A DNA stretch of 64,000 nucleotides from a virus, in IMG/VR virus record IMGVR_UViG_3300001335_000085, positions 1,365-65,364 of that record; one strand, given 5' to 3'. A program made the position numbers and the translations under genes. The notes beneath the pieces are model-generated. The model saw only the letters and a list, made by a program, of their open reading frames with translations. It was not told the DNA's origin and did no database searches. Shown piece by piece: positions 1 to 64,000 of the stretch (positions within the stretch are counted from its first letter, which is position 1; each line of letters opens with the position of its first letter).

Positions 1-95
1 TATATTCTATCTATATCCTATACTTTTTCCTTGCTATTTATAATATAATGACGTATAATTAATATAGTTAAAATTATTTTTAAGGGAGTTTTATT

Positions 96-257
96 ATGAA
101 ACAAGTATCAAGAAACAAGTACCACGAATTCCTAAGCAAGCATTACTATGTCACTAGACATGTTTGTGACAGCCTAGTACTGCATATTGACAGTACCGGT
201 AAAACAATTGCCAGAACTATATTCACAAAAAGTAAAACAGAATTTTATATCAAATAG
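96..257 (+). CDS. small hypothetical protein (53 aa)
   Basis: ATG after GGGAG RBS, open to TAG; read manually, below track cutoff. Confidence 0.55.
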   Translation: MKQVSRNKYHEFLSKHYYVTRHVCDSLVLHIDSTGKTIARTIFTKSKTEFYIK

Positions 258-310
258 TATTGTATATATATAAAAAAATATGATACAACAATAACCAAGG
301 AGCTTATATT

Positions 311-679
311 ATGATGGAAAAAACATTACCTGAATTTTATGTTATTTCGGGAAAAACCGAAAAAAAAGATTACACAGAAAACTTGCTCAATGACATATTA
401 GCAAGTAAACAAGTGTTTCAGCAAGTGAACGGTTTCTATAAAGAAGAATCTGAAACTTCTTTTATCATTTACCAGCTTACATATCCTAGTGCGTTGGCGC
501 TCATGCTTAAGTATGAACAGGAATGTATTCTAAAGGTAGATAGTGAACGATGCGCTTACCTTGTATACAATAATGGTTCTATTGTGTATGTAGGAAAATA
601 GAAAACCGTTACCAGGCAAATAGCTACTACAAAAGATAGTTACACCGAGTATAAGGGTAACTATTTCATCTGTGAATAA
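311..679 (+). pseudogene. phage SAM lyase (T3 SAMase-like) interrupted by in-frame TAG at 599-601
   Basis: Motifs FYVISG, GFYKEE.E.SF, YEQECIL, AYLVY match the T3 SAMase pattern; frame continues past TAG as KTVTRQIATTKDSYTEYKGNYFICE to TAA 677-679. Confidence 0.7.
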
Positions 680-699
680 AAAATAAAAGAGGTAATATT

Positions 700-819
700 A
701 TGGTATTTATTGCATGTGCGATCATTTTAGCTATCGCTGGTATCTTGTGGCATATCACACCTGGAGATGAACGTAAAAGAATGGGATTAGCGCCAAAGAA
801 TCAGTACAAAGATAGATAA
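700..819 (+). CDS. 39-aa single-TM micropeptide, paralog of 30287-30415
   Basis: GAGGT RBS; MVFIACAIILAIAGILWHITPGDERKRMGLAPKNQYKDR. Confidence 0.75.
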   Translation: MVFIACAIILAIAGILWHITPGDERKRMGLAPKNQYKDR

Positions 820-820
820 T

Positions 821-864
821 AAATAACCTGTGTTATGTCAATATTGACATAACACAGGTTATTT
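821..864. repeat. perfect loopless 44-bp palindrome
   Basis: AAATAACCTGTGTTATGTCAAT|ATTGACATAACACAGGTTATTT. Confidence 0.95.
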
Positions 865-872
865 GCTATAGT
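844..872 (+). promoter_or_regulatory. sigma70-type promoter
   Basis: TTGACA-17-TATAGT. Confidence 0.75.
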
Positions 873-888
873 ACTGAAGAGGTGTTAA

Positions 889-1056
889 ATGGATATACAA
901 AAAATTAAAATTGACTACGCTACACTGAACATTAAGACAAAAGCAGAGACAGACCAACGTAAACAAGCCTTAATAGATGATGGTTATGTATTATACAATA
1001 GCTATACAAATGTAATTCAAGATTATATAATCTTAGAATATCGAAAGGAAATGTAA
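889..1056 (+). CDS. small hypothetical protein (55 aa)
   Basis: GAGGTG RBS, ATG..TAA, downstream of promoter 844. Confidence 0.6.
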   Translation: MDIQKIKIDYATLNIKTKAETDQRKQALIDDGYVLYNSYTNVIQDYIILEYRKEM

Positions 1057-1161
1057 TAATAAATATGATGTATATCATAAGAATGAATTGCATGCACACA
1101 TGAACAAAAGGAAATTAGTGAAATTCGCTAATTATCTTTATGCATACAAATAGGAGCAATT

Positions 1162-1491
1162 ATGAAAGGTTTACTGGTACGAGTTGATGGTACAATGGAA
1201 AAAGTGAATACAGATTATGAAACATTGAAAAAGTGTGTTGGCGGTTATATTGAACATATATACCCTCGTTCAAATATTGCTGAAATGCTTAGCACAGCAC
1301 TTAAGAAGCCTGTACACTTTATTTGTGATGAAGAATTCCTACTTAAACACAGCACTACAGAAGATGTGAATATGTTGGGTAGTCTGTTATATGATGGATG
1401 GATTCTAGGAAACATCGTTCTAGTGAGTGTAGAAGGCCCGGAATTTTGTGGTTTTGATGATAATATACTAGACACTATTATTAAATATTAA
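1162..1491 (+). CDS. DUF3846-like protein
   Basis: L..L...VGGYIE, ICDEE.LLK, N..GS.LY, I.GNIVLV pattern; AGGAG RBS. Confidence 0.7.
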   Translation: MKGLLVRVDGTMEKVNTDYETLKKCVGGYIEHIYPRSNIAEMLSTALKKPVHFICDEEFLLKHSTTEDVNMLGSLLYDGWILGNIVLVSVEGPEFCGFDDNILDTIIKY

Positions 1492-1920
1492 ACACCTGTA
1501 GACTTACGAGGATTGCATGTAACGCAAAGTTACATGCAATCATATAATACTACCATAAAGAAGATTAAGCTTTGCGTTACAAAACATTTATAAAAAAACA
1601 TTATTTTGCACATACCGAAGAATTACAACTAGATAATACACAAATAGACCGCTATAATATAAACTCTATTGACTTTGTTAATTGGCTAATACGCAAAAAA
1701 TATATAATTAGTACATGGCGATACACAAAAAAAGGTAAAAAAAAGTTATGGTGAATAGCAGTAAATTACGTGTTAAACCATTAGAGATATTATATCAATA
1801 TCCAACTATATTGTTTATAAACGGTGTAGCAATATTGAATATGTACCTGTACTTCTAAAAAAAGAGGAAGAATAACCTAGATAAAAACACATAGGTAATA
1901 GTACCTATAAGGAGCTTATT

Positions 1921-2100
1921 ATGGATTTTGCTATACAAACTGTACCGACCTATACCTACAACCACAAAAACCGTATATATAAACTATTTAAGAATCCAGC
2001 AACGAACAAATGGGAAGTATGGAAAGAATCAACAGAACATTACTATGTTGGATGTTGGGCTAAAAAAGCTACTGCAAAAAGTTTTATAGATAACTTATAA
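1921..2100 (+). CDS. small hypothetical protein (59 aa)
   Basis: AAGGAG RBS, ATG..TAA read manually. Confidence 0.6.
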   Translation: MDFAIQTVPTYTYNHKNRIYKLFKNPATNKWEVWKESTEHYYVGCWAKKATAKSFIDNL

Positions 2101-2296
2101 TTAACAGAAATTTAACAATTTATCTATTGCATATTCAGTATGGATATGTTATATATACTATACTAATTGACTATTAGTAAATTCAACAAGGTGTATTGGG
2201 AATTTAATCAACTAATCTATACAAGTTTTCTTGTTACTTGCTGGATTAGGGTAAAATAGTCATTTACCTGATTAAATTCCCAATGTAATATACAAT

Positions 2297-3631
2297 ATGA
2301 AAGAACAAAGCATAATTAAAAACAGAACTAATTATAGTCTAATCTATAATGATATACTAAGAAATGAAACAATTTCATGGGAAGCTAAAGGGCTATACGC
2401 TTATCTCATGATATTACCAGATAATTGGACTATCTATAAATCAGAGATACAAAAGCATTCAACACACAAAGGCAGAGATGCTTTTAATAAGATATGGAAA
2501 GAATTAGAATCAGTTGGTATTATTCAAAAGATACCATCTAGAATACAAGGTAAATTCAGCAATATGTCTTATGTAATCACCATAACACCCTTTACAGCTG
2601 ATTCAACCGTTGACTGGAATCCAGTCACTGGTAAACCACCTCTACTAAATACTAATATAATGACTACTGATACGGATACTGCGTATCCTACTAAGAATGA
2701 TATGAGTACATATCATATAGGACAATCTGCTGACGCAGAATTGCCCTGTATAAATTCAGCTGATATACAAGAACTGAATATATTTGTTCAACCTGGAAAA
2801 GACAATATTAAATCCATCACACCTATAAACACATATATAGAATTTTGGAATACATTTGATTGTTTTAATACACATAAAAAAAGAGATACTAAGATATATA
2901 AAAGAACTGATACCTATATCAATCATCTATTGAATAATAGATTTACCAGTACCTATGATATAGATAAAGATTGGAGAATAGATAATAATCTATCATTATC
3001 TGTCTTAAAGCAATTAACAGGTAGCTCACTGAAAAAAGCAATCATATTATATTCCCTTAAATTCTCACCAGAATATAAACCTGAGAATAAACAGTACCTA
3101 CCAAAGAGTTTTGCTGATTTTATATTTAATCCTACAACAGGTAAATCACAACTATTATGGGTATTGAATAATCCACCACAGAAACTGCATGCACCGGATA
3201 TACCTACAGCAAGAAAACGGTTACAAGAATATGCAACCATGATTGATAAATTCCTACTATATGCCTATCCAAACTGTAGCACCAAGAACAAGTACACTAT
3301 TTACATAAATAGTTACAAGACTATTCAAGAAATAAAACGTATCCACAGCACTATGGCTGAATATAATAATCATGAATTCATGCTACAACTAGGAAAAGAC
3401 ACAATAACACCATTTGTAGACAAATGGCTCACATACATAGGGTACAAAAAACACATAAAAACCATAGATTTTAATTGTACAGGATATACATGGAATAACT
3501 TTTTACAGTATCTTGCTACCGAATATAAGCTACAATTAGACGTTTCTGAAAAAAAAGTAAAAAAACCTAAAAAAAGTGAAATAACTAGAATACGTGAAGA
3601 TAACGATGACGAGTACCTTGACATGTTCTAG
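2297..3631 (+). CDS. replication initiator / replisome organiser-like protein with N-terminal HTH
   Basis: N-terminal NYSLIYNDILRNETISWEAKGLYAYLMILPDNW..GRDA....WKELE..G.I motif typical of phage HTH replication proteins. Confidence 0.6.
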   Translation: MKEQSIIKNRTNYSLIYNDILRNETISWEAKGLYAYLMILPDNWTIYKSEIQKHSTHKGRDAFNKIWKELESVGIIQKIPSRIQGKFSNMSYVITITPFTADSTVDWNPVTGKPPLLNTNIMTTDTDTAYPTKNDMSTYHIGQSADAELPCINSADIQELNIFVQPGKDNIKSITPINTYIEFWNTFDCFNTHKKRDTKIYKRTDTYINHLLNNRFTSTYDIDKDWRIDNNLSLSVLKQLTGSSLKKAIILYSLKFSPEYKPENKQYLPKSFADFIFNPTTGKSQLLWVLNNPPQKLHAPDIPTARKRLQEYATMIDKFLLYAYPNCSTKNKYTIYINSYKTIQEIKRIHSTMAEYNNHEFMLQLGKDTITPFVDKWLTYIGYKKHIKTIDFNCTGYTWNNFLQYLATEYKLQLDVSEKKVKKPKKSEITRIREDNDDEYLDMF

Positions 3632-4453
3632 ATAGTACCTGAGACTTACGAGAAAGCTCACCACAGCATTTTATATAGAAAGTAGTATAGATTTACCATA
3701 TTGCCTTTATCTATGCCGTCATGACAATCCTCGTATAAATCTGCATTTAAACACTATTCAATGGTGTATTGACAAAATTTTCAATTTATGATAGTACTGT
3801 TCATGGGAAATATGCATATTGTATGTATGTATATATCCGTATAGTTATACTATACGTTATGGCTTTGCACATAGCACCCTGTACTCACAAGGGTTACATG
3901 AGAGCGCTAGGGGTAGGAACAATTGCGTAATATGTAGGCATCAGCGGACAATGAGGCTATGGAGCTGTCCACATGAGTGGAAAAAAATGATAGAAATCTG
4001 TACCATACCGCCTGTATCGGCATTATAGACCAGCGCCTGTATCGGCATCGTAGAGCAAAATCATAGCCTGCATCGGCTTTATAGAACAAGCTATCATGTA
4101 GAGTTAACAGCTACACTGATACTGTGCTACCATGGGTTATAACGGAAGGACGTATACATACAATAGTACGGACGCCCCTGAGTAGGAGTCACGGATGTAA
4201 TAAGGCAGATAGCAAAAATCTGATAAAACCCTTATGAATAAGACCATGGGTATAATGTATATATACTATATATTATACAGCAGTAAGAAGTAGGTATGTA
4301 GTAGTGCCAAGCTTCACGCTGTTCAGCCAAGCCCCCCTATATGGTCGGTTGGGCATAGCTATGCCCAAATGAGTACTCGAATCTGACCCTAAAATACACC
4401 ATACATACACTAAATAATAACTCTAAAAGTACCTATAGTATAGGAAAAAATAC

Positions 4454-4483
4454 TTGACATATCACGCCGTATAATGGTAATAT
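4454..4483 (+). promoter_or_regulatory. sigma70-type promoter
   Basis: TTGACA-18-TAATAT upstream of 4511. Confidence 0.55.
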
Positions 4484-4510
4484 GACGTAAACTAAAAGAA
4501 GGAAGTATCT

Positions 4511-5539
4511 ATGAGAACATTTGAAGTGTATGATGAGAACACCAGTATCATGAGAGAAGCTTTACGTAAGCAGATAAAAGAGTATGTGAAAAAATATCAT
4601 GCTGTTAAATCAATACCTATGTTTCACAGGCTCACATATCCTAATGTGATTATTGTGGATACTACCGAATTTTTAGGTAGATGTTCATTTGATGAAAATG
4701 TCTGCACTATACAGATAGCTGAAAAAGTTATCCATGATACTATGTGTGCTGATGTGTTAGGGCATGAGGTAGCACATTTTCTAGACCATAATAAATCGGG
4801 GCATGGTGAAGAATTCAAAGCTATTTGCGCTATACTTGGTGTGCCTACTACAGCCCGTCGCCCTATAGACTGTATCAATACTATTGATACACTACTCACG
4901 AAGATACAAAAACTGTTAGCTCTTAGTGAATCATCGAATGTACATGAAGCAGAAACGGCTATGATTATGGCACGTAAATTGATGCATAAATATGGCATAA
5001 CTGAAGTTTCCCCATCACAAAAGATATGGCGTACCGTTCTTACCGCCTATAGCAACTACACCGCTGAATATAAGACTATCACTAGGATTGTCGCAAAGAT
5101 GACGGGTACGTATATTGTACTTGACAAACAGTATGAGAGTAATTACATTAGAGCGCATGGTACACGTACGCAACTAGAGATAGCGGGATATCTATTTGAC
5201 TATCTGCATACTGAGCTTGCTACACTGTACAAGAAAGCTAGGAAAGAAGGTAATCTACAAGGTAATGCAAAATCAGCATTCTACTATGGCATATTGCGGA
5301 GTATGGATGCACGGTTCAAAGAACAAGACAATACAGAAGGATGGGGATTGGTCGTGTCAAATACGGTAGACGATTTAGTGAAAAAATTCATATATGATGA
5401 ACCGTTGATAACAAGCAAAAGTAAGTCTACTCGTATAGGAAATGTACAGGCATATAACATGGGACAAAAGGCAGGAAAGACACTGCAAATCAGACAAGGT
5501 GTTGCACAAAAGCAAACTGCGCTTTCAATAGGTAATTAA
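4511..5539 (+). CDS. SprT-like zinc metalloprotease domain fused to DUF2786-like domain
   Basis: HEVAH..D....GHG.EF zincin motif; KIQKLLALSESSNVHEAETAM..A.KLM.KY DUF2786 motif. Confidence 0.75.
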   Translation: MRTFEVYDENTSIMREALRKQIKEYVKKYHAVKSIPMFHRLTYPNVIIVDTTEFLGRCSFDENVCTIQIAEKVIHDTMCADVLGHEVAHFLDHNKSGHGEEFKAICAILGVPTTARRPIDCINTIDTLLTKIQKLLALSESSNVHEAETAMIMARKLMHKYGITEVSPSQKIWRTVLTAYSNYTAEYKTITRIVAKMTGTYIVLDKQYESNYIRAHGTRTQLEIAGYLFDYLHTELATLYKKARKEGNLQGNAKSAFYYGILRSMDARFKEQDNTEGWGLVVSNTVDDLVKKFIYDEPLITSKSKSTRIGNVQAYNMGQKAGKTLQIRQGVAQKQTALSIGN

Positions 5540-5655
5540 ATACCCATTGAGACGTATGAGGATTGGCACTACGGCATTTTATATAGAAAGTAGTATAGAT
5601 TTACCATATTACTATTTCGTGTTGCGTAGTGCCAATCCTCGTAAAAGGAGATACT

Positions 5656-6116
5656 ATGAGATTATGGCATTTTAAGACTCTAAGAATTTTAAGTAATCAA
5701 CGGTTACAAAGACAGCATAGAGAATGTTGTGCTATGAGGGGAAAAGGATGGGCAAAAAACATGCTACCGTTGATTATATATGGAACTATCCATATGAAAA
5801 TTTATATATGTATCATATGTGTGTGATGACTGAAGGCAGAAGAAGAGGAATCGCATTTAATACTATATGGAATAACCCATGTTATAGAGGAAAAGTACTA
5901 CAGTATGTAGATACACTGCCTAATGAATATATGTGGCAGAGTTTTAACTATACAGAATTCACGGATACGTATGCACAGGAATGCGCAGAATTGTTACTTG
6001 ATAGAGGTGACCTTGATTTACCACATAATACCCTTACATATGATGAACGATTTAATGAACTGATGGATATACTGCAGGTTGATGGTAATTTTCAAAAAGT
6101 ATGTAAATGGGGTTGA
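5656..6116 (+). pseudogene. pyrimidine-dimer DNA glycosylase-like protein (TIGR02328/DenV-related), split by a -1 frameshift near 5750-5760
   Basis: MRLWH..QHRECCAMRGKGW in one frame continues as GKKHATVDY..Y..L..YH..VM.E...RG..YRGK in the -1 frame. Confidence 0.75.
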
Positions 6117-6164
6117 CTATATAGCGATATAGTGCATAATGGTAGATAGATAAAGGAGATTATT

Positions 6165-6521
6165 ATGAGTATGAACGTACATGTACAGGCAACTTGCAAA
6201 AGTGTTTTGCACGGGAAGAATGGACAGATAAAAGAAACAACACATGAAGAATACTTTTCTCTCTGGCAGACACCAACAAGTGTGACCTATGAGATAGTAA
6301 ATAGCGATGACCCATACCAAGCATATCTTGATTGGCTGTTGACTGTGTGTCCTGAAGCTACTGTAGAATGCAATGAATACGTAATTGATGATTTCTTTTG
6401 CGAAAGAGAGCCAATAAGTGTTATAACTGTGCCAAGCAGAAGAATCGCCCATGAGATAGCTTTGGCAGAATGGATACATGCCAATGACGATTTTTATGAA
6501 ATAATTTGGTTTTATATGTAA
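6165..6521 (+). CDS. hypothetical protein
   Basis: ORF with AAGGAG RBS in co-oriented gene run. Confidence 0.7.
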   Translation: MSMNVHVQATCKSVLHGKNGQIKETTHEEYFSLWQTPTSVTYEIVNSDDPYQAYLDWLLTVCPEATVECNEYVIDDFFCEREPISVITVPSRRIAHEIALAEWIHANDDFYEIIWFYM

Positions 6522-6582
6522 AACATATTACACAACATGCAAATATGTGCTATATTAGTTCTTAGTTGGAAGGAGAAATAAA

Positions 6583-6783
6583 ATGAATGGAAACAGAGTG
6601 TTGAAAGCAATCGAAAGACAAAAAAATTCTAAAAAGAGGATTAATCAGCTGATAGAGGAAAGAAAAAATATCATGAACATGACCGCAGATTTCTTTGCAG
6701 AGAGACTTCTTAAGACAAATACAAAAAATTTGTCAATTGCTACCGGTTTTTCGGAAAGAGAAGTATATTCAATTTATAGATAA
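6583..6783 (+). CDS. hypothetical protein, possible C-terminal HTH
   Basis: AAGGAG RBS; LSIATGFSEREVYSI resembles an HTH. Confidence 0.6.
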   Translation: MNGNRVLKAIERQKNSKKRINQLIEERKNIMNMTADFFAERLLKTNTKNLSIATGFSEREVYSIYR

Positions 6784-6798
6784 AGAAAAGGAAGAAAA

Positions 6799-6987
6799 AT
6801 GATAAACAGCTTTAAGGCAGCGGACATAAAGCTTCACAAGGATTCTCAAGGTGCTTATGAAGCAAAACATAAATATCAAGGTATTCTGTATGAATCTGAG
6901 TTTTTTGACACAAAACGTGATGCACGTATAGAAGCAGTTTATGTGTTGACATGTTTGAAAGATGATGAAGAAGTAAAAGGGGAATAA
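6799..6987 (+). CDS. hypothetical protein
   Basis: ORF abutting neighbours. Confidence 0.6.
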   Translation: MINSFKAADIKLHKDSQGAYEAKHKYQGILYESEFFDTKRDARIEAVYVLTCLKDDEEVKGE

Positions 6988-6988
6988 C

Positions 6989-7324
6989 ATGGATTATGTA
7001 CAAGGTTTTATGGATACTACAGGTCTCTCAGAGTATGACGCGAATGATCAGCTGTGCGCTATGTCACACGACATGGGATCGACGTACGCAGATGGGGAAA
7101 GGGACGGTCTGGCATACCTGGCTGTATTCCCAGATGGCATCCTGATACATCCTGACTCGGGACACTGGCAGAGGGAATCTGCCTGGAGAGCAGAGGCAGA
7201 GGACTATACAGATGATGGTGGTCCATCCATCGACGAGCAGATCGCAACCTTTATCTCGTACGATCCTAATGTAGATGTCTTGCATGCAGATGGAACAGCG
7301 ACGATAAAGGAAGAGGAGGCATGA
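6989..7324 (+). CDS. acidic hypothetical protein
   Basis: ORF, stop/start overlap with next gene. Confidence 0.65.
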   Translation: MDYVQGFMDTTGLSEYDANDQLCAMSHDMGSTYADGERDGLAYLAVFPDGILIHPDSGHWQRESAWRAEAEDYTDDGGPSIDEQIATFISYDPNVDVLHADGTATIKEEEA

Positions 7325-7860
7325 ACGAAATCGCAAAAACGCAGTTAGAACTTGACTTACAGGATTTATATGATACACTCGTTGACTATCATACAGAAGA
7401 GGATGGAGATTACTTTGGGACCTACGCAGACTTCCCCGTTGAGGAGAACTTCTGCAGTGCTTGTTATTACGATAAGCATGGATATACTGAAAATAGTGTA
7501 CTACATGATATGGCTGTGCTGTATGGGTATGACCATGTACAGGATATGTTATCTGATTTATATGCTTGGTGTGATATAAAAGACCGCTGGAATTCGGGTT
7601 ATTATTATAACCCACGTGTTACGCTATCTTTCGGGTACTATAGAATCGATGAAGTAGAACACCAGTTTTCTGAGAGTATCACAGACAGACTGGAGAGGTT
7701 ATCGAAAGAGGAGATTGATGACCTTCATACCGATTTTTGCATTGACCACACCTCAGGTTATATATATCTGTGTGGCGGAGTTTCTTTTGAGCTATCAATT
7801 TATGATGCTATGAGGTGGTTGGAAGAAAACAGGAAAGAATATAAAAAGGACGAAGCATGA
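7321..7860 (+). CDS. acidic hypothetical protein
   Basis: GAGGAGG RBS, ATGA overlap. Confidence 0.7.
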   Translation: MNEIAKTQLELDLQDLYDTLVDYHTEEDGDYFGTYADFPVEENFCSACYYDKHGYTENSVLHDMAVLYGYDHVQDMLSDLYAWCDIKDRWNSGYYYNPRVTLSFGYYRIDEVEHQFSESITDRLERLSKEEIDDLHTDFCIDHTSGYIYLCGGVSFELSIYDAMRWLEENRKEYKKDEA

Positions 7861-8321
7861 ATACAAAAGAAGTAATCAAGAAAGAAAAAACCACGTATTC
7901 GGGAAAGCTGTCTATCTGTTAGGAGAAGATAAAAATGGTAAAAATTACTGGCTAGAAGTGCCATCATGGGATTGTGGCTGGTATTGGGGTTTTGGTTATG
8001 TCATGCAATATACAAACAATACTAGTAGTCACGAACATATTGACAGTTCGTTCCTGTGTGAAAATGTAGTCAATTTGTATGATGCTAAGCAATTACATAA
8101 GACATCCTTTTCATATGTTGAGGGCTGGAAACTTACTGAACTGTTCAGACAGTTTTATTTGCTGAAAGAGATGGCTGCTTTTGCTGGAAGAGAAAGACCT
8201 AACTGTCATATAGCAAGCTCAGTGGTTGCCCATGGTGCTTTGTCATCTTGGTCTGGGCATATCAATAAAGTGATGATACCAGCAATCACTGAGGCAATTA
8301 TAACAATATTGACTCCCCTAA
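7857..8321 (+). pseudogene. conserved-looking phage protein (WDCGWYWGFGY motif) with homopolymer frameshifts at 7885-7890 and 8315-8318
   Basis: ATG 7857 frame stops early; the -1 frame gives HVFGKAVYLLGEDKNGKNYWLEVPSWDCGWYWGFGY; removing one C at 8315-8318 gives ILTP-stop. Confidence 0.55.
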
Positions 8322-8384
8322 GATTGTATTTTTTGCTACTTATTATCTTGCAGACAAAGGTCAGACAACACCTTAATATTTTAC

Positions 8385-8413
8385 TTGACTTATCACACAT
8401 TTTGTATTATACT
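8385..8413 (+). promoter_or_regulatory. sigma70-type promoter
   Basis: TTGACT-17-TATACT directly upstream of the AcrIII-1-like gene. Confidence 0.7.
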
Positions 8414-8435
8414 AAAGAAGTAAAGGGGGGATTTT

Positions 8436-8714
8436 ATGAAATTGTTAAATGCATTTTCACTTCAGATGTTGAAGCAGTTTCCTGCACAGGTGACATTTGA
8501 AGAGGTTACTGAGTTACCGGAAGGGCTTGAATCTGCGGTAGGGCATCAGGATACAGCTAGAGTGCTTGGAGTTGTTATGAACAGAGTTACGGTAACACTT
8601 GAAAAAGGTGAAGTATTCTTTGTTGCACAGCTTCAAGGTGGAAGACTACCAGAAGGTGTAACTACACTACCAGGAGGATTTTCTTTTAAGTTTTTAAGGG
8701 GTAGAGTGGATTGA
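8436..8714 (+). CDS. acrIII-1: DUF1874 / AcrIII-1-like viral ring nuclease
   Basis: LLNAFSLQML, SAVGHQDTA (GH catalytic motif), NRV...L..G, VAQ..G.RLPEG.TTLP. Confidence 0.85.
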   Translation: MKLLNAFSLQMLKQFPAQVTFEEVTELPEGLESAVGHQDTARVLGVVMNRVTVTLEKGEVFFVAQLQGGRLPEGVTTLPGGFSFKFLRGRVD

Positions 8715-8763
8715 TATTTTCTGGAATGTGTAGTAGTATCGTGTTACACATAGGGAGAATAGC

Positions 8764-9150
8764 ATGGAAGTCACACGTAATGTATTAGTGAACATAGTAC
8801 GAGCAGTACAGAAATCGTCTATTAGTGCTAAGTTCGTAGAAGGGTTATATACTACATTCATACAGTATCTAGAATCTCAGCACATAACAGTTACTACTGA
8901 AAAGTTGTATGATGTTATGTGCGTTACTTGTAATAATGGTACTGTGCGTAGTACACAATACACATACCCAAATAATATTCATATTGCAGGGATGTTGACA
9001 TACACAATATTATCTAACGCAAATACAGTACAAGATGTATTAAAGTATATTATCTTATTAGGGGCTGACTTAGATGAAGACAGTACAATAAGTGATTTTG
9101 TTTTAGAGTTGTTTTGTATGTTAGTTAGGATAGCAGCTGATGAAAGTTAA
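8764..9150 (+). CDS. hypothetical protein
   Basis: GGGAG RBS, overlaps next gene. Confidence 0.65.
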   Translation: MEVTRNVLVNIVRAVQKSSISAKFVEGLYTTFIQYLESQHITVTTEKLYDVMCVTCNNGTVRSTQYTYPNNIHIAGMLTYTILSNANTVQDVLKYIILLGADLDEDSTISDFVLELFCMLVRIAADES

Positions 9151-10654
9151 TACAACAAAGTACGGTTACTACATAGCTGTTAATAAGAAAAATGATATTC
9201 CATGGATACAAGTACTAGAGAAAGCTATATATATTTCTAAAACAAAAAGCTGGTATATTCCAAAAACACAAGCAAATAAAAAGATTTTGAAACGTAAAGG
9301 AATCATTAGTACACAAAGTAAAATTGTAAAAAAACCATTACCTTATACAAAAAGTCTGCTATTACCAGAATGCTTATATGACGTACAGATTGATGCTTTA
9401 GAGTTTGCTTATGCACGAAAAGGTAATTGTATTCTGGCGTTAGATATGGGGTTAGGAAAGACTGCTACGAGTTTATGTTATACATTATTAGAATCCATTA
9501 AGTCCACAGTGATTATTTGCCCTGCGTCCTTAAAGACACAATGGGCTTCACAGATTGAGGCATGGCTTGAGACTACTAATATTCATATCATATATGGGCA
9601 AAAAGATTATGAGATTCCTAGGGCTAGTTTTGTTATTATTAATTATGAAATATTACAATACCACAGTGACAGGCTGAAACAGCTTGCTCCTGAGTTTATT
9701 ATTATAGATGAAGTACAGAATTTTCAAAACCATAAAGCTTTACGTACAAAGGCTTTATATTCAGTAGCTAAATATTGTGACAGGGTTATGGCGTTAAGTG
9801 GTACACCCATTACAAAATCACCAGTACAATTTTTCCCTATACTTCATATATTAGAACCGCACACATTTCCTACATTTTTTAATTATGCAAAAAAGTATTG
9901 CAATGCAAAAAAAGGCAGATATGGTTGGGTATATAATGGGGTGTCTAATCTAAAAGAGTTCAAAGGAATTTTAGATAATCTTATGATACGTAAAATGAAA
10001 AAGGATAGTTTAGATATTCCTGATAAATTAATGATACCTATGCTTTTTGATATGGACGAACACTCTAAGGAATATCATGATGCTGAGGACACATTTCTAG
10101 AACAGACTGATAAAAATGCCTTGAAAAAAAGCTTAGTACACTTACAATATTTAGCTTATTTAGGGAAAAGAAAGGCTGTATTAGATTGGATTAGTGATAC
10201 GATAAAAAATGAAAAATTGATTATATTCTGTGAACATAGAAAAATTGTAGATGATATTTATGAATATTTTAAGAAAGATGCTGTAAGATATTATGGTGGG
10301 ATGTCTGATAAACAAAAGAAAGTAGCTAAAAACAAGTTTTTGGATAAAACTCCATTATTTGTAGGCAACACTACTGCGGCAGGGACAGGTTTAGATGGCT
10401 TACAACATGTATGTCATACCGTTGCTTTTGTGGAATTACCATGGACATCTGCAAAACTAGACCAAGCTACTGATAGATTATGGAGAAGTGGGCAGAAAAG
10501 TCCAGTAAATGTGTATTTATTATTAGCAAATGATTCAATAGAACAACGAATGGTGCGTATATTAGACAAAAGTAGAAAGGTTGTGGAACAAGTAGTAGAT
10601 GGAAAATCAGTAGAAGAGATAGATTTCCTAAAAGAATTAGTAGAAAGTGCTTGA
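9140..10654 (+). CDS. SNF2/SWI2-like SF2 helicase
   Basis: DMGLGKT, IIDEVQ, ALSGTP, AAGTGLD, QATDRLWRSGQ. Confidence 0.9.
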   Translation: MKVNTTKYGYYIAVNKKNDIPWIQVLEKAIYISKTKSWYIPKTQANKKILKRKGIISTQSKIVKKPLPYTKSLLLPECLYDVQIDALEFAYARKGNCILALDMGLGKTATSLCYTLLESIKSTVIICPASLKTQWASQIEAWLETTNIHIIYGQKDYEIPRASFVIINYEILQYHSDRLKQLAPEFIIIDEVQNFQNHKALRTKALYSVAKYCDRVMALSGTPITKSPVQFFPILHILEPHTFPTFFNYAKKYCNAKKGRYGWVYNGVSNLKEFKGILDNLMIRKMKKDSLDIPDKLMIPMLFDMDEHSKEYHDAEDTFLEQTDKNALKKSLVHLQYLAYLGKRKAVLDWISDTIKNEKLIIFCEHRKIVDDIYEYFKKDAVRYYGGMSDKQKKVAKNKFLDKTPLFVGNTTAAGTGLDGLQHVCHTVAFVELPWTSAKLDQATDRLWRSGQKSPVNVYLLLANDSIEQRMVRILDKSRKVVEQVVDGKSVEEIDFLKELVESA

Positions 10655-10679
10655 CATAGTACTGTATATAGAGTATCCT
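10651..10679 (+). promoter_or_regulatory. sigma70-type promoter
   Basis: TTGACA-17-TATCCT. Confidence 0.7.
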
Positions 10680-10704
10680 ATGTACATAGAACAAAGGAGA
10701 CATT

Positions 10705-10998
10705 ATGAAAAACATGATTGCTAAGTACATTACAAGGACTGTGGACGGGTCACCAAGACGTGTAGGATTGATTGTAGCACGTGAAGATTATGGAGTAATT
10801 CAGATTGGCTATTCTCTTTGTAACAAGAAGGATGTATTTGATAAAAACAAAGCATGGGAAATCGCAAAAACACGATTGATACTGCCTTCTGTTCATATTC
10901 CTAAATCTATTATGGAAGATATCAAGGCAATGGAGCGCAGAGCTTCAAGGTATTTCAAAGATACGAATTATATTAGGGCATATATCAATAGGATTTAA
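10705..10998 (+). CDS. hypothetical phage protein
   Basis: AAGGAG RBS; GYSLC..KD.FDK..A..IA..R motif. Confidence 0.7.
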   Translation: MKNMIAKYITRTVDGSPRRVGLIVAREDYGVIQIGYSLCNKKDVFDKNKAWEIAKTRLILPSVHIPKSIMEDIKAMERRASRYFKDTNYIRAYINRI

Positions 10999-11042
10999 CT
11001 TGACAAGTTTTAGTATTTATCTATAATATAAGAATGAGGTAC

Positions 11043-11261
11043 ATGATGCACTTTTAAATTACATGGAATAAGTTATATCTACTAGGTTATGATGACAATG
11101 GATATCCGGTTTTTGATAAAAATGAGAAACGTTCAGTGATTTTGTACGAAGATGAGCTTATGGAGATTTTACAGTATTTAACAACAGACTTAGAATATGA
11201 GCTTAGTATTATACCCACTACTAAGGAATCTAGATTACTACCGGAGTATCATCTTTTTTAA
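11043..11261 (+). pseudogene. small ORF with TAA at codon 5
   Basis: GAGGT RBS, ATG ATG CAC TTT TAA, then 67 sense codons in the same frame. Confidence 0.4.
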
Positions 11262-11269
11262 GAGGTTAT

Positions 11270-12136
11270 ATGTTTGATGCAATACAGTTTTGCAAAGACC
11301 ATGGAGTTGAATATAGGACATCGGGAAAGAATGTAAGTGATGGATGGGTGGGTATAAATGACATATACCAACCTGATTCTTCATTTCATATGGGGATAAA
11401 TATAGAAGGCGGTTATGTATATTCTTGGAAGTCTGGTGGTCATCGTTTAGAAGAAGTAATAAAAGACTTACTTACTGTATCATATCCAGAAGCAAGGAAA
11501 CTGATTCAAGATTATTCTTCACATACTATTTCTCTAGATTATATGCCAAAGACACCATTTGAAATAGCTACAGGAAAGCCGACAAAAGCCATGAGAACGT
11601 TTTTATGTAGTAGAAGGTACAACGCCACTAACTTGATTGAAAAGTACGATTTACGGGGCAATGAGAACCGTTTGGTGATACCCGTGTATTTTAACAATAG
11701 AATAGTGAGTTACCAAGAACGTGATATAACGAAAAAGTTTTATAAAAGTTGTCCTAAGAATATGTCAATTATGAATTATAAAGATATATTGTATCCTATG
11801 GATTATGCTAAAAAATCTTATGTTGTTGTTGTAGAAGGCATATTTGATGCCTATAGACTGGGTGACAATGCTGTTTGTACATTTGGTACAAGTTGGACAC
11901 GTAAACAATTACAAATATTAGCTGTTACGTATGAGACTATTATTGTGATGTTTGATAATGAGGCAGAAGCTCAGAGAAAAGGAGCATCATTAGTTGCTGA
12001 ATTAAGTATGATGGGATGTGATGCTATATTGGAATCATCATTTTTACAGGCTATGCAAGTGAATGACCCTGATGAGTTAACCAATAAACAAGCACGTATT
12101 TTTATGGAACTACTTGACAACGAGTATGACATATAG
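11270..12136 (+). CDS. dnaG: DnaG-type (Toprim) primase
   Basis: LVIPV...RIVSYQ.R, VVVVEGIFDA, A.CTFGT, MFDNE, DPDE. Confidence 0.85.
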   Translation: MFDAIQFCKDHGVEYRTSGKNVSDGWVGINDIYQPDSSFHMGINIEGGYVYSWKSGGHRLEEVIKDLLTVSYPEARKLIQDYSSHTISLDYMPKTPFEIATGKPTKAMRTFLCSRRYNATNLIEKYDLRGNENRLVIPVYFNNRIVSYQERDITKKFYKSCPKNMSIMNYKDILYPMDYAKKSYVVVVEGIFDAYRLGDNAVCTFGTSWTRKQLQILAVTYETIIVMFDNEAEAQRKGASLVAELSMMGCDAILESSFLQAMQVNDPDELTNKQARIFMELLDNEYDI

Positions 12137-12142
12137 TATAGT
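12114..12142 (+). promoter_or_regulatory. sigma70-type promoter
   Basis: TTGACA-17-TATAGT. Confidence 0.7.
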
Positions 12143-12498
12143 AAAATAACAAAGGGGCTTGTATGTTTAATTTTTATTTTGACAAAGACAAAGAATATCT
12201 TTTCGATTTTTCATCACTAGTAGGAACTGCATGAGAAGCGAAAAGTAGGGAACTTCAGTTAATATTGTTTGATATGGGTATTTACTGGTTTGCTGGACAG
12301 GATTATTGTATACACACAAATGCACCGTATCTGATGGTGTCTGCTTGTCTAGAGGGAAAAGACTTTGATATCACGTATGTTGCTACTATTGAGGCTGACT
12401 ATTATATTAATAGTAAACAAACCGTACTAATAACTACAGATGAATGGTAAAAACTTATAGGGAGGTGTTATTATGACGTAACTATTCAGGAGGTCATA

Positions 12499-12738
12499 AT
12501 GAGCAAAAGTTACAGAAAGCCTTATGTATCTGATTATTCAAGATATTATACATATTGGGCTAAACGACAAGCAAGTAAGCAAGTGCGAAGATATAAGAAA
12601 GTAATACAAGATGGTGCGTCTTATAAAAAAGTGCATCCTACTTGGAACATTCATGATTACAAAGGTTCTTGCTATGCTAGTTCTATGGATTTAACAGAAG
12701 AAAACATAGAGCTTGAAAAACAAGTGAGAAGAAAATGA
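12499..12738 (+). CDS. basic hypothetical phage protein
   Basis: AGGAGG RBS; SKSYRKP..KRQASK.VRR..G..YKK..W.I.DY. Confidence 0.7.
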   Translation: MSKSYRKPYVSDYSRYYTYWAKRQASKQVRRYKKVIQDGASYKKVHPTWNIHDYKGSCYASSMDLTEENIELEKQVRRK

Positions 12739-12744
12739 GACGTT

Positions 12745-12814
12745 GCGGATAAGTGTAACGGTTGCATTTCGGTCTCATAAGCCGAAGGTAGGGGGTTCGA
12801 CTCCCCTGTCCGCT
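12745..12814 (+). tRNA. tRNA-Met(CAT) (could be Ile2)
   Basis: Acceptor GCGGATA/TGTCCGC, anticodon arm TTCGGT-CTCATAA-GCCGAA region, T arm GGGG-TTCGACT-CCCC. Confidence 0.85.
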
Positions 12815-12890
12815 AGATGCTGGATAGCTACCAGATGAACTACAGGGATTTCGAGGGAACTGTAGAGAGATTGTATAAACGCTCGACCAA

Positions 12891-12968
12891 GGGGCATAAC
12901 AGGTTTCGATTACTAATAAGTCCTGCAAAGGAATTAGTAAGAGCAGGGTTCGATTCCCTGATGCTCCA
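12891..12968 (+). ncRNA. tmRNA tRNA-like-domain-only RNA (no mRNA-like domain)
   Basis: GGGGCAT/ATGCTCC-A acceptor with G3.U70, stemless D loop AACAGGTTTCGA, TTACTAAT/ATTAGTAA helix capped by TCCT-GCAA-AGGA, T arm CAGGG-TTCGATT-CCCTG. Confidence 0.75.
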
Positions 12969-12975
12969 AAAAGAC

Positions 12976-13004
12976 TTGACATTAGTTTTAGAATAGTGTA
13001 GTAT
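12976..13004 (+). promoter_or_regulatory. sigma70-type promoter
   Basis: TTGACA-17-TAGTAT. Confidence 0.7.
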
Positions 13005-13022
13005 GTATACAAGGAGAAACAG

Positions 13023-13325
13023 ATGAATTGTAAGCAGGAATTTGAAAATGAAGTTAATGGAAAACAAGTTTTGTGTGCAAAAATACTTCATGATGACTGG
13101 GATGATGGTGCTTGTGAATATTTTTTGCCTAGAAACTATTCACCTGCTATGTATAATACTTTTATCGAGAGTCTAGATTTTTCTTATTATGCGGGATATG
13201 GTGTGCAGGAAATCTATGGATATATTTGGTATGTAGACGGTACATGGAGTGAACGTTCTGAATATGATGGAAGTGAGAATTGGGATTTCAGAGAATGTCC
13301 AGCAATACCAGAGGAATTACGATAG
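13023..13325 (+). CDS. hypothetical phage protein
   Basis: AAGGAG RBS; G.IWY.DGTWSER.EYDGSE.W motif. Confidence 0.75.
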   Translation: MNCKQEFENEVNGKQVLCAKILHDDWDDGACEYFLPRNYSPAMYNTFIESLDFSYYAGYGVQEIYGYIWYVDGTWSERSEYDGSENWDFRECPAIPEELR

Positions 13326-13551
13326 TTAAGGAAGGAAATAGGATGACAAAGCATGAAATCTGTAGAGAGATTGTATAAACGCTCGACCTCATGGGCTTGC
13401 TCTCATGTGACTACATTTGCTATGGCAATCATGTCGAGTCTAGCAAAGGGTCGTTTATCGAGCGAATGGTAGCGTTGGCTTGCGGTATCGCCGAGGTTGC
13501 GCTGTTCACTACAGAAGAAAAATATAGCCCAGTAAGGGCATAGGAGAAATT

Positions 13552-14022
13552 ATGGATTTTGATAAGTACGTTGACGAAGCAACGGAGTATTCACTCAGAG
13601 CGCTTAAGACCTCGATGAACGGAGACGGTTCATACAACATCGGCACATTGGCGCTGTGCATCATCCAATCAGACATGTGTAACCTGTCCAAGATCGTGTG
13701 TGCCAACACGTGTGCTCACATGCTGTTAGACCAGGCGTTCATCGACCTCACGTCAGGAGATGACGTGTTCAATATATCCATGGCTACACACATGGTAGAA
13801 CCTGCGCCCTTCTTGCCAAGCAATGACTCTGATGACATTCTGACTGTCATTGGCATCGATCGCGCAGACTTTGAAGCATTCACCAAGGTGGTAGGCGAGA
13901 GCAAGCAAACCGATAAGTCACAGAACGATATTGAGTTCTTCGCCTTTCTTGACAGTTTGTCATATCCTGTCAAGTACACCGTATGCCTAGTCATCCTGTC
14001 CATCCTGCGAGGTAACGCATGA
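13552..14022 (+). CDS. hypothetical protein in GC-richer segment
   Basis: AGGAG RBS, overlaps next gene. Confidence 0.65.
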   Translation: MDFDKYVDEATEYSLRALKTSMNGDGSYNIGTLALCIIQSDMCNLSKIVCANTCAHMLLDQAFIDLTSGDDVFNISMATHMVEPAPFLPSNDSDDILTVIGIDRADFEAFTKVVGESKQTDKSQNDIEFFAFLDSLSYPVKYTVCLVILSILRGNA

Positions 14023-14606
14023 ACGAATCAAAACAATGGGAAGTAGCCATGCAGGAAGTAGCACTCGGTATCGGTACGAAGACAGACCTCGGCAAGCCAG
14101 AGTTGCATCTGACTCCGGCAATCGTGTGGGGCAGGATGTATGGTAACACAGAACCACTCAAGGCTGTGAGTCTTGAAGCGATAGTGCTTAGGTACCTCGA
14201 ACTTGTCGACCTTGGTACGCTCACCGAGATTGACGATGTCATTCGCTACAAGCGCATGCTGATGATGCTTGATGCCGAGGTCGTAAGGAACATGCAGAAC
14301 CCACTCATAGCGCTCTCTATCGCTCACGAGAAAGAGCTTGCAGTGTTGATGTACGGTAAGTACAAATACTCGCGTGAGAATTGGAAGAAGATCAACCCTC
14401 CTGTCAGATACCTCGATGCATGCGGTAGACATCTTCTGTTCCACATGGTTCGTGACGGTGTGAACGCTATCGACAAAGAGAGCGGTCTCCCTGCTTTGTA
14501 CCACGCCATGTGCAACCTGTCATTCTTCGGTGAACTACTCACAGAGCGATCGATGCTTGATGGCTATGACATATGGGTCAAACGAGAGGAGAGTCATCAT
14601 GAATAA
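14019..14606 (+). CDS. dATP/dGTP diphosphohydrolase-like protein (DUF5664)
   Basis: G.K.D.GKP..HL, L.YG..KY...NW.K, Y.DA..RHL, D.ESGLP.L.HA.CNL.F. Confidence 0.8.
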   Translation: MNESKQWEVAMQEVALGIGTKTDLGKPELHLTPAIVWGRMYGNTEPLKAVSLEAIVLRYLELVDLGTLTEIDDVIRYKRMLMMLDAEVVRNMQNPLIALSIAHEKELAVLMYGKYKYSRENWKKINPPVRYLDACGRHLLFHMVRDGVNAIDKESGLPALYHAMCNLSFFGELLTERSMLDGYDIWVKREESHHE

Positions 14607-14771
14607 GTATTGCACAAGAGACTGCAAGCACAAGCCGTATTGCAAGCTTGATGAAGAAGCAACCAAAGTTTGTAAGGTAGAAAGCCCTGTAGATGGTTTG
14701 ATCATGGGTAGAACCTTTGATGAAATCAAGCGAATGCAACAAGGCACTAGAACAAATAAGGGAAGAAAGAA

Positions 14772-15401
14772 ATGAAGAAAGCTAAGAGAATCGAGATTAC
14801 CGGTTGTTTGGCCAGCTCGTTTTGGTACAATAAACTAGTTGGATGTACGTTTGATGTTGTTCGTGAAAAAGATACAATATATGTCGTTGTTGTTGGGGGT
14901 ATAAATAATTACTCTATCCGGAAAAGTGACTGCAAAGTCATCGAATGGGAAGAACTCTCATACAAAGAACGCCAAGAAGCATGGATTAAAGAACATAATC
15001 TGAAAACTGGTGATAAGGTTCGTGTCAATCCAGTAGATGAGGCGTATTCAGATGAGTGGAGAGAAAAGTGGCTTGGTAAGGTTAAGATTGGTGGGGTCTA
15101 TAAGATACTTGGTATTCATAAACTTGACGGTATTGCATTAATGGGAACCCTTGGATATGCCACATACCCATTCTTCATATTCGAGCCAGTCAAAGATGAG
15201 TACCGACCTTTCCGCAATGCTGAGGAATTTACACCCTATCGTGATAAGTGGTTCTGTAGAAAAGGTAGCAATACATGTGCGAGAGCTATATTGTACAATG
15301 ATATTGGCATCAGAACCACAGGGGATGATGTTATATCATATGGTGACTTATTCGATATAACAGTCATGGATGATGGCACGCCAGCAGGGATTAAGGTGTA
15401 A
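14772..15401 (+). CDS. hypothetical multi-module phage protein
   Basis: 209-aa ORF, overlaps upstream small ORF. Confidence 0.7.
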   Translation: MKKAKRIEITGCLASSFWYNKLVGCTFDVVREKDTIYVVVVGGINNYSIRKSDCKVIEWEELSYKERQEAWIKEHNLKTGDKVRVNPVDEAYSDEWREKWLGKVKIGGVYKILGIHKLDGIALMGTLGYATYPFFIFEPVKDEYRPFRNAEEFTPYRDKWFCRKGSNTCARAILYNDIGIRTTGDDVISYGDLFDITVMDDGTPAGIKV

Positions 15402-15462
15402 TAGATATGAAAGACAAACTGATTGTATTGCAGATGGATATAATAAAAAATAAGGAGCATAT

Positions 15463-15726
15463 ATGGAAAGTAATTTGGTAAATGTAGCAAGTAAAAGTAA
15501 AGAGACAAGTGTTAGTGAAGAATTTGCAGGAAGAGCAGAAGCTACTACAAAAAGGATTATAGAAATAAATAATGATGTAGCTAGACTTATGGAAAAGTAT
15601 GTTGGTGGAGATATTACATCTATCAACACTATAGAAGCTAATAATGTATGTGACCACATTATTAAACATGATAACTTGATTAATGAGTTCATTAATCATG
15701 TAGCGTTATTTATTACATATCTTTAA
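15463..15726 (+). CDS. hypothetical protein
   Basis: AAGGAG RBS. Confidence 0.65.
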   Translation: MESNLVNVASKSKETSVSEEFAGRAEATTKRIIEINNDVARLMEKYVGGDITSINTIEANNVCDHIIKHDNLINEFINHVALFITYL

Positions 15727-15746
15727 GTAGTAGAAAGGAGAATAAT

Positions 15747-15914
15747 ATGACTTTATGGAATTTGGTAACTATCACGCTGGTGATACAGGTAGTTTGTGGT
15801 ATTATTGGGGCTATCATGGCTAGTAATGGGAAGAAAAAGCTTAGCGGTTTTGTACTTGGCTTTTCTTTCGGTTTTGCTGGCTTAGCACTTATTGACTTTT
15901 TTATGAATAAATAA
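15747..15914 (+). CDS. small two-TM membrane protein (55 aa)
   Basis: AAGGAG RBS; two hydrophobic stretches with KKK between. Confidence 0.65.
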   Translation: MTLWNLVTITLVIQVVCGIIGAIMASNGKKKLSGFVLGFSFGFAGLALIDFFMNK

Positions 15915-15924
15915 GTTATTGCTA

Positions 15925-15953
15925 TTGACATACATGTGGGTATATGGTATAGT
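15925..15953 (+). promoter_or_regulatory. sigma70-type promoter driving the ncRNA/tRNA cluster
   Basis: TTGACA-17-TATAGT followed by about 600 nt of non-coding structured sequence. Confidence 0.75.
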
Positions 15954-16225
15954 ATATATAGAAGAAACGGTAGAAGTCCGTTATAAAGACTCTGAGCTAA
16001 TTACTCAGATGCGAAAGGGCGGTTGAACGCATTCTTCAAGATTGATGCTCTCTTCTATCCAGTAGGCACGCTGTAGAAAGTGTCGAACAGAATTAAGTTG
16101 CTGAATACAGAAACGGTACATGATACACGTCTGTTAGCGTAGGCAATTTAAAACTCCATCTTTGGCTGTGGGATGGTATTAAGATGTATGAAGGACTGTC
16201 ATGACGAATTCATACACACAGTCAT

Positions 16226-16381
16226 TGGAACGTGGTGGAATTGGTAGACACAAGGTAGAATAGTGGATAGGGTGAACAGTGGTGAACTGGGGCTATCCTA
16301 AAGTGACAGGGCACACAACCGGTTTATGTGACTCTATGTCAGCCTAAACATCCATTGTGGGTTCGACTCCCACCGTTCCAA
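16226..16381 (+). ncRNA. tRNA-shaped RNA 1 with about 100-nt insert replacing the anticodon arm
   Basis: Acceptor TGGAACG/CGTTCCA, D arm GTG-GAATTGGTAGA-CAC, T arm GTGGG-TTCGACT-CCCAC. Confidence 0.75.
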
Positions 16382-16382
16382 T

Positions 16383-16555
16383 AGCACAGTGGTGGAATAG
16401 GTAGACACTACGTGGGTAGATGTTGAAGTGAGGGGACACTGCACCGTACCGAGGCGACAGAAACAACACAAACAGAACCGATGTGATGTTGTGAAACAGC
16501 CCAAGAAAGTATCGGATACCAACATTATGCAGGGTGCAAATCCTTGCCTGTGCTT
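16383..16555 (+). ncRNA. tRNA-shaped RNA 2 with about 120-nt insert replacing the anticodon arm
   Basis: Acceptor AGCACAG/CTGTGCT, D arm GTG-GAATAGGTAGA-CAC, T arm GCAGGG-TGCAAAT-CCTTGC. Confidence 0.7.
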
Positions 16556-16573
16556 TAATGTAAGAAGGAAGTC

Positions 16574-16825
16574 ATGGAAGAGTTTGATGGTTTTTATTTT
16601 TTAGTTTTTCCCAAGGGTGATACATTAAAAATAACAGTTATTGATTTAATGTTTTGTGTAGATTATGAAAGATATTATTGGTGGAATGTGAATAATAATA
16701 CATATTATAATAAGCATGAAGCAATTGCAGATGCAAGAGATATTGCAAAAAGACATAAACTTGAATATGTGCCTTTTAGAAGCAGATATGATTCTGGCGA
16801 AAACGAAGTAGTGTATTTATATTGA
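16574..16825 (+). CDS. hypothetical protein within the tRNA cluster
   Basis: AAGGAAG RBS, 83 aa. Confidence 0.7.
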   Translation: MEEFDGFYFLVFPKGDTLKITVIDLMFCVDYERYYWWNVNNNTYYNKHEAIADARDIAKRHKLEYVPFRSRYDSGENEVVYLY

Positions 16826-16835
16826 TTACAAGAGC

Positions 16836-16864
16836 TTGACAAGGTTGCTAACTTACTGTATAAT
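16836..16864 (+). promoter_or_regulatory. sigma70-type promoter
   Basis: TTGACA-17-TATAAT upstream of tRNA-Ser. Confidence 0.8.
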
Positions 16865-16913
16865 AAAGTTAGGTACTTCGGTTACGGTGGTTCAAATCCA
16901 TCTTATCCCATAT

Positions 16914-16997
16914 AGAAGGATGTCCGAGTGGTTTAAGGAGACAGATTGCTAATCTGTTGGTGCTTGCATCACGTGGGTTCGAATCCCACTCCTTCTG
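16914..16997 (+). tRNA. tRNA-Ser(GCT)
   Basis: AGAAGGA/TCCTTCT, ACAGA-TTGCTAA-TCTGT, long variable arm, G73. Confidence 0.92.
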
Positions 16998-17205
16998 AAT
17001 GGTGTGTCATCGAGCCAATGAAGTCGGTGAGTGGCTGTCCATCATGGCAGATAGGTTTTAGGGCTATACCTTCCTCTAAAGGTAACCGAGGCTGATGCTA
17101 TAACGCCTTAGCAAAACTATTAGAAGTTGTGATACACAGCAGGGTTGGCCTCCTGCTCACAGCGAACAGAACCGAGTTATTGACAGCTGGGAAAGACCAG
17201 CATTC

Positions 17206-17278
17206 GCCTGAGTAGCTCAATTGGTAGAGCAACTGCCCTGTAAGCAGTAGGTTTCGGGTTCAAGTCCTGAGTCAGGCT
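17206..17278 (+). tRNA. tRNA-Thr(TGT), atypical (C33, 7:66 mismatch)
   Basis: ACTGC-CCTGTAA-GCAGT; T arm TCGGG-TTCAAGT-CCTGA. Confidence 0.85.
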
Positions 17279-17358
17279 TGAGGATGACGCACACCTCTCT
17301 AAAAACGGCTATCGAATGTCTGGTCAGTACAGTGCAATGGTAAAAAACTGACCATCTT

Positions 17359-17431
17359 GGAGCTATAGACTAACTGGTCAGGTCACAGCCCTTTCAAGGC
17401 TGTAGTTTGGGTTCAAGCCCCAATAGCTCTA
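17359..17431 (+). tRNA. tRNA-Glu(TTC)
   Basis: GGAGCTA/TAGCTCT, CAGCC-CTTTCAA-GGCTG. Confidence 0.9.
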
Positions 17432-17434
17432 TAT

Positions 17435-17505
17435 AGCTTTATGGTGTAATGGTAGCACAGCAGATTTTGATTCTGTAAGTTTTGGTTCAAGTCCATATAA
17501 GGCTG
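17435..17505 (+). tRNA. tRNA-Gln(TTG)
   Basis: AGCTTTA/TAAGGCT, GCAGA-TTTTGAT-TCTGT, G73. Confidence 0.85.
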
Positions 17506-17510
17506 TACAT

Positions 17511-17594
17511 GCTCTGATGATGGAATTGGCAGACATAACAGACTTAAAATCTGTTGCCCTTGTGGGCGTGGGGGTTCAAGTCCCCCTCGGAGCA
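17511..17594 (+). tRNA. tRNA-Leu(TAA)
   Basis: GCTCTGA/TCGGAGC, ACAGA-CTTAAAA-TCTGT, variable arm. Confidence 0.92.
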
Positions 17595-17619
17595 ATTAGT
17601 ATTTATATAAGGGGCTATT

Positions 17620-17928
17620 ATGGTAATGACAAAAATCAAACATGTGTTACACAAGGATACATACACAAGTGTGTATTGTAGTAAAGAAAATGTACCTATT
17701 AATTATTGTATTACTAGTACAACTCCAAAGGGCTGTGCTGAAGACATTATTGCTGATATTATGTTTCAAGATGGAGCAGTTGAAAACGGCGTTAATGGTG
17801 TATGTGCTGAAGACTTGTTACTTTGCGTGTTGTTACGACTACAAGCAATACAAAATACTAGACATGCCTCTAAAAAACATGAACAAGCCATTGACCATAT
17901 TAAAGAAGCTTTGGTATGGCTGTATTAA
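17620..17928 (+). CDS. tad1: Tad1-like cyclic-nucleotide sponge, C-terminally short
   Basis: I.FQ.G....GV..EDLL.....RL...Q.....S......A..HI.EAL.W pattern of Tad1. Confidence 0.65.
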   Translation: MVMTKIKHVLHKDTYTSVYCSKENVPINYCITSTTPKGCAEDIIADIMFQDGAVENGVNGVCAEDLLLCVLLRLQAIQNTRHASKKHEQAIDHIKEALVWLY

Positions 17929-17942
17929 TGTAACATATATAC

Positions 17943-17971
17943 TTGACATACATAACATAATACAGTATACT
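17943..17971 (+). promoter_or_regulatory. sigma70-type promoter
   Basis: TTGACA-17-TATACT upstream of helicase leader. Confidence 0.75.
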
Positions 17972-18000
17972 ATACATAGTCCTGAAGTTACTCAGTTCTC

Positions 18001-18043
18001 GGGTGAGTAGGGATGTAATTCCTTTTCTTACTCACCCTTTTTT
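18001..18043 (+). terminator. terminator-like hairpin in helicase leader
   Basis: GGGTGAGTAG...TTACTCACCC followed by TTTTTT, immediately before AGGAG RBS. Confidence 0.55.
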
Positions 18044-18053
18044 AGGAGTAATA

Positions 18054-19445
18054 ATGAGCAGAATGAAAATGACACCAGAGAAAGAGCTTCTTATAGGAAT
18101 GATTGTGAGTGATGAATTCCTTCAGCAGATAGCTCCATTAACCAATGTAGCGTATCTGCAGGCATCTAGTAGTAGAATTATTGCTAAATGGTGTTTAGAG
18201 TATTATGAAGAATACAAGACAGCACCAAAAGAATTAATACAAGATATTTACACACAACACCTCTCTATACTAGATGATACTGATACGAGTATTATCGCTA
18301 AAGTATTAGCACACATTTCAGAAAAATACGCACAGAAAGACAAGTATAATATTCCATACATGATTGATAAATCTAGTGAGTATTTGCGTAAACGTAGACT
18401 AGAAGTATTTCAAACAGAGTTAGAGCATTATATTCTTCGAAATGATGTAACACAGGCAGAAAATCTGATTGGCGGTTATGCTACTATAACGAAACCTGAG
18501 CAAAAAATACGGGATTTATGGAGTGATACAACGATTGTGGATAATATATTCTCAAGAGAGAATTATGAGTTGTTCAAACTGCCCGGAATTTTAGGTGAAT
18601 ACGTAGGTTCTTTTAGACGTGGTAATTTATATGCATTTGCGGGAGTTGCTAAAAGAGGTAAAAGTAGATGGTTAGCGCAGACAGCCGTCATCGCAAGTAT
18701 GCATAGGTTGAACGTAGCATATATCAGTTTAGAGATGGATGATGAAGAGACTGCTGAACTCATATTAAATACAATGGTACGAAAACCGATAACAGACAGG
18801 GAGGAATTACAAGGCACAGAGACTATAGTGAAATTGCCATATTTCTCTGAACAGAATGATATTTTATACGAAAACCTGAAGACACATTATGGTGATGTTG
18901 CTGATTATAAAAAATGGCAAAAGAAAGCTAATATGGCATATAGACCTATGCATAGGATTATCGGGCAACCTGACAAAATGACTATAGAAGATATAGAGAA
19001 TGAATTACTTACAGCAGAATATTATGATGAATTTGTACCTGATGTGATTGTTGTAGATTATGCTAATTTACTACATGCAAAAGGTACAGATAATAGAGAT
19101 AAAGTAAATACTATCTGGACAGGGTTAAAGCGTTTAGCCAAGAATATGCATTGTCCTGTCATCACAGCTACACATATGAACTCAGATGCATTGAAGAAAG
19201 ACGGTGAGAATTATAATGTAGGGGAAGATAGACGAATATTACACCATGTATCTGGTTTATATATTTTGAACCAAACAGAAGAAGAGAAAAAGAATGGTAT
19301 TATGCGTATCAAAGCAACGGCGACACGCTTCAGTAAATACACAGAATTAGACCAAGTGTTATGTTTATACGATTTTAATACAGGGAGGACATTGATAGAT
19401 AGTAGATGGTTAAAAGACATACCTGAGTACACTGATGCAGAATAA
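18054..19445 (+). CDS. dnaB: DnaB-like replicative helicase
   Basis: AGVAKRGKS Walker A, YISLEM, VIVVDYA, VITATHMN; ATG 18054 after AGGAG. Confidence 0.85.
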   Translation: MSRMKMTPEKELLIGMIVSDEFLQQIAPLTNVAYLQASSSRIIAKWCLEYYEEYKTAPKELIQDIYTQHLSILDDTDTSIIAKVLAHISEKYAQKDKYNIPYMIDKSSEYLRKRRLEVFQTELEHYILRNDVTQAENLIGGYATITKPEQKIRDLWSDTTIVDNIFSRENYELFKLPGILGEYVGSFRRGNLYAFAGVAKRGKSRWLAQTAVIASMHRLNVAYISLEMDDEETAELILNTMVRKPITDREELQGTETIVKLPYFSEQNDILYENLKTHYGDVADYKKWQKKANMAYRPMHRIIGQPDKMTIEDIENELLTAEYYDEFVPDVIVVDYANLLHAKGTDNRDKVNTIWTGLKRLAKNMHCPVITATHMNSDALKKDGENYNVGEDRRILHHVSGLYILNQTEEEKKNGIMRIKATATRFSKYTELDQVLCLYDFNTGRTLIDSRWLKDIPEYTDAE

Positions 19446-19451
19446 ACGGAG

Positions 19452-19925
19452 GTGATCATGCTTGCATTGAATGAGGCTTTGTTAGTAACATTATATATTA
19501 TGGGAGGTTCAGTACCTACACAGTTTGAATGGAATTTACGGTTGTTTTTAGTATATATGTGGTACACGGCAGAAATACCGATGCGCCCTTTCAAATTCAA
19601 AGCAACTAGATATGGGGCATGGTGTCATCAGACAAAGAAAAGTATACAAGTTTTAGAACATAAAGGTTTTACATCTGCTGTGTATTCACCTATATCATAT
19701 AGAGCAGAAATAGATTGTATGATAAATCAACAATTTTTTGAAGAATCTATAACATATATGTTGACAGATGAGGGGGAAGCTTATGTTAAAAAAGTAGCTA
19801 AGTTATTCTCTATTGATATAGATAGTCATGCAATTTTATCCAAACTCTACTTGACAGACACCATGGATATACCATATATTATAAGTATCATGAAGACAGA
19901 GTTTTCCGATATGATAAAACGATAG
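19452..19925 (+). CDS. hypothetical protein, weak Panacea/DUF4065-YwgA-like winged helix
   Basis: F.F.ATRYGAW and Y.LT..G..Y motifs; family call weak. Confidence 0.45.
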   Translation: MIMLALNEALLVTLYIMGGSVPTQFEWNLRLFLVYMWYTAEIPMRPFKFKATRYGAWCHQTKKSIQVLEHKGFTSAVYSPISYRAEIDCMINQQFFEESITYMLTDEGEAYVKKVAKLFSIDIDSHAILSKLYLTDTMDIPYIISIMKTEFSDMIKR

Positions 19926-19933
19926 GAGCATAT

Positions 19934-20950
19934 ATGAAGAAGGAATTAGAAACATTACAGTTCGTTAAGAACGCAACCACGAAGACAACGACAGAATTGA
20001 CAGGAAGTAATACGTTTTACTTTAAGGAAGGCTATGTATACGCTTACAATAATATTGTAAGTATACGTGCAAAAACAGACTATACGTTAGAAGGGTCTGT
20101 GCCTGCTGAAAAGTTCTACCAGTTACTACATAAGATAAGTGAAGATGAAATAACAGTCACAGATAAAGAGTCTAATTTCAAGATACGGTATGGTAAGCAT
20201 ACAGCCACCATCCAGAAAGAAGTTTCAGGACTTTCATCGTACATGAATATCATTTTTAATGAAAGCCACATGAAGCAACCTGTTCCCAGTGATTTCTTGG
20301 AAGCATTAGCTACCAGTAAATTTCAGACATATAGTAATAAATTATCAGGCATCTATGTAGATGATACATGTTATTATGCTATTGACACATCTGATATTTC
20401 TCGATATGAAAGTACTGAAGGATTTGCTGAAACATTTTGGCTACCTAGAGAAGGTGTATTGCTATTACGTTCTATTCCAGAAGAACTAGAATACTGTGCA
20501 TTGTCTCGGTCATTTTTCTATGTGTTTACAGAACATTACACAGTAGCTGTGAAGCTGAAATTATGTAATGAATTTCCTATAAGTATTTTAGAAAAGTTTA
20601 TGAATCAATTTACTGATTATAGTCATGTAATAACTATGCCTGTAGAATATAGGGATACACTCAATAGGATTAAACTGGCTACAGCAAAAGATAAGAATGA
20701 TAGACATGTATTTCATATGACTACAGGGGATATGTTGGAATTACAGAGTATCGGTGTAAACAGTTTAGCGGTGCATGAGTCATTGCTATATGAAAAACAG
20801 AATATCACGAAAAAGACCTATGAGATTCCTATTGAGAATTTTATGTATCTAGACAACACTATCCATATATTGGAATCCGGTAACAACGTTGCTGTGGCTA
20901 TGCGTACAGAAAAACATGTACATTTTATTAGAATAGGAGTAGTATTATAA
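19934..20950 (+). CDS. sliding clamp (DNA pol III beta-like)
   Basis: 338 aa, adjacent to polymerase, F.F..G.V.AYN...I...G.VPA..F..LL pattern. Confidence 0.65.
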   Translation: MKKELETLQFVKNATTKTTTELTGSNTFYFKEGYVYAYNNIVSIRAKTDYTLEGSVPAEKFYQLLHKISEDEITVTDKESNFKIRYGKHTATIQKEVSGLSSYMNIIFNESHMKQPVPSDFLEALATSKFQTYSNKLSGIYVDDTCYYAIDTSDISRYESTEGFAETFWLPREGVLLLRSIPEELEYCALSRSFFYVFTEHYTVAVKLKLCNEFPISILEKFMNQFTDYSHVITMPVEYRDTLNRIKLATAKDKNDRHVFHMTTGDMLELQSIGVNSLAVHESLLYEKQNITKKTYEIPIENFMYLDNTIHILESGNNVAVAMRTEKHVHFIRIGVVL

Positions 20951-23520
20951 TGGATGGTTTCTTCAATATAGAAGAATTAGATATAACACAGCCTGTGGTG
21001 GCAAAACGCTTGCCACCAGTACGTAAAGATATTGTGTATAATTGTGAACAGTGCGGGCTATATAAAAATTGCCAACATGGGAAGATGGACTATCAAGGCA
21101 TAGGAGCTAAGGGCATACTAGTGGTTATTGATAGTCCTACTATTAAAGCTGACCGTTTAGGAAAACCTGTGATAGGTGAACAAAGACGTATCATAACAGA
21201 TATGTGCAATGCAACAGGACTGGATTATGATAAAGATATTTGGGTAGTCCCTGCAATTCGTTGTAAGCATTCTGCAAAGAATAAAGCCACCATCCCTAGT
21301 TGTAGGATGCTACTGCACAAGACAGTCACAGAATTGCGTCCTACAGCTATTATTACATTAGGCAGTGTAGCGTTAGATGTGCTACTAGGAGATAAGATAG
21401 AAACAGGAAACATTCATAGATTTGATAATTATGCTATTCCTTTTCACGGATTTCAGACTATCATATACCCTACCTATGGGTTAAAGGATATCATATATGA
21501 TACATATAATCCTGTGATGTTGAAAAAAGTTGAAAAGCAGTTTTTGAAAGCTCAGTATCCTAAACCATATATAAACTATGAATCACTGCTAGATAGTTCT
21601 GTGACTCTTCTCCACACAAATAGTGATATAAAACGTATGCTAGAACGGATGGCTACAAAGCAGTTAGTCGCATTTGACTATGAGACTACAGGGATACAGC
21701 CCTATAGAACTGGACATAAGATTATCTGTATGAGTGTGTCTGATGGTGTTCATTCATACTGTTTTATGGTAAAGCCTAGTACTGTTCCACACATAGTCTC
21801 ATTTTTGCAATCAGACGTGCCTAAGATAGCCCACAACGCAAAGTATGAGATGATATGGAGCAAAGCATTACTAGGTGTAGATGTTGCTCATGTAGAGGCT
21901 GACACGATGCTCATAGCACATAGCCTAAACAATAATAAAAATCTTGTAGGACTTAAGTTTCAGGGATTTGTGAATTTTGGTATTGCTCAGTATGAAGAAG
22001 ATATAAAGCCGTTGTTCAAAAGTAATGAAGATAAAGGTGTGCATAGTTTTAATATGTTATACACTATGGATAAAACTGGGGAAATAGCTATTGTCGCTGA
22101 TAAACTTATGTATTATTGTGCTATTGACAGTTTGTTGACCATGTGGTTATATAAAGAACAGCAAGACCAGATACAAGCTGTCCCTCATATACAAGAAGGG
22201 ATTGATTTGTTTCTTGACACTATGAAGGCTTTTGTAGATATAGAACTACAAGGCATGGATGTTGATAGTAATAAAGTGGCACAGAATATTGAAACTATTA
22301 ACACTACTATGGCAGAATTACGTGATAAGATATATAATACAACTGAAGTAAAACAGTGGGAGCAGTCGTATCCTTTCAATTATAGTAGTAATAAAGATTT
22401 AACACATCTATTATATGATGTGTTAAAATATCCTGTATACAAACAAACAAATACAGGACAGCCTAGTACAGATAAGGAAGCACTAGAGAAGATTATAGAA
22501 CATGAAGGTTCTGAGTTTTTATCATTATTGATTGAATATAAAAAGTTAGATAAAATGAAAGGCACATATCTATTAGGTATTGAAAAAGGAGTCTATGATA
22601 ATGTAATACATCCTAGTTTTAATTTACACACAGTACAGTCATTTCGCAGTTCATCTTCTTCTCCGATAAATTTCCAAAATATTCCTAAACATGATGCGTT
22701 AGCTAAGAATATGATTAGAACTGTGTTTGTTCCTAAAGAAGGTGCTTTTATCGAGGAGTTGGACTTTAGTGCATTAGAAGTAAATATCAGTCAATGCTAT
22801 TGCCAAGATAAGAATTTACTTGTATATTTACAAGACAGTGATAATCATAATATGCATACAGATTCAGCCTGTGACTTGTTTTTACGGACAAAAGATACTA
22901 TGTTAAAGCAAGAAAGACAGATTACAAAAAGTGGTTTTGTCTTTAGTCAGATTTATGGAAGTAATTATAAGAATTGTGCTAAAAAACTATGGGAGGATAT
23001 GTCTAAAGAATCAAAAGAACATCTAGCAAGTAAGGGGTATAAAACATTAGAAGAATACACTGCTGTAGTGAAAGAAGCAGAACATCAGATGTGGGATATC
23101 AGATTCAAAGAATGGGGTAGATGGAAAAAGGATAATTGGAAGAAATACCAAGCAAACGGGTATATAGACAATTATACTGGATTCAGGTTACAGACATTGA
23201 TGAGTCCTATGCAAGCTGGTAATTATGCTATACAAGGAAGTGCAAGTCATTGTCTCTTATATACTATGATGTATATGCATACTATGATGAAAAAGATAGG
23301 GCTACGAAGTACTATTATCGGACAGATTCATGACAGTATTGTGTTTAATATGTATACTGATGAAGTCGAATTAGTACACACTATAGCTAAGAAAGCACTC
23401 GATAACCTACGAGACCATTGGAGTTGGATTACGTTGCAGTTGATTATGGAATACGAGCAGACCCCTGTGAACGGTGACTGGAGTCAATTAGAAGAAAAAG
23501 GCAGGATAAAATCTAAATGA
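20950..23520 (+). CDS. polA: family A DNA polymerase with N-terminal UDG-like domain and 3'-5' exonuclease
   Basis: C..C.L...C and AIRC (UDG-4-like); DYETTG, HNAKYE, YCAID; NFQNIP, DFSALE, RQITK..F..IYG, NYAIQG, QIHDS. Confidence 0.93.
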   Translation: MDGFFNIEELDITQPVVAKRLPPVRKDIVYNCEQCGLYKNCQHGKMDYQGIGAKGILVVIDSPTIKADRLGKPVIGEQRRIITDMCNATGLDYDKDIWVVPAIRCKHSAKNKATIPSCRMLLHKTVTELRPTAIITLGSVALDVLLGDKIETGNIHRFDNYAIPFHGFQTIIYPTYGLKDIIYDTYNPVMLKKVEKQFLKAQYPKPYINYESLLDSSVTLLHTNSDIKRMLERMATKQLVAFDYETTGIQPYRTGHKIICMSVSDGVHSYCFMVKPSTVPHIVSFLQSDVPKIAHNAKYEMIWSKALLGVDVAHVEADTMLIAHSLNNNKNLVGLKFQGFVNFGIAQYEEDIKPLFKSNEDKGVHSFNMLYTMDKTGEIAIVADKLMYYCAIDSLLTMWLYKEQQDQIQAVPHIQEGIDLFLDTMKAFVDIELQGMDVDSNKVAQNIETINTTMAELRDKIYNTTEVKQWEQSYPFNYSSNKDLTHLLYDVLKYPVYKQTNTGQPSTDKEALEKIIEHEGSEFLSLLIEYKKLDKMKGTYLLGIEKGVYDNVIHPSFNLHTVQSFRSSSSSPINFQNIPKHDALAKNMIRTVFVPKEGAFIEELDFSALEVNISQCYCQDKNLLVYLQDSDNHNMHTDSACDLFLRTKDTMLKQERQITKSGFVFSQIYGSNYKNCAKKLWEDMSKESKEHLASKGYKTLEEYTAVVKEAEHQMWDIRFKEWGRWKKDNWKKYQANGYIDNYTGFRLQTLMSPMQAGNYAIQGSASHCLLYTMMYMHTMMKKIGLRSTIIGQIHDSIVFNMYTDEVELVHTIAKKALDNLRDHWSWITLQLIMEYEQTPVNGDWSQLEEKGRIKSK

Positions 23521-23705
23521 AATATGTGTTTAAGCAGTGTAATGCCTTATCCACTAGTGACAATGCTTTTCTTAAAAAGCATAAAATGAATGTGGTGTTA
23601 GAACCAGAGATTGTGCTGGTTTGGAATGGTAATATTATTTTTGATAGTGTAGAGGAATTACAACACTATCTTAGCCTGTTAAAACCGAGGCTATAAGGAG
23701 GCTAT

Positions 23706-23942
23706 ATGATTGAACGAATTTATAGGATGTTATTCCCGAAAAATGTGTATATGGGAGAGCAAGAGGCACTTGAAGAGATATTAGCATATCATAAGAATAT
23801 GCAAGAAATAAGTGCCATCGTAGAGGATTTTGATGAGGGGATTGCATTGCTAGAGGAATTATCAGACTCTGCTGAGTTATATGAGGCTATTTCATATTTC
23901 GAATATGTACGTGAATCATTGCGTTATTACACGAACGATTAA
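23706..23942 (+). CDS. hypothetical protein
   Basis: AAGGAGG RBS. Confidence 0.65.
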   Translation: MIERIYRMLFPKNVYMGEQEALEEILAYHKNMQEISAIVEDFDEGIALLEELSDSAELYEAISYFEYVRESLRYYTND

Positions 23943-23953
23943 AGGAGTACAGT

Positions 23954-24508
23954 ATCACACTACAATATATACAAAGAATAGGTACATGGAGAGATGTTGC
24001 TGATGAAGCACGTACAACCATAGGTATGGGGGAAGGTACAGGAGAGCCTAAAGATAGCTGGAAGCGGAAAATGCTTTATGCTGAACATTCTCCTATACGT
24101 CTTTTACATTATAAATGGAAATGGATAGACATTCCTTACTGTTCATCAGTACATTTTGTACGACATAAACAGGGCATAGAACATTGGGTAAAGACAAGTA
24201 GAAGTGATAGGACAGGCATAGATAGGCACACACTACCACAGGATAACCCTGTGAACCATACATGTGAAGCAACTGCACAAGCTATGATAAACATCAGTCG
24301 TAAACGTCTATGTACCTGTGCAAGTAAAGAGACTAGAGATGCATGGAAGCTGGTTATAGAGGGTCTACGTGAGATAGAACCGTTACTAGCTGATGTATGT
24401 GTGCCTGAGTGTGTCTATAGAGGATTCTGTCCTGAGTATAAAAGCTGTGGATGGATTGACAGTATAGAAGGACAGCTACGGCTGGCAAAATATCGAAACT
24501 GGATATAG
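23954..24508 (+). CDS. thyX: ThyX-like flavin-dependent thymidylate synthase, probable ATC start
   Basis: EHSPIR, HFVRHK, SR.DR, CV..G.CPE; frame open upstream to ATC 6 nt after AGGAG. Confidence 0.7.
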   Translation: MTLQYIQRIGTWRDVADEARTTIGMGEGTGEPKDSWKRKMLYAEHSPIRLLHYKWKWIDIPYCSSVHFVRHKQGIEHWVKTSRSDRTGIDRHTLPQDNPVNHTCEATAQAMINISRKRLCTCASKETRDAWKLVIEGLREIEPLLADVCVPECVYRGFCPEYKSCGWIDSIEGQLRLAKYRNWI

Positions 24509-24700
24509 GTGCGTAGATGAAATATAGAATAGTAAAAATAGTATATCCTAGAGAAGATATGGTGGTGGTGAGTCAGGGTGGATGACCCATCAGGATTTGG
24601 TATGCCTTTTGATACGAAAGAACAGGCTATTGACTATTATAACAGCTACACCTCATACATAATAGAAACAGTTGTATGGAGGCAAAATACAAGAAAGTAG

Positions 24701-24729
24701 TTGACATACTGCTATAGATAGGGTATAGT
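24701..24729 (+). promoter_or_regulatory. sigma70-type promoter
   Basis: TTGACA-17-TATAGT. Confidence 0.75.
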
Positions 24730-24746
24730 GTATATAGGAGGAGCGG

Positions 24747-25109
24747 ATGACTATAGATATACCAGCATTTACATACACATTAGACGAGGCATACAAAGAA
24801 GTACGTAAGACACCTTTGCAAATACACTTTGTAAGAACCTATGAAGAAGATGTGCCATTAGTATTTATACAGGAAGATTTAGCAGAACAAGGAATTGTAG
24901 ATATTGCCACGCTTCGTGTAGAAACTGTTGTCAGACAAGTTCCTTGGGAAGGGGACTATACAACACAGTGTAAAGTCACAGCAATATATACACTTACTGA
25001 AGGTTATAAATATGATGTATGTATAAAAGAACAAGCACGTCAGTTGTACAATAAGAAGTATCATGAATATATAGAAGAGCAGTTAAACAGAGTGCGTAAG
25101 CTGTTATAA
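24747..25109 (+). CDS. hypothetical protein
   Basis: AGGAGG RBS. Confidence 0.7.
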   Translation: MTIDIPAFTYTLDEAYKEVRKTPLQIHFVRTYEEDVPLVFIQEDLAEQGIVDIATLRVETVVRQVPWEGDYTTQCKVTAIYTLTEGYKYDVCIKEQARQLYNKKYHEYIEEQLNRVRKLL

Positions 25110-25118
25110 GGAGAAAGT

Positions 25119-25640
25119 ATGTTACTATGCATTAGTGGAAAGAAATGGTCAGGAAAGGATACAGTAGCTAATTATCTATGTAATTATTGTGGGTTTACAA
25201 AAGCACCCCCATTTGCTGTGTTTAAGTATGCAATAGCTTCATGGTTTGATTGGGATGAACAAGCTTTGCAAGCAATAGGTAATGAATGTCTTAAAGAAGA
25301 TTTAGGAAGACACTTACCAGTGTATAAAGAGACTGTAGGTGATGCTATCTGGGTAAAAGTATTTAGAAATTGGTATGCTAAGCAAGACCCTGATGAGTGT
25401 TTTGTTGTGAGTGACTTCAGATTTCCTATAGAGGCTCAGGAGCTGGCAGTCTTTGATGATGTGATATATGTACAAGTACGGCGTGAACAAGACACTACAG
25501 AGGATTCTCATCAGTCTGAGAGTTATTTTGATGAGCTACCACAAGACTACGCTATTGAAAACAATGGAACTTTGGAAGATTTATATAATACAGTAGATGT
25601 ATTGATTGACACAGTATTATGTAATTTGGAGTTGATGTGA
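25119..25640 (+). CDS. deoxynucleoside monophosphate kinase
   Basis: ISGKKWSGKDT, VVSD.RFP.E, H.SE, I.N.GT.EDL. Confidence 0.88.
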   Translation: MLLCISGKKWSGKDTVANYLCNYCGFTKAPPFAVFKYAIASWFDWDEQALQAIGNECLKEDLGRHLPVYKETVGDAIWVKVFRNWYAKQDPDECFVVSDFRFPIEAQELAVFDDVIYVQVRREQDTTEDSHQSESYFDELPQDYAIENNGTLEDLYNTVDVLIDTVLCNLELM

Positions 25641-26839
25641 AAGTATACGGTAAATATGGTGAGGTTGTCATATATAATGATGTAGTAGATAGTAATGTTG
25701 TTGAGCAGGTAGCAACCTTAATGAATCATCCCATGGCGCAAGATGCTCATATACGCATCATGCCTGATTGTTGTGCAGGAAAAGGCTGTGTGATAGGTTA
25801 CACGGCAAAAATACGTGATTATATTGTTCCTAATTTAGTAGGAGTAGATATTGGCTGTAGTGTTTCAGCTATGTCTATTAATCATCTTGACATACCTGCA
25901 TTCAATGAAAGATTTAAGAAATTAGTGCCTGTGGGTAGAAATATTCATGAAACTCCTGTATATGAGATATCTGATCTTGCTGTAAGAAATATGGAGAATT
26001 TTGAGATAGTATGTGATGCTATTGGCATGGATAAAGACTATATGAAGCGGTCTTTAGGTACATTAGGTGGTGGCAATCACTATGGTGAGATAGATGTAGA
26101 TAGCAACGGTGATTGGTGGTTTACTCTTCATACAGGCTCTAGAAACTTTGGATTGAAAGTTGCAACATATTTTCAGAAGAAAGCTATGGAAGTTGATTTT
26201 TCTAAAGAAATAGAGGATATCAAGAAAAACTATTCTGGAAAAGACATTGAAACAAATATTAAACAACTGGACAAAAAGAGAAAACCAAAAGGACTAGAAT
26301 GGCTAGAAGATGCTGATGAGGAAAATTATCTAAATTTTATGGATGTTGCACAAGAATACGCAAAGGCTAATCATGACATAATTCATAAAAGATTGTTTTC
26401 TGAGGATGAACGTAGATTTATTACTATCAGCTATTATACGAAAGGTGTAAAACGATATTATATATCACATAATTATATTGACATATGGGATTATATTGTA
26501 AGAAAAGGAGCAGTATCTGCAAAAAGGGAAGAAGAAATTTTGATTCCTCTGAATATGAAAGATGGTATATTGCTATGTAAGGGAAAAGGAAATCCAGACT
26601 GGAATTTCTCAGCCCCTCATGGAGCAGGAAGATTGATGTCAAGAACAAAGGCTAAAGAAGAATTTACATTAGAAGAGTTTGAGAAGTCTATGGAAGGAAT
26701 TTATTCAACCTGTGTATCTGAGAACACCCTTGATGAGTCCCCGATGGCATATAAAGATGCAGAGGATATCAAACGATATATCACACCTACAGCAGATATT
26801 CTAGACCATTGGAAGCCAATATGGAATTATAAAGGATAG
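25637..26839 (+). CDS. rtcB: RtcB RNA 2',3'-cyclic-phosphate ligase
   Basis: IMPDC, VGVDIGC, GTLGGGNHY.E, HTGSR, HNY, RKGA, PHGAGR, DE.P.AYK. Confidence 0.93.
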   Translation: MKVYGKYGEVVIYNDVVDSNVVEQVATLMNHPMAQDAHIRIMPDCCAGKGCVIGYTAKIRDYIVPNLVGVDIGCSVSAMSINHLDIPAFNERFKKLVPVGRNIHETPVYEISDLAVRNMENFEIVCDAIGMDKDYMKRSLGTLGGGNHYGEIDVDSNGDWWFTLHTGSRNFGLKVATYFQKKAMEVDFSKEIEDIKKNYSGKDIETNIKQLDKKRKPKGLEWLEDADEENYLNFMDVAQEYAKANHDIIHKRLFSEDERRFITISYYTKGVKRYYISHNYIDIWDYIVRKGAVSAKREEEILIPLNMKDGILLCKGKGNPDWNFSAPHGAGRLMSRTKAKEEFTLEEFEKSMEGIYSTCVSENTLDESPMAYKDAEDIKRYITPTADILDHWKPIWNYKG

Positions 26840-27249
26840 TAAATATGAGTGAATGGACATTAGTACGTATACTTTATGAAGTAGAAAAAAGATTACCAAG
26901 TAAAGCGGATATAAATAATTATGATGCATGACAAGTAACAGACCTCAGGTCATTGTATGAAAGTGCTATACGAGATACTGATTGTCCTGATATGTATCCT
27001 TTGTGGTCAAAAGATTCATTGTAAATTATCATGAATATCTATGAAACAAGATTTAGACCATATGTATATACATTAAAGTCTGCATCACAAATATTCACTA
27101 TTGCAGATAGAGGGTTTCTAATCATCTGTGGAGACATACGTGGTTGTACTAGAGATGATTTTATTCCTCTATTAAATCAATTTAGAATGCATTTAAGGAA
27201 CTATGGTGTCTGTGTCACGAGAGGATTAGTATCAATAACATAAAATGTA

Positions 27250-27278
27250 TTGACATAACACACAGTATATAGTATAGT
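27250..27278 (+). promoter_or_regulatory. sigma70-type promoter
   Basis: TTGACA-17-TATAGT. Confidence 0.75.
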
Positions 27279-27299
27279 AGAAAACAAGAAGGAGAACAT

Positions 27300-28208
27300 A
27301 TGCCATTACACATTGATTTACGTCCCACTACATTTGATGAGGTGGTCGGAAATGACGCTATTCTCACATCTCTACAAAATGAATTACAGAAATCAACAAA
27401 AGCACATTGCTACATGTTTAGTGGTGCATCAGGCACAGGCAAATCTACTCTTATGGGTATTTGTGCAAAACAGCTAGGAGCTACTGAGCTAGACATCCAT
27501 GAATTTAATATAGGGGATGCTAGGGGAATAGATAGTGCTAGAGAAATCATAGATACTATGAACAGCTACCCATATGGTGATGCTACGGTCATCATGCTAG
27601 AAGAAGTGCACAATTCTACTAAAGCATTTCAAGAAGCGTTATTGCGTCCATTTGAAAATCCACCAGACCATGTGTATATTTTTATGGCTACAACTGCACC
27701 ATCTAAAATCATTACAACACTACGCAGACGGTTTATGGAATTTAAGCTACAACCTATTGTAGCAGATGCTATGTACCTACATTTGTTAAAACTGGCTAAA
27801 CAATTAGACGTGTCTGTACAAGCTACAGTGTTGGATAAGATTGTAGAGAAAGCAGAGGGCAGTCTTGGCAGGGCGTTAATTCATTTTGACAAAATACGTA
27901 ATGTTGACGCAAGTATGCAGTTAGCTGTCATTGATGAATCGGAGAATGCCACTAAGACTGTCATAGACCTTTGTCAGGCGCTTTTATATGGAAAGGGGTG
28001 GAAAAGTATCATACCGATTGTAGAATGCCTTGACGACAATCCTGAGAGTTATAGGCATGTGATTATAAACTATATGATGAAGGTACTACTTAATCCTAAA
28101 AGTAGTAAAAACCACTTGACAGCAGGGAACATTATTGATATATTTGATACATACAATGACAGCAAAGCAGTATTTGTAAAACGGTGCTATGAATGCACAA
28201 TGGAGTGA
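27300..28208 (+). CDS. clamp loader (DnaX gamma/tau-like AAA+)
   Basis: RP..FDEVVG, FSG.SGTGKS, EEVH, ATT...KI..TL.RR. Confidence 0.88.
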   Translation: MPLHIDLRPTTFDEVVGNDAILTSLQNELQKSTKAHCYMFSGASGTGKSTLMGICAKQLGATELDIHEFNIGDARGIDSAREIIDTMNSYPYGDATVIMLEEVHNSTKAFQEALLRPFENPPDHVYIFMATTAPSKIITTLRRRFMEFKLQPIVADAMYLHLLKLAKQLDVSVQATVLDKIVEKAEGSLGRALIHFDKIRNVDASMQLAVIDESENATKTVIDLCQALLYGKGWKSIIPIVECLDDNPESYRHVIINYMMKVLLNPKSSKNHLTAGNIIDIFDTYNDSKAVFVKRCYECTME

Positions 28209-28210
28209 CT

Positions 28211-29509
28211 ATGAAATTACCAGAGAAATATGCATTTATTGAAATGCACGATGAGCTAGAGCAAGTATTAGATGCTATTGTTAATACACGTGAAAACTTG
28301 TGTATACTAGGGGCGGCAGGGTGCGGTAAAAGTTTAACGATAAAATTGTTATCTGATAAAGCAGTATATAACCATGAGACTATTGTGGCATGCCCTACAG
28401 GAATCGCTGCAATCAACGCAAGTAGTGAAGGTGTACGTGCGCAGACACTTCATAGTCTATTCAAACTACCACCACTCGGTGTGATACCTGTGGATAAACT
28501 GAATGTACATGATTTCTATAAAGAAATGTTCAACGCATTAGATACGTTAATTATTGATGAGATTTCTATGGTCAATAGTGATATGCTCACTAAAGTAGAT
28601 TTTTTGTTAAAGCAGTATAGAAATGGGAGACCTGTCCGTTATATCGTATTTGGGGATTTAAGTCAGTTAGCTCCTGTTGTGTCTACTCCAGAAGAGAAGA
28701 CATATTTAAATGATGCATATGGTAGCAGGTTCTTTTTTGACACAGATATATACAAAACCATGAGATTGATACAGTTGACTAAAATATTCAGACAGAAAGA
28801 CCCTGTGTTCAAAGAAGTGTTGAATAAAATACGATTTAAGACACAATCTGAAGAAGATTTACAGTATCTTAATACTAGGGTTGTAGATGTTGAGGAATTT
28901 AGAAGTAAATCATTTGTATACATAGCCTTGACAAACGCAACAGTAAACATGATTAACAATCGTGAATTGTATCTTAATAGTAATCCTACAGTTAGTTACC
29001 ATGGAGAGGCTAAATATTATAAAGACAGCGATAAACTTGTACCACAAAAGTTAGATTTGAAAGTAGGAACACAAGTGATGATGGTAGCAAATAATCATCA
29101 GGCTGGATACTATAATGGGCAGTTGGGTATTATAAAGAGATTACACAAAGATAAGATTATTGTAGAGAGTGATAATGTAGAATACGAAGTAGAACCATAT
29201 ACATGGCAGAAATATGCATACCAGTATGATAGAAGTACAAAGCATATACAAGCTGATGTGATAGGTACATATAAACAATTTCCTATCAAAATGGGATATG
29301 CTATTACAAGTCATAAAGCGCAGGGATTGACATTAGAACGAGTATATTTAGATTTAGAGAAGCGTACATTTGCATCAGGGCAGTTATATACAGCATTAAG
29401 TAGAGTGACAACACTAGAAGGGCTGGGGCTTGCAAGGAAGATTACAGCAAAGGATAATATGCTAAGTCCACAGATTAGAAAGTTCTATAAAAAGTATAAA
29501 ATAGATTGA
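28211..29509 (+). CDS. Pif1/RecD-like SF1B helicase
   Basis: GAAGCGKS, PTGIAA, IIDEISM, FGD.SQL.PV, L...FRQ, AIT.HKAQG.TL, GQLY.ALSR. Confidence 0.92.
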   Translation: MKLPEKYAFIEMHDELEQVLDAIVNTRENLCILGAAGCGKSLTIKLLSDKAVYNHETIVACPTGIAAINASSEGVRAQTLHSLFKLPPLGVIPVDKLNVHDFYKEMFNALDTLIIDEISMVNSDMLTKVDFLLKQYRNGRPVRYIVFGDLSQLAPVVSTPEEKTYLNDAYGSRFFFDTDIYKTMRLIQLTKIFRQKDPVFKEVLNKIRFKTQSEEDLQYLNTRVVDVEEFRSKSFVYIALTNATVNMINNRELYLNSNPTVSYHGEAKYYKDSDKLVPQKLDLKVGTQVMMVANNHQAGYYNGQLGIIKRLHKDKIIVESDNVEYEVEPYTWQKYAYQYDRSTKHIQADVIGTYKQFPIKMGYAITSHKAQGLTLERVYLDLEKRTFASGQLYTALSRVTTLEGLGLARKITAKDNMLSPQIRKFYKKYKID

Positions 29510-29534
29510 CATAATGTACGATATAGAGTACTAT
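29506..29534 (+). promoter_or_regulatory. sigma70-type promoter
   Basis: TTGACA-17-TACTAT. Confidence 0.7.
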
Positions 29535-29679
29535 GTATATAGGAAATCAATTACCTTTAATTTTTGATTACCTTGTTGGCTCAGACCATACAGATGCTCC
29601 ATATAGGAGTAGGTGCTGACACTTGTAAGAGGGTGCTGAGGGTCAGACCTCAGGTCAACTATATGTCTAGGAGGAATAT

Positions 29680-30105
29680 ATGAAGTTTGACATTACAAAA
29701 GTAAAAACCTGTCTGAATGCAGAAGATGTGAAAGAGGGTGATAGAGGTTTTGTTGGTGATAGTTTGGCAGAAATCATGTTTCGAGTAGAAAACAATCATG
29801 GCATGAAACAGATCGAAAAGATAGGAACATACGGATATCTTTTTCGATTCTGCGTGGGTGATTCATTCGATTACGCCCTCTTCTATCCATATGAACCGCA
29901 GACTGAAACACGTGTCAAAGATCCTCTCACTGTCATGAAATGGATTATCGACCATGATTATGAAGTGGATGAAGATGGTGATTGGTGGGATGGTACTGAA
30001 AATTGTATGATTTTCTATGCTAACATGTGGCAATACTGTGGTAAAAGACTTGTCGAAAACCAGAAATGGCATGCTGACTTGCTTGAGGAGGTTGAGGTAT
30101 GCTAG
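29680..30105 (+). CDS. hypothetical protein
   Basis: AGGAGG RBS. Confidence 0.7.
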   Translation: MKFDITKVKTCLNAEDVKEGDRGFVGDSLAEIMFRVENNHGMKQIEKIGTYGYLFRFCVGDSFDYALFYPYEPQTETRVKDPLTVMKWIIDHDYEVDEDGDWWDGTENCMIFYANMWQYCGKRLVENQKWHADLLEEVEVC

Positions 30106-30290
30106 TCTGCCCTATATGTGGTATGCCGGTCGACCGTATGACTGGCACGGAGGAGGTCTACACTGGTGAGGATAGTAACAACCGTGCCATCTCTCACATC
30201 GTAGACGTGGAGTGGTACGAATGTACCGAACACGGCAAGGTAGAACCGGTGGATGAATACGACTACTGGTACGAGGAGGTGAATGAATGA
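30099..30290 (+). CDS. small zinc-ribbon-like protein
   Basis: CPIC..C..HG. Confidence 0.6.
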   Translation: MLVCPICGMPVDRMTGTEEVYTGEDSNNRAISHIVDVEWYECTEHGKVEPVDEYDYWYEEVNE

Positions 30291-30415
30291 CAGCGATTTT
30301 CATAGCAAGCATCACGATCTTGTTGATCGCAGGTATTCTTTGGCACATTACGCCAGATGAAGAACGTAAACGGATGGGTCTTGTACCTAGAGACCAGTAC
30401 AAGGAGAGGGAGTGA
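30287..30415 (+). CDS. 42-aa single-TM micropeptide, paralog of 700-819
   Basis: GGAGGTG RBS; [42 protein letters not shown]. Confidence 0.75.
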   Translation: MTAIFIASITILLIAGILWHITPDEERKRMGLVPRDQYKERE

Positions 30416-30517
30416 TGATGGGTGGTTATATGCAAGTATGGCTTGTTCGTTTTTAGTTATAGCTATAGTGTTTTTCATTAAAAATAGAAAATAAAATGAT
30501 TAAAGGAGAAAATAGAA

Positions 30518-30817
30518 ATGGAACAATTTATTGGAAAAAGATGTGTGGTTCGTGGAAACAGAAGTGGTGTCTTCTATGGAACAATAAGAAGTATTAATGG
30601 ACAATCTGTAGAGATGACACAGGCTAGAAAGCTGTGGTTTTGGGCAGGCGCAAATGCAGTTGAACAGATTGCAGTTGACGGTGTTATTCGTCCTAATGAG
30701 TGTAAATTTACTGTAACAGTACAGAATCTGCTTATTTCTGATATGGCACAGTTACTTCAATGCACCGAAAAAGCTATTGAATCAATCGACTCAGTAAAGG
30801 AGTGGACTTATGAATAA
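30518..30817 (+). CDS. DUF6948-like protein
   Basis: IG..C.VR...SGVF.G, ARKLW.W.GA....A..G pattern. Confidence 0.7.
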
Positions 30818-31604
30818 TAGCTCAGGCGATGGCTCAGGCTATGGCTCAGGCAATAGCTCAGGCGATGGCTATGGCGATAGCTCAGGCTATCGCTATGGCT
30901 CAGGCGATGGCTCAGGCTATGACTCAGGCTATGGCTCAGGCGATGGCTCAGGCTATGGCTCAGGCTATGGCTCAGGCGATGACTCAGACTATGGCTCAGG
31001 CTATGGCTCAGGCAATAGCTCAGGCAATAGCTCAGGCTATGACTCAGGCTATGGCTATGGCGATAGCTCAGGCAATAGCTCAGGCTATGACTCAGACTAT
31101 GGCTATGGCTCAGGTAGTAACTTATTGACTTATAATGACAAGTTAGTTGAATATATTGATAACACCCCTACTGTCATACTCTCTAAACATGGTGATACAT
31201 CATGTGGGTTTATTATCAACAATGATTTAACGACTACTCCTTGTTTTGTTGCAAAAAGTCAAGGATATACTGCTCATGGTGAAACACTCAAAGAGGCTGT
31301 TAGTTGTCTACAAGATAAGATTATTAATAATATGCCTATTGATAAAAAGATCCAACAGTTCAATGAATCGTTTCACCGTGGTGTTAGTTATAGAGCATCT
31401 GAATTTTATCGTTGGCACAATGTTTTGACAGGTAGTTGTGAGATGGGCAGAAAGCAGTTTATGCGTAATCATGACATAGAAGATGATGATAAATTTACAG
31501 TTGAGGAGTTCATTGCTTTGACGAAAGAAAATTATGGTGGAAGTATAATTAAGCAGATCGAGATGCCAGTCGACCGTATGACTGGCACGGAGGTGAATGA
31601 ATGA
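30810..31604 (+). CDS. Gly/Ser/Tyr/Asp-repeat protein with conserved phage C-terminal domain
   Basis: (GYGS/GDGS)n then AHG.T..EA, WH..LTGSC..GR..F. Confidence 0.75.
30820..31115 (+). repeat. 12-nt degenerate tandem repeat (GGCTATGGCTCA family)
   Basis: Directly visible; encodes the GYGS repeats. Confidence 0.9.
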
Positions 31605-32128
31605 CAGCGATTTTCATAGCAAGCATCACGTGATTATATGACTAGAGAAGCTCCAATCAAAGCGTGGAACACCCAACCGATAGAAGACAAGTATAGAGTA
31701 GAGGACAAATCATGAGAAAACGAACACCACAAGAAATAGTAGATTTTTTTGACTTACCAGTAATGGTGTTACAACCATTTGACGTAAAGTACTTAGAAGA
31801 CATATTCGGGTATTGCAGTTTGCCTGAAAAACTTGTTGATTTTGATGGATATGAAGCTGGAGAATTCTTTTATCCTATGAAGGAGTGCCCTTATTGTCAT
31901 GGAATGCCTAGCAAGGATGGATGTGAAGTCTGTCATGGCATAGGAAAAGTGGGGCGTGCATATGATTGAAGAAACGAACAATCCTGAATGGTTAGAGGAA
32001 CCCAAATGACAAAGCATGAAATCTGTAGAGAGATTATTAGGCAAAATAATAAGTGCGATGGTATTAACTGTCAGGGGTCAGCCGGAATAAACAAAGGCAC
32101 ACCTTTTTTAGTAGATTAAGGAAGAAAT

Positions 32129-32710
32129 ATGACAAATAAAGAAAGATTTGAGCAGTATAAAACATTTTTCAATAACAACAAATTACATGTGAAAGATGTT
32201 ACATGGCTTACTGGCTATTTTGTATTTGAACTTGGAGAAGACTCAGTAGTTCATTTTCATATCAAGGAACTAAAAGGATGGAAGTTTAGTGTTTGGTTTA
32301 ATGAAGGCTTCTCTGAACTGTTTTGGCAGTATGATAAAGATATTGACAAGTTTAAGCCCTCTGCATCATATTTTGCGTATAAGATAGAAGATGATAAGCT
32401 AGATGGATTAGCTCATCTACAGGTTACAAGAGACTACGAATTCTATGAATCCATTACTAAGGATTTAACTATCTGCTTTTACACAGATTTGGCTAGGATG
32501 CTTGGAGAGAGTCTTAAAGTGATGTCAAAACAAGATATCACTAAGAGTTTGAGGAAACAAGTATATCAGGAGCTGTGGGATAATTTCACAGGCGATGTGT
32601 ATGTTGAACACAAAAATAGTGGCTTATATATGAGGGCTAAAGGGAAACCATTTCCATTCAAGGGCTTATGGCTGTTTTTGAGATATGGCAAACGAATAAA
32701 CTTTAGATAA
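32129..32710 (+). CDS. hypothetical protein
   Basis: 193-aa ORF with RBS. Confidence 0.7.
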   Translation: MTNKERFEQYKTFFNNNKLHVKDVTWLTGYFVFELGEDSVVHFHIKELKGWKFSVWFNEGFSELFWQYDKDIDKFKPSASYFAYKIEDDKLDGLAHLQVTRDYEFYESITKDLTICFYTDLARMLGESLKVMSKQDITKSLRKQVYQELWDNFTGDVYVEHKNSGLYMRAKGKPFPFKGLWLFLRYGKRINFR

Positions 32711-32719
32711 GGAGATAAT

Positions 32720-33106
32720 ATGGAAAAGGTTTGGATAGTAGAAGAATATGACTATGATAAATCTTGGATTATAGGCGCTTTCGCATCTTCACAAGAGGCA
32801 AAAGAATTTGCACATTTTCGGAGAAAGTTATCTAATGACTTCGTTAGCGACCCATTTGCTATAAAAGTTCAGAAGTTTTCTCTTCTAGAATATGTGTGGG
32901 GACGGTATGTAGTATACTATGACGATGACGGACATGTGGAAAATAAATGTGTAATATTAGCGGAAAATGAAATACCAAAGACACCAATAATCCCAAATAA
33001 GTATAAAGCATGCTTCAAGATTGCGTATAGACCTGATGATAAACAAGGCATGGAAGATGAAGTGATGCAGAAAGGAAGAGACATCATTAAAAACAAAAGG
33101 AGATAA
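32720..33106 (+). CDS. hypothetical protein
   Basis: AAGGAG RBS. Confidence 0.7.
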   Translation: MEKVWIVEEYDYDKSWIIGAFASSQEAKEFAHFRRKLSNDFVSDPFAIKVQKFSLLEYVWGRYVVYYDDDGHVENKCVILAENEIPKTPIIPNKYKACFKIAYRPDDKQGMEDEVMQKGRDIIKNKRR

Positions 33107-33107
33107 T

Positions 33108-33329
33108 ATGAAATATCAAGCAAAGGGAATCCCGGCAGATTTCGAAGATAAAGATAATGTATTATATACACTGAACCTAGATGAATATGATGGACTATAT
33201 GTGTATGGTAATTTGCTTCATTATGATGGTAAGCCATATATCACTGGTGATTTGGTAGAAGTCGATGCTGAGTATACAAGTCTAGCGTATTGGATTCCTG
33301 TTTTAGCAGAATCTGTAATTATGACTTGA
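33108..33329 (+). CDS. YopX-like small protein
   Basis: VYGNL....YI.G...V..E.. pattern; weak. Confidence 0.5.
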   Translation: MKYQAKGIPADFEDKDNVLYTLNLDEYDGLYVYGNLLHYDGKPYITGDLVEVDAEYTSLAYWIPVLAESVIMT

Positions 33330-33354
33330 CATATAGTGATATATAGTGTAGTAT
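33326..33354 (+). promoter_or_regulatory. sigma70-type promoter
   Basis: TTGACA-17-TAGTAT. Confidence 0.7.
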
Positions 33355-33610
33355 ATATACAAGGAGAAAGAAATGGAAGAAATAAAAGAAATTATGTGTA
33401 CTATCATAGACATGAATTCCTTAACAAATCCTCTTTTATATTCAGTAGACCTGACATTCTACACTGACATCACTCCTATCTTATCAGTTTGGATTAAAGA
33501 GAAAAGTACTAATAAGATGCATTTGATTCAGAACTGGAGAGACACTGATGTACTAGAAGCTACACGTGAACTGGCTATAAAATTATCTACATAATATTTT
33601 ATAGAATTAC

Positions 33611-33639
33611 TTGACATAACTAGAAAGAAGTAGTATAGT
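33611..33639 (+). promoter_or_regulatory. sigma70-type promoter for the recombination operon
   Basis: TTGACA-17-TATAGT. Confidence 0.75.
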
Positions 33640-33757
33640 GAATACACATAAGAATAAGAGATTTACATTAACAGACACCTTCAAGTATGAAGGAAAAGAG
33701 GTGGGTATTTATGTGTTAGTAGGAATACAGTAATGCGTATACGAAAACAACGAAGAA

Positions 33758-34243
33758 ATGGAGGAATGGATGAGTTACCATGAAGATTTAGAGATTGATG
33801 AATATCATCTATTAGAGGAATGGAAGACACAAGCAGATTTATTCATGAGTTATTGTGAAGAGACTGCTGGTGCACAGGAAGCAGTTGATGCTATGAAAGA
33901 TAGTATTGATGCTAGAGAAGCTAAAGTAGAGTTAGAAATTAGACAGGGCATATACAGTCTTATGCCAGAAGGTATCAAAGTTGTTGATAAGACTATAGTA
34001 GCACTGGTGAACAGTGACCCAGAGGTACAGAAGCTGAAGGCAGAGTATATCACTTTGAAGAAAGAAGCATATATACTCAAAAAGGTTGAACAAGCCTTTG
34101 AACAGCGTAAAAAGGCATTAGAGAATATGGTGGTATTAAGTGGACGTGAACAGTATTCAGAACCTGTTGACAGGACACAAACAATAGAAACACAGTCATA
34201 TGAAGCACAGAAACGAAAAATTGATGAAAAATTAAAGAGGTAA
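33758..34243 (+). CDS. UvsY-like recombination mediator
   Basis: DL.IDE..L..EW..Q..L...Y, AFEQRK.ALE; upstream of SSB and RecA. Confidence 0.6.
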   Translation: MEEWMSYHEDLEIDEYHLLEEWKTQADLFMSYCEETAGAQEAVDAMKDSIDAREAKVELEIRQGIYSLMPEGIKVVDKTIVALVNSDPEVQKLKAEYITLKKEAYILKKVEQAFEQRKKALENMVVLSGREQYSEPVDRTQTIETQSYEAQKRKIDEKLKR

Positions 34244-34246
34244 AAC

Positions 34247-35296
34247 ATGGCAAAGACAAGTAAGTTTAAGAATTTGAAGAATGATTTGAGAAAAGATGCT
34301 AAGAAGGCATTCGACACAAGAGAACAGGGGGGTTTTCGTTCTGAACGTTACATTGATGAAATCGTGTTTGATGATTTTAGTTTTTTTGTACCTGTAGAGG
34401 GTAAAAATGCTATTGATGTTATTCCTTTCATCCATGCTACTGATTTGTTCAAGGCACAGGGAAAGAGTAAAGGTGATATTTCACTGATGCTTGATGTGTT
34501 TGTACATAAGAGCTTTAACCAGCGCTACAGTCGCTGTATCTGCCCTCGTAGGACATTTGGTAAACCATGTGCTTTGTGTGATGAACGTGATAGACTCCGG
34601 GCACTTGGAGAAGATGAGTATAAAGATGAAATCGCATCCCTTAAACCGAAACATCGTACTATCATGAATGTCGTCAGTCTGAAAGAGAATGAAGATGATG
34701 AATATAATGGTCAGATTCAGGTGTTCGATGAGACCCAGTGGTTCTTTGCTAAAGAACTGGTGGAAGAGGCTGAGTCAGATGTAGATTCCCATGGAGATGC
34801 TGTTGATTGGTATACACCAGAAGAAGGGAAATCTGTAGTGTTCCGAGCGAATAAGAATAAGAAGTTCAACTACTTCACCTACAAGTCTTTTACGTTTGAT
34901 GAAAGGGATGAAGCATATCCTGAAGACATTGTGGAATTGTCTTTCAAGGACAAAGAGTATGACCACGGTGCATTCCCTCTTGATGCTCTGCTGAAGATTC
35001 ATACATGTGAGGAACAGCTTGCTATGTATAATGAGAACGTTGAGGATACGACTAGTGACGATGATGACGAAGAGGAGTACGAAGAGACCTCTAAGTCAAA
35101 GAAACGTGCTACAAAGCGTCATGAAGAAGAGGACAATGAAGACGAAGTAGAAGAAGAGGATGATGCTACTTTTACTTGTCCCTATGGAAAGCGTTATGGT
35201 GTTGATGGTGATATGAAGGATGCTACATGTAAAAAGTGTAAAAACACTAATGTGGAAACTTTCATGAACTGTATTGTAGAGAGTAGCGACCAATAA
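34247..35296 (+). CDS. gp32-like single-stranded DNA-binding protein
   Basis: VH..F......CP..TFGKPC.LC, acidic tail, position between UvsY-like and RecA-like genes. Confidence 0.75.
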   Translation: MAKTSKFKNLKNDLRKDAKKAFDTREQGGFRSERYIDEIVFDDFSFFVPVEGKNAIDVIPFIHATDLFKAQGKSKGDISLMLDVFVHKSFNQRYSRCICPRRTFGKPCALCDERDRLRALGEDEYKDEIASLKPKHRTIMNVVSLKENEDDEYNGQIQVFDETQWFFAKELVEEAESDVDSHGDAVDWYTPEEGKSVVFRANKNKKFNYFTYKSFTFDERDEAYPEDIVELSFKDKEYDHGAFPLDALLKIHTCEEQLAMYNENVEDTTSDDDDEEEYEETSKSKKRATKRHEEEDNEDEVEEEDDATFTCPYGKRYGVDGDMKDATCKKCKNTNVETFMNCIVESSDQ

Positions 35297-35336
35297 GATA
35301 TAAGGGGGCGTATGCCCCCTATACGCAAGGAACAGT

Positions 35337-36425
35337 ATGAGCAAAACAACAGAAGAATTTGAAAAAGGGCGTTCTAAAAAACAAACAAAATATATTACTA
35401 CAGGTAGTACTATCAGAGATTTGGTTATTGGTGGGAATACTGGATGTATGGGCTACAAAGTTGGTAGTATTGTAAACTTGGTAGGGGATAGTTCCGTAGG
35501 GAAATCTGCCTTAGCAGTTCAAACAGTTGTAGCAAATATGTTTGCACTAGGTGATAAGTTTGTATATTCTTATGATGATGCGGAAAATGGCATGTCGTTT
35601 GATATTGAGGCGATGTTTGGTACAGATGTACCTCTTATTACAGAGGATTCCCCACACTCAAAAACAGTAGAAGACCTATATGTAAATATACGGAAATTTG
35701 AAAAGAATATCAAAAAAGGACAGATAGGACTCTACATATTGGACAGCTTAGATGGGTTAACATCTAAGAAACAAAAAGAACGAGGTGATGAACGATTTAA
35801 GAAAGGAGAAGCTGGTAAGGAGTTTACTGAAGACACGTATGGCCTGGATAAGCAGAAATTCTTGAGTCAAGAGTTCTTTCCTGATATTGCCACTAGAATT
35901 GACGACAGTAATATAATACTTCTTATTATCAGCCAAGTACGTGACAATATCAAGGCAGGGCTTTATGGTAAGAAGCACATACGTGCTGGTGGAAGGGCTT
36001 TACAATTCTATTCCCACACGGTAGAATGGCTTGCTGAAGTCCAAAAGAGTGAGATGGTGGGTGAAAAAACAGGATTGAAAGCAGGTGGAGTAGTATTATG
36101 TGAAACAACAAAATCAAAAACTCCTAGACCGTATCGTTCAGGTATGATTGTATACGATTATAGTATTGGTGTAGATGATATTGCTAGTTGTGTGGATTAT
36201 CTCTATGATTTACGTAAAAACAAAGATGGTTCTGTGAGTAAAACATATACGCTCATCCCTACAAAAAGAAACAAGTTGGATTGGGATGGAGAGTTATATC
36301 AAAGAGATGTACTATGTGATTATATCTATGATAATGAGCTAGAACATACACTACAAACACGTGTGATTGATAAGTGGGAAAAAGAGCAAGCAACTACAAT
36401 AAACAGAAGAAAGCCGAGGTTTTAA
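35337..36425 (+). CDS. recA: RecA/UvsX-like recombinase
   Basis: TTGS...D...G, GDSSVGKS, DAE, LDSLD.L, ISQVR, GG.ALQFY. Confidence 0.9.
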   Translation: MSKTTEEFEKGRSKKQTKYITTGSTIRDLVIGGNTGCMGYKVGSIVNLVGDSSVGKSALAVQTVVANMFALGDKFVYSYDDAENGMSFDIEAMFGTDVPLITEDSPHSKTVEDLYVNIRKFEKNIKKGQIGLYILDSLDGLTSKKQKERGDERFKKGEAGKEFTEDTYGLDKQKFLSQEFFPDIATRIDDSNIILLIISQVRDNIKAGLYGKKHIRAGGRALQFYSHTVEWLAEVQKSEMVGEKTGLKAGGVVLCETTKSKTPRPYRSGMIVYDYSIGVDDIASCVDYLYDLRKNKDGSVSKTYTLIPTKRNKLDWDGELYQRDVLCDYIYDNELEHTLQTRVIDKWEKEQATTINRRKPRF

Positions 36426-36735
36426 TGCGAAGTCCAATCAATATTTACACATTACCAAATAGTATTTACGGAGTACAGGCAGGTGAGAACACTCTCCTGC
36501 TTACTGAAGATGAGATGTATGCGCTTCAGAGAGATGTCAGTGATTTTGTGTATAAACTGACTCATTTTGAGCTTGAATTGGGGGGTGATTCTATTTACAA
36601 TATAGCGGAGGTATGGGATGATTAGTAAACAAGGTGATATGTATGTTATTAATTTTAACGGCATGACGGTGGTTATGTCTAGAGACAAGCTACTCAATTT
36701 CTTCGATGAACTACAAGAAATCATTGAGCAGACAG

Positions 36736-37113
36736 ATGACAACAGCAGGTAAAAAGGCAAAAGGAAGAAACTTTCAATATTGGGTAGCAAAGCAAGTAGC
36801 TAATCTATTCAATATTGAATTTGTACAATCAGATGATTTATGTGCTATTCATAGTAGGGAAATGGGGCAAAGTGGTAGTGATGTCTTTATACGAGATAAA
36901 ACATTATATGACTTATTTCCCTATGATATTGAATGTAAGAATACTGAAACTATTTCAGTGTATAAGTACATAGAGCAAGCAAATGCGAATACAAAGGCAG
37001 GTAGGCATTGGTTAGTATTTCATAAAAAGAATAGGTCACACCCTATTGTGATTATGGATGCTGAATATTTTTTTGAATTACAGAAAGAACTACTGGAATT
37101 ACGAGGTAAATAG
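36736..37113 (+). CDS. Holliday junction resolvase (PD-(D/E)xK)
   Basis: KAKGR.FQ.WV, MGQSG.DV, IECKN.E, LV..KKNR. Confidence 0.8.
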   Translation: MTTAGKKAKGRNFQYWVAKQVANLFNIEFVQSDDLCAIHSREMGQSGSDVFIRDKTLYDLFPYDIECKNTETISVYKYIEQANANTKAGRHWLVFHKKNRSHPIVIMDAEYFFELQKELLELRGK

Positions 37114-37497
37114 ATGATTATAGCAATAGATTTTGATGGGACAATTGTCACGCATGAATATCCACGCATAGGTAAACCTGTACCATATGCGATTGATTGT
37201 TTACAGTTGTTACAAGATGCAGGGAATTCATTGATACTGTATACTATGCGTAGTGGTAAAGAATTACAGCAAGCAGTAGATTATTGTGAAAGTTGTGATA
37301 TTACGTTCTGGGGAGTGAATGATAATCCAGACCAGAAGAAATGGACGGATAGTAGAAAAGTATATGCACATATGTATATTGATGATAGTGCGTATGGCGT
37401 ACCTCTCATCTATCCAGATGAGGATAGTAGTGCATACGTAGATTGGAGCTACATGTATAGAGAATTAACAGATAAGGAGTTATTTGATGAGAATTAA
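37114..37497 (+). CDS. HAD-superfamily hydrolase (BT0820-like)
   Basis: IA.DFDGT, L.T.R, K.YA..YIDD. Confidence 0.85.
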   Translation: MIIAIDFDGTIVTHEYPRIGKPVPYAIDCLQLLQDAGNSLILYTMRSGKELQQAVDYCESCDITFWGVNDNPDQKKWTDSRKVYAHMYIDDSAYGVPLIYPDEDSSAYVDWSYMYRELTDKELFDEN

Positions 37498-37689
37498 GAT
37501 TATAAATATCAGCCATCCTAATGTATGGTATCGGGAAAAGCTTGGGCAGGAATATAAAGTGAATGATTTGGGAAATGGATTGTTAGAAAGAAAGAATAAT
37601 CATTTCTATAAATTGTTTGCCAGTGATTGTGAAGAAGTTGTCGATGAGAAAATCACAGAAGTATGTAATACAGATGAAGAGGTGAATTA

Positions 37690-40600
37690 ATGGACAAATC
37701 AGTACAAATACTGTCAGACATCACAGCATACATGAAATATGCAAGATATATACCAGATAAAAAAAGAAGAGAACTTTGGGATGAAACTGTAAAAAGAACC
37801 ATGGATATGCATATTAAAAAGTTTCCAGAATTGAAAGAAGAAATTGAATATGCTTTTTCTTTTGTACAGGAAAAGAAAGTACTTGCTAGTATGCGTTCAC
37901 ATCAGTTTGCAGGAAAACCTATTGAGGTAAATCCTGTAAGGCTCTATAATTGTTCATATGAGAATCTTGACCATCTTGATGCATTTGCAGAAGCAATGTT
38001 TTTGATGTTATCTGGAACAGGTGTAGGTTATAGTGTACAAAAGCATCATGTAAGAAAACTCCCACCTATCCTAGGAGTACAGAGACCAGAAGGAAGACAA
38101 AGAAAGAAAAGATATCTTGTTGCTGATAACATTGAAGGGTAAATAAGACTGCCCTTATAAAAGCTATTTAATTGCTGGAAACCCCTTAGAGGTTAAAACA
38201 CTACAGCATGTCCCGTCAAGGGAGGGTGCGAATGTTTAAAAAGATTTTAACATTGGGCAATCAGCAGCTAAGTTTCGGAGTTAATATATGAAGAATTATG
38301 ACAAAGAAAAAAGTTCAGAGGCCATCCCGAAAGGGAGTAGGGAAGAAATTCCCGAAAAGGTAGCATTGTTTAAATTTTATGTTTTAAAAGACCCAAGAGA
38401 TGGTTTGATAAAATATGTTGGGAGAACAGTAGAAGAAAAAAACAGATTTAGAAAGCATATTTACGAGGCTAAGAAAAATAATAGAAATAAAAGAGAGAGA
38501 TGGATTATTTCTCTTTTGAGAAAGAATTTATTACCTGAACTAGAAGTTGTTTACCAAGAAAAATGTAGCGTAGAAGAAGCTGCAAAAATAGAAAAAATGT
38601 TGGTGAAAAAACTTAGTAAAAGGTTTCAATTGAAAAATGATAATGACAATTACGCTGGTGTTATTTTAAACGGAACCCCAGTTTTTCAATATGATTTAGA
38701 AGGTAATAAAATAAATTCTTTTGCAAATTCAAACCAAGCTATGATTAACATTGGTGTTAAAGATGTAAACATCACTAGATGTTGCAAAAATGAAAATGGT
38801 TATGGTTCAAAAACAGCCGGAGGATTTTTTTGGTCTTTTATAGATTATAAAAAATATCCTCATGAATATGTTTCTAACTGGAGAAAACTAAAAGGAAAAC
38901 CTGTTTTGCAATATGACCTAAAAGGAAATTTTATTGCAGAATTTTTAACCGCAAGAATAGCGGAAAAAGAAACAGGAACTCCTTATAAGAAGATTTCTGC
39001 TGTTTGTAACGGAAGACAAAATAAAACTAATGGTTTTATTTGGAAGTTTAAACAATAAGATATGGTCCAGCCCTTTAAGAAATTTTAGGGGTAAATGCAT
39101 CAGGGTCTGATGCTATAAAAGTTCTTTTGGAATCATACTTTTATAATAAAAGAGAAATAGATTTTGATTTTAGAGATATTAGAGCTAAAGGTACAGAACT
39201 GGTAACATCTGGAGGAAAAGCGCCGGGAGCTGAACCATTAAGAGAATGTATCGTTCAAATTACTTCAGTATTAGAAAATGCTATTGCAGAAAGAGGATTA
39301 GTCACGAAACTAAAGACTATTGAAGCACATGATATTATGTGTTATATTGCTGATGCAGTACTGGCAGGTGGTATTAGAAGAGCAGCTATGTTGGCATTGT
39401 TTTCTTTAGATGATACAGATATGTTAGAATGTAAATTTGGAAATTGGTGGGAAGAAAACCCTCAAAGAGGAAGAGCAAACAATTCAGCAGTTGTTTTACG
39501 AAGTCAGATTACTAAAGACGTATTTATGAAATTATGGGATAAAATAAAGGCATCTGGTTCAGGTGAACCGGGATTTTTCATAAGCAATAGTGAGGAATGG
39601 GGAGCTAACCCTTGTTGTTTTACTGGAGATATGAAATTGTTGACTGTTGATGGTGAAAAGACATTTGAAGAACTAAATAACACACATCCGACAATATGTG
39701 ATATGCACGGTAACAAATCAAAAGGATACGTTTGGTACAATGGAAAAAAAGATGTTATTAGACTTAAGCTATCTGATAAAACAGTAATAAAATGCACCCC
39801 AGACCATAAATTCTTAGTAGATGGTAATTGGATTGAAGCAAAAGATATGAAAGGTAAACGGATAACACAATTAACACCAAATCTACTCAAACAGAAAGCA
39901 CCAATGGTTATTAGTATTAAAGATATAGGTAGACAAGATGTATATGACTTTAATGAGCCAAACACCAATGCAGGTTATGTTAATGGTGCTTGTGCACACA
40001 ACTGTGAGATTTCATTAAGAAGCAATCAATTTTGTAATCTTGTAGAAGTGAATTTTTCAAATATTGAATCTCAAGAAGACTTAAATGAACGAGCAAGAGT
40101 AGCAAGTTTTATTTCAACTCTTCAGGCAAGTTATACAGATTTTCATTATCTCAGAGATATCTGGAGAGATACAACAGAAAAAGATGCGTTGATTGGTGTA
40201 AGTTTAACTGGGGTTGCTTCTAGACATTTATATGAATACGACCTTAAAGAATCGGCTAAAATTGTGAAGAAAGAAAACAAACGAGTAGCAAAGTTGATAG
40301 GAATTAATCCTTCTGCAAGAAGTACTACCAATAAACCATCAGGTACAAGTTCGATTATTCTAGGTACGTCATCAGGTGTTCATGCTTGGTACGATAAGTA
40401 TTATTGGAGAAGGATAAGAGTTGGAAAAGATGAAGCTATATATCAATATCTGTTTCACATATATCCTGAATTGCTTGAAGATGATTATTTCAGACCAGAA
40501 AGTACAGCTATTATTAAAGTACCACAGAAAGCACCGGAAGGAGCAATTACTAGAGAAGAAACAGCTATTGATGCATTGGAAAGAGTAAAATACATGCATG

Positions 40601-40926
40601 AACATTGGATTGATACAGGACATATTAAAGGGATAAACAAAAACAATGTATCTGTTACTATTTCAATAAGAGAAAATGAATGGGAAGACGTAAGTAATTG
40701 GATGTGGCAGAATAGAGATACATATACTGGAATTTCTGTTCTACCTTTTGATAGTGGTTCATATACACAAGCACCATTTGAATCTTGCACAAAAGAAGAA
40801 TATGAAGAAGCTATGCAGTATTTAAGTGCAGTTGATTTGAAGTATATTGTTGAGGAACAGGATAATACTCATCTGCAAAGTGAAGTTGCTTGTTCTGGTG
40901 GTGCTTGCGAAATAAAAAATATATAA
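37690..40926 (+). CDS. nrdJ: class II (B12-dependent) ribonucleotide reductase; exons 37690-38140 and 39104-40926
   Basis: YNC, GTGVG, GG.RR.A, NPC[intein]CEI, FCNL.E, KPSGT, C-terminal ACSGGAC; splicing restores IEGWSDAIK. Confidence 0.9.
38141..39103 (+). mobile_element. group I intron in nrdJ
   Basis: P1 AAGGGT/GCCCTT with U.G at the 5' splice site, AATTGCTGGAA and AATCAGCAG core strands, P7 GGCCA/TGGTC, omega-G 39103. Confidence 0.88.
38288..39058 (+). CDS. intron-encoded GIY-YIG homing endonuclease with NUMOD1 repeats
   Basis: FY.L.DP....KYVG.T...R...H; two PV.QYDL.GN modules. Confidence 0.85.
   Translation: MKNYDKEKSSEAIPKGSREEIPEKVALFKFYVLKDPRDGLIKYVGRTVEEKNRFRKHIYEAKKNNRNKRERWIISLLRKNLLPELEVVYQEKCSVEEAAKIEKMLVKKLSKRFQLKNDNDNYAGVILNGTPVFQYDLEGNKINSFANSNQAMINIGVKDVNITRCCKNENGYGSKTAGGFFWSFIDYKKYPHEYVSNWRKLKGKPVLQYDLKGNFIAEFLTARIAEKETGTPYKKISAVCNGRQNKTNGFIWKFKQ
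39616..40002 (+). mobile_element. 129-aa mini-intein in nrdJ
   Basis: CFTGD..L start, TPDHKF block B, VYD...HN end, Cys +1. Confidence 0.92.
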
Positions 40927-40935
40927 GGATAGTCT

Positions 40936-41385
40936 ATGAAATGCACGTCTAAAGACTGTAAGTATTATGTGTATGATGAATGTATTCGTAAAAATGTAAC
41001 TATAGACAAGGGTGTGTGTCCATACTATAGTACACAAGAACTACATGTATCAGACGTGTTTCACACCCCTATACATGGCGTATGGGGGTTGACCTCAGAA
41101 ACAGGTGAAGAACTAGTAGTAAAAGGGCATTTATTAAATGCTGTGGTTGCGTGGCAGTCACACTATACTATTGTACGTCCTTTACGGGGGCACACACATG
41201 GGCTAGGCACTCCAAAGAAGCAAGGTGTATTTGATGTTACTATGTATCTACGTTTTATAGATAGTGGGATTGCTGGCATGTATTTAGAGGATTTTGTGCT
41301 TGACTATTTAGCACATAGCTATTATACTATACAAAAGATAAACTGCTCAGGGCAATTTGTACACCTAGTAGTGGAGGGAACATAA
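40936..41385 (+). CDS. hypothetical protein with N-terminal Cys cluster
   Basis: C....C.Y....C......I...G.C motif. Confidence 0.65.
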   Translation: MKCTSKDCKYYVYDECIRKNVTIDKGVCPYYSTQELHVSDVFHTPIHGVWGLTSETGEELVVKGHLLNAVVAWQSHYTIVRPLRGHTHGLGTPKKQGVFDVTMYLRFIDSGIAGMYLEDFVLDYLAHSYYTIQKINCSGQFVHLVVEGT

Positions 41386-41554
41386 TGAAATATATCGTAG
41401 AAGTATCAGTATTAATGGATATGTATGTAGAAGCAGTAGATGAATCAACCGCAACTGCATATGTACAAGAAGTGTTAAATAACATACAGGATACAGAGCA
41501 TTGTACTGATGTACATATATTGATGACTGAAGCTTATGGAGAGAAAGCATTATT

Positions 41555-43078
41555 ATGAACATATTATTTAAGTTGTATATACGGTTTATCCGTCCATATA
41601 CAGAAAGGAAATTACAGAAGTTATTCAAAGATGCTAAGGTGTTGGATTCTACTATATGGAATACATATAAATATCTACCATTAAAAGAGTTTGGTGATGC
41701 TGTTAAAAACTATGAATATAAACCTGACCTATTGAACGGTGTTGTAGATTTTGCCTATAATAATCCTAATGTGTTTTTTAGTGAACTAGGTGTGAGTAGA
41801 GATTGTTTTTCTGAAGATACTCCACTAGTAGTCAGACTAGATAAGGCCGATATAGCTGTGATAACTTTTAGAGAAATGTTTTTATATTTTAATCGTGGGG
41901 TTTCTCTAGAAGTTTTAGATGAAACTGGATTAAATTGGATAACTGTACAGAATGTTATAAAAAAAGTTTCAGACAAAGATAGCTATTTATTTTATGGGAA
42001 GAATGGCACATTTACAGTCACTGAAGACCACCCTATTTTTGATGGGACAGAATTTAAGGAAGCGTCAGAAATAGATACAAATCTACCTAGTATTGAGTAT
42101 TTACATGTATTTCAGGATAAGAAGCCTGCGAAAGAAGTAGAAAATACTGATTTATATTGGGCATTGGGGTTTTTTTGTGCAGATGGTTATACAAAATTAG
42201 TCGATAGCTCTCGAAAATTTATTGTGCTGACAAGTACAAATGAAGAATATAGTAATAAAGCATTGCAATTGTTGAATAATGCTTTTGGTAATTGTTTTGA
42301 GTATACAAATTATCCATCTGATGAAGCCGGTAATGTTCGTGGAAATGCTATATTACGTAATAAGCAATATAAAATAGTTTTTAAGGCTAGAACACTTGAA
42401 AAGCAAGACAGAGAAAATGTGTTAAATTATTTTCTACAATATTACGATGATGATAGAAATAAAATTGTACCTACCTTTATTTTTTCGTTATCTAATAATG
42501 CTATCAAACAATTTTTAGATGGGTATTGGTGTGGTAATGGTTACAAGTATAAAGGTGGTATGAATACAGTACATAATTCTAAGAAATTAGCAATGCAGTT
42601 ATCTATACTTTATAAATTGATTGGGTATAAGTTCACATCAATTAAACAAGATGGAGACAAAAAAACATATATACTTGCTAGTTATAAAGAAATGCCGAAA
42701 AATAATACTGGTTTAGGTACAAAAAGAAAGAAAATTAAAACTGGAAAATATGTTTATGACATTACAGTGGATGGGGGTCAATTTTTAGTTGATGGTAGTA
42801 TTGTGCATAATTGTGATGACACCAGTCGTGTGTTTTATCACTATGGACTGCTTAATGGCTATACAGCACAAGAAGTCATAGTGACATCGAAAGATGCAAT
42901 AGCTAAGAAGGCACATGTAGTATGTGTGCTAGAAAAAGATAATCAATATTGGCTATGTGATTATAGTGTCTATGGACCATTCACTTCGTTTGAACGTGCA
43001 GTTGAAAGTATAGTACGTCATTGGTCTAGCTATACTCCAGAGAATTTATTATGGGAACGATATTACAGCATACAGTAA
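41555..43078 (+). CDS. transglutaminase/papain-like Cys-protease-fold protein (171-aa extein) interrupted by an intein
   Basis: Extein reads RD|CDD ... AHVVCV ... WLCDY (Cys-His-Asp). Confidence 0.7.
   Translation: MNILFKLYIRFIRPYTERKLQKLFKDAKVLDSTIWNTYKYLPLKEFGDAVKNYEYKPDLLNGVVDFAYNNPNVFFSELGVSRDCFSEDTPLVVRLDKADIAVITFREMFLYFNRGVSLEVLDETGLNWITVQNVIKKVSDKDSYLFYGKNGTFTVTEDHPIFDGTEFKEASEIDTNLPSIEYLHVFQDKKPAKEVENTDLYWALGFFCADGYTKLVDSSRKFIVLTSTNEEYSNKALQLLNNAFGNCFEYTNYPSDEAGNVRGNAILRNKQYKIVFKARTLEKQDRENVLNYFLQYYDDDRNKIVPTFIFSLSNNAIKQFLDGYWCGNGYKYKGGMNTVHNSKKLAMQLSILYKLIGYKFTSIKQDGDKKTYILASYKEMPKNNTGLGTKRKKIKTGKYVYDITVDGGQFLVDGSIVHNCDDTSRVFYHYGLLNGYTAQEVIVTSKDAIAKKAHVVCVLEKDNQYWLCDYSVYGPFTSFERAVESIVRHWSSYTPENLLWERYYSIQ
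41804..42811 (+). mobile_element. 336-aa intein with LAGLIDADG endonuclease
   Basis: CFSEDT, TVTEDHP, LGFFCADG, FLDGYWCGNG, VYDITV..VHN/C. Confidence 0.92.
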
Positions 43079-43157
43079 TTACTGTATATAACCACCAGAC
43101 TGCTGAGGATTGCCATTACGGCATTTCCTCAGCTTTTTAGTATAATGACACTAGGAG

Positions 43158-43472
43158 GTGTATATGAATCGTGTGAAGACAATCCTCAGCTATGTTATAG
43201 GAGGATTAGCTATTATTGGTGTAGGTGTGTTGGCTATCACCACACTTAATAGGATAAACAGCAGTAAACTCATTGCCAGTATCATAGAAACATTCTTTTT
43301 ACGTAAAAAAGGCATTGATAGAAAAGATAATACCGTGTATACTGAACATGGTGAGATAGATATACCAGAACCTATACAAGATGAAACAGTGACTGCATAT
43401 GATACTGTAGAGCCTGAAATAGAACATGCAGAAATATTACATGAAATGCATGATAGAAGGATAAAGAAATGA
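43158..43472 (+). CDS. membrane-anchored protein
   Basis: N-terminal TM helix; AGGAGG RBS. Confidence 0.6.
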   Translation: MYMNRVKTILSYVIGGLAIIGVGVLAITTLNRINSSKLIASIIETFFLRKKGIDRKDNTVYTEHGEIDIPEPIQDETVTAYDTVEPEIEHAEILHEMHDRRIKK

Positions 43473-43855
43473 AAAAACTATTGACAATCATCCTTATCTG
43501 TAGTATGGTGAATCTATCAGCATACACTATGTTGAGTACAGAAGAGGCTACAGCATTCATAGCATCAGCACCAGAAGAAGTAGTATCTATTGTACAGTAT
43601 TATGACTATATGGAACACACTGTACCTGAAATAGATTTAGGAACAGTGGAGTACTTATTAGTCGGTGATAATCTTCTGGTGAATTATAATGGTATCACTA
43701 TCAATCATGGGTTGTTTTCTTATCAATTAGATGTACAGCCTGAGATTGTATATAATTTTATACAGGAGGATACGAATGACTTAGAGTATATCGTTATATT
43801 TGGAATAGGGATTATATTAGGAGGAATGATAGGCTATAGTCTATATGTATTTTAG
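43469..43855 (+). CDS. secreted/membrane protein
   Basis: Signal-peptide-like N-terminus and C-terminal TM helix. Confidence 0.6.
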   Translation: MKKLLTIILICSMVNLSAYTMLSTEEATAFIASAPEEVVSIVQYYDYMEHTVPEIDLGTVEYLLVGDNLLVNYNGITINHGLFSYQLDVQPEIVYNFIQEDTNDLEYIVIFGIGIILGGMIGYSLYVF

Positions 43856-44007
43856 GAGGAATAATATGAACGAAATCGAACAGTATGAATATCATATAGT
43901 ATGTAGAGACGGTACATGGATATGTACTGCACAGGAAGACGTAATACAAGGACAGGCAATCACACCAGAGATGGCGCTTATCAGATGCTTGTATAAGGTG
44001 ATGCTAC

Positions 44008-45183
44008 ATGATTAAACGTATCACATTACATAATTTTCAAAGTCATAAACACACGGTATTAGATTTCACAGAAGGAGTGAATGCAATACAGGGTGCGAGT
44101 GATAATGGAAAGACAAGCTGTATACGGGCATTGAAATGGGTATTAACAAATCGTCCTACTGGTATTAGTTTCATCAATAGAGATGTGATGAAAGATGGAA
44201 AACAGTTAGAGGATTGTTATGTCATTATAGAAACAGATAATCATATATTAGAACGACATCGTACGTCTACTAAGAATGGTTATATAGTGGATGGCACACC
44301 GCTGAACGCTATAGGCACAGATGTACCAGAAGAAGTGTTATCGGCTTTGAATATGAATGATATAAACACACAATTTCAGCTTGATAAACCGTTTCTCTTG
44401 ACAGAGACTCCGGGTGAAGTAGCTCGTATGTTGAATAAAGTCGTAAAGCTAGATGATATTGATAGTACATTAAAACAGTTGAATGGTTATACTAAACAAA
44501 CAAAACGACAAGTTATCATTGTACAGGAACAGTTACAGCAGATAGAGCAGGATATAGCTGATAATGATATCAGTGAATTAGAAACAGCAGTGATAATGGC
44601 AGAACGTTTAGCTGATAAATATGCAACATGTGAAAAAGAATATGAGAAAGTATCTACACTTTATAATGATTTACGTGTATTATCATCGGTGATAGAAGAA
44701 TATGCAACACTAGATACAGAAGCTACATTAGTAGAGCAAGCTATAAAGATACAACAGCAGTATGACACTGTAGAATCAAAAGTATGGGCGCTAGAGGATA
44801 AATACGAGGAGCTAGAGAAACTTAAAGCAACCACATACCAGTATGCAGAAGTTGATGTAATAGCCATAAATAGTATAGTACAGTCATATAAAGATATCAT
44901 AGACACATACACAGAATTCACTACAGACTATAATGCTATAGCATCTATACAAGCAAAGACATATACGCTTGCGCATATTGATGTAGCACCTATAGATGAG
45001 GCAGTACAGCAGTATCTTTTCACAGATTCTTCTATAAAAACTATTGACAATATGATGCAAAAAGCAGTATCATATAACAAGAACATAGAAAAGTATAACA
45101 ACGCTATACAGCTATTAGAGGAGGAAGTAAAGATGATGATGAAGGGGACATGTCCTATATGTGGAGGTGTGTTACATGAATAA
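44008..45183 (+). CDS. sbcC: SbcC/Rad50-like ATPase, N-terminal half ending in the zinc hook
   Basis: NFQSH, G.SDNGKT, Q.QLD, coiled coil, terminal CPIC. Confidence 0.88.
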   Translation: MIKRITLHNFQSHKHTVLDFTEGVNAIQGASDNGKTSCIRALKWVLTNRPTGISFINRDVMKDGKQLEDCYVIIETDNHILERHRTSTKNGYIVDGTPLNAIGTDVPEEVLSALNMNDINTQFQLDKPFLLTETPGEVARMLNKVVKLDDIDSTLKQLNGYTKQTKRQVIIVQEQLQQIEQDIADNDISELETAVIMAERLADKYATCEKEYEKVSTLYNDLRVLSSVIEEYATLDTEATLVEQAIKIQQQYDTVESKVWALEDKYEELEKLKATTYQYAEVDVIAINSIVQSYKDIIDTYTEFTTDYNAIASIQAKTYTLAHIDVAPIDEAVQQYLFTDSSIKTIDNMMQKAVSYNKNIEKYNNAIQLLEEEVKMMMKGTCPICGGVLHE

Positions 45184-45258
45184 ACGTGGTATACATAATA
45201 TCATCACTATTGTTATTATTGTATGCATATTACTGCTACAATACATAGTGAAGACTAT

Positions 45259-46122
45259 ATGAAGTTTTTAGTAAGTTCAGATTGGCATCTACGAACAGAT
45301 AAACCAAGATGCCGTGTAGATGATTGGATGACCACACAAAGAGAACGATTAGAATGGTTAGTCACTGTGATAAATCAACATAGTTGTCCTATGTATGTTG
45401 CAGGGGATATTATGGATAGTGGTACAGCAAACCCAGCATTAGAGAATATGATTATCAGCGTATTGAAGAAGGCTGAATATCCTATCAAAACTATAGCTGG
45501 AAATCACGATGTATTGTATCATAATATCAAGCATTTAGAAAAATCCAGTTATTGGGTATTACATCAAGCAGGAGTTATTGACCATCAACCTGATGAGAAA
45601 GAATGTGTAACGGCGTTTCAATATGGAGAAGAGATTACAAATAATACTGGGATTATGATGTGTCATAGACTTGTATTCCCTAATACTCCTCCCCCATATC
45701 TGAAGAATGCCATAAGTGCTAAAGAGTTGTTAAACCAATATGATTATGATATCATATTAAGTGGTGATAATCATATGGCATTCTATACAGAGCATAATGG
45801 AAAAGTACTTATTAATGGGGGTGGCTTATTCAGACAGGAAGCAAATGAGAAATACAAAGTCCCTAAGATATATCTATATGAAGATGGAGTGATAACTACA
45901 ATAGAAGTACCTGTGAATGTGGAAGATGTACAGCAGGAATATCTATTAGAAGAACATGCTAGACTTGATAGAATGACGGCATTTGTAGAACGAGTCGAAG
46001 TTTCACATGACTTAGGGCTTTCATTCACTGATAATATTGAAGCAAGTCTCAAGACGACTACAATACAGCAACCTACTATAGAGATAATCTATAAAGCATT
46101 ACGAGGAGAATTAATTGATTAA
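45259..46122 (+). CDS. sbcD: SbcD/Mre11-like metallophosphoesterase nuclease
   Basis: SDWH, AGDI.D, GNHD, H, SGDNH. Confidence 0.9.
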   Translation: MKFLVSSDWHLRTDKPRCRVDDWMTTQRERLEWLVTVINQHSCPMYVAGDIMDSGTANPALENMIISVLKKAEYPIKTIAGNHDVLYHNIKHLEKSSYWVLHQAGVIDHQPDEKECVTAFQYGEEITNNTGIMMCHRLVFPNTPPPYLKNAISAKELLNQYDYDIILSGDNHMAFYTEHNGKVLINGGGLFRQEANEKYKVPKIYLYEDGVITTIEVPVNVEDVQQEYLLEEHARLDRMTAFVERVEVSHDLGLSFTDNIEASLKTTTIQQPTIEIIYKALRGELID

Positions 46123-46444
46123 AATAGCAGTACCTATTTTAGAGAAGACATTTTTTGTATACACTAAAGGAGAAGAAGAGCCTGCTAAAGCAAAACTACG
46201 TACGCTCTATGGTAAAAATGAGAAACGAGATGCACAATTAGATGATAATGCAGGCATGTGTGTGGGTAGTGTTCTTTTTATAGGGGATAACACGATAAAT
46301 ACATTAGCACATGAAGTCTATCATGCTATGGTAGGATTAGCAGAATACACAGGTATTGATGATGAAGAGACAACTGCGTATCTTATAGGTTATTTTATGG
46401 AGAAAGCTTGTAAAAAATTAGATATTATATGGAGGACGAAATGA
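46115..46444 (+). CDS. small zincin-like protein
   Basis: LAHEVYHA....EE..AY. Confidence 0.6.
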   Translation: MIKIAVPILEKTFFVYTKGEEEPAKAKLRTLYGKNEKRDAQLDDNAGMCVGSVLFIGDNTINTLAHEVYHAMVGLAEYTGIDDEETTAYLIGYFMEKACKKLDIIWRTK

Positions 46445-46671
46445 AATTTGATATTAAACAGTGGGAAAGTAAGAAACGAGAAATTGAGAAACAGAAAGCA
46501 CAGAGAGATAAAGACATTACTAGATTTGAGATGCTGAATGAACAGTTAGAAAAAGAATTTGGATGTACGTATGAGACAGCAGATGAAAAGAAGAAAGAAT
46601 TAGAGACTAAGAAAACAAAGATTGAACAGCAGTTAGACCTTATAGCAGAAGAGTTGGAAAGTTATGCATGA
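46429..46671 (+). CDS. coiled-coil protein
   Basis: Heptad-rich 80 aa between SbcD and the SbcC C-half. Confidence 0.65.
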   Translation: MEDEMKFDIKQWESKKREIEKQKAQRDKDITRFEMLNEQLEKEFGCTYETADEKKKELETKKTKIEQQLDLIAEELESYA

Positions 46672-47260
46672 TATAACGAAGTATAGAAACCTACTAGAAC
46701 AACGTAGAGGCTCTCTAAACAAACTTAAACAGCAACGTGGTACATACACATCAGAATTAGAAAAACTTCAAGCAGAGGCAATATATGTAGATGAGGCTAC
46801 TATATTTATACAAGAAGTTGCAAGAAAGACACAAGACCAAGTAAAGGTTCATATTAATGATATTGTGAGTCTGGCACTAGCGACCATATTCGAAGACCCA
46901 TACTTATTTGAATTGGAATTTGTAGTACGTAGAAATAAGACAGAATGTGATATCTATTTTATACGCAATGGTCAGCGAATTAATCCGCTAGATGAAAGCG
47001 GTGGTGGTGCAGTGGATGTAGCTAGTTTTGCTTCTCGTATTGCCTTATGGAGTATAGGGACTACAGACAATGTATTAGTGTTTGATGAACCATTTAAGTT
47101 TGTCAGTAGAGAGTATCAAGCTAAAGTGGGGGAATTACTCACCTTACTATCAAATAAACTGAATCTACAGATTATTATGGTAAGTCATAACGATAATTTT
47201 ATACAGAATGCAGATAATATTATCACGATTAAAAAGAAACAATATAGTGAGGTGGTATGA
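46664..47260 (+). CDS. sbcC: SbcC/Rad50-like ATPase, C-terminal half
   Basis: SGGG signature, LVFDEP Walker B, MVSH. Confidence 0.88.
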   Translation: MHDITKYRNLLEQRRGSLNKLKQQRGTYTSELEKLQAEAIYVDEATIFIQEVARKTQDQVKVHINDIVSLALATIFEDPYLFELEFVVRRNKTECDIYFIRNGQRINPLDESGGGAVDVASFASRIALWSIGTTDNVLVFDEPFKFVSREYQAKVGELLTLLSNKLNLQIIMVSHNDNFIQNADNIITIKKKQYSEVV

Positions 47261-47432
47261 TTTATATAATCACAGCAATCGGGATTTTTAACATATTTAT
47301 ATTATGTATAGCAACGATATCAATACTTAATGAAGAAATTAATATGTACGGTGTAACAACACTCTTTGTATTACTATTCCATTATATCTATGTAACCATA
47401 TATTATTACACAACAAGCACAGGAGGCACACT

Positions 47433-47924
47433 TTGACTTATAATGAATATCAGGAATTGACAAAAACTACAGACATCAGACCACAGACAGCAGTAGTGAA
47501 TCTACGACTTATGTGTTCTATATGCGGACTTATAGAAGAATTAGAAGAATTAGAAGAGACTTTCTATAATTGTAATGCCATTACCAAAGAAGATAATATA
47601 CTTTCTGAAGCAGGAGATGTATTATACTACATAGCTAGTTGTGCTATAGAAACAGGTATCAGTATGGAAGAAATAGCACGTATAACACTGCTTGACAATG
47701 AGAAGTATGTAAATCCTGCTAAGATACTGAAAAAGACCTATAGAGACTTTAATGGCACTATGCCAGACCATTATAAAACTAGATTTCATGAATACTTAGC
47801 ATTACTATTACAGTGTATTGTACCAGCCTATATAGATATAGAAGAGGCTATGACATATAACATTGCTAAATTGCAGGACAGACTTGAGCGTAACTGTATC
47901 AAAGGAGATGGTGATACAAGATGA
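47433..47924 (+). CDS. MazG-like nucleotide pyrophosphohydrolase
   Basis: GL.EE..E, E.GDVL.Y, N..KL.DR..R..I.G.GD.R. Confidence 0.8.
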   Translation: MTYNEYQELTKTTDIRPQTAVVNLRLMCSICGLIEELEELEETFYNCNAITKEDNILSEAGDVLYYIASCAIETGISMEEIARITLLDNEKYVNPAKILKKTYRDFNGTMPDHYKTRFHEYLALLLQCIVPAYIDIEEAMTYNIAKLQDRLERNCIKGDGDTR

Positions 47925-48301
47925 AAAAACACATCACACATCTAGATTATATGATACTCAAATATATACCAATGTATCCTATAGAACGCTCTAGAGCAGA
48001 GATTATACGTCTTATAAAGCAAGAAATGCCTGAGCGTTATAAAAACCTGACAACATCTGTGTTTGATGGGGTGTTATTGAAATACACTACATTATTCCCA
48101 TTAACAGAGGATAAGGATGTATGTGATAATATTATATTTAATGATATGGAAGATGATGCGGATTGTTTACACGCTACCATGCAACCCATTCCATTGGAGT
48201 GGGTGCATGATAACATAGGTATGATTTTATGGGAAGAATCTGAAGAATCTGATGTTGAGATAATGCAGGCATTCCTAGCGAATATACCTCAATATCTATG
48301 A
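47921..48301 (+). CDS. hypothetical protein
   Basis: Last + strand ORF, convergent with the tail module. Confidence 0.65.
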   Translation: MKKHITHLDYMILKYIPMYPIERSRAEIIRLIKQEMPERYKNLTTSVFDGVLLKYTTLFPLTEDKDVCDNIIFNDMEDDADCLHATMQPIPLEWVHDNIGMILWEESEESDVEIMQAFLANIPQYL

Positions 48302-48481
48302 ATTTAGCTTTTTTGCTTTAGGTGTATATTTGCTAATGATATTGGCAGATATATAACCTAAAGTGATGCTAGTAAATTGTGTACCGTCTAATCTACCATA
48401 CAGAAATAAAGATAAACAAATAATCCAAACAATAAACTTCTTAGGGATTGTATCTATTATCTTAGCTATAGTGTCTACCAT
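48296..48481 (-). CDS. holin-like small two-TM protein
   Basis: 61 aa, two hydrophobic segments, basic tail, last gene of late cluster. Confidence 0.55.
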   Translation of the reverse strand: MVDTIAKIIDTIPKKFIVWIICLSLFLYGRLDGTQFTSITLGYISANIISKYTPKAKKLNS

Positions 48482-48909
48482 GGTGGTATACTCCCAAAAT
48501 ATGTCATAATAGTGATAGTTGCTATAATTAAATAGGCTATATCTTTAAGTCTGTATAATAGATTTTTAGGTCTATTTTTTAACTCCACCGTCATTAGTTT
48601 AATTTCATCCAATTTTTCATTTAATCTTTTTATTTCCATAGTGCGTACACTATCTTTTTGCTGTAAATCAATTACAGTTTTCTGTAATTCTTTTATACCT
48701 TTATACACATCAGCAGACCACCCATTCTTACCTATTCTTTGAAACAAGATATCAAAGTTTTTACAAAGTTCATCTATTTGCTGTCTCTGTTTAATGGTTT
48801 CATCATGGTCTGCTCCGTATTTTTCAGCCAGTACTTCATATTTTTGTAGTGCTTTTTCGATATTCTCTTTGTTGTATTTAATCTGCTGTGTAATCGCACC
48901 GTCTTCCAT
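48475..48909 (-). CDS. coiled-coil protein with C-terminal TM (holin/XhlA-like)
   Basis: Architecture and position. Confidence 0.5.
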   Translation of the reverse strand: MEDGAITQQIKYNKENIEKALQKYEVLAEKYGADHDETIKQRQQIDELCKNFDILFQRIGKNGWSADVYKGIKELQKTVIDLQQKDSVRTMEIKRLNEKLDEIKLMTVELKNRPKNLLYRLKDIAYLIIATITIMTYFGSIPPW

Positions 48910-49053
48910 CTAACTCCCCTATGTGACGTTATGTCCCCTTACTAAAATGTACATTTCTCAAAATCTGAATGTATTAAATTATCTCTATTTATTACTTCTA
49001 ATCTATCATTCATGCTACCTTTGGGTAGAGTATAGCATATATTTATGTATATA

Positions 49054-49656
49054 TCAATGTAGGATATGTAGGATATTATTAAAGGGGTGGTCTTGTATAG
49101 ATAGCTTCCACCATACACGCTTTCCACCAAAGTGCTGACACCAACCTACATGATAATTCCAGAATAATAATTTAGTGACAATATCATTACCATAGGTTGT
49201 GTAATGAATATCACAATGAGCTTCTAGATATATCTGCAGGTCTCTATTACACACAGCTAATGGTTCAAATATAGTGACTTTTGGGAATGCTATCTTATTA
49301 AAATAATAAGCTGAAATCAAGGCTACTGAAGCTCCCATGCTATAACCGATTATTTTCAGTTTACTGCATTGGGATTCTATATATTTAGATAACAGCATAT
49401 CGTGTATTCTAGTGTAATGACGTACATAACCACCATGAGCTTTATATGGTGTGTGTGGTTCTAGTCTTACTTTAGGAAATTGAAAATTCACTACATAGTC
49501 CATAGGAGTGCTAGAGGCTCTAAAGACTATGTAGAATGTATCATCTTCTGCATACATATATCCTTCAATAGCAGGTTTAGTATATGAATCACTAAATGAT
49601 TCTGCACCATAAGGAATATGTATGATATAATAACTTGCTGATTGAAATCTGTTCAT
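49054..49656 (-). CDS. class 3 lipase (alpha/beta hydrolase)
   Basis: FR.S...D...N, HGG, GYSMG nucleophile elbow, DIV..L, terminal DH. Confidence 0.85.
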   Translation of the reverse strand: MNRFQSASYYIIHIPYGAESFSDSYTKPAIEGYMYAEDDTFYIVFRASSTPMDYVVNFQFPKVRLEPHTPYKAHGGYVRHYTRIHDMLLSKYIESQCSKLKIIGYSMGASVALISAYYFNKIAFPKVTIFEPLAVCNRDLQIYLEAHCDIHYTTYGNDIVTKLLFWNYHVGWCQHFGGKRVWWKLSIQDHPFNNILHILH

Positions 49657-49657
49657 A

Positions 49658-50029
49658 TTATTGCTCCAGAACGTCTATAGCATCAGATAGTCCCAAGTAA
49701 TTCTTGATAAACGGATACATGATATCTTTCTGAGCATCTTCACTTACTGGCATCCCATTGGGGAATATCTCTTCGGCTTGGAATAATCCGACCCATTGGT
49801 AGAGTGCCGAATTTACGTGAGGGAATACCGGTCCCCCGAAAGCTAACGGTGCAACCCTTGAGTTCTGTAAGTGCTTTGCTTCTCTGGACGGATATGCTGT
49901 GAACTCAAAGCGCACCATGACGGCGCTCCCATCTTTCCCCATAGCAATGTTATCAACAGCCCAGTATGCTTCCGGGAAGTCGGTGTAAAATGCATTGTTT
50001 TCTTTGTGTAGTGCAAATTGTAATCCCAT
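49658..50029 (-). CDS. hypothetical tail-fibre-associated protein
   Basis: AAGGAG RBS, follows the fibre genes. Confidence 0.6.
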   Translation of the reverse strand: MGLQFALHKENNAFYTDFPEAYWAVDNIAMGKDGSAVMVRFEFTAYPSREAKHLQNSRVAPLAFGGPVFPHVNSALYQWVGLFQAEEIFPNGMPVSEDAQKDIMYPFIKNYLGLSDAIDVLEQ

Positions 50030-50043
50030 ATTATCTCCTTAAT

Positions 50044-50637
50044 TTAGTATCCTTGACAGAATCGACTTTTTGGCGTACTGTTATATATTTTATTTCCCCT
50101 TTGTGCTGAGAAATTGTAAATCGAGAAACTTGACGGGGGTGAATCAGCACTCTGATAGACTAAGTATTGGGTGGCAGGGGTGCTGTAAATTAGCTTCCCT
50201 TGCAGATGGCTATTATAATAGCTCTCTTCGTTTCTGCTGTTGCCATATCTATGCAGATGCAAATACCCATTACCCTCACCCTTGTAGTATCCTGAACTGT
50301 TGTAAAACTTGATTCTCCATAAACAAGAGTCTTGATGAATGGTATAGCCAAAACTATTATCATCATTCACTGTAAACCAACTGGAGGAATTCTTAAGTTC
50401 TATCGGACCAACTTTCGTGACCCATGACGAGCCGTTCCAGTATTGAAATGTTAACTGATGGTTTGGTGACCCAAATAACGCATAGTTCCCTTCGAAATAA
50501 AAGCACCAAGAATAACAGCAGATGTATAAATACTTTGTTCCACCATTTGGTGTGAGTGTGTTATCTGCTGTCCATGAGGCATTTACCACATCGATACCAG
50601 CCCCATTTGCATAATTTATACTATCACCTACAGCCAT
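50044..50637 (-). CDS. putative receptor-binding/fibre tip protein
   Basis: Aromatic/Asn/Ser-rich beta composition, coupled to the fibre gene. Confidence 0.55.
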   Translation of the reverse strand: MAVGDSINYANGAGIDVVNASWTADNTLTPNGGTKYLYICCYSWCFYFEGNYALFGSPNHQLTFQYWNGSSWVTKVGPIELKNSSSWFTVNDDNSFGYTIHQDSCLWRIKFYNSSGYYKGEGNGYLHLHRYGNSRNEESYYNSHLQGKLIYSTPATQYLVYQSADSPPSSFSIYNFSAQRGNKIYNSTPKSRFCQGY

Positions 50638-53177
50638 TAGTTAAACACCGCCCCATACAGTTTTGTCGCAGTCACAACACCGCCAGATGCCTTTAGATAT
50701 TCTACACCTGATGAATCTTGGATAATCATACCGTTCATAGCTCCTTGTTCAAATTCCCAATAATCACCAAGAGTGTGCCCATAGGGGGAATCAAATGTTA
50801 TGGTGATGCCATAATCTGTAGTTCCATCATCTAATGTAAACGTTTCTCCAGTATCAAGATATAATTCTGCTGAAAGAAATGCTCCAACTGACCATTTGAA
50901 CCTATCACTAAAAGTGTAAATTAGCGAGTGAACATAAATCTTATCTGACCCCGTATCACAACTAATAAGATTTGTTCCATCAAAAGTAAGACCAGAAGAA
51001 TATATACCGGGGGAATTGAAACTAGAGAGTATAGTACTTGATATACCATCATGAACATAAATCTTATCTGCCCTCGTATCACAACTAATAAGATTTGTTC
51101 CATCAAAAGTAAGACCAGAAGGATATATACCGGGGGAATTGAAACTAGAGAGTATAGTTAAGGTGGTAGATATAAAATTTCCATTTCCCACACCTGTTAT
51201 CTCAGCTTTGAACACATCAGCAACCGAAGCTGCTTGTAGTATAGATAAGTCATCTAATCCAGAACCCGTAAAGGTGGGACCGGAAATAATACCAGCGTCA
51301 TCACGTACCGCAACTCGTGCATCTATAGGTGCATCTTCACCGGTTCTTAATGTTCCCACAACCTCAGCATTACGCATGGTGACCTTACCGGCGATAGATG
51401 AGTGAAATATCTTCTCACCACCGTAAACCATCTTGATACCATCGTTCTTATTGACATCAACCACGAATTGTTTCGTAGGGTCTGTCTCTTCTGGGTTATC
51501 TACTTTTAATGTGTTCACTGTGAGATTATTGATAAACGCTTTATACGCAGCTAAGAATGTAAATGCATTCTCTAATCCTAAATCATCAACTTTATTAGCC
51601 CAATCTTCAGCATCAACAGCACTTGATAAATATTTCCATGCATTGTTAATTTGATTAGCTAACACAGCATTGATAGTACTAGCTTCACTGTACACATTTG
51701 TCGAAACTATAGTGTATGTACTAATATCATAAGATATAACTATTTCACCTATAATAACACCTGTAGTCACGGTCTCTGTGTTATTATATAAACTTTGTGT
51801 ATTTATATCATAGATAGTAGGCTTCACTACACCACCATCTAATACTAGATACACTGTAGTATTATCTTCTTGGAGAGTGAAATCAGTACAATCCACTACA
51901 CCCTTAGGCACTGCAAGATATAACGCTGTATCAGCGCTATTATATATGATTTTACCATCTATATCACCACGAGTGTTATTAAAATAATACCCATGTATAT
52001 ATATACTACCTAATACTTCACTACCTAGATATGTAGCTACATTAGGCTGTATACAATACGTAGTAGTACTAGGCACTACTGAAGAAGGACGGTATGGTGT
52101 AGACTGTACTAATGAGCTTTTTAAGATTTCATTTACATGTATATCTGCATCAACATATCTATATGCTTGAACCCCTACTGTATACCATTTATTTATCACT
52201 ACATTTCTTATAGTATAACTTCTACTAGTAGCATCTATATAACTTGCTTGTTGTATAGTGAACACAGGTGCAGTGTCATCTGTTGCACTATGTTCAAATA
52301 TAACAAATCCATCAATATTACCAGCATCACCAGTATTATCAAATGTCCATATAAATTCAATATCAACAGTACCATCAGCATTTAATGTGTATGTAGAAGG
52401 GGTGGTTATTGCAGGAGTATTTGGCGTAGCACTTATTCTATCATTTCGTGTGTTGAAGTTCACTGCACTAGTATATACTGTATTCCCATCAGGGATATCT
52501 CTAATAGAGTTCTCAACTTCTTCTAAACTAATCACATCAACATAGAATATACCACCAGTAGACTCTAATACCAGAGCTATCTCATCAGTGCCTTCAGGAA
52601 GCTCTGAAGGGGTGTCAGGCGTATTACTACTGTGTTCTACATAATTAGTACCAGTACCTTTTATATAGCCTGTATACGTGTTATATGAAGTCTCCAGTAC
52701 TTCACTACCATCTAACGCCACCTTCACATAATCACTGAGGCTGGTACTTGTCTTACCATTGTATATACCATTCTTATAAGCAACAACAGAAGCATATAAC
52801 GTACCACTACCGTCTGTCTTAGCTTTACATGTCACTTTCTTCAGTATATTAGGTACATAGCTTATAGGAGTACCGAACACTAATGTTTGTGCCCCTGTGA
52901 TTTTCAATGCATATCCAGAACTAGCTGTAGCATCTTTCACTATTTCTATAGTGGAATCTGTGGATTGATTACCGAGTAATTCCACATAATCTACATCTAC
53001 TGTGGTGTCATTCTCAAAGATGATTGCTATTTGTTGATACCCTTCTAAAGAGAGTGCAGTAGAAGCTTCACCAGAGGCTAACGTAAGTTCAGTGCTTTCT
53101 CTAGGGATAGCTATAGGCACAGAGCCGTCTGTAGGTAAATAGTTATCTGCTAATGTGTCATACTTAATTATACTCAT
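50637..53177 (-). CDS. tail fibre/spike protein with FN3-like and beta-propeller-like modules
   Basis: 846 aa, Thr/Asp/Val-rich, Y.VGVQAY FN3-like motif, 41-aa repeats. Confidence 0.7.
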   Translation of the reverse strand: MSIIKYDTLADNYLPTDGSVPIAIPRESTELTLASGEASTALSLEGYQQIAIIFENDTTVDVDYVELLGNQSTDSTIEIVKDATASSGYALKITGAQTLVFGTPISYVPNILKKVTCKAKTDGSGTLYASVVAYKNGIYNGKTSTSLSDYVKVALDGSEVLETSYNTYTGYIKGTGTNYVEHSSNTPDTPSELPEGTDEIALVLESTGGIFYVDVISLEEVENSIRDIPDGNTVYTSAVNFNTRNDRISATPNTPAITTPSTYTLNADGTVDIEFIWTFDNTGDAGNIDGFVIFEHSATDDTAPVFTIQQASYIDATSRSYTIRNVVINKWYTVGVQAYRYVDADIHVNEILKSSLVQSTPYRPSSVVPSTTTYCIQPNVATYLGSEVLGSIYIHGYYFNNTRGDIDGKIIYNSADTALYLAVPKGVVDCTDFTLQEDNTTVYLVLDGGVVKPTIYDINTQSLYNNTETVTTGVIIGEIVISYDISTYTIVSTNVYSEASTINAVLANQINNAWKYLSSAVDAEDWANKVDDLGLENAFTFLAAYKAFINNLTVNTLKVDNPEETDPTKQFVVDVNKNDGIKMVYGGEKIFHSSIAGKVTMRNAEVVGTLRTGEDAPIDARVAVRDDAGIISGPTFTGSGLDDLSILQAASVADVFKAEITGVGNGNFISTTLTILSSFNSPGIYPSGLTFDGTNLISCDTRADKIYVHDGISSTILSSFNSPGIYSSGLTFDGTNLISCDTGSDKIYVHSLIYTFSDRFKWSVGAFLSAELYLDTGETFTLDDGTTDYGITITFDSPYGHTLGDYWEFEQGAMNGMIIQDSSGVEYLKASGGVVTATKLYGAVFN
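50929..51158 (-). repeat. two 107-bp direct repeats, 123-bp period (41-aa blades)
   Basis: 50929-51035 vs 51052-51158 nearly identical. Confidence 0.9.
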
Positions 53178-53396
53178 AGTACTACCTTTTATAGTTATAT
53201 AAAAATACTATAGCATGGATGGTGCTATAGTGTCTAGGGTGTGTTATAGTAAATTAACGCTCGGTTAACGTCTCTCCATCCCATGTATACTTGTTGTCTA
53301 AAATGTTGGATAGTGCCTCATTGGTGAGTTGCCCCTTTCGCTTCAAGTGTAAGTATTGTCTTCTTGCGCATTTCTAAATCAGTCATAATAACCTCC

Positions 53397-53624
53397 TTAC
53401 CCATACAGCACATCCCTTGCCTGTCGTGTCTCTGCATCGGTCTGTGGATTGTGCAACCGCTTTGCAAAACCTTTCGTCTTGTGACCGTACTTGAACCAAT
53501 CCCATATCTCCTTCCCAACCCCAAACGCCAGTGCCACAAGCCACCCAAAAGGAAGGAATTTCATGAAAATCACGGCTAGGAAGAAGCTCCATAGGAAGTG
53601 GAGTTGCTTGTCGAGGGGTATCAC
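53397..53624 (-). CDS. small membrane protein (DK.LHF...GKE.WD type)
   Basis: Hydrophobic N-terminal half; C-terminus looks chimeric. Confidence 0.5.
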   Translation of the reverse strand: MIPLDKQLHFLWSFFLAVIFMKFLPFGWLVALAFGVGKEIWDWFKYGHKTKGFAKRLHNPQTDAETRQARDVLYG

Positions 53625-53734
53625 GAAAGCTCCTGCTCTGCAAGCAATGCCTCAACCTCTGCTCTCCACAACTGTGGTACATCTTCCAAGGTCATTTCGT
53701 TGTTATTTATCTTGCGTAAGTATAGTTTCGCCAT
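53621..53734 (-). CDS. CD1375/XkdX-like small protein
   Basis: MAKLY...I.....TLEDVP.LWR.EVEALL. Confidence 0.7.
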   Translation of the reverse strand: MAKLYLRKINNNEMTLEDVPQLWRAEVEALLAEQELS

Positions 53735-53867
53735 TTTGCACCTCCGATATAATTTGTGCGAGTTCAAGAATAGCATCCTCCTGCTCTTGGACCTTTGTTT
53801 GCAATTGTGCATTCCTTGTACGCTCATTTCTAAGCTGCTCCAAAACTGTCAATTTTCTAAAAGACAT

Positions 53868-54055
53868 TTAAGCCTCCCATAGTTCTCTATAATATTTATC
53901 CATACTTTGTATGGTGTTATACGAATTCCCATTGCTTACATGAGCTTTCCACGATATATAACTCTCATCCGCCTTCTCTCGACTCATTTTCCCCTCGGCA
54001 ACTAAAGATTTATATTTTTTTAACTTCTTTTTTCTCTTTTTAATGTTTTCTTTAA
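53868..54055 (-). pseudogene. C-terminal stub of a DGR-type reverse transcriptase
   Basis: K..LKK.K.LV.EGKM..E.ADESY.SWKAH...GNSY..I..MD.YY..LW; no RT core or own start. Confidence 0.7.
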
Positions 54056-54072
54056 ATTGATGATTAACGATG

Positions 54073-55860
54073 CTACACAATAACGCAAGCGGGGGCGAGA
54101 CCGTGACTGTTGTAAGCATAGCTAGCACTGCCGTAGCTCAAACCTCCGGAAGTACGAACACCACGAACACCACTAACGTATGAAACGCTAGGTGAACGAA
54201 GCCACCAATAATGGGGAGAACCTGATAACAATTTGATTCTTTCTGCATATATAACTCCGTCATAAAATTCATACACAGACTCGCCAGTGGTAACCCCTTC
54301 ATCGTCGTAGTACCCCAATTCAACTCTTGAGAGTAAAAACGCTTTGTCTTGTACTGTAACTTGACCACCGCCGTCATAAGATGCTAGAGCAACCTTATTC
54401 TCAACCTCTCCCATTACAGCCACGAGTTCAGGGTCAAGTTGGTATAAAAACCCCCCAGTACCTGCGTATGGTGATGGCATGTCATACAACCCTTGTGACT
54501 CCCAATTAAATACAGATGCACTGCTATTCAAAAATTGGCGAAGAGCATTATCAATGGGATTATTTGAGCCGTAACGCATACGCGCATGATTATTAATAGG
54601 GGTGAGTGTGTCTGACCCTGTAGCAGTTGTGACAACAAGCCCAGTTTCAATAGTTGTTACCCTGTCTGCGTTATAAGAAGTAAGAGTGAGTGGAACGTAT
54701 TCATCTCTTGTCACAATGTGTAATATCCCTCCCGCTGGGATTTCAACTGTGGTTGTTACTTGATATTGGACACCCTCGGTTGTAAAAATATGTGTCCCTG
54801 CTGGTAATGCTGTAACAGCGTTATACATTGCTTGTGGTGCTGAAAATTGTGCATTAAATAGGCAATTTTGTGGTTGCAGAGTTAGCGTGTGGGTATACTC
54901 AGAGTCTACAGGAGTGACGCTAGGATGGTCGATTCCTATTACATTCCACACAAATTCAGTGCCATTGTAATCAGCAACAAGCTGGTCGCCAACCATCAGA
55001 TATTTGTCTACAACGCCTGCACGGACTGCCGTCTGTACATCAGCCCATGATTCCAAGGGATTAAATTCTTCCAAAACCTCTATGCGAGTATCCAACGCAT
55101 CGAGATTGCCCTTCACCAACTTCTCACTTGGATAATGCACATCATCAGGGGTGGATTGGAAGGCCGTGAGTTTGTTGGAAGCATCTTCTTTGTCGGCTTC
55201 CAACGTATTGATGCGCTCTTCATGGTCGGTGAGGTTCTCGTTGGTCCAACCGGCGCCTTTGATGACATCCTGTACATCTTTAAGTACTTTCCCTTGGTTG
55301 GCAGAAAGCGGTTTATCGGTGTCTGTTGATGTGAGATTGTCGACAATACCCGCTTGCTTCAAGATGGTACTATCTGCATCCTCGTAGTCTGCATCTTTTT
55401 TACCTGAATCAAGCAGGTTCCCCTCTGCATCAAGTGAAGCAAAATTGCCGGCAGCAGCTCCTGTTACTTTGTCTGCTTTGTCTGAATCAAGTTCTGCAAT
55501 AGCTCCCTTAATATCAGTAGCTTCTACACCACCAACAGGAGTGAATGTTGCATTTTTAGCATTGTCTTTAATACTTTTTAATACAGAACCTTCTGTTGAC
55601 ACATTACCTTTAAGAATATCCTGTGCATCCTTCAATTCTTTAGCTTTATTAGCACTCACAGGTTTATCAGTGTCGGTTGATGTTAGATTATCAATAGTAG
55701 TGTGCTTAGCATATTCTGTAGCACGAGTACTTTCCTTGATAATCTTCATAGAGCTATCTTGTTCAACACCTCCCCATTCATCACTAGTAAAATCTAGACT
55801 AGTGACTTCATCAGGTACACCGGGTGATATTTCATTTTGACTATAGCGCTTTACTCCCAT
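54073..55860 (-). CDS. tail protein with DUF6273-like C-terminal domain (DGR target type)
   Basis: Two DNLTSTDTDKP.SAN..K.LKD repeats; ends WWLRSP...G..PAC. Confidence 0.8.
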   Translation of the reverse strand: MGVKRYSQNEISPGVPDEVTSLDFTSDEWGGVEQDSSMKIIKESTRATEYAKHTTIDNLTSTDTDKPVSANKAKELKDAQDILKGNVSTEGSVLKSIKDNAKNATFTPVGGVEATDIKGAIAELDSDKADKVTGAAAGNFASLDAEGNLLDSGKKDADYEDADSTILKQAGIVDNLTSTDTDKPLSANQGKVLKDVQDVIKGAGWTNENLTDHEERINTLEADKEDASNKLTAFQSTPDDVHYPSEKLVKGNLDALDTRIEVLEEFNPLESWADVQTAVRAGVVDKYLMVGDQLVADYNGTEFVWNVIGIDHPSVTPVDSEYTHTLTLQPQNCLFNAQFSAPQAMYNAVTALPAGTHIFTTEGVQYQVTTTVEIPAGGILHIVTRDEYVPLTLTSYNADRVTTIETGLVVTTATGSDTLTPINNHARMRYGSNNPIDNALRQFLNSSASVFNWESQGLYDMPSPYAGTGGFLYQLDPELVAVMGEVENKVALASYDGGGQVTVQDKAFLLSRVELGYYDDEGVTTGESVYEFYDGVIYAERIKLLSGSPHYWWLRSPSVSYVSGVRGVRTSGGLSYGSASYAYNSHGLAPACVIV

Positions 55861-55872
55861 GTGATTATCTCC

Positions 55873-56271
55873 TTAATCAAATACTCGTTTCAATACAGCA
55901 ACCGTAGAACTCTCTACTATGTACACCGCACCATTTACTTCCCATTTAATCTCATAATAATATAGATGTGCATCTATATCTGTGTCGGTAGCTGAGAATG
56001 TAAACTTTACCTCACCATCTACGTCAGTAAATGTGCCTGTCTTTACTAGTACTGCTTCTTCGTCTGTATCATTGATATTGTTTTTGAATATACATGTAAA
56101 TACATCAGTAGTGAATGTGGGATATACATTGTCTACTGACACTCTTATTGTATATAATACCGTAGTTTTTATCTTAAAATCGTTCAATGGTAATCTCTCC
56201 ATGTATATATTCATATAATACATAGCCATAACTATCGTCATCATAGCCATAACTAGCGTCACCAAACCCAT
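55873..56271 (-). CDS. BppU N-terminal-like baseplate domain protein
   Basis: G.V.F.FSA.DT......YYYEI pattern. Confidence 0.6.
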   Translation of the reverse strand: MGLVTLVMAMMTIVMAMYYMNIYMERLPLNDFKIKTTVLYTIRVSVDNVYPTFTTDVFTCIFKNNINDTDEEAVLVKTGTFTDVDGEVKFTFSATDTDIDAHLYYYEIKWEVNGAVYIVESSTVAVLKRVFD

Positions 56272-56440
56272 ATGCGTATCCTATACCCATCAATGTACTA
56301 GTAGCAGCATCACGTTCTACTGTTTGCTGTGTAGCTGTGATAAACAATATAGGTGTATGAGATTGTACAGTAACAGCTGTATCAGTATTACGTTGTGTAG
56401 CTGTTACCGTAATGACAGGTTGATATGCTGTAACTATCAT
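56174..56440 (-). CDS. small tail-associated protein
   Basis: ATGA overlap with the J-like gene. Confidence 0.5.
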   Translation of the reverse strand: MIVTAYQPVITVTATQRNTDTAVTVQSHTPILFITATQQTVERDAATSTLMGIGYAYGFGDASYGYDDDSYGYVLYEYIHGEITIERF

Positions 56441-59400
56441 ACTGTAGCCTCAATGAATGTATTATTAAAATAATGTTCTCCATCATACCCTAAATATGCA
56501 GTAGTCAATGTGCTACTAAATACTATAGGGTCACCACTAAAACCATATTCTTCATAAAAACTATACTCATACACATTATCTTCCCAACCATATGCATTTT
56601 CCAATACCGTATAATCAGTAGGATTACCGTTTATAGATAGTGCAACTCCCGTGCCCCAGTTCAAGCTAAATGTATGTTGCCCTGCACTGATAGCTATATA
56701 ATCCATAAAACTAGAACCTGAAGCTTTCCCTGAAAGCAGTAACGCATTATCTTTCAACGCTAAATCAATATAATTATCAGTATCACCATAGATATGACAT
56801 ATAGGATACGTATCATCTATAGGTATATTAACAACTTTTACTGATACTGTCAAGCTACCATCTACTGTTTGTGTGTCATAATGTGCAGTGAATGTTCCGT
56901 TTACATAGGGAGGGATAAAGTCAGTCTCTGTTATTGACACATATTGAGCATCTGTCATAGTAAATGTGAGAGTCTCTCCTGAAGTATCAAACTCTAATGG
57001 AGTATTATAACTAGCTGTGCCGTAACTACAAGACACCGTGCCTCTATAGGTTTGTACAACCACATGTCCTGTTACTGTGATATCTTGTGTTACTGGGCTT
57101 GTTACTTTATTTGTGTAGCTTTCTCCCATATATCCATTATTTGTATATCTACCACCTACAAAAGCAGTGATACCATTACTCTTTGTTATTATATGTGAAG
57201 CACCGCTTGCATTGACCTGTATAGCACTTAAACTGTTTATACTCTGCCAATCTACCCCATCATTCACTAATATATTAGCTTTTGTAGCTTCTCCACTAGA
57301 CGCTTCATACGTAGTACTTGCTAATAGATTATAAGGCACACCATCTCCCGGTATTTGTTGCCATCTATGTTCAGGATTCTCTATATTAAACGTGTCTTTG
57401 TTTAATACATCAAATGTGGATGAACTACGTAAACGCCAATCTGCTACACTGTATGTTTCTCCCTCTTCTTTTTCAATCACACAATCATATAGTCTTGTGT
57501 TGTTTAACCATATGTCTCCTAGAAAATAAGGAGGAGAAGGTTGCTCTTGGAATACTTTTATATTAGTAGAATTGTTTTGACGCTCTATGATACTTTGTAA
57601 TGTAGCATCAATATCACCATATGTAGATGTGTTTACATAAGGAGCATCACTACCTAATGAGGTGATACCACTCGACCATACCGGCATCTCAGCAAGGTTA
57701 TACACAGCACTGTCATATTCTATTGCTTCTATTGTACATTCTAGATTCGCATTATAACCTATACTGGTGATGACACATTCAGATGTTTCTAGATTATACT
57801 CTCCAAAACTGAATAAATCTCCTATGAGTATTTCATCTTCTACTACTGTCTGATCTAGATAGAGTGTATTTGTAGTACCTTCATATGTGATAAGTTTGTA
57901 TGTGACAAAATCATCTTCAGTTCTTATGAGGATACCATATTCTTTACCAGCCTCCATAGTACAAGCTTCATCTACTATGAGTTGAGTGATTAACCCACTA
58001 TCTACTGTATAGTTAGACACACGCCCTGAACATAATCCTAGAAGAGCTGCGTCATGCTGTACTAATATCTTATCACCTCTTGTAGCAACAAGTGCGTCCA
58101 TAGATGTAGTAAAATTAAATATCCTCTGCTGTATCTGCATTGAATTAAGAAAGTATCTTGCTAAATTATAAGCCTGTATAACGTTATCTACGTATGCTAT
58201 TTCTATAGTTTCAGCATTAGTAGGGTTATCTGAGTCAGAAGCAGTGATAGTGTCTACTTTATACCCTACATTTGCATTAATGAACTGTACTGTAACTCCA
58301 TCAGGTAATTCTCCTAACACACGAGAAACACTAAATGAGTCTTTAATCATATTTCTAGCAGTAAACATCTGTATAGGATTAGGACGTTCAATTTCTGGAA
58401 GTATAGTGTATTTACCATCTATCACAGCAAACGTTGCTCTTGCAGTACCACAGATAAGTGTAAGTTCTTGTTCTAATGTTGTTTCAGTACTACACACACC
58501 ATTACATGTATACCCTTCAGTTTCACACCATGTATGAAAAGCTTTTATAGATGGCATATCAAAGTATTCTTCAGTAAACGGTATAGGGTGTTGTGTTAAT
58601 GATTCATTCGTCAATGCTTCGACAAATAAACTAGCAGGATTGTTAGTTTCACGTACAATCCACGTATCTGTGTCACTATCATAATCTTTTGCAAATCTAC
58701 TCACAACTACATTTAGATTATTTATTGTACCTGATAACTGTTCTGATGCTTTAATACGTAATGCCATGATGACTAATGTACTGGCAGTATCAGCATCTAT
58801 AGGTGTAATATAATTATTTTCTGTATCTACTTGCTGTGTACGTATATTTGTCCATGTCAGATTCTCTAAGTAAGCAGCATCAAGATGGTCTATATTGGTT
58901 TTAGTAATTTTGATATCATATTGACCTCTAACAGGAAAATCTATAGTATAAGCAGTCCTAACACTTTTACGTGTACCGCCTCTTATAAAATCCGTATACG
59001 CAGTTGTCCATGTAGTATCAGTTTTTAATTTATATTCAATAGTAAAATCAACTTGTTTTCCTACTATCTTTGAATTTGAATTGATTTTTCCAATACCTTG
59101 TAATAATCCTAATTCTATATCTGCATGTTTCACATTCATAGATGTTGTGTAGTATTGAGGAATATCATATGTACAGTTTTTATTGAGAGATGTCTGTGTT
59201 ACTTGATATGGGTAATGTTTTGGCATCGCTCCATTATAACCAAATGAAATATCAACATCAGTATAGATACCAGTCTTTTGTAAATATGAGAGCGTGATAG
59301 TAGCAGTTTCAGTTTGTAGTGTGTAGGTATCTTTTAATGTAATAACAGTATAGGTTGCACTTTCTACTTGATATTCACCTTCATTTAATCCACCTTGAAT

Positions 59401-60165
59401 CAAGACACGTGAACCAGCTTTTATCATAGTGGTATTAAAACCACTACCTGTGATAGTGTTCTGTGTAGCCTGTATAGTCACAGTTTTTTCTTCATACACA
59501 CGTTCTGCAAGTGTAGTATCCCCTAATTGAATCATATTCACTACACTAGGCTCATATCCTATTACATATAACTGATGAAGATATTGGTTTTGCTTAAATA
59601 TCTGAGGGGTTTCTTGGCTTGTAGCACTTAATCTCTCTGTAGTATCTACATTATCTGTATAATCATTACCACCATAACTAGGTGTTAGCTTTGTAGTACC
59701 ATATACAACAGGGACTATCTGATATTGCTCTTGTGCATTGAGTTTCCCTTGCATAGAATATGTAGGGTCTACATTTAGACCTTCTGGTGGTGATACATAG
59801 TCAAAGATACCGCCTGCAATCCATGCAGCTTGACTTGCTGCAGCCATAAGACCCCATGACATACCACCAGTAGCAATACCAATACCAATTACAAGGGCAC
59901 CAACTCCTATCATTGTGGCTATTTTCCAACCATCTCTACCTGCTGGTAATACTTTAATAATCAATGTGTCATCTATATAGGGCTTTATTTCTGCATAATT
60001 TTCAGTTATCTCAGTATCATTAAGAATAATAATACATTGTTCTATAGGAATATCTATCTTCTGTAAATCAAATAGTTCTTGTATAGTGTAATCTACGGAG
60101 TCATATTCAATAATTTCTTTTTCAGATGAAAAAGGGTTAGGTTGTACAATAACTTTTACTGACAC
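56437..60165 (-). CDS. tail tip / host-specificity protein (lambda I+J-like)
   Basis: VPVVYG, QYDI...T, A.RIKASEQLSG.I..LN, NPA, GD.I.V.HD; probable GTG start 60165 after GGAG. Confidence 0.85.
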   Translation of the reverse strand: MSVKVIVQPNPFSSEKEIIEYDSVDYTIQELFDLQKIDIPIEQCIIILNDTEITENYAEIKPYIDDTLIIKVLPAGRDGWKIATMIGVGALVIGIGIATGGMSWGLMAAASQAAWIAGGIFDYVSPPEGLNVDPTYSMQGKLNAQEQYQIVPVVYGTTKLTPSYGGNDYTDNVDTTERLSATSQETPQIFKQNQYLHQLYVIGYEPSVVNMIQLGDTTLAERVYEEKTVTIQATQNTITGSGFNTTMIKAGSRVLIQGGLNEGEYQVESATYTVITLKDTYTLQTETATITLSYLQKTGIYTDVDISFGYNGAMPKHYPYQVTQTSLNKNCTYDIPQYYTTSMNVKHADIELGLLQGIGKINSNSKIVGKQVDFTIEYKLKTDTTWTTAYTDFIRGGTRKSVRTAYTIDFPVRGQYDIKITKTNIDHLDAAYLENLTWTNIRTQQVDTENNYITPIDADTASTLVIMALRIKASEQLSGTINNLNVVVSRFAKDYDSDTDTWIVRETNNPASLFVEALTNESLTQHPIPFTEEYFDMPSIKAFHTWCETEGYTCNGVCSTETTLEQELTLICGTARATFAVIDGKYTILPEIERPNPIQMFTARNMIKDSFSVSRVLGELPDGVTVQFINANVGYKVDTITASDSDNPTNAETIEIAYVDNVIQAYNLARYFLNSMQIQQRIFNFTTSMDALVATRGDKILVQHDAALLGLCSGRVSNYTVDSGLITQLIVDEACTMEAGKEYGILIRTEDDFVTYKLITYEGTTNTLYLDQTVVEDEILIGDLFSFGEYNLETSECVITSIGYNANLECTIEAIEYDSAVYNLAEMPVWSSGITSLGSDAPYVNTSTYGDIDATLQSIIERQNNSTNIKVFQEQPSPPYFLGDIWLNNTRLYDCVIEKEEGETYSVADWRLRSSSTFDVLNKDTFNIENPEHRWQQIPGDGVPYNLLASTTYEASSGEATKANILVNDGVDWQSINSLSAIQVNASGASHIITKSNGITAFVGGRYTNNGYMGESYTNKVTSPVTQDITVTGHVVVQTYRGTVSCSYGTASYNTPLEFDTSGETLTFTMTDAQYVSITETDFIPPYVNGTFTAHYDTQTVDGSLTVSVKVVNIPIDDTYPICHIYGDTDNYIDLALKDNALLLSGKASGSSFMDYIAISAGQHTFSLNWGTGVALSINGNPTDYTVLENAYGWEDNVYEYSFYEEYGFSGDPIVFSSTLTTAYLGYDGEHYFNNTFIEATV

Positions 60166-60529
60166 TATAAAACTCCATTTTAGTAAATCTTTGTAATGAA
60201 CGTGCATATATAGGTTCAAATATACTATCTTTTGTACTAGAGGCATGTAGTATACCGTTTTCCGTATATACCCCCATATGTACAGGATATTCTCCCATAT
60301 ACAACAACACTATAGCACATTCCTCTGGAGTGTCTATACGCTCTCCTAACAACAAAGCACGCTCTACTGTAATCTCATGTTCTGCTTGCTCCAGTGTATA
60401 TGAAAAATCATATTTTGGCAAGGTATATCCATGGTCTGCTAAATAGAGATATACTAAGCCATAACAATCACATCCTGTTGAGGCTCTCCCATGTAGCTTG
60501 TACGGGATACCTATGTATTTATTGTCCAT
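60137..60529 (-). CDS. NlpC/P60 tail tip assembly protein (gpK-like)
   Basis: YIGIPY...GR...G.DC.GLV, HMGV, LHA. Confidence 0.88.
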   Translation of the reverse strand: MDNKYIGIPYKLHGRASTGCDCYGLVYLYLADHGYTLPKYDFSYTLEQAEHEITVERALLLGERIDTPEECAIVLLYMGEYPVHMGVYTENGILHASSTKDSIFEPIYARSLQRFTKMEFYSVSKSYCTT

Positions 60530-60588
60530 ATGTACTCCTATTGCATATAAATGCTGTGGTGCGAATCCTCGTAAGTCTGAAGGGTGGT

Positions 60589-61074
60589 TTAGAAGATTCC
60601 AGGGAACTTGTCTGGAGTTTTACGTAGTTTTGGGTATGCATATTTCAGATATTCTAGATAATATAATTCTCCAGATACTGTTTTTCTTGTAACCTGTACA
60701 TTTCGTAATATATATTCACGTGTGATTTCTATACCATTATCAGATAATATAGAAGTTCTTGTAGCATCTGCCAAGCGTTCTGTGACTGTTATGATTTCAC
60801 CAGAAGGTACTTGCATAACAAATTCAGCAAGTCGTCTATCTACGTTATTGATAACCAGTCTAGCAGGACGGATTGTCTCGCCCTCCTGCGGCATAGTAAA
60901 GTCAAACGCAAAAGGCTCATAGGTAACGCCATTGCTTTCTATAGCTTGGTAGTTGTTTACAAAATGTAATGGAACAGTTGCTCCGGTATAATTTAATGTA
61001 AGTAATGTCACATAGGGGCTACCTAGAGATTGTTTCTGAGAATCATTTCTAAATATAGTACTAATTGGTCTCAT
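60589..61074 (-). CDS. minor tail protein (DUF1833-like)
   Basis: Y....F.F.MP.......A.L.I.NVDR, P..FPGIF. Confidence 0.8.
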   Translation of the reverse strand: MRPISTIFRNDSQKQSLGSPYVTLLTLNYTGATVPLHFVNNYQAIESNGVTYEPFAFDFTMPQEGETIRPARLVINNVDRRLAEFVMQVPSGEIITVTERLADATRTSILSDNGIEITREYILRNVQVTRKTVSGELYYLEYLKYAYPKLRKTPDKFPGIF

Positions 61075-61433
61075 GGTAGCACCTCTACAGTGAATGTAGT
61101 TACAAAAGCATTATAGGCGAATGCCGTAGTAGAAGGTAGTTCACCTACAAACCGCATTTCAACAGCTTGTGTAGTTTTACGTGGGTGTACCCAATTAAAG
61201 GGTAATGTGCCATTTTTACATGTAGTAGTATAAAATACATCAAATATATCTACTTGTGCAGATGTTAATGTAATTTGGATAGAGAACCGTACAGGCACTG
61301 CTGTGAACAAACTACGCTGTAGGTTCGGCCCTGAATCCATTTCAGTTTCTAATTTTGCGTTTGCTCTAGTTTCACCAAAACCTGATTGATTAGTAAACTC
61401 TGGTAAACCTATATCCCAATCTATTTCTGTCAT
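61071..61433 (-). CDS. distal tail-like protein
   Basis: MDSGP...R..FT, F..FY.....G..PF.W..P. Confidence 0.75.
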   Translation of the reverse strand: MTEIDWDIGLPEFTNQSGFGETRANAKLETEMDSGPNLQRSLFTAVPVRFSIQITLTSAQVDIFDVFYTTTCKNGTLPFNWVHPRKTTQAVEMRFVGELPSTTAFAYNAFVTTFTVEVLP

Positions 61434-64000
61434 TATCGTACTCCTTGACGCCGTGTTCCATATGTAGCACCCATAGTTTTATCAAATTCCCCTGAAGCCA
61501 TACCACGTTTTACTACATCTAACACATACACATCTATACTTGTTGTGCCATCTGCATTCTTACGTTCTTTGGTTTCTACATTAGCTTGTGAATTATTGTT
61601 CACAGTAACATATACATTAGTATTACTACCGCCACCGCTCACACCTAATTTGCCATCAGAGCCACGTGTGAGGGGCAACACGGCTTCACTACCGGCTTCC
61701 CCTATTACACTTGCACCTGTAGGAGTATTGCGTGTAATCATACTATTTGCAATGTAGCCGTCTTTGAACACATCACCTTTTGCTGAATATGTGATAGCAC
61801 CAGACCCTGTTGAAGCAGTACCTTCTGCTTCTCCGCTTATGAAACCATTTAGCATAGCTATACCGCCACCTGCAGCTAGTAACGCCCAACCCTTATCATC
61901 ATTAGATTTATCACTATCTAACAGTAATTTTATGCCTGATTCAATCAATAATGCAGGTAATGCTTCCATGATAGCTTGAGCAACACCTGCCATAGATGCA
62001 GCGAACCCTTCACCGAATGTAGCACCTTCTTTTAAGCTCTTTCCTAAATCTTCAAAAGCTGGTATTAGTTGACTACGTACCGCAGAGGCAAGTCCAGTCA
62101 ATATATCATAAAACATACTCGTTTCAGAAACTCCCAATGCTTCCATAAGAGCATCTTGCCATTCAAGGTCTTTTATATCTGTAATGACTACTTTTAGTTT
62201 ATCAATAAGTTCTTGTTGTTCTTCTGTGAAATCACCTTCATCAAAGAACTCAATAATGCCCATACCTTTAGGAAGTGTGATGCTATCAGCTAATTGTTTC
62301 ATAAATTCCATACGTTTTATTTTCTCTACATATGTTTGCCAATCTTCTGGAGTGCCTAGGAATGCTTCTATTGCATCTTGTGAGACAGCTTGTTCTTCAA
62401 TTTCTGTCACAAACCCTGTAAGTATTTCTTTAATATATGCTGTATAATCACCTTTTTCAAGATATTCACGCATAGCTTCTTCTGTAGTATATCCTAAAGC
62501 AACAAGAGCATCTTTGAGTGTATCAAATTTAGCTTCACGAGCGATTTTATCAGAATACTCTTTCCAATCATCTGGAGTACCTAAGAATGCCTCAAACAAG
62601 TCAGTAGGAGTTTCATAAATTTCAATAGCTTTATCAGTAGCCTTATTTAGCAAGGCGTTAATTTGAGAAACAAGCAATGATATAGCATTTTCATTACCAT
62701 ATGCAGTAGATTGTAATAGTATAGCCTTTACAGATATACCCTGTGCTACAGAAGCTTGTTGTAACTCATCTCCTAACTTTTTCATTAAGACATCTAACTG
62801 TAATTGGTCTAGATAATCTTGCCATGCATCTGGGCCACCTACAAATGCTTTAATGAGAGCGTCATGATTATATTCAGCTTCTTTAACTTCACCTTTTAAT
62901 AATTCCTGTAAAGCATCATAACCATTTTCTGCTACTATAAGCATCTGTATTACTTCGGCGTCAAGATGGTCAGCTAATGTGCCTTCTTCCATATACTTAA
63001 GAGCATCCTTATAACTTATACCAGCATCAGTTAACGCAACACCTAATTCCTTGTATGACTGCGCCAAGTCTGCTTCCATGAGCGTTTTCTTTGCTTCTTT
63101 AATACCGCCAGTAATATAAGCTTCAACTAATGCTGTTTGCTGTTTTACTGTATCTGCATGATATTTTTCTAATGATTGTTCATCTAATAGCTTATTCATT
63201 TCTATGCTTAAGCTGTTGGCAAAATCCTTTAATACTTTTAAGTCAGCAGGAGTTAAATCAGGATTAAGTTTAAAGAATTCTAAATCTTCTGTAGTATATA
63301 TCCTACTAGTTACTAATGCTGTGATTTCAGAAGACACAGCATTTAATTGACTTTGTATTATTTCTTTATTAGATTTGAACGTATCTAATCCTAAGAAACT
63401 TACAATTACATTTTCTTGAGCAGCTTCATCTTTTATCTCTGAAATTCTAGCCTTTGTTATCCCAAGCATTTCATCAATGACAGCTTGTGTAGCTTTATCA
63501 TAGGCATCAAGGTCTTTTTTTGATAGCATAACTTTTACAGGTATCTCTGTGGGGTGTTCAGACACATAGGTTATGAAATCAGTCAAATATTTACGCTTGT
63601 TTTCTTCTTCCAAGTCTTTTTTAATATTCTTTAAGGCAATTAACCGTGTACGTAATTTATTTAAACCTGTGCTTAATGATGATACACCATCATCTAACTC
63701 TATGCTTAAATTATCAAGAGCGCTTCCTGTACCATATACTAGTTTATTAAATTTAGCTTTAATAGCATCTGCATCTATACCTAAAGCTTGTCTCAAAGCA
63801 TCTGTATCCTTATTTTCTAGAAAATTAAGACGCTCTTCTTTTGCTTTTTTCCATGATTGTTCTGCTTTATCCCAGAAATTGTCAATCTCTTTTACTAATA
63901 TAGGGATTAATTTATCTAAGTCTATATTTCTTAAAGACTGTGCTGTGATTTCACCAATAAATTCTGTACCAGTAGATTTCTCTATCATCTTACGTAACTT
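61433..64000 (-). CDS. tail tape measure protein, C-terminal part (truncated by window edge)
   Basis: Helical Ala/Leu/Glu-rich; A.G.V, GEAG.EAVLPL.R...G.LGV C-terminal motif; frame open to the window end. Confidence 0.88.
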   Translation of the reverse strand, partial: KLRKMIEKSTGTEFIGEITAQSLRNIDLDKLIPILVKEIDNFWDKAEQSWKKAKEERLNFLENKDTDALRQALGIDADAIKAKFNKLVYGTGSALDNLSIELDDGVSSLSTGLNKLRTRLIALKNIKKDLEEENKRKYLTDFITYVSEHPTEIPVKVMLSKKDLDAYDKATQAVIDEMLGITKARISEIKDEAAQENVIVSFLGLDTFKSNKEIIQSQLNAVSSEITALVTSRIYTTEDLEFFKLNPDLTPADLKVLKDFANSLSIEMNKLLDEQSLEKYHADTVKQQTALVEAYITGGIKEAKKTLMEADLAQSYKELGVALTDAGISYKDALKYMEEGTLADHLDAEVIQMLIVAENGYDALQELLKGEVKEAEYNHDALIKAFVGGPDAWQDYLDQLQLDVLMKKLGDELQQASVAQGISVKAILLQSTAYGNENAISLLVSQINALLNKATDKAIEIYETPTDLFEAFLGTPDDWKEYSDKIAREAKFDTLKDALVALGYTTEEAMREYLEKGDYTAYIKEILTGFVTEIEEQAVSQDAIEAFLGTPEDWQTYVEKIKRMEFMKQLADSITLPKGMGIIEFFDEGDFTEEQQELIDKLKVVITDIKDLEWQDALMEALGVSETSMFYDILTGLASAVRSQLIPAFEDLGKSLKEGATFGEGFAASMAGVAQAIMEALPALLIESGIKLLLDSDKSNDDKGWALLAAGGGIAMLNGFISGEAEGTASTGSGAITYSAKGDVFKDGYIANSMITRNTPTGASVIGEAGSEAVLPLTRGSDGKLGVSGGGSNTNVYVTVNNNSQANVETKERKNADGTTSIDVYVLDVVKRGMASGEFDKTMGATYGTRRQGVR

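Follow-up and report, generated by a model that had tools for sequence, protein, structure and literature searches.

Trans-translation is the main bacterial ribosome-rescue and quality-control pathway and a drug target, and the tRNA-like domain (TLD) of tmRNA is the part bound by AlaRS, SmpB and EF-Tu. Whether phage RNAs reduced to this domain had been described was asked in the initial annotation of the locus reported here, and they have been: an entry 'Mycobacterium phage DS6A (TLD only)' is listed in the tmRNA database papers (PMC4131195; PMC11915505). A DS6A-like molecule, chargeable or not, was reported to inhibit tmRNA strongly in E. coli, perhaps by titration of SmpB (Mao et al. 2009, as cited in PMC4131195 and PMC11915505); the decoy concept is not new and is already in print for the DS6A type. 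In vitro, transfer of the growing peptide to a TLD-only tmRNA was also reported (Shimizu and Ueda 2006, as cited in PMC3895274). Phage tmRNA surveys rely on ARAGORN (PMC9004378), and no description of phage TLD-only RNAs was found in the literature beyond DS6A.

The RNA described here is encoded in a stretch of 64,000 nucleotides (hereafter the window) of an IMG/VR virus record of 85,009 bp, which is 100% complete according to CheckV. The sequence occurs only in DNA runs, from freshwater/aquatic metagenomes, and the genome encodes helicases, a primase, a DnaB-like helicase, a family-A DNA polymerase, a ribonucleotide reductase and RtcB. No close cultured relative of this phage was found; BLASTN of the RNA with its flanks against 50,697 phage records gave T-arm matches at the 3' end only and no close phage, and a search with the neighbouring primase as the query gave one distant contig, which is without a mini-tmRNA. 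The coordinates of the RNA elements and of the two genes referred to below are collected in Table 1.

Table 1. Elements of the mini-tmRNA and related genes (positions in the window).
Feature	Position	Strand	Basis
Mini-tmRNA gene (tRNA-like domain only; 78 nt; CCA not encoded)	12891-12968	+	Matches to Rfam tmRNA, R1 and R2
Acceptor 5' strand GGGGCAT	12891-12897	+	Pairs with 12961-12967 (7 pairs, the third being G3:U70)
Stemless D-loop analogue AACAGGTTTCGA (tmRNA GGaUUCGA motif)	12898-12909	+	Aligned to the Rfam tmRNA consensus and E. coli ssrA
P2a helix, 8 bp	12910-12917 / 12933-12940	+	Fold of the middle part; family covariation
5' bulge AAG	12918-12920	+	Counterpart of the tmRNA GAA bulge at the P2a/P2b junction
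P2b stub, 4-bp stem TCCT/AGGA	12921-12924 / 12929-12932	+	Fold of the middle part; inner-stem pairs covary in the family
GCAA (GNRA) tetraloop capping the P2b stub	12925-12928	+	Fold
Linker GAG between P2a 3' strand and T arm	5' of the T arm	+	Sequence
T arm CAGGG-TTCGATT-CCCTG	12944-12960	+	Matches to Rfam, R1 and R2; family covariation
Acceptor 3' strand ATGCTCC	12961-12967	+	Sequence
Discriminator A73 (A)	12968	+	Sequence
tRNA-Met(CAT)	12745-12814	+	ARAGORN; Rfam tRNA (43.9 bits); 76 nt upstream of the mini-tmRNA, same strand
RtcB RNA ligase	25637-26839	+	

The tmRNA-type ends, G3:U70, A73 and the stemless D loop claimed in the initial annotation were all found in place, and the RNA was matched end to end by the Rfam tmRNA model. 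The helix names (P2a, the GAA-type bulge and the P2b base) were assigned by aligning E. coli ssrA to this model, and the D-loop analogue is a stemless GGUUUCGA loop. The middle part folds as an 8-bp helix, an AAG bulge and a 4-bp stem capped by GCAA, in agreement with the earlier proposal that an 8-bp helix, a 3-nt bulge and a 4-bp GNRA-capped hairpin replace the pseudoknots and the tag ORF; the Rfam tmRNA consensus carries a 3-nt bulge, 'GAa', at the site of the AAG bulge. PK1, the tag template and PK2-4 are all replaced by the capped P2b stub, the RNA is without resume codon, tag reading frame, stop codon and pseudoknots, and no GCN...stop frame was found in it. The unconstrained minimum-free-energy fold of the whole 78 nt (z = -3.35) contained the acceptor and P2 helices and not the T arm, and the T arm was accepted on the basis of the family covariation given below. 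In comparison with the consensus, the first P2a pair is U:A instead of C:G, and the 3' linker is AGAG instead of GGAC.

With relaxed thresholds, the Rfam tmRNA model (RF00023) was matched over its whole span (positions 1-374), apart from a deletion of 306 central positions, at a score of 31 bits (E 6.5e-11, 401 nt searched), which is below the gathering cut-off of 47 bits. At the gathering thresholds Rfam returned only tRNAs in the window and no call at the mini-tmRNA, and ARAGORN called six tRNAs in the window and left the mini-tmRNA uncalled. A search with tmRNA and tRNA models had been proposed beforehand, and in it the tmRNA model matched and the tRNA model did not. The RNA does not classify as tRNA-Ala, since there was no ARAGORN call and the best match within the Rfam clan was to tmRNA. 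Of the characters of a canonical tmRNA, it has the tRNA-like domain with G3:U70, A73, the D-loop analogue and the T arm, and it lacks a gathering score and the mRNA-like domain with tag frame and pseudoknots. With the organellar and permuted models (RF02544 and RF04321), a 17-nt T-arm match to tmRNA_permuted was obtained (10.2 bits, E 6.4), lower matches being masked by clan competition. The RF00023 cut-off was missed by the window RNA and its nearest relative (L069) and was passed, at 51-81 bits, by 12 of the 13 other family members tested; 79 of the 82 family members were missed by ARAGORN.

Relatives were collected from IMG/VR by two pattern scans. The pattern of the first one was derived from the tmRNA consensus (GGGG, a GGNTTCGA loop, 20-50 nt and then the T loop, with the 3' strand left free), and at least 119 contigs were matched; a perfect 7-bp acceptor stem together with G3:U70 and A73 was present in 78 of the 93 distinct matches listed, and CCA was encoded in 29 of 81 relatives among the matches listed. 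In the pattern of the second one neither acceptor strand was fixed, and 71 distinct sequences were obtained among the matches listed. Within these 71, the acceptor stem was perfect over 7 bp in 70, pairs 1, 2 and 3 were G:C, G:C and G:U in 71, 70 and 70, respectively, A73 was present in all 71 without being fixed by the pattern, and acceptor pairs 4-6 varied with compensation. On this comparison, the charging marks G3:U70 and A73 are under selection.

Both scans together gave at least 137 distinct relatives, each of 63-86 nt and tag-less, which disposes of the possibility, raised in the initial annotation, that the homologues all bear a tag. A hidden tag ORF was also considered and rejected, since a GCN codon with an in-frame stop was present in 47 of 137 members, no more than the 51 +/- 5 obtained when the middle part was shuffled, and is absent from the window RNA. 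The subfamily of the window RNA, defined by GGTTTCGATT and the linker AGA, was found in 17 IMG/VR contigs; 11 of them were among the first scan's matches listed, so this listing covers roughly two in three of the contigs that fit the pattern. When 185,579 bacterial and archaeal species, each represented by one genome, were searched with the subfamily pattern, only 3 contigs were matched, and the element is thus essentially viral. The G+C content of the RNA ranges from 0.45 to 0.76 across the family, and the flanking genes of the relatives are unrelated to those of the window phage and mostly also to one another.

For the family assignment, two covariance models (R1 and R2) were used, the latter being built from 51 second-scan sequences with the window RNA and its subfamily left out. 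The window RNA scored 82.7 bits with R1 and 63.4 bits with R2 (E 7e-17 in 157 kb, positions 1-78 of 78, zero non-canonical pairs), and because R2 was built without the RNA or its subfamily, the assignment is independent of the search route. The RNA of DS6A scored 58.3 and 58.0 bits (positions 1-78 of 78 with R2), respectively. Weak matches of the R1/R2 type confined to the T arm were also recorded elsewhere in the window at 16357-16373 and 16971-16989 (+); the former sits in 16226-16555, marked earlier as giant anticodon-less tRNA-like RNAs, and the latter in a tRNA-Ser.

When 81 distinct sequences were aligned to R1, 96.1% of the cells were paired, against 64.4% after shuffling and 45-58% with the partner slid, and 490 cells were changed on both sides, against 142 in the shuffles; compensatory changes were found in all seven modelled P2a pairs and in three T-arm pairs. 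For 68 distinct sequences disjoint from the training set of R2, the respective values were 93.1%, 64.3% and 39-57% of cells paired and 435 against 130 cells changed on both sides, with compensatory changes in all four helices, the short inner stem (helix 3) included. Across the family, every T-arm cell was paired (100%), and 3-4 of the 5 pairs showed compensatory changes. The RNA structure is under selection across the family, and the window RNA and the DS6A RNA belong to one covarying family. The covariance-model search suggested in the initial annotation thereby yielded a family in which all four helices covary and to which the window RNA is assigned, and the covariation excludes a decaying relic.

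Within the family, an A-rich 5' bulge is the commonest form. In forms of 63-65 nt (L026, L029, L048, L067 and L084) P2a is closed directly by a loop of 3-4 nt with neither bulge nor P2b stub, and these two elements are therefore dispensable. A second, degenerate TLD-like element of about 60 nt was observed in the closest subfamily (L134:8173-8232, L137:3889-3948 (-) and L138:2329-2388 (-)), upstream of the mini-tmRNA and separated from it by between a few bases and about 110 nt; this element scored 31-32 bits with R1 and R2, its T arm being good and its acceptor stem poor, and the corresponding place in the window is taken by tRNA-Met. At two further loci, a Pistol ribozyme (L049:6093-6154 (-), 51.9 bits) and an EGFOA RNA (L047:5398-5503 (+), 61.6 bits) lie about 100 and 190 nt from the mini-tmRNAs, respectively, and these loci may be clusters of small structured RNAs.

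Copies also occur in cultured phages. The DS6A RNA lies at 28478-28557 of JN698994.1, between gp33 and gp34, and is unannotated in the record (found by R1 and R2). Unannotated mini-tmRNAs among tRNA genes were found in Stenotrophomonas phage Jojan60 (ON045087.1; L131:2992-3071) and in Streptomyces phages pSt2308 and LuckySocke (L140 and L142, both at 1491-1568). In Jojan60, four tRNA genes at L131:2286-2800 are annotated on the strand opposite to that of Rfam, on whose strand the tRNAs are co-oriented with the mini-tmRNA and the flanking CDSs, and the mini-tmRNA begins within a CDS annotated as 'hypothetical protein'.

The strand of the mini-tmRNA is that of all surrounding genes, and co-transcription with the upstream tRNA-Met is probable. 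CCA is encoded neither by the mini-tmRNA nor by any of the six tRNA genes of the window. No gene-specific promoter or terminator was found for the mini-tmRNA, nothing specific precedes the gene, and the structure of the spacer (12815-12890) was not unusual (z = 0.01); an adjacent antisense partner was likewise not found, there being only scattered 9-10-mers in the 64 kb. A strong sigma-70-like site (TTGACA, 17 nt, TAGTAT) lies at 12976-13004 (+), directly 3' of the mini-tmRNA and before ORF 13023-13325, the DNA of which shares about 69% identity with hypothetical genes from T5-like coliphages and from Salmonella phages.

A tRNA gene 76 nt upstream in a same-strand gene block is also what would be expected if the RNA were a structural or processing element only, that is, tRNA-like RNase P/Z punctuation in a polycistronic transcript, or else a functionless, decaying remnant. 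Across the family, tRNAs were found within 1 kb of 23 of the 82 loci (on the same strand in all but one), which fits such a role, and no tRNA was nearby in 56 of the 82, which does not. Punctuation would need neither G3:U70, A73 and the tmRNA-specific D-loop nor the P2a-bulge-P2b geometry, yet these are conserved in unrelated phages with a G+C content of 45-76%, and we consider this explanation highly improbable.

Searches of this complete genome gave no SmpB, tyrosine integrase, RF-1/ArfB-type factor or Pth, and SmpB was absent from the 45 other carrier records as well; in the carrier phages examined, any activity must therefore use the SmpB of the host. The missing integrase also bears on whether the 3' half of the gene is a mimic of an integration site, namely an attP for integration into host ssrA. 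tmRNA genes often serve as attB (PMC10865867), and a tyrosine integrase was present in 9 of the 45 carrier records, once about 270 nt from the mini-tmRNA (L106). On the other hand, 16 of the 21 complete carrier genomes have no tyrosine integrase, and an attP would need the 3' part only, yet conservation and covariation extend to the 5' strand, D-loop and P2a. This reading is scarcely credible and was rejected for the window phage, given the absence of a tyrosine integrase from the genome and the conserved 5' half. In L106 (IMGVR_UViG_3300044960_000145), a terminally repeated record of 34 kb, the mini-tmRNA and the tyrosine integrase lie at 517-595 and 66-251, respectively, and in some temperate phages the mini-tmRNA gene might also serve for attachment at the host ssrA gene.

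The neighbourhoods were also compared for a partner gene. Across 82 family loci no conserved neighbour gene was found, the recurrent neighbours being ordinary phage genes or unknowns. RtcB is encoded both by the window phage and by DS6A (gp76, JN698994.1 49300-50502), according to PMC11090510, RtcB acts on tmRNA more often than on any other target, and SmpB-like domains are present in CoCoNuT defence systems; by pure inference from these points, the RNA could act not on the rescue pathway but as a decoy for, or a target of, host defence or repair factors by which tmRNA-like RNA is recognised (for example, tmRNA/tRNA-cleaving nucleases or defence proteins with SmpB-like domains), with the phage RtcB repairing the damage. 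RtcB was found in only 3 of the 45 other carrier records (a count without a control rate), on which ground it was rejected as an obligate partner; with this count and with no conserved neighbour gene at the 82 loci, a defence-related role seems improbable.

The best-supported reading for the window RNA is competitive interference with host trans-translation. The SmpB/EF-Tu decoy put forward in the initial annotation is the same reading as that published for DS6A, the sole described phage example, and since both RNAs fall into one covarying family it may well extend to the present one. We estimate a probability of about 0.6 that the gene encodes a tag-less mini-tmRNA of the phage that competes with the host tmRNA and suppresses ssrA tagging in the infected cell. 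The mini-tmRNA would arise from a transcript of the early/replication gene block that also contains the upstream tRNA-Met, and would be excised by the tRNA-processing enzymes of the host, provided with CCA by the host and charged by the host AlaRS. It would then compete with the host tmRNA for the host SmpB and thereby for EF-Tu and for stalled ribosomes with an empty A site, so that ssrA tagging (trans-translation) would be suppressed in the infected cell. For the window RNA we infer each of these points, namely expression, processing, charging, SmpB binding and benefit to the phage.

How far the charged state matters divides this interference from a productive, tag-free rescue, in which the alanylated mini-tmRNA with host SmpB and EF-Tu would enter stalled ribosomes and take over the nascent chain; the template-less peptidyl-RNA would be resolved by drop-off and Pth or by a release factor, ribosomes would be freed, and one alanine would replace the degradation tag on phage proteins. 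The near-invariant G3:U70 and A73 in the pattern-independent sample (matches listed) suggest that charging matters, peptidyl transfer to a TLD-only tmRNA takes place in vitro (as cited in PMC3895274), and organellar tmRNAs without a coding sequence are found together with SmpB and presumably assist when mRNAs are incomplete (PMC11915505). Release would nevertheless depend wholly on host factors, since no Pth, RF-1/ArfB-type release factor or SmpB is encoded in the genome, and the only experiment on record, as described in PMC4131195, showed inhibition that was independent of charging. We regard such a rescue as rather unlikely. Set against an inhibition reported to have no need of charging, the near-invariance of G3:U70 and A73 fits an alanylated RNA that enters the ribosome better than a passive SmpB sponge. 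On a more speculative and rather unlikely reading, this near-invariance in more than 130 phage mini-tmRNAs would mean that the RNAs must be charged and enter the ribosome, as a widespread counter-measure turning 'tag and destroy' into tag-free release. If so, one or several alanines would be added, phage proteins would be protected and ribosomes would be recycled, rather than SmpB being merely soaked up, and the message breaks could come from anti-phage RNases.

If competition with the host tmRNA is the function, a minimal natural RNA is carried by phages of many hosts to interfere with trans-translation, which would indicate that this pathway matters during infection, and the mini-tmRNA would be a ready-made inhibitor scaffold. 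The window adds a divergent subfamily of low G+C that is missed by the Rfam threshold and by ARAGORN, and such genes stay unannotated. The unannotated copies in Jojan60, LuckySocke, pSt2308 and DS6A provide tractable phage-host pairs for distinguishing a sponge from a charged ribosome substrate.

In comparison with canonical tmRNA (RF00023, E. coli ssrA), the window RNA keeps all universally conserved nucleotides and helices of the tRNA-like domain (P1, the D-loop analogue, the P2a-bulge-P2b base and the T arm), whereas PK1, the resume codon, the tag ORF, the stop codon and PK2-PK4 are gone (306 of 374 model positions); since the mRNA-like part is missing, it cannot template a degradation tag or normal termination. 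The full-length tmRNA of the crAss-like phage cr7_1 was tried as a further comparison and set aside, its gene being permuted. With tRNA-Ala the window RNA shares the identity set of G3:U70 and A73 and the T arm, and it differs in having neither D stem nor anticodon stem-loop. The CDS-less organellar tmRNAs (jakobid and oomycete mitochondria; plastid genes of about 65 bp in Mallomonadaceae; PMC11915505) are likewise natural derivatives consisting of the tRNA-like domain only, a likeness drawn by description, and are presumed to work with SmpB without tagging (PMC11915505); they are cellular, serve the translation of their own genome and are mostly permuted in mitochondria, whereas the window gene is viral and would act on the host SmpB. 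The engineered TLD-only tmRNAs (Shimizu and Ueda 2006, as cited in PMC3895274), with the acceptor and T arm, the D-loop and a loop-closed P2a, resemble it in the same parts; they are described there as laboratory constructs that accept the nascent peptide with SmpB and EF-Tu, and the window RNA additionally retains the bulge and the P2b base.

The closest counterpart is the RNA of DS6A, which is also phage-encoded, in one piece and about 80 nt long, with the G3:U70 and A73 acceptor stem, the D-loop analogue, the T arm, a P2a of 7-8 bp, an A-rich bulge and a short capped P2b stub, and without a tag frame; R2 aligns with each of the two RNAs over its full length (58.0 bits for DS6A and 63.4 bits for the window RNA), and both phages encode RtcB. 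The window phage is an 85-kb freshwater phage without integrase and DS6A a temperate actinophage, phage and host being unrelated, with a G+C content of 45% against 70%. DS6A keeps C:G as the first P2a pair where the window has U:A, its linker is GCAC against AGAG in the window and GGAC in the family consensus, and its D-loop carries the variant GGUGGUCGAC. The window RNA is a divergent new member of the DS6A-type family of phage RNAs.

Follow-up and report, generated by a model that had tools for sequence, protein, structure and literature searches.

Probable remains of a diversity-generating retroelement beside the variable region of a phage tail-fibre gene

The fibre gene, its variable region and the adjoining genes

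The window, i.e. the whole 64,000-nt stretch of viral DNA that was analysed (positions 1,365 to 65,364 of the IMG/VR record IMGVR_UViG_3300001335_000085), belongs to a genome of 85,009 bp with a CheckV completeness of 100%. The locus carries, all on the minus strand, a tail-fibre gene with a variable region (VR) of the type found in diversity-generating retroelements (DGRs), the C-terminal remnant of a reverse transcriptase (RT) and three small genes. In the direction of transcription these are:

54073..55860, minus strand: tail-fibre gene of a freshwater phage, 595 aa, with the protein end WWLRSP...GLAPACVIV and stop (ORF list)
54073..54207, minus strand: DGR-type VR, 135 nt with the stop codon, from WWLRSP to ACVIV and stop (adenine depletion, NNY codons)
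54073..54102, minus strand: GC-rich conserved VR 3′ end, IMH-like, GGTCTCGCCCCCGCTTGC...TAG (VR/TR end alignments in relatives)
54061..54072, minus strand: post-stop spacer of 12 nt, CATCGTTAATCA (12/12 identical to the spacer of the relative L007 between VR stop and hairpin)
54054..54066, minus strand: deletion junction, with the hairpin, avd, TR and about 285 RT codons (about 1.6 kb) gone
53868..54059, minus strand: RT C-terminal stub, 61-63 codons, then stop (homology to DGR RT C-termini)
53703..53867, minus strand: 54-aa gene that follows the RT in intact relatives (synteny with L005, L007, L002 and L004)
53621..53734, minus strand: 37-aa gene of the CD1375 family (NF040910, phrog_1382)
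53397..53624, minus strand: gene for a 75-aa small hydrophobic protein, a putative holin-like membrane protein, GC 0.50 (ORF)

The N-terminal part of the fibre is made of phage fibre repeats (Pfam Phage_fiber_rpt, E 2.8e-14), and its C-terminus carries the Pfam domain DUF6273 (PF19789; residues 430-594, 61 bits against a cut-off of 23.5, E 1.7e-16), found in the genome-wide search in the fibre gene alone (63.4 bits) and identified here as a putative receptor-binding domain. Concerning the structure, the AlphaFold model has a mean pLDDT of 73.8, falling below 50 in the VR segment; in structural comparisons, the N-terminal part of the T. ramosa IgA peptidase (9qa6) matches best (Z 13.0, rmsd 3.6, 188 aligned), TvpA (2y3c) reaches a Z of only 3.5, and neither Foldseek nor VIA-align returned a clear C-type-lectin match, which does not in itself show a different fold.

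The VR begins at 54207 with TGG TGG, coding for WW. As many as 37 of its 45 codons are of the NNY type, compared with 55% in the remainder of the fibre gene, and adenine makes up 14% of its nucleotides against 31% upstream, so that the tail gene described in the original prediction, with variable codons almost all NNY, is borne out. A signature of adenine mutagenesis is thus present in the VR at the 3′ end of the target gene, and this adenine-poor, NNY-rich composition would be the imprint left by past mutagenic retrohoming. Its IMH-like 3′ end has remained intact and hardly differs from the corresponding sequence in relatives whose DGRs are live. The TR expected for such a VR would have adenines at the variable positions, be rich in AAC/AAT and end with ...CCCCCGATT.

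No such TR exists in the window or in the 85-kb genome, where BLAST of the VR returned the VR alone; an adenine-tolerant sliding scan over both strands of the genome likewise retrieved only the VR itself. RVT_1 has no match anywhere in the genome, the RT being represented solely by residues equivalent to 287-348 of the L007 enzyme, and a search of the genome with the Avd protein of L007 gave nothing at E <= 10. The hairpin expected to follow the VR is absent from the window, the downstream 63 nt folding at -0.9 kcal/mol only. The TR, avd and RT core, noticed earlier as missing from the window, are therefore missing from the whole genome, which excludes a second DGR of the same genome acting in trans, a reservation made at that time. 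Since nothing in the genome replaces the lost parts, the phage is unable to rewrite its own VR.

With regard to the small genes downstream, the 37-aa product matches NF040910 over its full length (1-34/34; 34.4 bits, cut-off 22.5, E 1.3e-8), the 54-aa product has no match in Pfam, NCBIfam or PHROG, and the L002 counterpart of the 75-aa protein matches Phage_holin_5_2 weakly. Their GC content (0.45-0.50 compared with 0.36 for the genome) is indeed elevated, as had been noted together with their CD1375-like character.

Intact cassettes in relatives and the deletion junction

Relatives were retrieved with an alignment-based query; the single fibre protein as query gave none. Intact DGR loci—L005/L089, L007, L020 and about 40 others, from related uncultured phages and Clostridia prophages—share with the window a homologous fibre domain (57-82% aa), the same downstream genes (54-aa, CD1375-like, small membrane protein) and an RT tail 63-69% identical to the stub, but they keep the whole cassette, whereas the window does not. 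In L005, L007 and L089 the order is VR, GC hairpin, avd, TR and RT, and then the same 54-aa and CD1375-like genes, in agreement with the prediction that the latter resemble cassettes flanking phage DGRs. The intact cassette sits precisely at the position of the window's junction, the gene order being otherwise shared.

In L005 the RT ORF has RVT_1 on record, the VR/TR pair shows 16 mismatches at A sites and five others, and the accessory gene matches the PHROG "Avd protein of DGR" (phrog_3206, E 1.9e-15), the avd genes of the relatives having PHROG but no Pfam matches. The L007 locus is built like that of L005. The TR of L089 is the same as that of L005, and their VRs differ at 20 sites, 19 of them at TR adenines; judged by sequence comparison, this pair is a positive control for DGR activity and points to live diversification. 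A hairpin, in L007 the GCCCCC-GCAA-GGGGGC that follows the spacer, is present in L005, L007, L012, L013 and L019 (-8.4 to -11.4 kcal/mol).

The TRs of the relatives also allow the window's VR to be evaluated, although just as proxies because its own TR is gone: the VR mismatches are enriched at TR adenines, without being confined to them, with respect to both L005 (odds ratio 7.5, p 2e-6) and L007 (odds ratio 4.7, p 3e-4).

The stub is clearly homologous to the RT C-termini of intact relatives. The frame 53871-54071 aligns with residues 384-449 of the L005 RT ORF (62% identity, E 2e-21) and with residues 287-348 of the 349-aa L007 RT (63% identity, E 1.1e-22); the stub also matches PHROG 1423 "Reverse transcriptase" (E 1.6e-7) and the tails of over 20 more RTs. 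When the stub served as a protein query, an ORF of the L002 type was the sole match, and the look-up by protein identity returned no record for the 83-aa stub ORF or the 132-aa upstream ORF. The frame is open throughout, with no internal stop codon, and the RT stop abuts the ATG of the 54-aa gene; the stub and its surroundings yielded no sigma-70-like promoter. The tail of a DGR-type RT proposed to lie about 20 nt past the fibre stop and to span about 60 codons was thus correctly recognised, the actual figures being 12-19 nt and 61-65 codons.

The 12-nt spacer can be taken as a retained piece of the intact locus. Homology to the L007 spacer stops at 54061, and RT homology runs from 54053-54059 downward. 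In L007, TAATCA(G) occurs at both homologous breakpoints; as a microhomology at the junction it may be suggestive only, since the ungapped protein alignment puts the RT bases elsewhere. The junction is seen in the 85-kb contig and recurs in three JGI contigs of further samples as well as in one independent Logan contig (k=31, in two samples), the last being 100% identical to the window over 2,976 nt. Neither the junction nor a window-specific 33-mer just upstream of the VR has an exact match in viral and metagenome contig collections, from which near-identical records may be missing.

Since relatives carry both TR and RT in an intact cassette at the junction site, the deletion of avd, TR and most of the RT, as originally proposed, is the straightforward reading. 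The ancestral locus would have comprised the fibre gene with its C-terminal VR, a GC-rich target hairpin, avd, TR, RT and the 54-aa, CD1375-family and small membrane-protein genes. A single deletion of about 1.6 kb, reaching from 12 nt past the fibre stop to about 61-65 codons before the RT stop, would have taken the hairpin, avd, TR and the entire RT catalytic core. The VR would no longer be altered by retrohoming, and the RT tail would be a pseudogene remnant that may have survived because the following gene begins directly at its end. It is thus highly probable that the locus is a dead DGR relic whose VR is no longer rewritten by its own system. The open frame of the stub fits a recent deletion and would be compatible with a retained function, too.

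Mosaicism of the fibre gene and the fate of the variable region

The further claim that the deletion locked the receptor-binding variant is likely, yet not proven, given the mosaic structure of the fibre gene and the k-mer hints described below. The comparison with the L002 lineage divides the region into three segments:

54959..55482, minus strand: mosaic patch in the fibre gene, 524 nt, 98.5% identical to L002 (blastn)
54119..54958, minus strand: divergent receptor-binding cassette with most of the VR, 840 nt (no blastn match to L002)
53553..54118, minus strand: mosaic patch, 566 nt, 99.5% identical to L002, L003 and L010 (blastn, alignments)

The 566-nt patch starts inside the last 45 nt of the VR, the identity to L002 beginning at the VR 3′ end (the segment 54073..54102), and spans this end, the junction, the stub, the 54-aa and CD1375 genes and the start of the membrane-protein gene. 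An identical stub is present in a second phage lineage, L002, whose receptor-binding domain differs. The part of the 840-nt cassette that can be aligned with L002 is visibly divergent; the cassette is closer to L005 (76% nt) and is 82% identical to P0010 at the aa level. The fibre gene is a recombination mosaic. As the patch that contains the stub is shared with a phage of a different receptor-binding domain, the VR may be a later import: the present VR may have arrived by recombination after the deletion, possibly written by the DGR of another phage. The junction-bearing segment would since have moved between phages by homologous recombination or, alternatively, the receptor-binding cassette lying between the two near-identical patches would have been exchanged, one of the crossovers falling at the conserved VR 3′ end.

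It is accordingly conceivable, albeit on balance unlikely, that the tip is not frozen and that, after the loss of the DGR, its specificity changes by homologous recombination with relatives, in which either entire receptor-binding cassettes or short tracts of the VR are traded by way of the near-identical flanks and one of the crossovers falls in the conserved VR 3′ end. The two patches flanking a cassette without counterpart in L002, the affinity of this cassette to L005 and P0010 and the start of the 3′ patch within the VR all speak for such an exchange; moreover, contigs L003 and L010 stop precisely where the patches do, as at assembly-graph branch points when both types co-occur. On the other hand, only one event is documented, and short-read linkage across shared patches can be chimeric, though the 85-kb and Logan contigs agree downstream.

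Data from sequencing runs bear on the same question. In two runs, 95-96% of the sampled 31-mers of 53600-54700 are present, but only 11/16 of those in the VR stretch, and the Logan contig L088 begins at 54104, exactly one position to the 3′ side of the last variable nucleotide. The VR may thus be heterogeneous at its last variable codons among otherwise identical phages. The VRs of L002, L003 and L010, from three samples, are identical, although the samples have consecutive ids and the contigs are 100% identical, so that they are hardly independent. A protein search with the receptor-binding part revealed no near-identical partial proteins with other VR alleles. Small k-mer shares (0.06) were also recorded in digester, manure, soil and groundwater runs; they were not used as evidence.

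Such heterogeneity, hinted at for the last variable positions, 54105 and 54111, in genomes otherwise 100% identical, could mean that the orphan VR is still diversified in trans by the DGR of a co-infecting relative or a host prophage, with the intact IMH-like 3′ end, so close to that of live DGRs, as the target; related phages do occur in the same studies, runs X3 and X4 containing parts of the stretch. We consider this quite improbable. The two positions are the same at which the L002 allele differs, so that they are accounted for just as well by a different crossover point, no TR corresponding to this VR is known, and the stub-bearing sister lineage has no VR variation over three samples. 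Furthermore, the deletion has taken away the hairpin found after the VR in all intact relatives, which speaks against a DGR of another genome acting efficiently on this VR: in BPP-1, the hairpin/cruciform and the IMH are needed for efficient homing, with weak residual activity without the hairpin (PMC3240598).

Decayed cassettes in the fibre family and their significance

The decay of the DGR recurs in this fibre family. Many loci lack the cassette altogether, and three others retain different parts of it: in L019 the hairpin and 44 RT codons are left, in L041 avd, TR and about 55 RT codons, and in L098 nothing but the first 42 avd codons. These three are partial deletions independent of that in the window, with different breakpoints; among the decayed cassettes examined, the loss of the hairpin with the RT tail kept is confined to the window/L002 lineage.

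The recurrent survival of RT tails raises the alternative that the tail is retained for a function, either as a small protein or as a translated leader coupling translation to the 54-aa gene, which has its ATG directly at the RT stop. The deletions in window/L002, L019 and L041, three independent events, all end within the last 44-61 RT codons, for which the chance is about 0.005 on a rough estimate with breakpoints evenly spread along the gene; all three stubs are open to the native stop, and in L019 the tail seems to be joined to the ribosome-binding site and ATG of avd. It should be pointed out, however, that these are three events only, that L004, L011 and L013 have the downstream genes without any stub, that the stub contains no promoter-like site and that the identical stubs of the window and L002 are uninformative on selection, so a function of the tail seems quite unlikely. 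Also rather unlikely is the joint proposal that a DGR-less phage renews its tip, via a DGR in trans or short-tract gene conversion at the VR 3′ end, and that decayed cassettes keep the RT tail for a role toward the downstream genes; were the renewal true, the k-mer loss localised to the VR and the contig break at the last variable base would be its first trace. Finally, a metagenome mis-join as the origin of the junction is barely credible, for although assemblies frequently break or are mis-joined at hypervariable or shared segments, and patch boundaries are here also the places where contigs end, the same junction recurs in the 85-kb, JGI and Logan contigs mentioned above.

The mechanistic prototype of these systems is the DGR of the Bordetella phage BPP-1 (mtd VR - avd - TR - brt), and phage host range is the textbook use of DGRs. 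The window resembles BPP-1 in its phage tail-fibre target, the VR at the extreme 3′ end and the GC-rich, IMH-like VR end, and the intact relatives resemble it in the order VR, hairpin with a 4-nt loop, avd, TR and RT, as well as in VR/TR differences at TR adenines. It differs in the target domain, which is DUF6273 and not Mtd, and in that nothing is left but the VR and the final 61-65 codons of the RT, with hairpin, avd, TR and RT core deleted. In Treponema denticola isolates, genes for variable proteins persist after the loss of the core DGR and were read by the authors as remnants (Nimkulrat et al. 2016, PMC4891356). Those targets are, however, chromosomal in a bacterium and often far from the cassette, whereas the window represents a phage relic with the deletion scar and the RT tail directly beside the VR. 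With the loss of the DGR core and retention of the target already described (PMC4891356), the relic is ordinary in itself.

The locus nevertheless offers a clean natural case of DGR death with a scar that can be mapped to within about 10 nt, and it carries a lesson for annotation, namely that a VR-like signature alone is no sign of an active DGR. To our knowledge, DGRs are the only natural system of targeted protein hypermutation. By mixing live, partly deleted and absent cassettes, this fibre family is useful for learning how often and when phages abandon such hypermutation and what replaces it—here, apparently, the exchange of receptor-binding cassettes at the conserved VR end.

The fibre gene and its variable region

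The window derives from an uncultured tailed phage and spans bases 1365-65364 of its source record, which is 85,009 bp long and has a CheckV completeness of 100%; the following features are relevant here:

Plus-strand block: replication genes (SNF2 helicase, DnaB-like helicase, family A polymerase, RtcB, Pif1-like helicase)
Minus-strand block: tail genes, among them a J-like central fibre protein of 1269 aa (phrog_31, E 5.6e-59)
54073-55860, minus strand: fibre gene, 595 aa, phage fibre repeats and C-terminal DUF6273 domain
54075-54073, minus strand: fibre stop codon TAG, followed by the 12 nt CATCGTTAATCA

Apart from the fibre gene, no gene in the whole genome has DUF6273. Its last 135 nt, the variable region (VR, 54207-54073), translate as WWLRSP...GLAPACVIV* and bear the NNY-type diversification signature recognised in the original prediction, with 37 of 45 codons being NNY (55% upstream) and adenine reaching 14%, against 31% in the remainder of the gene. 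Since the VR's own template repeat (TR) is gone, its origin was tested by alignment to the TRs of two related loci, L005 and L007; with the former, mismatches are seen at 24 of 36 TR adenines versus 19 of 90 other positions (p 2e-6), and with the latter they are also enriched at TR adenines (p 3e-4). Taken jointly, this enrichment, the low adenine content and the NNY bias support the VR having been written by a diversity-generating retroelement (DGR).

Concerning the fold of the target domain, a structure model of the DUF6273 region was built from 25 sequences, its residues 33-346 corresponding to residues 282-595 of the fibre protein (mean pLDDT 73.8, with low confidence in the VR). Its top structural hit is the IgA peptidase of Thomasclavelia ramosa, over the N-terminal region of that protein (9qa6; Z 13.0, rmsd 3.6, 188 aligned), which is also matched in a profile search (E 1.4e-4); the DGR variable protein TvpA gives a Z of only 3.5, so that the model shows no clear match to the C-type-lectin class.

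As for the phage itself, its polymerase shares only ~24% identity with the best cultured-phage matches, which infect Bacillota, and the bacterial-genome relatives of the fibre domain are, almost without exception, Clostridia MAGs and isolates. Both sequencing runs holding the locus carry the labels freshwater or aquatic metagenome. Downstream of the small genes that follow the fibre gene lies a second large fibre-like gene (50637-53177, minus strand, 846 aa, DUF7359), in which a ~45-aa motif, ILSSFNSPGIY.SGLTFDGTNLISCDT..DKIYVH, is present as a near-perfect tandem duplication. An intein-splicing domain is matched in a ribonucleotide-reductase-like gene within 39127-43078, the adjacent gene having a LAGLIDADG domain.

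The reverse transcriptase stub and the missing cassette

Beyond the 12-nt spacer, the reading frame runs on into KENIKKRKKKLKKYKSLV...YYRELWEA*. This stub peptide aligns with residues 384-449 of the L005 reverse transcriptase (RT) ORF (62% identity, E 2e-21) and residues 287-348 of the 349 of the L007 RT (63%, E 1.1e-22), and it also matches PHROG 1423 'Reverse transcriptase' and over 20 other RTs at their C-terminal ends, which bears out the proposed switch from the tail gene into the end of a DGR RT.

The fibre protein has many homologues, several of them on contigs long enough to reveal the neighbouring genes. In L005, L007 and a third related locus, L089—relatives with this VR family that do carry TR and RT—the fibre gene leads, across a short spacer, into a GC-rich hairpin looped by 4 nt (e.g. 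GCCCCC-GCAA-GGGGGC), beyond which come, in order, the accessory gene avd (136-137 aa; phrog_3206 'Avd protein of DGR', E ~1e-15), the TR, the RT, a 54-aa gene, a CD1375-like gene and a small membrane-protein gene, the last three being common to the window. The RT of intact relatives carries RVT_1, and inside the repeat the VR/TR differences are almost confined to TR adenines. L005 and L089 are ~95% identical overall and have the same TR, with 19 of the 20 sites differing between their VRs located at TR adenines, which shows the DGR to be alive in close relatives.

The 12 post-stop nucleotides of the window are identical to the L007 spacer 5' of the hairpin, and at the position of that hairpin the window has RT-tail sequence; the deletion junction can thus be placed, from the alignment, within 54054-54066. 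Compared with L007 and L005, ~1.6 kb is missing, i.e. the hairpin, avd, TR, spacer RNA region and ~285 RT codons, and the intact cassettes of relatives with the same downstream genes uphold the idea that a deletion took TR, avd and most of RT. In the window, the 63 nt that follow the VR form no stable structure (-0.9 kcal/mol), while the equivalent region in five relatives folds at -8.4 to -11.4 kcal/mol. The presence of TAATCA(G) at both homologous breakpoints in L007, a relative standing in for the true ancestor, hints at a microhomology-mediated deletion.

The absence of TR, avd and RT core was found to hold for the whole genome. The search for a TR differing only at adenines, both by BLAST of the VR against the 85-kb genome and by a both-strand scan allowing any change at template adenines, returned the VR alone; RVT_1 and Avd have no match in the genome, and the full L007 RT as query finds only the stub there. 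A second DGR in the same genome, acting in trans, is excluded.

Recombination and possible residual variation at the variable region

The closest fibre protein, P0003 (encoded by the related contigs L002, L003 and L010), shares only 66% identity with that of the window, despite two near-identical patches shared with L002: 524 nt within the fibre gene (54959-55482, 98.5%) and 566 nt (53553-54118, 99.5%) running from the final 45 nt of the VR across junction and stub, through the 54-aa and CD1375 genes, into the membrane-protein gene, of which only the start is covered. Judging from these patches, the scar in the window and L002 is common by descent. The 840 nt between them, comprising the receptor-binding cassette and most of the VR, have no blastn match to L002 and are nearer to L005 (76% at the nucleotide level) and the homologous fibre protein P0010 (82% at the amino acid level). 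Homologous recombination after the deletion has probably exchanged either the receptor-binding cassette or the scar-bearing segment, with one crossover in the conserved GC-rich end of the VR; given such an exchange, the deletion may have taken place next to a different VR from that seen today. It should be noted that the JGI contigs L003 and L010 end exactly at patch boundaries (53553, 54118, 54959, 55482), which points to phages of the window type and the L002 type occurring together and breaking the assembly graph there. The 75-aa membrane-protein gene (53397-53624, minus strand) has a GC content of 0.50 versus 0.36 for the genome, and only its first ~24 codons lie inside the shared patch.

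In favour of a frozen VR, the genome is without DGR machinery and the hairpin is lost; in BPP-1, a hairpin/cruciform is needed for efficient homing, with only weak residual activity without it (PMC3240598). The identical VRs of L002, L003 and L010 are weak evidence for this, since the three contigs match at 100% identity and come from samples with adjacent ids. Counting tentatively against it are k-mer data: 119 31-mers were sampled over 53600-54700, 16 of them in 54062-54215; two runs from different studies, X1 and X2, hold 96% and 95% of all, and just 11 of those 16. The absent words are probably all within the VR stretch. The Logan contig L088, 100% identical to window 54104-51129, junction included, begins exactly 1 nt to the 3' side of the final variable position in the VR, and the approximately five absent words are estimated to reflect differences limited to ~54105-54114. 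Such heterogeneity could come from an alternative crossover point, the L002 allele differing at both variable positions contained in 54105-54114; selected point mutations or trans-DGR activity are also possible sources. Of the expectation that the VR is locked unless a DGR exists elsewhere in the genome, the lack of such a DGR thus stands, and locking is tempered by a hint of residual variation.

Decay of the cassette among related loci

RT, avd and TR were screened in 47 loci (39 from IMG/VR, the window and seven others) and in 40 loci from bacterial genomes. Intact cassettes number ~21 in each set, and loci without a cassette about ten in the former and a dozen or so in the latter. L019 (5990-6180) retains the hairpin GCCCCC-GCAA-GGGGGC, has neither avd nor TR, and carries 44 RT-tail codons, apparently fused in frame to a putative avd ribosome-binding site and ATG; this remnant is independent of the window's. 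In L041 (5600-6700), avd, TR and post-TR spacer are intact, the RT is reduced to its last ~55 codons, and 16 A-site differences between VR and TR are still visible. Three independent deletions terminate inside the last 44-61 RT codons. In L098, from Ruminococcus intestinalis NSJ-71, the avd found downstream of the fibre-domain homologue (~5155-5280) is cut down to its first 42 codons, with no RT or TR within 4 kb. L004 has the 54-aa gene directly after the VR, and in L011 (1338-1581) and L013 (6050-6270) the cassette position is taken by an unrelated 77-aa ORF without a family match, L013 still having, behind its VR-like end, a GC hairpin whose loop is GGAA.

The living relatives of the window share their mode of action with the prototype BPP-1 DGR; the window lacks RT core, TR, avd and hairpin, four of the features by which a functional DGR is defined, and its locus is therefore a DGR relic, no longer a DGR. 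The observation behind the original prediction is real, everything it describes as seen being borne out, and its interpretation is correct. Target genes kept after loss of the DGR core are known from Treponema denticola (PMC4891356), which the window resembles in retaining the target gene with the core lost; it represents a new example of an already known kind of event. What it offers beyond a dead DGR is modest: a scar-sharing recombination mosaic and a hint that the VR may still vary.
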